From: a virus
Lineage: Duplodnaviria; Heunggongvirae; Uroviricota; Caudoviricetes
IMG/VR virus record: IMGVR_UViG_2698536576_000003
Location: 1 to 13,179 of that record
Length of the DNA stretch: 13,179 nt
Direction: 5' to 3' (one strand)
Shown: one piece after another, positions 1-13,179 of the stretch
How the letters are laid out: each line of letters opens with the position of its first letter
Position numbering within the stretch: the stretch's first letter is position 1
Notes under the pieces: model-generated
Seen by the model: the letters and a program-made list of their open reading frames with translations, nothing else
Databases searched by the model: none
What the model was told of the DNA's origin: nothing
Made by a program: the position numbers and the translations under genes

Positions 1-14
1 TTGCAGTAATGAAA

Positions 15-839
15 TCAGGCGGTGAAAGTACCAATAAAGGTTTCTACTTTGCTGTCTTTGAATTTCTCAACAAGCAGATCACGAAATTCGTTAGCCATTT
101 CTTCCTGCACCGCTTCCAGCTGAATAATGCGCAGAACCAGTACAGGACGATCGCCAGTGATAATGCTGAGGCGTAATTTAAACGGACGTTCTTTCAGACC
201 TTCAAACGGAACGCATTTAAATTCAAATGCCACTGGCATAATGTCTTTGGTCTTCGCTTCGACAGACTCCATCAGGGAGCGTTTGCCGCTGAAGTCATTA
301 TCTTCAAAATCAGCGGTCTGGTTTGCTTCAATCGTGATTTTACGGACTGCCGCAGCCGCTTTTGTTGCTTGAATGGCGTCACCATTAGCATCAAAGCCCA
401 CAAGGTAGTCGGCCCAGTCTTCGATCCATTCTGCCAGTGACTTCTGGGAGTTACGCTCGCCGTTAACAGACAACAGAGCAGAGAACGGTGCTGTCTTTTT
501 CAGTTTGAGAGTGGCAGTGTTATCTGCGTGACCTGGCTCATCAATAGTACCCAGGTTAAGCACACTGACGGCACGCATATTATCGGCATCGATAAAGCAG
601 CGGGTGCCTTCATCTGCAAGATCTTTAGAATAACGGGTAAAATCATCGATGCTGGCAGTGGAAAGTGCACCACGGAAACGGAAGCGATTTAAATTAAATT
701 TTTCCAGATCATGAATGCGGAAATTCTCAGGCAATGCCACAGCATCGGCACCAATCTTACTGATAATTTCATTAACACCCTGAGCAGAAATAAGGGCATG
801 GATTTGATTAATTGCGGTTGCGTCTAAGTTCTGAGACAT
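15..839 (-). CDS. DUF2303-family prophage protein (YfdQ-like), 274 aa
   Basis: Complete ORF on minus strand: ATG at 839-837 with GAGGAC Shine-Dalgarno (rc of 845-850), TGA at 17-15. Length and N-terminus ([12 protein letters not shown]...) match my recollection of the CPS-53 YfdQ/DUF2303 family; no catalytic motif recognised. Confidence 0.75.
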
Positions 840-904
840 AATAAGTCCTCACTATATAAAGATATTCAGTGATGAGATAAATAATCAGTTTATTACGAAC
901 GATA

Positions 905-1267
905 TTAACGACCTGCTGCGCGGAGTTTTCCGTCAGGTTCACCGGCAAGAGTCAGTAATTGTCCCTGGTCTTCCTGCAGAATAGTCAGGCGACCACCGCG
1001 ATTGACATACATCGGCGTTTCGGTGGTGTCTTCTTCGGAAATTTTCCCGCGGTTAGTTGGGCGAACATATGAGAGTTTGTGTTTGATTTTCACACGGTTC
1101 TCATCAAACGGTTCGATTTCCAGATTGAGTGAGACCTTCCCTTTGGTTTTCGTGTTCATCACACCGGAAGCGACCTCACTGAGAACTGCGCCGATTTTGG
1201 TTTCAAATACGCCGCCGTCCAGCTCCCCGATAAATGCCTGCACATCAGTACTGCGTTCGCTAGCCAT
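905..1267 (-). CDS. hypothetical prophage protein (YfdP-like), 120 aa
   Basis: ORF track gives 905..1432, but the first ATG with a strong RBS (GAGGAG, rc of 1275-1280) is at 1267-1265 (MASERSTDVQAF...). It sits 65 bp upstream of, and co-oriented with, the YfdQ-like gene, as yfdP-yfdQ do in CPS-53. Confidence 0.7.
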   Translation of the reverse strand: MASERSTDVQAFIGELDGGVFETKIGAVLSEVASGVMNTKTKGKVSLNLEIEPFDENRVKIKHKLSYVRPTNRGKISEEDTTETPMYVNRGGRLTILQEDQGQLLTLAGEPDGKLRAAGR

Positions 1268-1677
1268 TTTGCTGCTCCTCATCATATCGACCCTGCAAGG
1301 TCGGTTGGTTTCTCCACAAAACAGAGAAGAACACCTGCGGTGGCAGCCGCCCGGATGGATTGGGTTATGAGCCCGTCGTCCGGTGATGCTCTTCTCTGTT
1401 TTGCAAAAAAGGACGGTACCAGCCGGAAGCAAGGGTACAAACTGGTACCGCCAGGACTACACACAGCATAAAGTTGTGGTGCCGGGTGCCTCCCGGTGCC
1501 TGGCGAAGGTTGCACACCAGGCGGGTGGGTATCCACAGAAGGTCGACTGTCAGCCTCAACCTTAACCCGCGTGCGCTGAGCCGCATTCACCACAACGCTA
1601 AGGATTCTCTCTGGTTGAAAATACTTAGCTGTTATGTGCCTGCTTTTAGCCACATCAGGCGAGGTGGACCTGGTTAT

Positions 1678-1723
1678 TCCCCAACAACAAGGATTCGGTT
1701 AATCTGGATATCCCCAACAACAA
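1678..1723 (+). promoter_or_regulatory. two perfect 13-bp direct repeats TCCCCAACAACAA (1678-1690 and 1711-1723), 33 bp centre to centre, upstream of the zinc-ribbon gene
   Basis: Exact 13/13 direct repeat seen in the sequence; 3-helical-turn spacing and position 38 bp upstream of the 1762 ATG suggest a protein-binding or leader element. Function is inference. Confidence 0.3.
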
Positions 1724-1761
1724 TAAGAGTATTCAATGTGATCGCTGAATTAACGGCAGCA

Positions 1762-2253
1762 ATGACGGCTATTTGTGAAACAGCCCAGATTGCAAAACTA
1801 ATGAACGAGGCAAAAACTCAAGCTGAAGTAAATGCGGCTATTGGTGAGCTGAACTCAAAGCTTGCGTCTATTCAGCGCGAATGCGTGTCTCTCGTTGAAC
1901 TGGTGGGCTCTTATCAAGAAATAAATGCTTCTCTCAAAGCTAAAATTGCAGAATTCGAAAACTTTGAGGCTCAGACGGAAGGCTATATCCTTAACCAACT
2001 TGAGTCGGGTACTTTTGTATACTCGAAGGAGGTAATCGTGAACGGTGGCAGCATAACCATGCATCTTTGCCCAAAATGTTTTGGACAAAAGATAGTATCG
2101 ATACTTCAACCATTCCCGGTTAGCGAAGATGAGCTTTTTCATAAAAGCAGGTGCCTCCACTGTGAAAATAAGTTTCTGATGAATAAAAATCCGGATTACG
2201 TATCGCCTCCATCCATTGAGGAGTTGTCCAGAAAACTTAACGGCAATCTGTAG
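1762..2253 (+). CDS. hypothetical protein, N-terminal coiled-coil and C-terminal CxxC-(x25)-CxxC zinc-ribbon, ~163 aa
   Basis: Frame is open from 1474 (TTG) to TAG at 2251-2253; the first ATG is 1762 (alternative GTG 1738), after the GC-rich region ends. The N-terminal half is heptad-like (AKLMNEAKTQAEVNAAIGELNSKLASIQ...); the C-terminal half has CPKC and CLHC. It occupies the nin/Q-proximal slot upstream of quuD. No family recognised. Confidence 0.6.
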   Translation: MTAICETAQIAKLMNEAKTQAEVNAAIGELNSKLASIQRECVSLVELVGSYQEINASLKAKIAEFENFEAQTEGYILNQLESGTFVYSKEVIVNGGSITMHLCPKCFGQKIVSILQPFPVSEDELFHKSRCLHCENKFLMNKNPDYVSPPSIEELSRKLNGNL

Positions 2254-2378
2254 ATTACTACTGTTGTGGATACCGTGGCATTTGAAGAGAAGTATGGCTC
2301 CCAGCTGGAGCTGATATTTCGTTTTATCGATCGCGCACTGGCGATTGGTGTGCTGGCCTGATTTTGTGGAGAAAGTTA

Positions 2379-2762
2379 ATGCGTGATATTCAGATGGTTC
2401 TTGAACGTTGGGGAGCGTGGGCGGCTAATAATCATGAAGATGTGACCTGGTCGTCCATTGCCGCCGGTTTTAAGGGATTAATTCCTTCAAAAGTAAAATC
2501 TCGCCCGCAATGTTGTGACGATGACGCGATGATCATTTGCGGGTGCATGGCCCGTCTGAAAAAGAACAACAGCGATTTGCACGATTTATTAGTAGATTAT
2601 TATGTAGTCGGTATGACATTCATGTCACTGGCAGGTAAGCATTGCTGCTCTGATGGTTATATCGGGAAAAGGTTACAGAAGGCTGAGGGCATAATTGAAG
2701 GGATGTTAATGGCATTAGATATCCGGTTAGAGATGGATATCGTTGTTAATAACTCTAATTAA
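2379..2762 (+). CDS. quuD: late-gene antitermination protein Q (phage 82/DLP12 QuuD type), 127 aa
   Basis: ATG at 2379 with GGAGAAAG RBS; the ORF track's TTG at 2364 adds 5 residues. Sequence [24 protein letters not shown]... matches QuuD as I recall it; position immediately upstream of the lysis region. Confidence 0.85.
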
Positions 2763-2789
2763 TATGCCAATTGTTTACTGAAAGTTATT

Positions 2790-2815
2790 AAAAATGGGGC
2801 GTTGCAACGCCCCCA
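2790..2815 (-). terminator. rho-independent terminator of the nmpC/ipeX transcript
   Basis: On the minus strand, GGGGGCGTTGCAACGCCCC stem-loop (2815-2796) followed directly by ATTTTT (2795-2790). Confidence 0.6.
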
Positions 2816-2903
2816 AAAATAAAGGGTAATATATAACAGAAGGTTTATATAGTTAGAAGCAAGGTTGTGCTCCTAAAGGAAGTGGCTTGAGGGAGCCACT
2901 TAT

Positions 2904-2941
2904 ATGTTGGGGAGGCAACGCCTCCCGCAACATATCTTTTT
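2904..2941 (+). terminator. possible plus-strand intrinsic terminator downstream of quuD
   Basis: 13-bp stem with one mismatch (ATGTTGGGGAGGC / GCCTCCCGCAACAT, 4-nt loop) followed by ATCTTTTT on the plus strand; the same hairpin lies in the nmpC 3' UTR on the other strand. Confidence 0.3.
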
Positions 2942-2951
2942 CGTAATCAGA

Positions 2952-4049
2952 TTAGAACTGGTAAACCAGACCTACAGCAACGATGTCATCAGTGCTTACA
3001 CCGAGTGCTTTAGTGAAGTCATTTTTGTCAAGCAGGTTGATTTTGTAATCAACGAAAGTAGACATATTTTTGTTGAAGTAATAGGTTGCACCTACATCAA
3101 CATATTTGACTAAGTCCTGATCGCCCCATACTCCAAGATCCTTACCTTTAGATTGCAGGTAAGCAACGGACGGACGCAGACCGAAATCGAACTGATATTG
3201 TGCAACAGCTTCGAAGTTTTGAGCTTTATTAGCAACGAAGTGATCAGCAAATACAGTCATATTCTGGGTTTCAGAATAGGTAGTGGCCAGGTAAATGTTG
3301 TTAGCGTCATATTTCAGACCTGCGGCCCAAACTTCTGCATTTTTACCGGAAGCAAATACTTCAGGAAGAACTTTCCCTGCATTAACTTGAGTGTCGGTAC
3401 GATCAGATTTCGCATAAGTTGCACCGATACCGAATCCTTCGTATTCATAGGTAGCAGAGAAACCGAAGCCATCACCGTTACCTTCGGTGTAGTTATCGAA
3501 ATCGCTACGATCGTTTTTGCCTTGGTACTGAGCAGCAAAGTTCAGACCATCAACCAGACCAAAGAAGTCGTTGTTACGATAGGTTGCAACACCAGTGGTG
3601 CGACCAGTCATGAACACATCTGTTTGGGTCCAGGTATCGCCACCGAATTCTGGCAGAACGTCAGTCCACGCACCGATGTCGTATGCTACACCGTAGTTAC
3701 GGCCGTAATCGATTGAGCCGTAGTCACCGAATTTCAGGCCTGCAAATGCAAGACGGGTTTTGTCTTTGGAGGAACCTTGAGATTCAGCGCGGTTGCCTTT
3801 GAATTCATATTCCCACTGACCGAAACCAGTCAGCTGATCGTTGATTTGGGTTTCGCCTTTGAAGCCCAGACGAACATAAGTAGTATCACCATCATCTGCA
3901 TCGTTAGAGGAAAAGTAGTGCTTGGCATTAACTTTCCCGTACAGATCCAGCTTGTTACTGTCTTTATTATAAATTTCAGCTGCCTGAGCAGACATCGCCA
4001 TCAGTACTGATGCAGCTACAGCAGAAATTGCCACTGTTAATTTTTTCAT
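2952..4049 (-). CDS. nmpC: outer membrane porin NmpC (OmpD/OmpC family), 365 aa, apparently intact
   Basis: Full-length ORF: ATG at 4049-4047, TAA at 2954-2952. Signal peptide [23 protein letters not shown], beta-barrel porin composition, C-terminal ...GLVYQF. Sits between Q and the holin, opposite to the late operon (moron). Confidence 0.9.
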
Positions 4050-4378
4050 CGTGAGCCCTTTTTTTTGAACTATTATTAAAAAATGATGTCACTGCGCGAT
4101 AAATATTCATCTAATCAATGTGATTATTTCAAGATGTAAGTTTTAGTTTCTCATTTAATTTGTGAAGTAGATCTCTATTTTTATCTGAACTTTTTCTATC
4201 GAAACCTATTTATGGCTCTTATTTGAACAAAAATAAATCTATTAGCTAATTTATATTAATGGCTGTTATTTATGGTGGTTCTATAATTCGTCTGTTTAAT
4301 TTAAACCGGCTAAAAATAACACTGGAAATTATTTATTGGTTATTTGTTGAGGTTTTCTTATGTATTTGTGGTGATGTT

Positions 4379-4407
4379 TTGAACACTCGGTAGCATTCTC
4401 ATAAATA
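4379..4407 (+). promoter_or_regulatory. candidate late promoter (pR'-like) upstream of the lysis cassette
   Basis: TTGAAC (4379-4384), 16-bp spacer, ATAAAT (4401-4406); perfect 12-bp palindrome TTACGTACGTAA at 4420-4431 just downstream. Lies ~230 bp upstream of essD. Inference from sigma70 consensus only. Confidence 0.3.
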
Positions 4408-4526
4408 TCATTCAGTGGTTTACGTACGTAAAAAATTGGTTATGCTGTTAAGAGTGGTTACTTCGTCACACAGCTTAAACCCGCCGTCGAGCTGGTTTTT
4501 CCATTTTTTGAGTCTCGATATTAGCT

Positions 4527-4585
4527 GATAACTCAATACCTGAGTTATTCACTGACTCGGAGTCAGTTACGTTTCTGCTTTTTTG
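4527..4585 (+). terminator. tandem hairpins plus T-run upstream of essD (tR'-like terminator candidate)
   Basis: Hairpin 1 GATAACTCA..TGAGTTATT (4528-4549); hairpin 2 perfect palindrome ACTGACTC-G-GAGTCAGT (4551-4567); T-run CTTTTTT at 4579-4585. Layout resembles lambdoid pR' - short RNA - tR', where Q acts. The gap between stem and T-run is atypical. Confidence 0.3.
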
Positions 4586-4637
4586 CGATACGTTGTATTC
4601 CCTCAATTTACACCCGCTTTGTCTGCGAGGTGGGGTT

Positions 4638-4853
4638 ATGAAATTCATGGATAAGTTAACAACTGGAGTCGCCTATGGCACCTCAGCAGGTAGTGCCGGT
4701 TACTGGTTTTTACAGCTGCTCGATAAAGTCACTCCCTCACAGTGGGCAGCAATAGGTGTGCTGGGTAGCCTGGTATTTGGCCTGCTGACGTACCTGACAA
4801 ACCTTTATTTCAAGATTAAAGAAGATAAGCGCAAGGCTGCGAGAGGTGAATAA
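4638..4853 (+). CDS. essD: phage-21-type class II holin (pinholin, S21-like), 71 aa, dual-start motif
   Basis: ATG at 4638 with GAGGTG RBS and a second ATG at 4647 (MKFMDK dual start). Two predicted TM segments ([18 protein letters not shown]; [22 protein letters not shown]), basic C-terminus. TAA overlaps the next gene's ATG. ORF track start 4593 is an upstream extension. Confidence 0.9.
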
Positions 4854-5350
4854 TGCCTCCATCATTACGAAAAGCCGTTGCTGCTGCTATTGGTGGCGGA
4901 GCAATTGCTATAGCATCAGTGTTAATCACTGGCCCAAGTGGTAACGATGGTCTGGAAGGTGTCAGCTACATACCATACAAAGATATTGTTGGTGTATGGA
5001 CTGTATGTCACGGACACACCGGAAAAGACATCATGCTCGGTAAAACGTATACCAAAGCAGAATGCAAAGCACTCTTGAATAAAGACCTTGCCACTGTCGC
5101 CAGACAAATTAACCCGTATATCAAAGTCGATATACCGGAAACAACGCGCGGCGCTCTTTACTCATTCGTTTACAATGTGGGTGCTGGCAATTTTAGAACA
5201 TCGACGCTTCTTCGCAAAATAAACCAGGGCGATATCAAAGGCGCATGTGATCAGCTGCGTCGCTGGACATACGCTGGCGGTAAGCAATGGAAAGGCCTGA
5301 TGACTCGTCGTGAGATTGAGCGTGAAGTCTGTTTGTGGGGGCAACAGTGA
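4853..5350 (+). CDS. rrrD: SAR (signal-arrest-release) endolysin, T4-lysozyme-like muramidase, 165 aa
   Basis: N-terminal Gly/Ala-rich weakly hydrophobic segment ([20 protein letters not shown]) typical of SAR domains; Glu-x8-Asp-x5-Thr catalytic spacing ([17 protein letters not shown]). Start overlaps holin stop (TAATG). Confidence 0.9.
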
Positions 5351-5808
5351 GCAGAGTAACCGCGATTATATCCGCTCTGATTATCTGCATCATCGTCAGC
5401 CTGTCATGGGCGGTCAATCATTACCGTGATAACGCAATCGCCTACAAAGCCCAGCGCGACAAAAATGCCAGAGAACTGAAGCTAGCGAACGCGGCAATTA
5501 CTGACATGCAGATGCGTCAGCGTGATGTTGCTGCGCTCGATGCAAAATACACGAAGGAGTTAGCTGATGCGAAAGCTGAAAATGATGCTCTGCGTGATGA
5601 TGTTGCCGCTGGTCGTCGTCGGTTGCACATCAAAGCAGTCTGTCAGTCAGTGCGTGAAGCCACCACGGCCTCCGGCGTGGATAATGCAGCCTCCCCCCGA
5701 CTGGCAGACACCGCTGAACGGGATTATTTCACCCTCAGAGAGAGGCTGATCACTATGCAAAAACAACTGGAAGGAACCCAGAAGTATATTAATGAGCAGT
5801 GCAGATAG
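5347..5808 (+). CDS. rzpD: spanin inner-membrane subunit Rz (i-spanin), 153 aa
   Basis: GTG at 5347 overlapping the endolysin TGA (5348-5350) gives [26 protein letters not shown]..., the lambda Rz-like N-terminus with TM segment then coiled-coil. The ORF track's 5335 start adds 4 residues. Confidence 0.85.
5567..5749 (+). CDS. rzoD: spanin outer-membrane lipoprotein subunit Rz1 (o-spanin), 60 aa, embedded in the +1 frame of rzpD
   Basis: ATG at 5567 preceded by AAGGAG (5553-5558); lipobox LVVVGC; proline-rich mature region ([16 protein letters not shown]). Entirely inside the Rz ORF in another frame. Confidence 0.85.
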
Positions 5809-5839
5809 AGCTGACCATATCGATGGGCAACTCATGCAA

Positions 5840-6133
5840 TTATTTTGAGCAATACACACGCGCTTCCAGCGGAGTATAAATGCCTAAAGTAATAAAACCG
5901 AGCAATCCATTTACGAATGTTTGCTGGGTTTCTGTTTTAACAACATTTTCTGCGCCGCCACAAATTTTGGCTGCATCGACAGTTTTCTTCTGCCCAATTC
6001 CAGAAACGAAGAAATGATGGGTGATGGTTTCCTTTGGTGCTACTGCTGTCTGTTTGTTTTGAACAGTAAACGTCTGTTGAGCACATCCTGTAATAAGCAG
6101 GGCCAGCGCAGTAGCGAGTAGCATTTTTTTCAT
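5840..6133 (-). CDS. borD: Bor lipoprotein (serum-resistance protein family), 97 aa
   Basis: ATG at 6133-6131; lipoprotein signal MKKMLLATALALLITGC; ends ...ARVYCSK as lambda Bor does (recalled); convergent with Rz as in lambda/DLP12. Confidence 0.9.
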   Translation of the reverse strand: MKKMLLATALALLITGCAQQTFTVQNKQTAVAPKETITHHFFVSGIGQKKTVDAAKICGGAENVVKTETQQTFVNGLLGFITLGIYTPLEARVYCSK

Positions 6134-6423
6134 GGTGTTATTCCCGATGCTTTTTGAAGTTCGCAGAATCGTATGTGTAGAAAATTAAACAAACCCTAAA
6201 CAATGAGTTGAAATTTCATATTGTTAATATTTATTAATGTATGTCAGGTGCGATGAATCGTCATTGTATTCCCGGATTAACTATGTCCACAGCCCTGACG
6301 GGGAACTTCTCTGCGGGAGTGTCCGGGAATAATTAAAAACGATGCACACAGGGTTTAGCGCGTACACGTATTGCATTATGCCAACGCCCCGGTGCTGACA
6401 CGGAAGAAACCGGACGTTATGAT

Positions 6424-6834
6424 TTAGCGTGGAAAGATTTGTGTAGTGTTCTGAATGCTCTCAGTAAATAGTAATGAATTATCAAAGGTATAGTAATATC
6501 TTTTATGTTCGTGGATATTTGTAACCCATCGGAAAACTCCTGCTTTAGCAAGATTTTCCCTGTATTGCTGAAATGTGATTTCTCTTGATTTCAACCTATC
6601 AAAGGACGTTTCTATAAGATGCGTATTTCTTGAGAATTTAACATTTACAACCTTTTTAAGTCCTTTTATTAACACAGTGTTATCGTTTTCTAACACAATG
6701 TGAATATTATCTGTGGCTAGATAGTAAATATAATGTGAGACATTGTGACGTTTTAGTTCAGAATAAAACAATTCACAGTTTAAATCTTTTCGCACTTGAT
6801 CGAATATTTCTTTAAAAATGGCAACCTGAGCCAT
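6424..6834 (-). CDS. ybcV: DUF1398-family protein YbcV-like, 136 aa
   Basis: ORF open to 6957 (177 aa), but the ATG at 6834-6832 has a GGAAGG RBS about 10 nt upstream and gives the 136-aa length I recall for YbcV ([18 protein letters not shown]...). Alternative starts at 6870 and 6957 cannot be excluded. Confidence 0.7.
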
Positions 6835-7119
6835 TGGTAAAACCTTCCATGTGATACGAGGGCGCGTAGTTTGCATTATCGTTTTTATCGTTTCAATCTG
6901 GTCTGACCTCTTTGTGTTTTGTTGATGATTTATGTCAAATATTAGGAATGTTTTCAATTAATAGTATTGGTTGTGTAACAAAGTGCGGTCCTGCTGGCAT
7001 TCTGGAGGGAAATACAACCGACAGATGTATGTAAGGCCAACGTGCTCAAATCTTCATACAGAAAGATTTGAAGTAATATTTTAACCGCTAGATGAAGAGC
7101 AAGCGCATGGAGCGACAAA

Positions 7120-7326
7120 ATGAATAAAGAACAATCTGCTGATGATCCCTCCGTGGATCTGATTCGTGTAAAAAATATGCTTAATAGCACCATTTCTATG
7201 AGTTACCCTGATGTTGTAATTGCATGTATAGAACATAAGGTGTCTCTGGAAGCATTCAGGGCAATTGAGGCAGCGTTGGTGAAGCACGATAATAATATGA
7301 AGGATTATTCCCTGGTGGTTGACTGA
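7120..7326 (+). CDS. ybcW: small prophage protein YbcW-like, 68 aa
   Basis: ATG at 7120, TGA at 7324-7326; divergent from ybcV; matches the lambda/DLP12 right-end gene order. Confidence 0.7.
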
Positions 7327-7490
7327 TCACCATAACTGCTAATCATTCAAACTACTTAACCTGTGACAGAGCCAACACGCAGTCTGTCACTGTCAGGAAA
7401 GTGGTAAAACTGCAACTCAATTACTGCAATGCCCTCGTAATTAAGTGAATTTACAATATCGTCCTGTTCGGAGGGAAGAACGCGGGATGT

Positions 7491-7685
7491 TCATTCTTCA
7501 TCACTTTTAATTGATGTATATGCTCTCTTTTCTGACGTTAGCCTCCGACGGCAGGCTTCAATGACCCAGGCTGAGAAATTCCCGGACCCTTTTTGATCAA
7601 GAGCGATGTTAATTTGTTCAATCATTTGGTTAGGAAAGCGGATGTTGCGGGTTGTTGTTCTGCGGGTTCTGTTCTTCGTTGACAT
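7491..7685 (-). CDS. ylcI: YlcI-like small protein (DUF3950), probable ribbon-helix-helix DNA-binding fold, 64 aa
   Basis: ATG at 7685-7683; Arg-rich N-terminus, then an RHH-like pattern (RNIRFPNQMIEQINIALDQKG...SAWVIEACRRRL). Directly left of the cos site. Confidence 0.7.
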   Translation of the reverse strand: MSTKNRTRRTTTRNIRFPNQMIEQINIALDQKGSGNFSAWVIEACRRRLTSEKRAYTSIKSDEE

Positions 7686-7849
7686 GAGGTTGCCCCGTAT
7701 TCAGTGTCGCTGATTTGTATTGTCTGAAGTTGTTTTTACGTTAAGTTGATGCGGATCAATTAATACGATACCTGCGTCATAATTGATTATTTGACGTGGT
7801 TTGATGGCGTAGATGCACGTTGTGACATGTAGATGATAATTATTATCAT

Positions 7850-8060
7850 TTTGCGGGTCCTTTCCGGCGATCCGACAGGTTACGGGGCGGCGACCTCGCG
7901 GGTTTTCGCTATTTATGAAAATTTTCCGGTTTAAGGCGTTTCCGTTCTTCTTCGTCATAACTTAATGTTTTTATTTAAAATACCCTCTGAAAAGAAAGGA
8001 AACGACAGGTGCTGAAAACGGGCTTTTTGGCCACTGTCGTTTCCTTTCTCTGTTTTTGTC
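7850..8060 (+). other. cos: lambda-type cos site (cosQ - cosN - cosB); cosN 12-nt cohesive-end sequence GGGCGGCGACCT at 7885-7896
   Basis: Exact lambda left-end sequence GGGCGGCGACCTCGCGGGTTTTCGCTATTTATGAAAATTTTCCGG... begins at 7885, preceded by ...ACAGGTTACG, and is followed by the cosB region leading into the Nu1 start at 8074. Confidence 0.9.
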
Positions 8061-8073
8061 CGTGGAATGAACA

Positions 8074-8593
8074 ATGGAAGTCAACAAAAAGCAGCTGGCT
8101 GAAATTTTCGGCGCGAGTATCCGTACCATTCAGAACTGGCAGGAGCAGGGAATGCCCGTTCTGCGAGGCGGTGGGAAGGGTAATGAGGTGCTTTATGACT
8201 CTGCCGCCGTCATAAAATGGTATGCCGAAAGGGATGCTGAAATTGAGAACGAAAAGCTGCGCCGGGAGGTTGAAGAACTGCGACAGGCCAGCGAGACAGA
8301 TCTCCAGCCAGGGACTATTGAGTACGAACGCCATCGACTTACGCGTGCGCAGGCCGACGCACAGGAGCTGAAAAATGCCAGAGACTCCGCTGAAGTGGTG
8401 GAAACCGCATTCTGTACTTTCGTGCTGTCGCGGATCGCAGGTGAAATTGCCAGTATTCTCGACGGGATCCCCCTGTCGGTGCAGCGGCGTTTTCCGGAAC
8501 TGGAAAACCGACATGTTGATTTCCTGAAACGGGATATCATCAAAGCCATGAACAAAGCAGCCGCGCTGGATGAACTGATACCGGGGTTGCTGA

Positions 8594-8619
<26 letters not shown>
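8074..8619 (+). CDS. nohD: terminase small subunit Nu1, 181 aa
   Basis: MEVNKKQLAEIFGASIRTIQNWQEQGMPVLRGGGKGNEVLYDSAAVIKWY... is essentially lambda gpNu1 (winged-helix N-terminus); 26-nt overlap with the A start, as in lambda. Confidence 0.93.
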
Positions 8620-11078
<2,459 letters not shown>

Positions 11079-11178
11079 AAACAGCCTATGACAATGCCGA
11101 GAAACGTCTGCAGAAAGATCAGAACGGTGCGGATATCCCTGGCAAAGACACCTTTACGAAAAATATTGGTGCCTGGCC

Positions 11179-11706
11179 GGAACTAATGAATTTATTGGTG
11201 AAGGTGATGCATATATTCCGCCTCATACAGGTCTGCCAGCAAACAGTACCGATATTGCACCACCAGATATTCCTGCTGGCTTTGTGGCTGTTTTCAACAG
11301 TGATGAGGCATCGTGGCATCTCGTTGAAGATCATCGGGGTAAAACGGTTTATGACGTGGCTTCCGGCGACGCGTTATTTATTTCTGAACTCGGCTCATTA
11401 CCGGAAAATGTCACCTGGTTATCCCCGGAAGGGGAGTTTCAGAAGTGGAACGGCACAGCTTGGGTGAAGGATACGGAAGCAGAAAAACTGTTCCGGATCC
11501 GTGAGGCGGAAGAAACAAAAAACAGCCTGATGCAGGTAGCCAGTGAGCATATAGCGCCGCTTCAGGATGCTGTGGATCTGGAGATCGCAACGGAGGAAGA
11601 AACCTTGTTGCTGGAAGCCTGGAAAAAGTATCGGGTGTTGCTGAACCGTGTTGATACATCAACTGCACCTGATATTGAGTGGCCTACGAACCCTGTCAGG
11701 GAGTAA
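11179..11706 (+). pseudogene. tfaD: tail fibre assembly protein Tfa remnant (lacks first ~16 codons and start codon)
   Basis: Frame reads [60 protein letters not shown]...[22 protein letters not shown], matching lambda Tfa from about residue 17 to the C-terminus. Upstream in this frame there is no ATG; the first in-frame start is GTG at 11284 (ORF track, 140 aa). Confidence 0.75.
11543..11660 (+). repeat. direct repeat copy 1: tfa 3'-end segment (~118 bp)
   Basis: AGTGAGCATATAGCGCCGCTTCAGGATGCTGTGGATCTGGAGATCGCAACGGAGGAAGAAACC... aligns by eye at roughly 80-85% identity with 12591-12710, same orientation. Confidence 0.75.
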
Positions 11707-11760
11707 TCATTGGGATTATGCCGCAGCACGTCTTAAGCAAGAACGTGCTGCGGTTGGATG

Positions 11761-12429
11761 CTATTTTTTCCCTGAAGCGGAAAACATTACTACAGTACCT
11801 TGAACCTTGGTTTTAACATTCTCGAAATGCTCTGAGAGTATATGTGTTAAGCCTTCTTCGGAATCTTTTGTGTTTGAAAAGATGCCTTTCTGATTGTAAA
11901 TGCGCATCAGTTTTTGACCGAAGCTATTGTGCACAACTCCATCGCCAAGAATTGTGGCTCCGTATAGAGTTCCATCGTCAGTTAAGGCCTGCGCCGCATT
12001 GCGTATTACACAGCTTTTTGTAGATATATTTCCAGGCAGGCAGTGAAGAAGGTAAAACATGGAAATGGAATCAAATTGACCATGTAACGCCGCGGGATAA
12101 GGTTCAAAAACATCATGGCTAATTTTATGTTTAATTTTTGATTCCCCAGCCCTTGTAGATGCCGCGTTCAGGCTAGCTTCGTTCAAATCCATTAAAGATA
12201 TCAGACTACTCTCAGGTACGTGAGTAAGGTAAAACCCAGTTCCAACACCAATATCCAGATGGTTGTTACCTAAATGTTCCAGAAAGTGTGGAAGAAGGTG
12301 TTCCTTTGTAGGACATCCCCATGCAAGCCGATTTGATACTCCCAAAACCCACCAGTCATAAAGCTTTAGGGTAAGTGGTGTGTAAATTTTAGCCCCATCA
12401 TCTGTGTTTTTTTTCATTAATTTCACCAT
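11761..12429 (-). CDS. ybcY: class I SAM-dependent methyltransferase (YbcY-like), 218-222 aa
   Basis: Minus-strand ORF with SAM-binding motif I HLDIGVGTGFY. The first ATG (12429) lacks an RBS; the ATG at 12417 (MKKNTDDG...) has GGTGAAA 5 nt upstream, so the true start is probably 12417. Antisense to the flanking tfa-derived sequences. Confidence 0.8.
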   Translation of the reverse strand: MVKLMKKNTDDGAKIYTPLTLKLYDWWVLGVSNRLAWGCPTKEHLLPHFLEHLGNNHLDIGVGTGFYLTHVPESSLISLMDLNEASLNAASTRAGESKIKHKISHDVFEPYPAALHGQFDSISMFYLLHCLPGNISTKSCVIRNAAQALTDDGTLYGATILGDGVVHNSFGQKLMRIYNQKGIFSNTKDSEEGLTHILSEHFENVKTKVQGTVVMFSASGKK

Positions 12430-12485
12430 GTTATAGTTTTATTTGTGAATTAAATCAATTATGGCGATGAATTACAAGGGGTTAA

Positions 12486-12791
12486 ATGCTGCCGCAGCAT
12501 AGCGATATTGAAATAGCCTGGTATGCTTCGATACAACAGGAGCCGAATGGCTGGAAGACCGTCACCACACAGTTCTACATCCAGGAATTCAGTGAGTATA
12601 TTGCGCCACTGCAGGATGCTGTAGATCTGGAAATCGCAACGGAGGAAGAAAGATCGTTGCTGGAGGCATGGAATAAATATCGGGTATTGTTGAATCGAGT
12701 TGATACATCAGTAGCTCTGGGTATGAAGCTGTTTGTAACTCATGTTACAGTAACAGTTATTACTATCTCGAAGGTGCAAAATGTATATTGA
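12486..12791 (+). CDS. tfaX: TfaX-like protein containing a tail-fibre-assembly C-terminal segment, 101 aa
   Basis: ATG at 12486 with AAGGGG RBS; the middle of the protein ([37 protein letters not shown]) duplicates the Tfa C-terminus; the N- and C-terminal parts are unrelated. Likely a chimeric remnant, possibly expressed. Confidence 0.55.
12591..12710 (+). repeat. direct repeat copy 2: tfa 3'-end segment (~120 bp)
   Basis: AGTGAGTATATTGCGCCACTGCAGGATGCTGTAGATCTGGAAATCGCAACGGAGGAAGAAAGA... pairs with 11543-11660. Confidence 0.75.
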
Positions 12792-12881
12792 TTTGATATT
12801 TTATAAATTTACTTCGAATCTGGCACGTCAACTTTTGATTAAAGTAATATCAGTTTTCGGCGAAAAAAGGACCGTGTACAT

Positions 12882-13179
12882 GGTGATGCTGCCAACTTAC
12901 TGATTTAGTGTATGATGGTGTTTTTGAGGTGCTCCAGTGGCTTCTGTTTCTATCAGCTGTCCCTCCTGTTCAGCTACTGACGGGGTGGTGCGTAACGGCA
13001 AAAGCACCGCCGGACATCAGCGCTATCTCTGCTCTCACTGCCGTAAAACATGGCAACTGCAGTTCACTTACACCGCTTCTCAACCCGGTACGCACCAGAA
13101 AATCATTGATATGGCCATGAATGGCGTTGGATGCCGGGCAACCGCCCGCATTATGGGCGTTGGCCTCAACACGATTTTA
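12882..13179 (+). mobile_element. IS1 insertion sequence, left end (continues beyond the window)
   Basis: Starts with the IS1 terminal inverted repeat GGTGATGCTGCCAACTTACTGATTTAGTGTATGATGGTG at 12882 and matches IS1 through to the window end. Confidence 0.92.
12937..13179 (+). CDS. insA: IS1 InsA (transposition repressor), N-terminal 81 codons, truncated by the window edge
   Basis: GTG at 12937 gives (M)[80 protein letters not shown]. Absent from the ORF track because there is no stop inside the window; the track's 12908..13120 ORF is a different, spurious frame. Confidence 0.88.

Follow-up and report, generated by a model that had tools for sequence, protein, structure and literature searches.

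Phage early transcripts carry RNase III hairpins, as in the lambda N leader and at the early intercistronic sites of T7. In the operator of the thrS mRNA, a leader hairpin mimics the anticodon arm of tRNA-Thr and is bound by ThrRS. The put RNAs of phage HK022 consist of two stem-loops and span about 70 nt (PMC9378689). RNase III, RNase E, and termination all contribute to the production of DicF from the dicBp transcript (bioRxiv 10.1101/2023.04.14.536235). STnc100 copies of the group that we call subfamily A below are transcribed in EDL933, where one was confirmed by Northern blot (PMC5331693), and a predicted STnc100 copy overlaps in part with EcOnc27, a small RNA bound by Hfq (PMC12711010). 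PasD, found by Hfq RIL-seq, is related to STnc100, and Zhu, Shabalina, and Storz (2026) treat the two as diverged relatives with different seeds (bioRxiv 10.64898/2026.05.13.724894).

Here we analyze a window of 13,179 nt (positions 1 to 13,179 of IMG/VR virus record IMGVR_UViG_2698536576_000003) and within it the region at 1268-1761. A first-pass annotation, made from the sequence alone, had described this region as GC-rich, repeat-dense noncoding DNA that might be a structured RNA gene, a regulatory or recombination site, a degraded gene, or the scar of a rearrangement; it named no strand, and the string of separate modules described below was not seen by that earlier reader. Our reading, to which we assign a probability of about 0.6, is that the region would encode a DicF-type small RNA embedded in an early-left operon and built on an STnc100-type scaffold, followed by a hairpin that would control processing or translation. 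Nearly all of the repeats are helices of an RNA read from the minus strand, in the same direction as yfdP.

RESULTS

Position within the early-left operon of a defective lambdoid prophage

The window is a defective lambdoid prophage of Escherichia coli. Positions 1 to 2272 are colinear with the active phage PhiR49_1 at 99.8% identity, and by this alignment the deletion junction that made the prophage defective is at 2272/2273, outside the region at 1268-1761. The idea that the region is itself a rearrangement scar fails on the same comparison, as the whole arrangement, including the zinc-ribbon gene, is intact in PhiR49_1. On the minus strand, yfdP (905-1267) is the first gene after the leader and yfdQ (15-839) lies downstream of it, forming a phrog_204/phrog_210 pair that represents the distal part of an early-left arm of the SfV/CPS-53 type. 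The plus strand carries the zinc-ribbon gene (1738-2253, phrog_1244), a DUF968 fragment, quuD, and then porin and lysis genes. The zinc-ribbon gene is an insertion and is oriented antisense to the PL transcript.

PL and cI come after the zinc-ribbon gene in PhiR49_1. There PL sits just past the cI terminator and reads TTGACA-16-CATAAT, overlapped by operators of the GGTACA (cI) type, with a boxA-like sequence, GCUCUUUAACAA, downstream. From this layout we infer that transcription from PL would run antisense through the zinc-ribbon gene and into the region at 1268-1761. Placement between the repressor gene cI with PL and the first early-left gene is common to SfV, ST64B, phiES15, and PhiR49_1. 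A promoter scan of positions 1100-2400 of the window returned no promoter-like site, and expression in this particular prophage is uncertain because cI and PL have been deleted.

Gene orientation does switch at this point, as noted at first pass, but the accompanying switch in module origin does not occur, given the colinearity with PhiR49_1. The change in orientation is one of two observations in favor of a DNA-level site, used for recombination or attachment or as an origin, or else left as a scar by the rearrangement behind the defective prophage. The second comes from a unit of about 20 nt, CTGG(T/A)TAT(T)CCCCAACAACAA, present in two direct copies at 1670-1690 and 1704-1723; the 13-bp direct repeats described earlier (1678-1690 and 1711-1723) are each part of this longer unit. 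Beyond the stop codon of the zinc-ribbon gene is a copy in inverted orientation, truncated at window position 2272 and complete in PhiR49_1, and in SfIV and locus L092 different plus-strand genes start right beside the repeat. The inverted partner and the abutting inserts of other phages suggest that this sub-part may be an insertion boundary, in which case 1670-1723 may mark the edge of an inserted gene and be the only portion of the region acting at the DNA level. As an account of the repeats as a whole, however, a DNA-level site is highly improbable: the region is colinear with PhiR49_1 through 2272, and the inverted repeats between 1317 and 1596 vary by compensation and by G-U pairing, which is relevant only in RNA. 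The repeats also do not match cI operators; we considered the 13-bp copies for that role and rejected them, the OR operators of PhiR49_1 and SfV reading TGTACC..GGTACA.

Absence of a conserved reading frame

Base composition across 1201-1600 is 0.55-0.585 G+C versus 0.37-0.50 in the flanks, a rise that is real but modest. The overlapping open frames are as reported, at 1282..1653 and 1365..1586 on the minus strand and at 1383..1565 and 1474..2253 on the plus strand. None of the ORFs of the 1268-1761 region matches a Pfam family, and among relatives that are 97-98% identical, 1-nt indels alter which frames are open and how long they are, in agreement with the initial judgment that this is not a real coding sequence. 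The alternative then offered, a degraded gene, receives its support from annotation: PGAP places a frameshifted hypothetical protein at 1282-1593, directly over the RNA described below, and hypothetical proteins are annotated over the element in the records of SfIV, mEp460, and PhiR49_1. That several frames are open adds to this view. We nevertheless consider a decayed protein-coding gene extremely improbable, given the lack of Pfam matches, frames whose position and length shift among near-identical sequences, records of SfV and ST64B in which nothing is annotated here, and substitutions within helices that are compensatory and commonly produce G-U pairs. By these comparisons, the region reads as RNA in which no reading frame is conserved.

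The segment occurs in phages SfV, SfIV, SfII, and ST64B (77% identity in ST64B). Many E. coli genomes carry the 1268-1761 region at 100% identity, and the segment, or at least part of it, is present in 3,008 of 5,426 complete ones.

A pseudoknotted domain related to STnc100 and PasD

A permissive scan against Rfam gave one meaningful match, to STnc100 (RF02076), which was full length (1626→1403) and confined to the minus strand. Its score of 40.3 bits (E = 2e-7) is below the gathering score of 47. We scanned viral contigs for a 20-nt core, ACCGGGAGGCACCCGGCACC, which returned 120 stretches and 125 distinct variants, the latter falling into 32 sequence clusters, and we built a covariance model of our own, R1, from 45 diverse representatives. 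R1 finds 127 copies of the domain in the collected loci and scores the window copy at 81.3 bits. The domain occupies 126 nt at 1472..1597 on the minus strand, and we place it in subfamily B (defined below) of an STnc100/PasD superfamily. The window element is an STnc100-superfamily relative that is unannotated at this locus.

All variants share one architecture, comprising a closing helix P1 that carries GGUGAAU, a hairpin P2 whose loop is UNNGCG, a center that varies, a P4 hairpin, and P5, which reads CCGGG-AGGCA-CCCGG and is fused directly to the 3' strand of helix P1. In the window, helix P1 pairs 1596-1588 with 1481-1473, P2 pairs 1584-1580 with 1574-1569, P4 pairs 1522-1515 with 1505-1498, and P5 pairs 1496-1492 with 1486-1482, so that the core STnc100 arrangement of a GGUGAAU closing helix, P2, and a P5 abutting helix P1 is present. 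The GGTGCC/CCAGGC-type repeats seen at first pass are found at 1482-1525 and resolve into the arms of P4 and P5, with a 10-nt tandem (1482-1501) in addition. In the R1 alignment, 89.8% of cells are paired, versus 76.0% in shuffled alignments and at most 51% when partners are slid, and 19 of 25 pairs have changed on both sides; these values were reached in 0 of 500 shuffles. Covariation is supported in four helices, P1, P2, P4, and P5 (0/500 shuffles). The P5 stem varies (CCGGG/CCCGG, GGUGG/CCACC, CCUGG/CCAGG) while its AGGCA loop is fixed. Because the frequent G-U pairs work only on the minus strand, the RNA is read from that strand.

A further helix, P3, forms a pseudoknot between the strand following P2 and the loop of P4, with AAGGUUG (1563-1557) pairing with CAACCUU (1512-1506) in the window. 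Compensatory variants elsewhere in the family include AAGGCUG/CAGCCUU, CCAGUC/GACUGG, CUGGUGU/ACACCGG, AGACUGACA/UGUCAGUCU, and ACUGGAUA/UAUCCAGU. A column-based count gave 62.8% of cells paired versus 66.2% when slid by one column, the register of the loop differing between subfamilies. We also used a register-independent test, in which each P4 loop was scored against the 5' segment of every RNA among 40 non-redundant RNAs. The loop's own segment fell at the 89th percentile on average (Wilcoxon p = 1e-10) and ranked in the top 10% for 29 of the 40 (binomial p = 8e-21). Conservation of this kind, with invariant loops joined to a pseudoknot, exceeds what a base-pairing small RNA needs and points to a protein or ligand partner; it suggests a specific binding partner for the scaffold whether the RNA acts in cis or in trans.

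Upstream of the domain on the same strand is a hairpin, GCCUG...CAGGC (1660→1638), followed by the conserved ACAUAACAG (1637→1629). The stem of this hairpin-plus-ACAYAACAG block is, by eye, GCCUG/CAGGC in SfV and phiES15 and differs elsewhere, reading GCCGGG/CCCGGC in locus L115 and GCUCC/GGAGC in phage P1. A short stem, GCUAAG...CUUAGC (1597..1629), lies directly 5' of the domain. Judging from position, it would occupy the place taken in phage P1 and locus L062 by a full copy of the hairpin that we call H, which in those two stands directly 5' of the subfamily B domain.

A conserved linker and an intrinsic terminator

The domain is followed on the minus strand by a conserved, single-stranded 13-nt linker, GCUGUGUGUAGUC (1467→1455), a candidate seed for base pairing in trans. 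The linker is conserved in SfV, phiES15, and loci L030, L023, L032, and L016, and in the last four it has been kept where the scaffold has diverged to 21-43 bits. Its predicted accessibility is intermediate (mean unpaired probability only about 0.5), and no complementary site occurs elsewhere in the window.

An intrinsic terminator comes next (1452→1405), composed of an 11-13-bp hairpin (1452→1412) and six U residues (1410→1405). The hairpin has a predicted free energy of -20.5 kcal/mol, and the 3' Rho-independent terminator that characterizes STnc100 is thus present; a simple terminator scan missed it because the loop is 19 nt. The 9-bp inverted repeat described at first pass lies within this hairpin at 1414-1422/1442-1450, its first arm one base away from the reported 1415-1423. 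The 5' arm of the terminator, UGGCGGUACCAGUUU, resembles UGGCGGUAUCAGUUU of DicF, with 14 of 15 nt identical. The Rfam DicF model (RF00039) scores 1411-1465 of the minus strand at 15.7 bits against a cut-off of 48 (E = 1.3), and the sharing with DicF is limited to this 15-nt terminator arm.

Hairpin H and the start of yfdP

The perfect 14-bp inverted repeat that had been recorded at 1317-1330/1390-1403 is present and extends to 24-nt arms that are 83% complementary. Since a perfect 14-mer inverted repeat is expected by arithmetic only about 5e-4 times in 494 bp, the repeats are not due to chance. On the minus strand, the repeat forms the outer stem of H (1403→1317), 19 bp long and enclosing two hairpins. 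The fold has a z-score of -5.35. Across 15 copies from several genera, with the structure specified by hand, 15 pairs have changed on both sides versus 6.8±1.6 in shuffled alignments (0/500 shuffles reach 15), and 86% of cells are paired versus at most 48% when partners are slid. RNAalifold missed the outer stem, the distant copies having been misaligned. Frequent U-G pairs place H, too, on the minus strand, and H matches no Rfam family. Compensatory changes of the kind that the first-pass annotation proposed to look for in homologues are therefore seen in both the STnc-type domain and H, two separate structures that bear out its option of a structured RNA gene.

Between H and yfdP lies the yfdP translation-initiation region (1265..1317), which includes the conserved GUGGAGAAACC (1317→1307); in several genera, the H of yfdP leaders is followed by GUGGAGA(A/U)AC. 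No hairpin forms at 1270-1287, where one had been reported; the small hairpin of this leader is at 1304→1287 and has a UUGCA loop. The yfdP ribosome-binding site GAGGAG (1280→1275) and the ATG (1267→1265) follow.

The tip of H, GGGCUCAUAACCC (1374→1362), matches the anticodon arm of the E. coli initiator tRNA-fMet exactly, and the match to tRNA-fMet (metZ) is limited to the 14-nt stretch CGGGCUCAUAACCC. Every variant retains the UCAU core (U at position 33, purine at 37). In 99 of the 102 phage loci with the exact tip, a T-run lies directly upstream. A yfdP homologue with 60-100% protein identity begins about 100 nt later in 73 of these 102 loci, and the remaining 29 have a different first gene downstream. 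That the tip follows a T-run and precedes varied first genes indicates that H belongs to the junction between terminator and first gene and not to yfdP.

Identity with tRNA-fMet positions 29-41 and the retention of UCAU, U33, and purine 37 in all variants raise the idea that H is a copy of the initiator-tRNA anticodon arm and that the STnc domain is a second mimic, a cloverleaf-like four-way junction in which helix P1 would stand for the acceptor arm, P2 for the D arm, P3/P4 for the anticodon arm, and P5 for the T arm. Such mimics could act as decoys or processing punctuation for tRNA-binding enzymes, for example anticodon nucleases of the VapC kind, RNase P, or MetRS, or for the P site of the 30S subunit together with IF3. 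Genomic setting offers some encouragement: a Klebsiella phage copy adjoins the genes for tRNA-Arg and tRNA-Asn, and the phage P1 copies lie within the ban operon, which is rich in tRNA genes. In loci L016 and L041, moreover, the P2 loop GCUGAU is complementary to the P5 loop AUCAGC, reminiscent of the contact between D loop and T loop. The searches argue the other way, as ARAGORN called no tRNA gene in the window, nor in any of six related loci, and RF00005, the tRNA model of Rfam, had no match at E <= 10 in 1150-1850, results that led us to reject an intact tRNA. The anticodon stem keeps only 3 bp, there is no CCA end, and the cloverleaf analogy is topological only. We consider this pair of mimics decidedly unlikely as an account of the region, and it is likewise unlikely that H as a functional mimic, with a tRNA-like STnc domain, punctuates the early operons of enterobacterial phages. 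Were it true, the mimics would be decoys for anticodon nucleases that cleave tRNA-fMet (such as VapC) or handles for tRNA-processing enzymes or the 30S P site, and the conserved scaffold, with an exchangeable 3' seed, would constitute a modular family of phage small RNAs. A kissing contact of the H tip with the linker or the ribosome-binding site was also considered and dismissed, as it is not conserved, by eye, in ST64B.

Two subfamilies and an unannotated copy in Qin

Copies of the domain fall into two subfamilies. In subfamily A, the P2 stem is CCCCC/GGGG, as in canonical STnc100, and the copies are free-standing genes, usually with their own promoter and terminator, that are arrayed in tandem at a distance from any regulated coding sequence; a promoter reading TTGACA-17-TAAATT lies just upstream of helix P1. 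In subfamily B, which includes the window copy and those of ST64B, phiES15, phage P1, SJ46, and others, the P2 stem is GCGGC/GCaCGC and the domain lies inside operons. RF02076 scores subfamily A at 57-79 bits and every subfamily B copy at 33-41 bits.

In E. coli K-12, R1 finds a subfamily B domain (65.4 bits) in the Qin prophage between dicF and dicB, ending 27 nt before the dicB start. It is unannotated and scores 34.4 bits with RF02076. The CPS-53 prophage of K-12 is without the element and shares only the last 32 nt before yfdP, so that standard K-12 data sets do not cover it. PawZ, which we considered as a CPS-53 small RNA, is in K-12 an unrelated 15-bp pseudo-tRNA remnant at the attachment site.

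The Qin copy is one of several subfamily B domains that lie 27-65 nt before a start codon without a terminator, the others preceding tciA in phage P1 and SJ46 and yfdP in Buttiauxella. A domain that abuts a coding sequence in this manner fits a cis-acting 5'-untranslated element better than a trans-acting small RNA, and a purely cis-acting leader is the main rival to our reading. Under that rival, the domain would be a sensor or operator in a 5' untranslated region, responding to a protein, a ligand, or a condition, and in concert with H and with the terminator, as an attenuator, it would gate potentially toxic early-left genes, with no small RNA acting in trans. The 27-65-nt spacing before dicB, tciA, and yfdP with no terminator between favors it, as do the invariant loops (AGGCA in P5, UNNGCG in P2) with the pseudoknot, typical of RNAs that bind a partner, and the fact that H always stands before the first downstream gene regardless of its identity. 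Against it, the domain overlaps neither a ribosome-binding site nor a terminator and no switching mechanism is visible, in the window a conserved seed and a strong terminator intervene between the domain and yfdP, and subfamily A stands free with promoter and terminator in tandem arrays far from regulated genes. On balance we regard a purely cis-acting leader as possible but doubtful.

DISCUSSION

The reading that we favor, a DicF-type small RNA carried in an early-left operon and followed by a control hairpin, treats 1761→1268 of the minus strand as the untranslated leader of an early-left (PL) operon of the SfV/PhiR49_1 lambdoid type, built of RNA modules. The first module would be an operon-embedded small RNA of about 200-225 nt that combines the 126-nt scaffold, the 13-nt seed, and the terminator. 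It would be made when PL fires after prophage induction; no promoter of its own was found. Termination would define its 3' end, or cleavage in H would do so in read-through RNA, and the production route of dicBF provides a precedent for how such a module could be generated. The RNA would use its seed to act in trans, probably together with Hfq.

The second module, H, comes directly after the U-tract and would be present in read-through transcripts alone. At 19-26 bp, its helix matches RNase III substrates in size, and RNase III may cleave it. Situated 50 nt before the yfdP start, H may separate the small RNA from the mRNA, and it may set the translation or stability of whichever gene comes first downstream.

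At least part of this segment is found in over half of complete E. coli genomes, and annotation pipelines leave it blank or call it a broken gene. Recognizing it as RNA corrects those annotations, and the STnc100/PasD family gains a sub-threshold branch that resides within early operons, as well as a pseudoknot. The unannotated domain beside DicF and upstream of dicB provides a testable link to the best-studied prophage operon, and how toxic early genes (dicB, kil, tciA) are restrained could be tested directly in K-12. The tip of H, conserved across genera more strictly than the protein gene after it, is a well-defined and cheap target for mutagenesis.

Of the systems already described, STnc100 and PasD are like the window element in their GGUGAAU closing helix, UNNGCG P2 hairpin, and CCGGG-AGGCA-CCCGG P5 fused to helix P1, in the variable tail that precedes a Rho-independent terminator, and in their lambdoid prophage habitat. 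The window copy differs from STnc100 in scoring 40.3 bits against a gathering score of 47, in having a GCGGC/GCaCGC stem in P2 and not CCCCC/GGGG, in lacking its own sigma-70 promoter, and in residing in an early-left operon leader, as opposed to a site downstream of stx2 or Q. Neither the RF02076 consensus line nor the RNAalifold model in the paper on PasD and STnc100 includes the P3 pseudoknot.

The dicBF operon offers a parallel in position. DicF, too, is a small RNA that lies ahead of the first effector gene in an early-left-type operon of a lambdoid prophage; the repressor-controlled operon in which it sits matches the position of the window element, and in Qin itself a subfamily B domain (65 bits) comes right after dicF. 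The seeds differ, however, the Rfam DicF model gives the window 15.7 bits against 48, and the order of modules is not the same: Qin has DicF, the domain, and dicB, whereas the window has the domain, the seed with its terminator, H, and yfdP.

For H, the lambda N leader and the T7 intercistronic sites provide a likeness in form, a long imperfect hairpin just upstream of the ribosome-binding site of the first gene, with no sequence similarity; of these hairpins only H has a conserved tRNA-like tip. The put RNAs of HK022 work in cis as antiterminators downstream of PL and PR. Like them, the window RNA is structured and lies after an early promoter and before terminators, and the phages concerned may be without an N-type protein. 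We rejected a put-type antiterminator, as there was no match above chance to the immunity region of HK022 (27.6-30.1 kb) and the architecture differs: the window RNA is a pseudoknotted multi-helix junction that precedes its own strong terminator and not a pair of stem-loops. The thrS operator, finally, resembles H in presenting a leader hairpin whose tip copies a tRNA anticodon arm, a likeness to be taken as a lead only, and differs from it in that no synthetase gene lies downstream of H.

Boundary of the defective prophage

In this defective prophage, comparison with the active phage PhiR49_1 puts the actual deletion junction at window 2272/2273. Homology to PhiR49_1 stops within a 20-nt repeat 3' of the zinc-ribbon gene stop codon, and the far side of the junction consists of a DUF968 fragment and quuD. 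Because the repeat on the zinc-ribbon side is joined directly to the DUF968 fragment and quuD, the prophage is left without cI, PL, cro, and replication genes.

Inverted copies of AATCTGGATATCC(C/A)CAACA lie on both sides of the zinc-ribbon gene (window 1701-1723 and 2259-2272; 4470-4492 in the PhiR49_1 locus), a member of phrog_1244, a family with no assigned function. In SfIV and in comparison locus L092, other plus-strand genes adjoin the same repeat, and from these arrangements the repeat-bounded site resembles an insertion hotspot whose genes run antisense to the PL transcript. The early-left promoter itself (TTGACA-16-CATAAT) is found in PhiR49_1 within 4464-4680, together with cI-type operators that have GGTACA half-sites. 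About 95 nt downstream of PL is a perfect rrn-type boxA, GCTCTTTAACAA, and no N-like gene is apparent in PhiR49_1.

Beyond the junction, the interval between quuD and the porin gene (window 2763-2951) contains two GC-rich hairpins: one is GGGGCGTTGCAACGCCCC, and the other, GGGAGGCAACGCCTCCC, is bordered by A/T runs. The two may be terminators of the late leader or of the porin gene. Farther along the plus strand, Rfam matches IS009 at window 11465-11663 (221.6 bits) and, about 1 kb away, a second copy at 12509-12712 (107.4 bits, below the cut-off of 117); plus-strand open reading frames of 100 to 140 amino acids cover both.

STnc100-type domains and overlying annotations

Database open reading frames overlie the RNA region at window 1282-1593, at 2616-3528 in SfIV, and at 3551-4464 in PhiR49_1. 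Such annotations include a frameshifted pseudogene called by PGAP, a yfdP with an N-terminal extension (SfIV gp34), and a 729-bp form of the zinc-ribbon gene, with its start within the RNA domain. They are probably misannotations.

Elsewhere, STnc100 genes occur in tandem arrays of three to four copies each (L111 4378-5461, L064 371-990, and L073 1724-2343). The spacing between copies is about 250 to 260 nt in L064 and L073; in L111 it is 250 to 460 nt, and an isrI match adjoins the array there. Among tandem copies the scaffolds are kept while the 3' tails vary. In diverged variants of the domain from L016 (about 2640-2760) and phage mEp460 (3174-3310), the P2 loop is GGCUGAU and the P5 loop is enlarged to AGAUCAGCA; since these loops are complementary, they suggest a candidate loop-loop contact between P2 and P5.

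The dicF–dicB interval of prophage Qin in K-12 also holds an unannotated subfamily B domain (3954-4083 in the Qin locus; NC_000913.3, about 1649453-1649582), whose 3' end lies 27 nt from the dicB ATG. It scores 65.4 bits with our covariance model, built from 45 domain representatives, versus 34.4 bits with that of Rfam, and has a CCUGG/CCAGG P5 stem and a CAGUUAA/UUAACUG P3 pairing.

H elements in other phages

Phage P1 carries H tip motifs on the minus strand at about 2855 and 2576 (locus L039, about 2400-2900), upstream of tciA and amid the P1 tRNA genes in the ban operon. The copy at 2855 is followed by more diverged GGUGAAU-type sequence, and the copy at 2576 is directly adjoined by a subfamily B domain (2532→2407). 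SJ46 looks like a recombinant retaining a single copy. An H-like element in Klebsiella phage RCIP0034 (L035 2908-2958), whose tip reads GGGCUCAUAAUCC, lies directly 3' of tRNA-Asn and tRNA-Arg; being downstream of Q, it belongs to the late operon rather than an early one.

Follow-up and report, generated by a model that had tools for sequence, protein, structure and literature searches.

The question raised by this locus is what is encoded by the small open reading frame that closes with a TAG codon a short distance in front of Q, and what part is played by the two identical short sequences that precede it. The window, that is, the whole stretch of 13,179 nucleotides that was analysed (positions 1 to 13,179 of the IMG/VR virus record IMGVR_UViG_2698536576_000003, Caudoviricetes), had previously been read from its letters alone; the original prediction described an uncharacterised protein with a heptad-rich N-terminal half and a C-terminal zinc ribbon, placed where lambdoid phages usually carry genes of the nin region. 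The reading favoured here, to which we assign a probability of roughly 0.7, is that the gene is a Rip1-family single-gene prophage defence lying behind a promoter of its own, of the sieB type. The features of the gene and of its product are the following:

1738-2253, plus strand: coding sequence of the Rip1-family protein (phrog_1244, PDB 9oox_L, Foldseek, dN/dS, PGAP WP_000559922.1).
1725-1729, plus strand: Shine-Dalgarno sequence AAGAG, 8 nt 5' of the start codon, read from the sequence and from the conservation of (A/G)AGAG in three related loci.
1744-1974, plus strand: N-terminal helical half of the protein (helices 3-23 and 28-79 of the AlphaFold2 model).
1987-2187, plus strand: C-terminal beta-rich domain with a predicted zinc ribbon and the SILQP motif (AlphaFold2 strands 84-150 and invariant cysteines).

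ORF analysis of the window finds the frame that ends at TAG 2251-2253 open on the plus strand from 1474 onwards, and the original prediction, which wavered between ATG 1762, GTG 1738 and a codon further upstream, was right that the start needed to be fixed. The coding sequence starts with GTG 1738, ends with the TAG codon (1738-2253, plus strand) and comprises 171 amino acids, not the approximately 163 counted from ATG 1762. All 29 full-length homologues, with identities of 41-92%, open with M-I-A-E-L at the codon corresponding to GTG 1738; GTGAT and the upstream (A/G)AGAG are kept in the DNA of L007, L010 and L011, where the coding sequences are 64-80% identical; and in an identical E. coli locus PGAP draws the same 171-aa coding sequence (WP_000559922.1), labelled 'hypothetical protein'. 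ATG 1762 is therefore an internal codon. In the deposits of phages PhiR49_1 and PhiR29_1 the coding sequence is drawn as 242 aa, a version that runs through the promoter described below and is an over-extension, so that a recurring mis-annotation can be corrected. Translation from farther upstream in the open frame, in which the repeat boxes would read 'SPTT', was considered and rejected because the homologues start with MIAEL and the annotated RNA start of P22 lies at the second box. Furthermore, dN/dS values of 0.15-0.25 against three homologues (Nei-Gojobori) identify the frame as a protein-coding gene under purifying selection.

As judged from sequence comparison and structural modelling, the window protein is a divergent new member of the Rip1 family (phrog_1244). 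A PHROGs search matched it to phrog_1244, annotated with 'unknown function', at E 7.6e-59, and the same PHROG is common to the window protein, the Rip1 of HK446, the HkaP of HK620 and gp30 of JBD30 (E 1e-51 to 1e-61). When the single sequence was run with phmmer against the PDB, the sole entry matched was 9oox_L, ring interacting pore 1 (Rip1), at E 2.9e-7, with query residues 20-150 aligned to residues 30-159 of the chain and both CxxC pairs aligned; a profile of the 29 homologues gave E 9.1e-20 against the same chain, in an alignment of profile positions 5-151 (of 165) with residues 15-160 (of 164) of that chain. The entry 9oox is the Rip1 of Escherichia phage HK446 in complex with the small terminase of Enterobacteria phage T6. 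The fold leads to the same structure: the AlphaFold2 model of the window protein (mean pLDDT 91) has helices at residues 3-23 and 28-79 and strands at 84-150, and in a Foldseek search of the PDB the only matches at E < 1e-3 were 9oox_L and 9oox_M (5e-7 and 8e-7, probability 1.00), with target-normalised TM scores of 0.53 and 0.71 and 28% identity. The query-normalised TM scores are modest (0.40-0.55), the PDB chains modelling only 124-126 of 164 residues. The cysteines are C111 and C114 (nt 2068-2079) together with C139 and C142 (nt 2152-2163); none of the four varies among the 29 close homologues, nor do L123 and P125, and I122 is nearly invariant (at least 90%). Over the four clades compared, namely the window protein, HK446 Rip1, HkaP and JBD30 gp30, the invariant positions are the four cysteines, V94, Y95 and the I-L-x-P core (I122, L123, P125) of the SILQP motif. 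The helical N-terminal half and the CPKC...CLHC zinc ribbon announced by the original prediction are thus borne out by the modelled helices and by the invariance of the cysteines, whereas the description of the protein as uncharacterised does not hold, since it is a full-length homologue of Rip1, a defence protein for which a cryo-EM structure is available.

The identity to the characterised Rip1 proteins is only 27-31%, and the C-terminal trigger-binding domain is the more variable part, so that neither trigger nor activity can be transferred with certainty; a Rip1 this divergent could be specific for another trigger than HK446 Rip1 is. The phrog_1244 family is large, with 2742 clusters (50% identity) at E <= 1e-3. 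In Pfam, NCBIfam and PADLOC (2023) the window protein rises above threshold nowhere, giving just sub-threshold coiled-coil noise, and the search with PF14163 (SieB) returned no match to it; a true SieB behind the same upstream block, by comparison, scores PF14163 at E 3e-25. That the protein is not a standard nin gene, as had been stated, agrees with the lack of a significant Pfam or NCBIfam match and with the immunity-adjacent position of the gene in intact phages. The original prediction was prepared to yield to a clear match with a characterised nin-region protein; a characterised match was indeed found, but it is to Rip1 and not to a nin protein.

As regards the genomic context, the window is a DLP12-like defective prophage beside a tRNA-Arg gene, between fimZ and cusS, and at least 80% of it is present in at least 95 complete E. 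coli genomes. The genes follow one another as integrase, yfdT, yfdR, yfdQ, yfdP, the rip1-family gene, a DUF968 remnant, quuD (Q) and a porin, and past the porin come essD-rrrD-rzpD, bor, nohD, the large terminase and a truncated portal; the integrase carries an internal stop, and repressor/immunity and replication genes are absent from the window prophage. By megablast, window positions 1400-2272 are 99.8% identical in DNA to the intact phage PhiR49_1 (PV340568), and in the intact PhiR49_1 and PhiR29_1 the gene lies between yfdP, on the early-left side, and cI. From window position 2268 there begins a similarity to phage Kati, in a region annotated as 'HNH endonuclease' and 'Q-like', and a junction can be drawn:

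2268-2272, no strand assigned: rearrangement junction, where similarity to PhiR49_1 ends and that to the Q region begins, at the edge of the DUF968 pseudogene (2269-2361).

The adjacency to Q is therefore secondary. Q, which is quuD (PF06530), does follow the gene as had been claimed, but not immediately: the truncated DUF968 pseudogene precedes it, and the PGAP start of Q is at 2379. The apparent position in the nin region is likewise an effect of rearrangement in a defective prophage, the intact phages carrying the gene beside the immunity region. In Salmonella the homologue is flanked by cro and the replication genes, a diverged one of E. coli by dicB and the repressor, and that of Citrobacter by xis and cI; in HK620, HK630 and HK446 the place is that between cIII and N, the sieB slot of lambda and P22. 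All homologues examined stand alone, on the strand opposite to that of the genes around them, and all are immunity-adjacent except that of JBD30; in every context examined the gene is thus a single-gene prophage moron without operon partners.

The second part of the question concerns the repeats. The 13-bp sequence TCCCCAACAACAA occurs exactly twice, at 1678-1690 and 1711-1723, with a start-to-start distance of 33 bp, just as the original prediction reported; it is the window's only exact 13-mer recurring within 50 nt, and it exceeds chance, any such repeat arising in just 11 of 1000 dinucleotide-preserving shuffles. A longer imperfect repeat surrounds it (CTGGTTATTCCCCAACAACAA at 1670-1690 and CTGGATATCCCCAACAACAA at 1704-1723), with a pattern of about 20 bp that can be written CTGG(T/A)TAT(T)CCCCAACAACAA. 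Over the 109 nt 5' of the start codon, loci retain 82-86% identity even though their synonymous sites have diverged by 43-72%, and the DNA farther upstream is 47-62% identical, near background in two of three loci. An alignment of this leader with those of HK620 hkaP, lambda sieB, P22 sieB and HK446 rip1 reveals a colinear region, in which a block TGCCTG(T)CTTTTAACCACNTCAGGCnnGGTGG is followed by the box CCCCTACAG, a linker with TAnnnT, the same box 34 bp further on, a Shine-Dalgarno sequence and the start codon; window positions 1637-1667 align with the block, (T)GCCTG(T)CTTTTAACCACNTCAGGCnnGGTGG, of lambda, P22, HK620 and HK446. In this way the following elements can be placed in the window:

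1637-1667, plus strand: conserved upstream block TGCCTGCTTTTAGCCACATCAGGCGAGGTGG of the sieB-type cassette, nearly invariant in lambda and P22 sieB, HK620 hkaP and HK446 rip1.
1678-1690, plus strand: repeat box R1, TCCCCAACAACAA, over the -35 region by homology; it aligns with the first box CCCCTACAG of P22 (L135:3695-3703).
1700-1705, plus strand: probable weak -10 hexamer TAATCT, overlapping GTTAAT at 1698-1703, at the position of TAnnnT in two-box leaders.
1711-1723, plus strand: repeat box R2, TCCCCAACAACAA, with the predicted 5' end of the mRNA at about 1710-1711, colinear with the annotated RNA start of P22.

The promoter itself is already known, being annotated for P22 sieB. In the P22 record BK000583 the sieB promoter is annotated over box 1 and as far as the hexamer TAAACT, and the 'sieB RNA start site' is placed at L135:3728, 7 nt downstream of TAAACT, with the second box CCCCTACAG beginning at the next base (3729-3737). 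By transfer of this annotation through the alignment, R1 of the window would cover the -35 region and RNA would start near 1710-1711; of the earlier statement that both repeats belong to the leader, the part that stands is that R2 would be transcribed, whereas R1 would fall over the -35 region. The window hexamer TAATCT ends 5 nt 5' of R2 and matches the consensus at only three of six positions, and a consensus sigma-70 scan of positions 1200-2450 reported no promoter. Rfam gave no family match on the plus strand of the leader, and neither a reverse-complement nor an extra copy of the box is present in the window or in the roughly 10 kb of intact phage DNA that were searched. Several other assignments were tried and abandoned: the boxes as an antisense target, for which a complementary partner was sought in the window and the same 10 kb and was absent; the block with TATNCT as a promoter (-35 TTAACC, extended -10 TGGTATNCT), which fits the leaders with a single unit but cannot hold for the window, where the equivalent hexamer is ACCTGG; and the block as a site for sigma-32, sigma-E, sigma-54, CRP, IHF, LexA, PhoB or OmpR, for which inspection by eye gave no convincing fit.

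The same arrangement extends well beyond the Rip1 family. When viral contigs were searched for the core of the block, at least 120 loci were recovered, and the genes downstream of it group into about 30 unrelated clusters; true SieB (PF14163) is among them, together with several clades of the Rip1 family and families without a known function, such as phrog_5286, 3311, 6315, 3983 and 8894. Before the block, the loci show no relatedness in their DNA, and a divergent gene often begins within 10-40 nt. Two boxes are present in 44 of 89 distinct leaders, always with a spacing of 32-36 bp (33 bp in 25 leaders and 34 bp in 14), and in most of the 44 a TAnnnT hexamer is found 5-8 nt 5' of box 2. This hexamer is TATAAT in seven leaders (L010, L015, L049, L051, L069, L081 and L085), and in most type-A leaders, that of the window among them, the best hexamer reaches only three of six positions. 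The box types are CCCCAACAACAA (A), CCCCTACAG (B), CCACAGTCAA, CCCCAATGCAA and CCCCCACAA; within a leader the box sequence is identical at both positions, and between L010 and L015, which have a common backbone, both boxes differ. One box type precedes different genes and the Rip1-family genes carry different box types, from which it follows that the boxes do not serve the downstream protein as operators. When the flanking protein families were compared with box or leader type, no family tracked the type. In the 25 distinct leaders with a single unit, a TATNCT after GGTGG forms the 5' arm of a predicted hairpin of which the 3' arm is the Shine-Dalgarno region, and the N of TATNCT is Watson-Crick paired in 21 of the 25 predicted folds, all four pair types being used; this pairing implies that some transcript, read-through or antisense, holds both arms. 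The presence of both arms in one transcript would be unexpected were TATNCT only a -10 element.

What is described for Rip1 gives these observations a possible function. The first description of Rip1 comes from a prophage of Pseudomonas aeruginosa (Patel et al. 2026, Nature 651:1060, as cited in PMC13434031). [quoted passage not shown] According to PMC13434031, the N-terminal part of Rip1 is a pore-forming amphipathic helix and the ring is contacted by the C-terminal half. The two-part architecture of the window protein is the same as that of Rip1, from which we infer the same mode of action, and its expression, anti-phage activity, trigger and pore formation are accordingly proposed by analogy. 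The gene would be a self-contained moron with a sigma-70 promoter of its own, belonging to the sieB type known from lambda and P22. Its elements would be the block at 1637-1667, R1 over the -35 region, TAATCT (1700-1705) as the -10 hexamer and a transcription start near 1710, so that R2 would open the mRNA and the leader would measure about 27 nt. A lysogen would make the protein, which would be harmless alone, until a superinfecting phage supplied a ring-shaped late protein (small terminase or portal for the characterised Rip1 proteins). The C-terminal zinc-ribbon domain would then bind around this ring, and the bound ring would template a ring of Rip1 whose N-terminal amphipathic helices would breach the inner membrane, so that the infection would be aborted.

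A different view of the gene is that it is an inert passenger, intact but without useful expression or trigger in a decayed DLP12-like prophage, or that its subfamily has a role other than defence. Such a view could appeal to the defective state of the prophage, to the weak -10 hexamer, to the exchange of the native 3' flank 19 bp past the stop codon and to the failure of any defence-model library to match the protein; it is nonetheless improbable, given that the frame is intact and its product 98.8% identical to the copy in the inducible phages PhiR49_1 and PhiR29_1, that the dN/dS values are low, that the window is spread through the E. coli genomes already counted and that several clusters of near-identical proteins each have dozens to hundreds of member sequences. 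As for a new nin-region protein that would bind DNA through its zinc ribbon and coiled coil, with the repeats as its own binding sites, all that speaks for it is the position beside Q and the zinc ribbon; intact phages carry the gene outside the nin region, the same boxes are also found in front of genes that are not related to one another, boxes of other types stand before genes of the Rip1 family, and the homology to Rip1 is full-length and accompanied by a fold match, which together make this idea extremely improbable.

The most likely reading of the boxes, weakly supported, sees in them a promoter-leader unit that was duplicated and has been maintained in two copies; R2 would act as an unstructured 5' leader rich in C and A, and R1 would lie over the -35 region. 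They might instead be operator-like sites for a sequence-specific regulator that brackets the -10 element (-35 region; +2 to +14) and switches the moron off or on, a proposal suggested by boxes that are identical within a leader and differ between leader types, by the constant spacing, by their joint change on similar backbones (L010 versus L015) and by the identity of the leader despite the divergence of synonymous sites. We regard it as rather unlikely, because no flanking protein family tracks the leader type, the box has neither a reverse-complement nor a third copy within reach, 33-34 bp does not correspond to a whole number of helical turns, and lambda, P22 and HK620 all have type B although the annotated similarities of their repressor and N-like genes point to different phages, so that the phages' own repressors and antiterminators are unlikely binders. 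It is also doubtful, and decidedly so, that the leader acts as an RNA-level element, in which a longer transcript would form hairpins with the boxes in the loops and the ribosome-binding site sequestered, the annotated 5' end of P22 being a processing site. The pairing of TATNCT with the Shine-Dalgarno arm in the single-module leaders points in that direction, as do the inverted repeats around both boxes of lambda, P22 and HK620 (TTCTCG...CGAGAA and CTCT...AGAG); but the TAnnnT, often TATAAT, at a fixed distance 5' of R2 in three leader types indicates a real promoter, the unrelated DNA and nearby divergent genes upstream of the block offer no conserved upstream promoter, the arms in the window (CCTGG/CAAGG and GGATA/TATTC) pair poorly, and Rfam is silent on the plus strand here. 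A minus-strand RNA, either the sas antisense RNA of P22 or read-through from pL, was considered as well as a cause of the conservation of the leader. Tentatively, the TCCCCAACAACAA pair can also be regarded as an allele of a modular promoter cassette that is widespread. This cassette may consist of the near-invariant 31-bp block and one or two units of -10 element, C/A-rich box and Shine-Dalgarno sequence, and may drive dozens of unrelated, oppositely oriented genes of enterobacterial prophages, among them those of the two known abortive-infection proteins SieB and Rip1. The co-variation of the boxes and the complementarity of the single-unit -10 to the ribosome-binding site together point to a regulatory mechanism, which may be a factor specific for the box or a means of discriminating promoter-initiated from read-through or antisense transcripts.

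From this analysis, a protein that is called 'hypothetical' in E. coli databases gains a specific, testable function. Moreover, a single promoter cassette at a single prophage slot is common to Rip1, SieB and about 30 further small gene families, and since most of these families are of unknown function, the cassette would mark a lambdoid defence hotspot and provide a cheap way to nominate new exclusion genes. If the reading of the cassette is true, the block could be a sequence beacon for new small anti-phage genes, and the co-varying boxes raise a concrete regulatory question. No description of the generality of the cassette or of the co-varying boxes was found in a limited search of the literature, which is no proof of novelty.

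Among known systems, the closest is the Rip1 of HK446 (PDB 9oox), of 164 aa as against 171 and in the same phrog_1244. Like the window protein it has N-terminal helices, a C-terminal beta domain with a predicted zinc ribbon, the four cysteines and I-L-x-P, and its gene likewise stands alone in a prophage, oriented against its neighbours and preceded by the same promoter block, in HK446 within the sieB slot. The two proteins are only 27% identical, however, the leader of the window has boxes of type A (CCCCAACAACAA) and that of HK446 boxes of type B (CCCCTACAG), and the window gene starts with GTG and is stranded beside Q in a defective prophage. HkaP of HK620 and HK630, annotated as 'putative superinfection exclusion protein', belongs to the same PHROG (164 aa) and lies on the opposite strand in the cIII-N slot, with the promoter block and paired boxes 34 bp apart; at 28-29% identity it forms a clade separate from both HK446 Rip1 and the window protein. 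A further relative is gp30 of JBD30, with its homologues in DMS3-like Pseudomonas phages (Casadabanvirus), a 164-aa protein of the same PHROG (E 2.7e-61) encoded on the opposite strand between two long, oppositely oriented ORFs. This position is compatible with the reviewed locus of the original Rip1, which PMC13434031 places between the small and large terminase genes. Unlike the window gene, that of gp30 (29-31% identity) occupies a structural-gene slot and not an immunity-proximal one, and the sieB-type block is absent from its upstream DNA. Finally, the SieB of lambda and P22 (PF14163) is an unrelated membrane protein, the window protein having no PF14163 match, and for P22 sieB there are in addition an internal start, Esc, and an antisense RNA, sas. 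The slot, the orientation against pL and the block with two boxes and a -10 element between them are nevertheless alike, and SieB is expressed from the prophage and aborts superinfecting phages, as the window protein would by analogy.

The conserved block of the sieB-type promoter cassette was found in front of about 30 unrelated small gene families in the viral-contig loci (L014-L133) retrieved by scanning with its core. These families include SieB and the Rip1-like proteins, and the others comprise phrog_5286 (144-148 aa), phrog_3311, phrog_6315, phrog_3983 and phrog_8894, as well as small proteins with a zinc ribbon and small membrane proteins. The families other than SieB and the Rip1-like proteins are all uncharacterised, and they are candidate exclusion or defence genes.

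In the cassettes of these loci carrying one unit instead of two (for example L014:3684, L019:4462, L035 and L122), a -10-like TATNCT follows GGTGG, and the same element doubles as the anti-Shine-Dalgarno arm of a hairpin. The variable base N and its partner covary: they form a Watson-Crick pair in 21 of 25 distinct leaders, and all four pair types occur. This dual role, as -10 element and anti-Shine-Dalgarno arm, is so far accounted for by none of the explanations.

The cassette also bears on the annotation of the Rip1-like gene in two intact phages, PhiR49_1 and PhiR29_1, deposited as a 242-aa CDS:

PV340568 (L001), 4237-4965: 242-aa CDS
PV340556 (L002), 4262-4990: 242-aa CDS

The deposited call begins at a GTG matching position 1525 of the window, and its frame runs across the promoter block as well as the two boxes, either of which would be translated as SPTT. 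This annotation is an over-extended gene call.

The prophage itself (also in locus L003, NZ_CP031105) is a deletion or recombinant form, in which the moron in the sieB slot is joined, 19 bp past its own stop codon, to the truncated remnant of a DUF968 gene (window 2268-2361), followed by quuD. The integrase is interrupted by an internal stop, and the portal gene is truncated as well. Since the moron lacks its native 3' flank, transcription from its promoter might continue into Q.

Overlapping features and a porin gene were recorded on the minus strand of the window:

1282-1593, minus: hypothetical pseudogene, frameshifted (PGAP annotation)
1282-1653, minus: 123-aa ORF with a short phrog_33599 match
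1403-1626, minus: STnc100 (RF02076) sRNA match (Rfam, 40.3 bits, E 1.6e-7, model positions 1-206)
1414-1422 and 1442-1450, minus: arms of a strong terminator-like hairpin at the end of the STnc100-like match
2952-4049, minus: apparently intact porin gene, 365 aa (PF00267, E 1.8e-156)

The RF02076 match spans the full model but scores below the Rfam gathering score of 47. Its hairpin is followed by a T-run (1404-1410, minus strand) and is overlapped by a weak DicF match. The phrog_33599 match of the ORF (E 3.7e-15) covers residues 82-117 only. Since the sRNA-like region overlaps the ORF and pseudogene, the sRNA and the protein-coding readings are unlikely both to be right.

The STnc100-like match falls within the early-left transcription unit and has the Rip1-like gene on one side and yfdP on the other, a placement that resembles that of DicF in Qin. 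The porin gene, flanked by Q and the lysis genes, occupies the position held by nmpC in DLP12.

Follow-up and report, generated by a model that had tools for sequence, protein, structure and literature searches.

The window analyzed here, a stretch of 13,179 nt of phage DNA, contains a segment that has been catalogued before, the tfaD-ybcY-tfaX segment of the DLP12-type lambdoid prophages of E. coli. We read the locus as the right-hand cargo region of such a prophage, in which ybcY would be a moron encoding a methyltransferase of the small-molecule or lipid type, tfaX would be a recombination scar, and the 3′ part of tfa would serve as a patch for exchange. We put the probability of this reading as a whole at roughly 70%. 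The initial annotation had described an antisense methyltransferase gene between two direct copies of a tfa segment, each of about 120 bp and 80–85% identical to the other. That arrangement is real, the copies being 132 nt long and 84% identical. The features on which the argument draws are as follows (positions in the window).

11027-11173, plus strand: internal remnant of stf, fused upstream to a truncated portal gene.
11173-11706, plus strand: tfaD-type tail fiber assembly gene of 177 codons (Caudo_TAP, PHROG 105).
11530-11661, plus strand: repeat copy 1, which codes for the conserved C-terminal (oligomerisation) domain of Tfa and is also matched by Rfam IS009.
11720-11769, plus strand: GC-rich hairpin (arms 11720-11731 and 11743-11753) and T-run (11762-11769).
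11761-12429, minus strand: ybcY, intact, encoding a predicted class I SAM-dependent methyltransferase; ORF of 222 codons.
12407-12414, minus strand: A8 homopolymer, directly after the ATG at 12417.
12430-12458, minus strand: predicted sigma-70 promoter of ybcY (TTGATT-17-TATAAC), whose −10 element abuts the first ATG.
12486-12578, plus strand: codons 1-31 of the tfaX ORF, which represent the start of a small PHROG 3893-type phage gene transcribed divergently from ybcY.
12579-12710, plus strand: repeat copy 2, an internal fragment of tfa (about codons 132-175).
12711-12791, plus strand: end of the tfaX ORF that does not derive from Tfa, a sequence seen only with right-hand cargo of the alpha/beta-hydrolase-ompT type.
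12882-13179, plus strand: left end of IS1, with the inverted repeat GGTGATGCTGCCAACTTACTGAT followed by insA.

Positions 11000-12882 match at 100% RefSeq loci annotated as portal′, tail′, tfa, methyltransferase and tfa′. DLP12 in K-12 is annotated aaaD-tfaD-ybcY(pseudo)-tfaX-appY-ompT, and the gene order and the repeat of its tfaD (b0561), ybcY (b0562, a pseudogene) and tfaX (b0563) are those of the window, with a nucleotide identity of 96.5% over 11268-12715. Unlike K-12, the window carries an intact ybcY, with eight A residues where K-12 has six, and a tfaX without the TGA at codon 62. The right third of its tfaX is also of another type than in K-12, being linked in relatives to alpha/beta-hydrolase-ompT and not to appY; an IS1 follows tfaX, at 12882; and upstream the window retains the large terminase subunit gene, a head-tail joining gene and a portion of the portal gene. 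The stf remnant, which is labelled "phage tail protein, missing N- and C-terminus" in a RefSeq locus of 100% identity (L001), shows 93–97% identity to part of the full-length stf of two related loci (L003 and L006), and its fusion to the portal gene is a deletion joint of a defective prophage. At the other edge, 12 genomes are identical to the window up to IS1, and homology ends at 12882. The IS1 piece matches the IS1 of a related locus (L002) at 99.3%, and the insertion severs downstream cargo that related strains have.

The tfaD gene gives a full-length match to the Pfam profile Caudo_TAP (PF02413; 154 bits, profile positions 1-130 of 131). It is short by about 17 N-terminal codons compared with the 194-codon genes of intact relatives, and the full-length 585-nt tfa of L003 and L006 is 99% identical to it from 11173 onward. 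Repeat copy 1 is part of this near-complete member of the Tfa family (PF02413; lambda Tfa, Mu Tfa, P2 gpG, P1 gpU), and the conserved C-terminal helical domain of the family is encoded by both repeat copies. The C-terminal domain of Tfa has been described as conserved and its N-terminal domain as variable (PMC9608196). Downstream of tfaD, the hairpin (−30.7 kcal/mol, z = −4.8) and the T-run, which overlaps the ybcY stop codon, are a probable terminator of the tail-fiber operon. The hairpin was not called in a consensus terminator scan; it has an 11-nt loop, and the T-run lies 8 nt off the stem. In Citrobacter-type comparisons the hairpin moves with the tfa side (homology limit 11749), and in Turner and EC0880B it moves with ybcY (homology limit 11721).

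The repeat search found a single direct-repeat family, at 11530-11661 and 12579-12710, with the copies 1049 nt apart. BLAST comparison of the region with itself (E = 1.6e-36) bore out the repeat, with an identity not below the original estimate. The edges are sharp, since an ungapped scan showed identity dropping to 20–50% outside 11530-11662 and 12579-12711; the limits first assigned, 11543-11660 and 12591-12710, were slightly too narrow on the left and otherwise correct. Each copy is in frame with its own ORF and matches the C-terminal part of Caudo_TAP. Because 14 of the 21 differences among the 132 positions fall at third codon positions, with a dS of 0.61 and a dN/dS of 0.145, we take the repeats to be two tfa alleles that diverged while coding. 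Among 50,697 phage records, no full-length tfa comes closer to the fragment in tfaX than 87% identity.

Judged from the comparison of its parts, tfaX is a decaying chimera, in which the 5′ end of the small gene is joined to a 3′ fragment of tfa. Residues 1-31 have 76% amino acid identity to a 79-aa ORF upstream of the Citrobacter methyltransferase gene; 79 aa is the length of the PHROG 3893-type gene when complete, and complete homologues occur in 47 phage records. The joint between small gene and tfa lies within a patch of microhomology at about 12581-12592. The Tfa part covers only positions 75-121 of the 131 in the Caudo_TAP profile, which falls short of the two-domain makeup of Tfa: the fiber-binding N-terminal domain is absent and, in the lineage of the window, so are the last 14 codons. 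Residues 78-101 are unrelated to Tfa, the true 3′ end of tfa being kept in the K-12 type. The ORF is interrupted by a TGA at codon 62 in K-12, Kati and PhiR68_2, by an extra TAG in Kati and by a 7-bp deletion in 2G7b. The comparison shows a joint formed by microhomology-mediated illegitimate recombination with the truncated small gene upstream of ybcY. Copy 1 is the 3′ end of the resident tfa, and copy 2 is a defunct internal piece of another tfa allele.

Between the window-type and K-12-type tfaX there are no differences in 86 positions up to 12664 and 24 in the 69 positions beyond, and the part of tfaX to the right of this crossover, at about 12665, goes with the type of downstream cargo. 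In ev243 and 2G7b, homology begins at 11587, inside the patch, beside another type of tail protein, and a full tfa is lacking. Three independent breakpoints in a handful of compared loci thus suggest that the tfa 3′ segment is a recurrent recombination joint. The segment of about 130 nt that encodes the C-terminal domain would be common to many lambdoid and P2/Mu/P1-type phages and, therefore, could offer a repeated patch of homology for crossovers between phages. Crossovers within it may swap tail-fiber modules to the left and cargo (appY, or alpha/beta-hydrolase-ompT) to the right, so that tfaX would be both a scar of such exchanges and a continuing substrate for them. To look for repeat-mediated excision of ybcY, we searched 5426 genomes with a synthetic tfaD::tfaX junction that carried the window-type right flank, and none gave a contiguous match; a genome's own two copies, therefore, exchange rarely or under counterselection.

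One could envision other histories for the two copies. If a mobile cassette had inserted into one tfa gene, the repeats would be its target-site duplication, and the antisense, AT-rich ybcY bracketed by direct repeats is consistent with such an event. However, repeats that are 132 nt long and 16% diverged and whose substitutions (dS 0.61) follow the pattern of coding sequence argue against it, as does the finding that the tfa 3′ end holding the left copy is complete, stop codon and hairpin included, whereas the right copy lacks both ends of tfa. Moreover, the unit is not bordered by inverted repeats, genes for a transposase or an integrase are missing from the module, and the unit defined by the Citrobacter comparison abuts neither repeat exactly. 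We consider this origin highly improbable, and the length, divergence and coding pattern of the repeats, with the lack of inverted repeats, led us to reject a transposon-like cassette. We give equally little credence to the proposal that tfaX is the second assembly gene of a former invertible host-range segment (Gin/Cin/Pin type) with ybcY inside the switch, for which one could cite the DNA invertase gene located between tfa and ybcY in Turner and EC0880B and just beyond the small gene in HK225. In the G segment of Mu and the C segment of P1, the two assembly genes are oppositely oriented and remain so after inversion. We rejected a remnant of this kind because the copies here are direct; in addition, the window contains no invertase gene and no second stf fragment, and tfaX holds only an internal 132-nt piece of tfa.

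It is also conceivable that tfaX or the repeat is functional, either as a mini-Tfa consisting of the oligomerisation domain or as the IS009 sRNA, expressed divergently from ybcY. The ORF is open for 101 codons in the window, PHROG 2341 is an 88-aa family of such ORFs, and a constitutive promoter is listed for tfaX of K-12 (PMC3946193); in Rfam, the 3′ segment of tfa figures as an RNA family, RF02111 (IS009), which matches both copies. Yet the ORF carries three independent disruptions (TGA, TAG and the 7-bp deletion) in otherwise functional phages and K-12, and the deletion takes out part of the Rfam hairpin. The match at 11465-11663, comprising copy 1 and 65 nt upstream, scores 221.6 bits and covers the full 199-nt model, whereas copy 2 scores 107.4 bits, below the gathering score of 117. 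Both matches fall within reading frames whose substitutions follow a coding pattern, and IS009 matches inside tfa genes on the coding strand have been set aside as such (PMC5331693). RF02111 appears to describe the conserved 3′ coding region of tfa and not an independent RNA gene, and we regard a function for tfaX or for IS009 at this locus as quite unlikely.

The gene between the two copies is a discrete unit. A prophage remnant of Citrobacter freundii shares only 11749-12572, at 91.6% identity, and we set the limits of the cargo at these positions because nothing beyond them is shared. The tail and terminase genes have a GC content of 0.51-0.58, and 11700-12600 has one of 0.38-0.45. In HK225, this slot is occupied by dinI, in the order tfa-dinI(antisense)-small gene-invertase-attP-int, and in Turner and EC0880B by pin-ydfK-ynaM together with ybcY. 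Lambdoid morons (lom, bor, and dinI in HK225) are autonomous, differently composed genes located between conserved phage genes. Base composition and presence or absence between otherwise adjacent genes are as in morons, and promoter hexamers are present. Like them, ybcY has low G+C, antisense orientation and a predicted promoter of its own, and lies between the tail-fiber operon and attP/int in a slot of variable content; it differs from these morons in its methyltransferase product and in a probable terminator that is non-canonical and shared with the convergent tfa. We propose that ybcY is a self-contained, AT-rich moron with its own sigma-70 promoter, placed antisense just downstream of the stf-tfa operon.

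Of 5426 complete E. coli genomes, 3798 (70%) contain at least 80% of the length of the module, and 1582 lack it. It also occurs in 14 phage records, including ev243, 2G7b, PhiR26_1 and Turner, and plaque-forming lambdoid phages are among the carriers. The left or right partner of ybcY differs or is missing in the phages Turner and ev243 and in the strains EC0880B, EC16 and E2348/69, which argues against bracketing as a fixed property of the cassette. The earlier idea of a cargo gene placed between two tfa genes, thus, stands insofar as the unit is discrete, AT-rich and flanked by tfa-derived sequence, but neither a simple insertion with duplication nor a fixed bracketing survives the comparison.

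Most homologues of ybcY, and PHROG 2132, start at the second ATG (12417), which gives a protein of 218 aa, and positions 1-218 of the PHROG 2132 profile align to YbcY residues 5-222; the true start is likely at this ATG. The ORF is full length, as first described, with the motif HLDIGVGTGFY: its 222 aa agree in length with 35 homologues, all invariant columns are retained, and the gene is intact. The dN/dS of 0.20 against the Citrobacter copy indicates that the gene is held under purifying selection. Comparison with a strain in which the gene is disrupted, a check proposed at the outset, led to K-12, where pairwise alignment with NC_000913 shows A6, a 2-bp deletion in the A8 tract; on this alignment, the resulting frameshift is the source of the pseudogene status of ybcY in K-12. 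The A8 tract is present in the window and in all eight non-K-12 loci inspected (L001-L003, L005-L007, and L016 and L018 from Citrobacter). With regard to phase variation at the tract, exact 80-nt alleles number 1316 of the window type and 379 of the K-12 type, counts that cannot separate indels from SNPs.

The hexamers upstream of ybcY are the same in K-12, where genomic SELEX identified them as a constitutive RpoD promoter and where an H-NS site lies in the ybcY/tfaX spacer (PMC3946193). With the −10 element directly against the first ATG, a transcript would have almost no leader ahead of the ATG at 12417. The mentions of ybcY that we found in the literature assign no function to it; Hha toxicity was unaltered in a ybcY mutant (PMC2408971).

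YbcY scores above the Pfam gathering thresholds of Methyltransf_12, _23, _25 and _11. In motif I (LDIGVGTG, residues 58-65), D59, G61, G63 and G65 are invariant in 36 sequences, as is D81 (in MDLN), which ends a predicted strand (76-81) at the position of the acidic residue that binds the SAM ribose. The AF2 model (pLDDT 90) has the seven-stranded alpha/beta fold, and the 218-222 aa are fully used by the core fold and an N-terminal helical lid. By its motifs, family scores and modeled fold, YbcY is assigned to the class I (Rossmann-fold) SAM-dependent methyltransferases. Both in fold and in profile searches, it matched methyltransferases that act on small molecules or lipids. The top Foldseek match is PmtA, a bacterial phosphatidylethanolamine N-methyltransferase (8ys9; E = 8e-12, TM 0.61, 15% identity), which was absent from a profile search of PDB sequences at E ≤ 0.01. 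PmtA, juvenile hormone acid methyltransferase (7ec0), UbiG (4kdc) and MM_2633 (3dtn) share the fold and the SAM-binding motifs of YbcY and are similar in size (about 200-260 aa). The structural matches as a group are generic (TM about 0.55-0.66, 11–21% identity) and do not separate small-molecule, lipid and protein-side-chain types. YbcY passed none of the family-specific models (NCBIfam RquA and CpaM gave about 17 bits versus cut-offs of 175-180), and the family invariants YDWWV, HDV, LLHCLPG and YNxKGIFxN were matched to no characterised enzyme in these searches.

Orphan DNA methyltransferases are often carried by phages, and ybcY lies beside stf and tfa. One could, therefore, suppose that YbcY acts as a nucleic-acid methyltransferase in the protection of DNA, be it of the phage or of the host, or that it modifies the tail fiber or a surface receptor, which would explain its position near host-range genes. 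The evidence, however, makes a role in self-protection or surface modification, as first raised, or in nucleic-acid methylation or tail-fiber modification, very doubtful. DNA-methyltransferase motif IV ((D/N/S)PP(Y/F/W/H), or PCQ with ENV) was absent by regular-expression search in 36 of 36 family members, the position in YbcY reading DSISMFY; no separate target-recognition domain is present in the model, whose core fold fills the 218 aa, or among the 36 homologues. The best structure and profile matches are to the small-molecule and lipid enzymes, and the sole PADLOC match is insignificant (E = 0.003). In Salmonella, Enterobacter and Yersinia, the homologues at 56–65% identity stand alone on the chromosome, away from phage genes and without neighbours in common, and in ev243 and 2G7b, ybcY is retained together with another type of tail protein and in the absence of Tfa. 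We favor a soluble, cytoplasmic class I enzyme of the small-molecule or lipid type, which most likely methylates a metabolite, a xenobiotic or a lipid head group in the lysogen and most likely is silenced by H-NS under laboratory conditions; DNA and the tail fiber would not be its targets.

A bolder proposal, which we hold to be very unlikely, is that YbcY is an enzyme of lysogenic conversion, PmtA-like or acting on a xenobiotic, that changes the envelope, adsorption or toxin tolerance and whose cassette is passed on via the tfa patches. If this were true, YbcY would alter either the head group of a membrane lipid or some small molecule, and the two tfa-derived patches would make ybcY a cassette circulating among lambdoid phages by homologous recombination; the enzyme would have escaped notice because the K-12 allele is frameshifted and the gene is silenced by H-NS.

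On the reading that we prefer, with ybcY as a moron and tfaX as a scar, the locus is a textbook case of lambdoid mosaicism, and the value of the analysis lies mainly in tidy annotation. Calls of "tail fiber assembly protein" of the tfaX type and IS009 matches at this position would be recombination scars and not genes. The gains for ybcY are a likely start at the second ATG (218 aa) and a K-12 defect traced to the 2-bp loss in the A8 tract. That gene is intact in the window and under purifying selection, and it is carried by roughly 70% of complete E. coli genomes as well as by active phages.

A repeat search of the window returned a single direct-repeat family of 132 nt, whose two copies are 84% identical (BLAST E = 1.6e-36) and lie on either side of an antisense methyltransferase gene:

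11173-11706 (+), tfaD, tail fibre assembly gene
11530-11661, copy 1 of the repeat, in tfaD
11761-12429 (-), ybcY, methyltransferase gene
12486 onward (+), the tfaX ORF
12579-12710, copy 2 of the repeat, in tfaX

The initial annotation had proposed a direct repeat of the tfa 3' end of ~120 bp; the repeat is real, its left edge lies 12-13 nt further out than estimated, and its identity lies within the estimated range of ~80-85%. In an ungapped scan, the similarity begins and ends abruptly at these limits. Each copy is in frame with its own ORF and corresponds to the C-terminal part of Pfam Caudo_TAP, a profile that tfaD covers over positions 1-130 of 131 and tfaX over 75-121 only. The copies differ at 21 positions, 14 of which are third codon positions, with dS 0.61, dN 0.088 and dN/dS 0.145. 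The third-position excess and this ratio indicate that the copies diverged while both were coding, and on this pattern they are different tfa alleles. One could envision that the repeats are a duplication made by the insertion of the cargo, but such coding-type divergence rules this out. The tfaX fragment is about equally far from the nearest full-length tfa among 50,697 phage records (only 87% identical), lambda tfa (85%) and the adjoining tfaD (84%). Rfam RF02111 (IS009) matches 11465-11663 (+) with 221.6 bits and 12509-12712 (+) with 107.4 bits (gathering score, 117); because the substitutions between the copies are of the coding type, this family seems to model the conserved tfa coding end and not an independent RNA.

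The cargo is delimited by a Citrobacter freundii prophage remnant with a 90% identical methyltransferase, in which nucleotide homology is confined to window positions 11749-12572 (91.6%). The common unit is the methyltransferase gene and 143 nt upstream. The earlier proposal of a cargo gene inserted into or recombined between two tfa genes holds in outline, but the mechanism was not an insertion with duplication. The upstream part of the shared unit contains codons 1-31 of the tfaX ORF, which in Citrobacter open a complete 79-aa ORF of PHROG 3893; complete homologues of this small gene occur in 47 phage records. Given this PHROG 3893 start, tfaX is a chimera of a small-gene 5' end, an internal tfa fragment and an unrelated tail. 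The joint lies within a short likeness between the small gene and tfa (TCCAGGAAnTnAG and CAGGnAnnCAGTGAG). Codon 62 of tfaX is TGA in K-12 and in phages Kati and PhiR68_2, Kati has an additional TAG at codon 33, and phage 2G7b carries a 7-bp deletion; tfaX is evidently not kept up as a gene. The small PHROG 3893 gene is itself a widespread, uncharacterised phage gene, usually found beside dinI and before attP (phage HK225, 3191-5045 of the compared locus); one Citrobacter locus (L016, 4831-5996) has the whole gene, oriented divergently to the methyltransferase gene.

Comparison of loci argues that phages have been joined repeatedly within the conserved 3' part of tfa. The window and K-12 types of tfaX show no differences over the 86 positions 12579-12664 and then differ at 24 of 69, and the right-hand part tracks the type of downstream cargo: the window type leads to alpha/beta-hydrolase-ompT cargo (L001-L003, ev243 and PhiR26_1) and the K-12 type to appY cargo (K-12, Kati and PhiR68_2). 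Phages ev243 and 2G7b lack a full tfa and carry another tail protein; their homology to the window starts at 11587, inside the tfa patch, so that ybcY lies there between two dead tfa fragments. In phage Turner and strain EC0880B, tfa and ybcY are separated by genes that include a Pin-type invertase, and homology restarts at 11721. A locus elsewhere in the chromosome of strain EC16 reads tfa'-ybcY-dinI'-tfa', and the order in E2348/69 is int'-tfa'-ybcY-ompT. According to a paper citing the Mu Tfa structure, Tfa proteins have a conserved C-terminal domain and a variable N-terminal fibre-binding domain (PMC9608196). The segment codes for the conserved domain, which explains its homology among otherwise different phages. 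Of 5426 complete E. coli genomes, 4918 matched a joined query (11330-11600 plus 12650-12882) that includes the segment, at 12,445 places in all; with this window-type right flank, the product of a crossover between the locus's own two copies was found in none of the 5426. We propose that phages recombine with each other at the conserved patch, and that one illegitimate joint adds to this recombination.

The ORF map and a megablast search of the 5426 genomes identify the window as part of a defective lambdoid prophage of the DLP12 type; eleven of the twelve best matches to 10700-12882 are 100% identical. In one of these matching genomes (E. coli locus L001), the RefSeq order is essD, rrrD, rzpD, bor, ybcV, ybcW, ylcI, nohD, large terminase, head-tail joining protein, truncated portal, truncated tail protein, tail fiber assembly protein, class I SAM-dependent methyltransferase and 5'-truncated tail fiber assembly protein. 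The K-12 MG1655 counterparts (aaaD, tfaD, the pseudogene ybcY, tfaX, appY and ompT) all lie within the annotated "cryptic prophage DLP12". The finding thus concerns the named genes tfaD-ybcY-tfaX, a locus already annotated and very common, so that little of it is new. Over 8594-11173 the window has a less decayed DLP12 copy than K-12, which is without most of the equivalent (aaaD is a pseudogene); the window still encodes the 641-aa large terminase subunit, the head-tail joining gene and portal codons 1-105, after which a deletion fuses portal' to stf' and a 5'-truncated tfa. The porin gene nmpC (2952-4049, -) is an unbroken 365-codon ORF, and the K-12 copy is split by IS5. An IS1 left end (12882-13179) breaks the cargo region 171 nt past the tfa-derived segment; IS1 at this position was found in none of the 5426 genomes, and all twelve best matches end at 12882.

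In several respects ybcY resembles a moron. G+C content is 0.38-0.45 across 11700-12600 versus 0.51-0.58 upstream. The 824-nt module occurs in 3798 of the 5426 genomes, in up to four copies each, and at full coverage in 14 phage records; ybcY and its Citrobacter copy show a dN/dS of 0.20. HK225 reads tfa, dinI (antisense), small gene, invertase, attP and int, which suggests that the antisense slot after tfa is a general cargo position. Promoter hexamers TTGATT-17-TATAAC (12458-12430, minus strand) are listed as a constitutive RpoD promoter of ybcY by K-12 genomic SELEX, which also placed an H-NS site within the ybcY/tfaX spacer (PMC3946193). Between the convergent tfaD and ybcY lie a strong hairpin (11720-11753, z = -4.8) and, after it, a T-run; this is no canonical terminator, and a consensus terminator scan made no call there. 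Rfam CssrB, a Shigella sRNA, weakly matches 11690-11752 (+), spanning the tfaD 3' end and the hairpin (32.6 bits, below the gathering score of 76). The 45-aa "hypothetical protein" WP_001309429.1 of L001 (11679-11816, +), which crosses the hairpin and overlaps the ybcY 3' end on the opposite strand, is probably spurious.

Comparison with K-12, the disrupted strain, showed that ybcY is broken there by the loss of 2 bp from the A8 run after ATG 12417 (window 12407-12414, minus strand; 10805-10806 of the K-12 locus). Apart from this, the two sequences are mismatched at only 4 positions in 714 nt, and the remaining frame is open; the tract is A8 in the window and all other loci inspected. Of about 3790 records, 1316 had the exact 80-nt window allele; the exact 78-nt K-12 allele was found in 379, and such counts mix indels with SNPs. 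Since homologues are mostly 218 aa, PHROG 2132 begins at ybcY residue 5 and the first ATG directly adjoins the -10 element, ATG 12417 is the likely start.

The methyltransferase is full length, as the initial annotation held, and intact: the ORF passes four Pfam methyltransferase models and retains all invariant columns of a 36-member alignment, among them those of motif I (LDIGVGTG), of the acidic D81 and of the other motifs. The family, PHROG 2132, is listed as "unknown function". The matches are to small-molecule and lipid enzymes: juvenile hormone acid methyltransferase (JHAMT) and UbiG in a profile search of PDB sequences and, by Foldseek with a confident AF2 model (pLDDT 90), bacterial phosphatidylethanolamine N-methyltransferase followed by JHAMT and phosphoethanolamine methyltransferases, all at a TM of only ~0.6. 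PADLOC and NCBIfam searches gave nothing above threshold. Homologues of 68-90% identity lie in prophage cargo regions beside dinI, sodC or perC, and those of 56-65% identity stand alone in the chromosomes of Salmonella, Enterobacter and Yersinia, without phage or shared neighbours. In Citrobacter braakii (L021-L023), a 68% homologue downstream of torS is accompanied by sodC, a transthyretin-like gene, dinI and a sopA-type effector gene, in what looks like a prophage-remnant cargo island. The suggested roles in self-protection, surface modification or on a nucleic-acid target gained no support, given the phage-free neighbourhoods of the 56-65% homologues, the lack of a DNA-methyltransferase motif IV and the lack of room for a target-recognition domain; the product also showed no membrane segment, and nothing tied it to tail fibres. 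From its sequence and modelled fold, we infer that the ybcY product would be a soluble small-molecule or lipid methyltransferase serving the lysogen.
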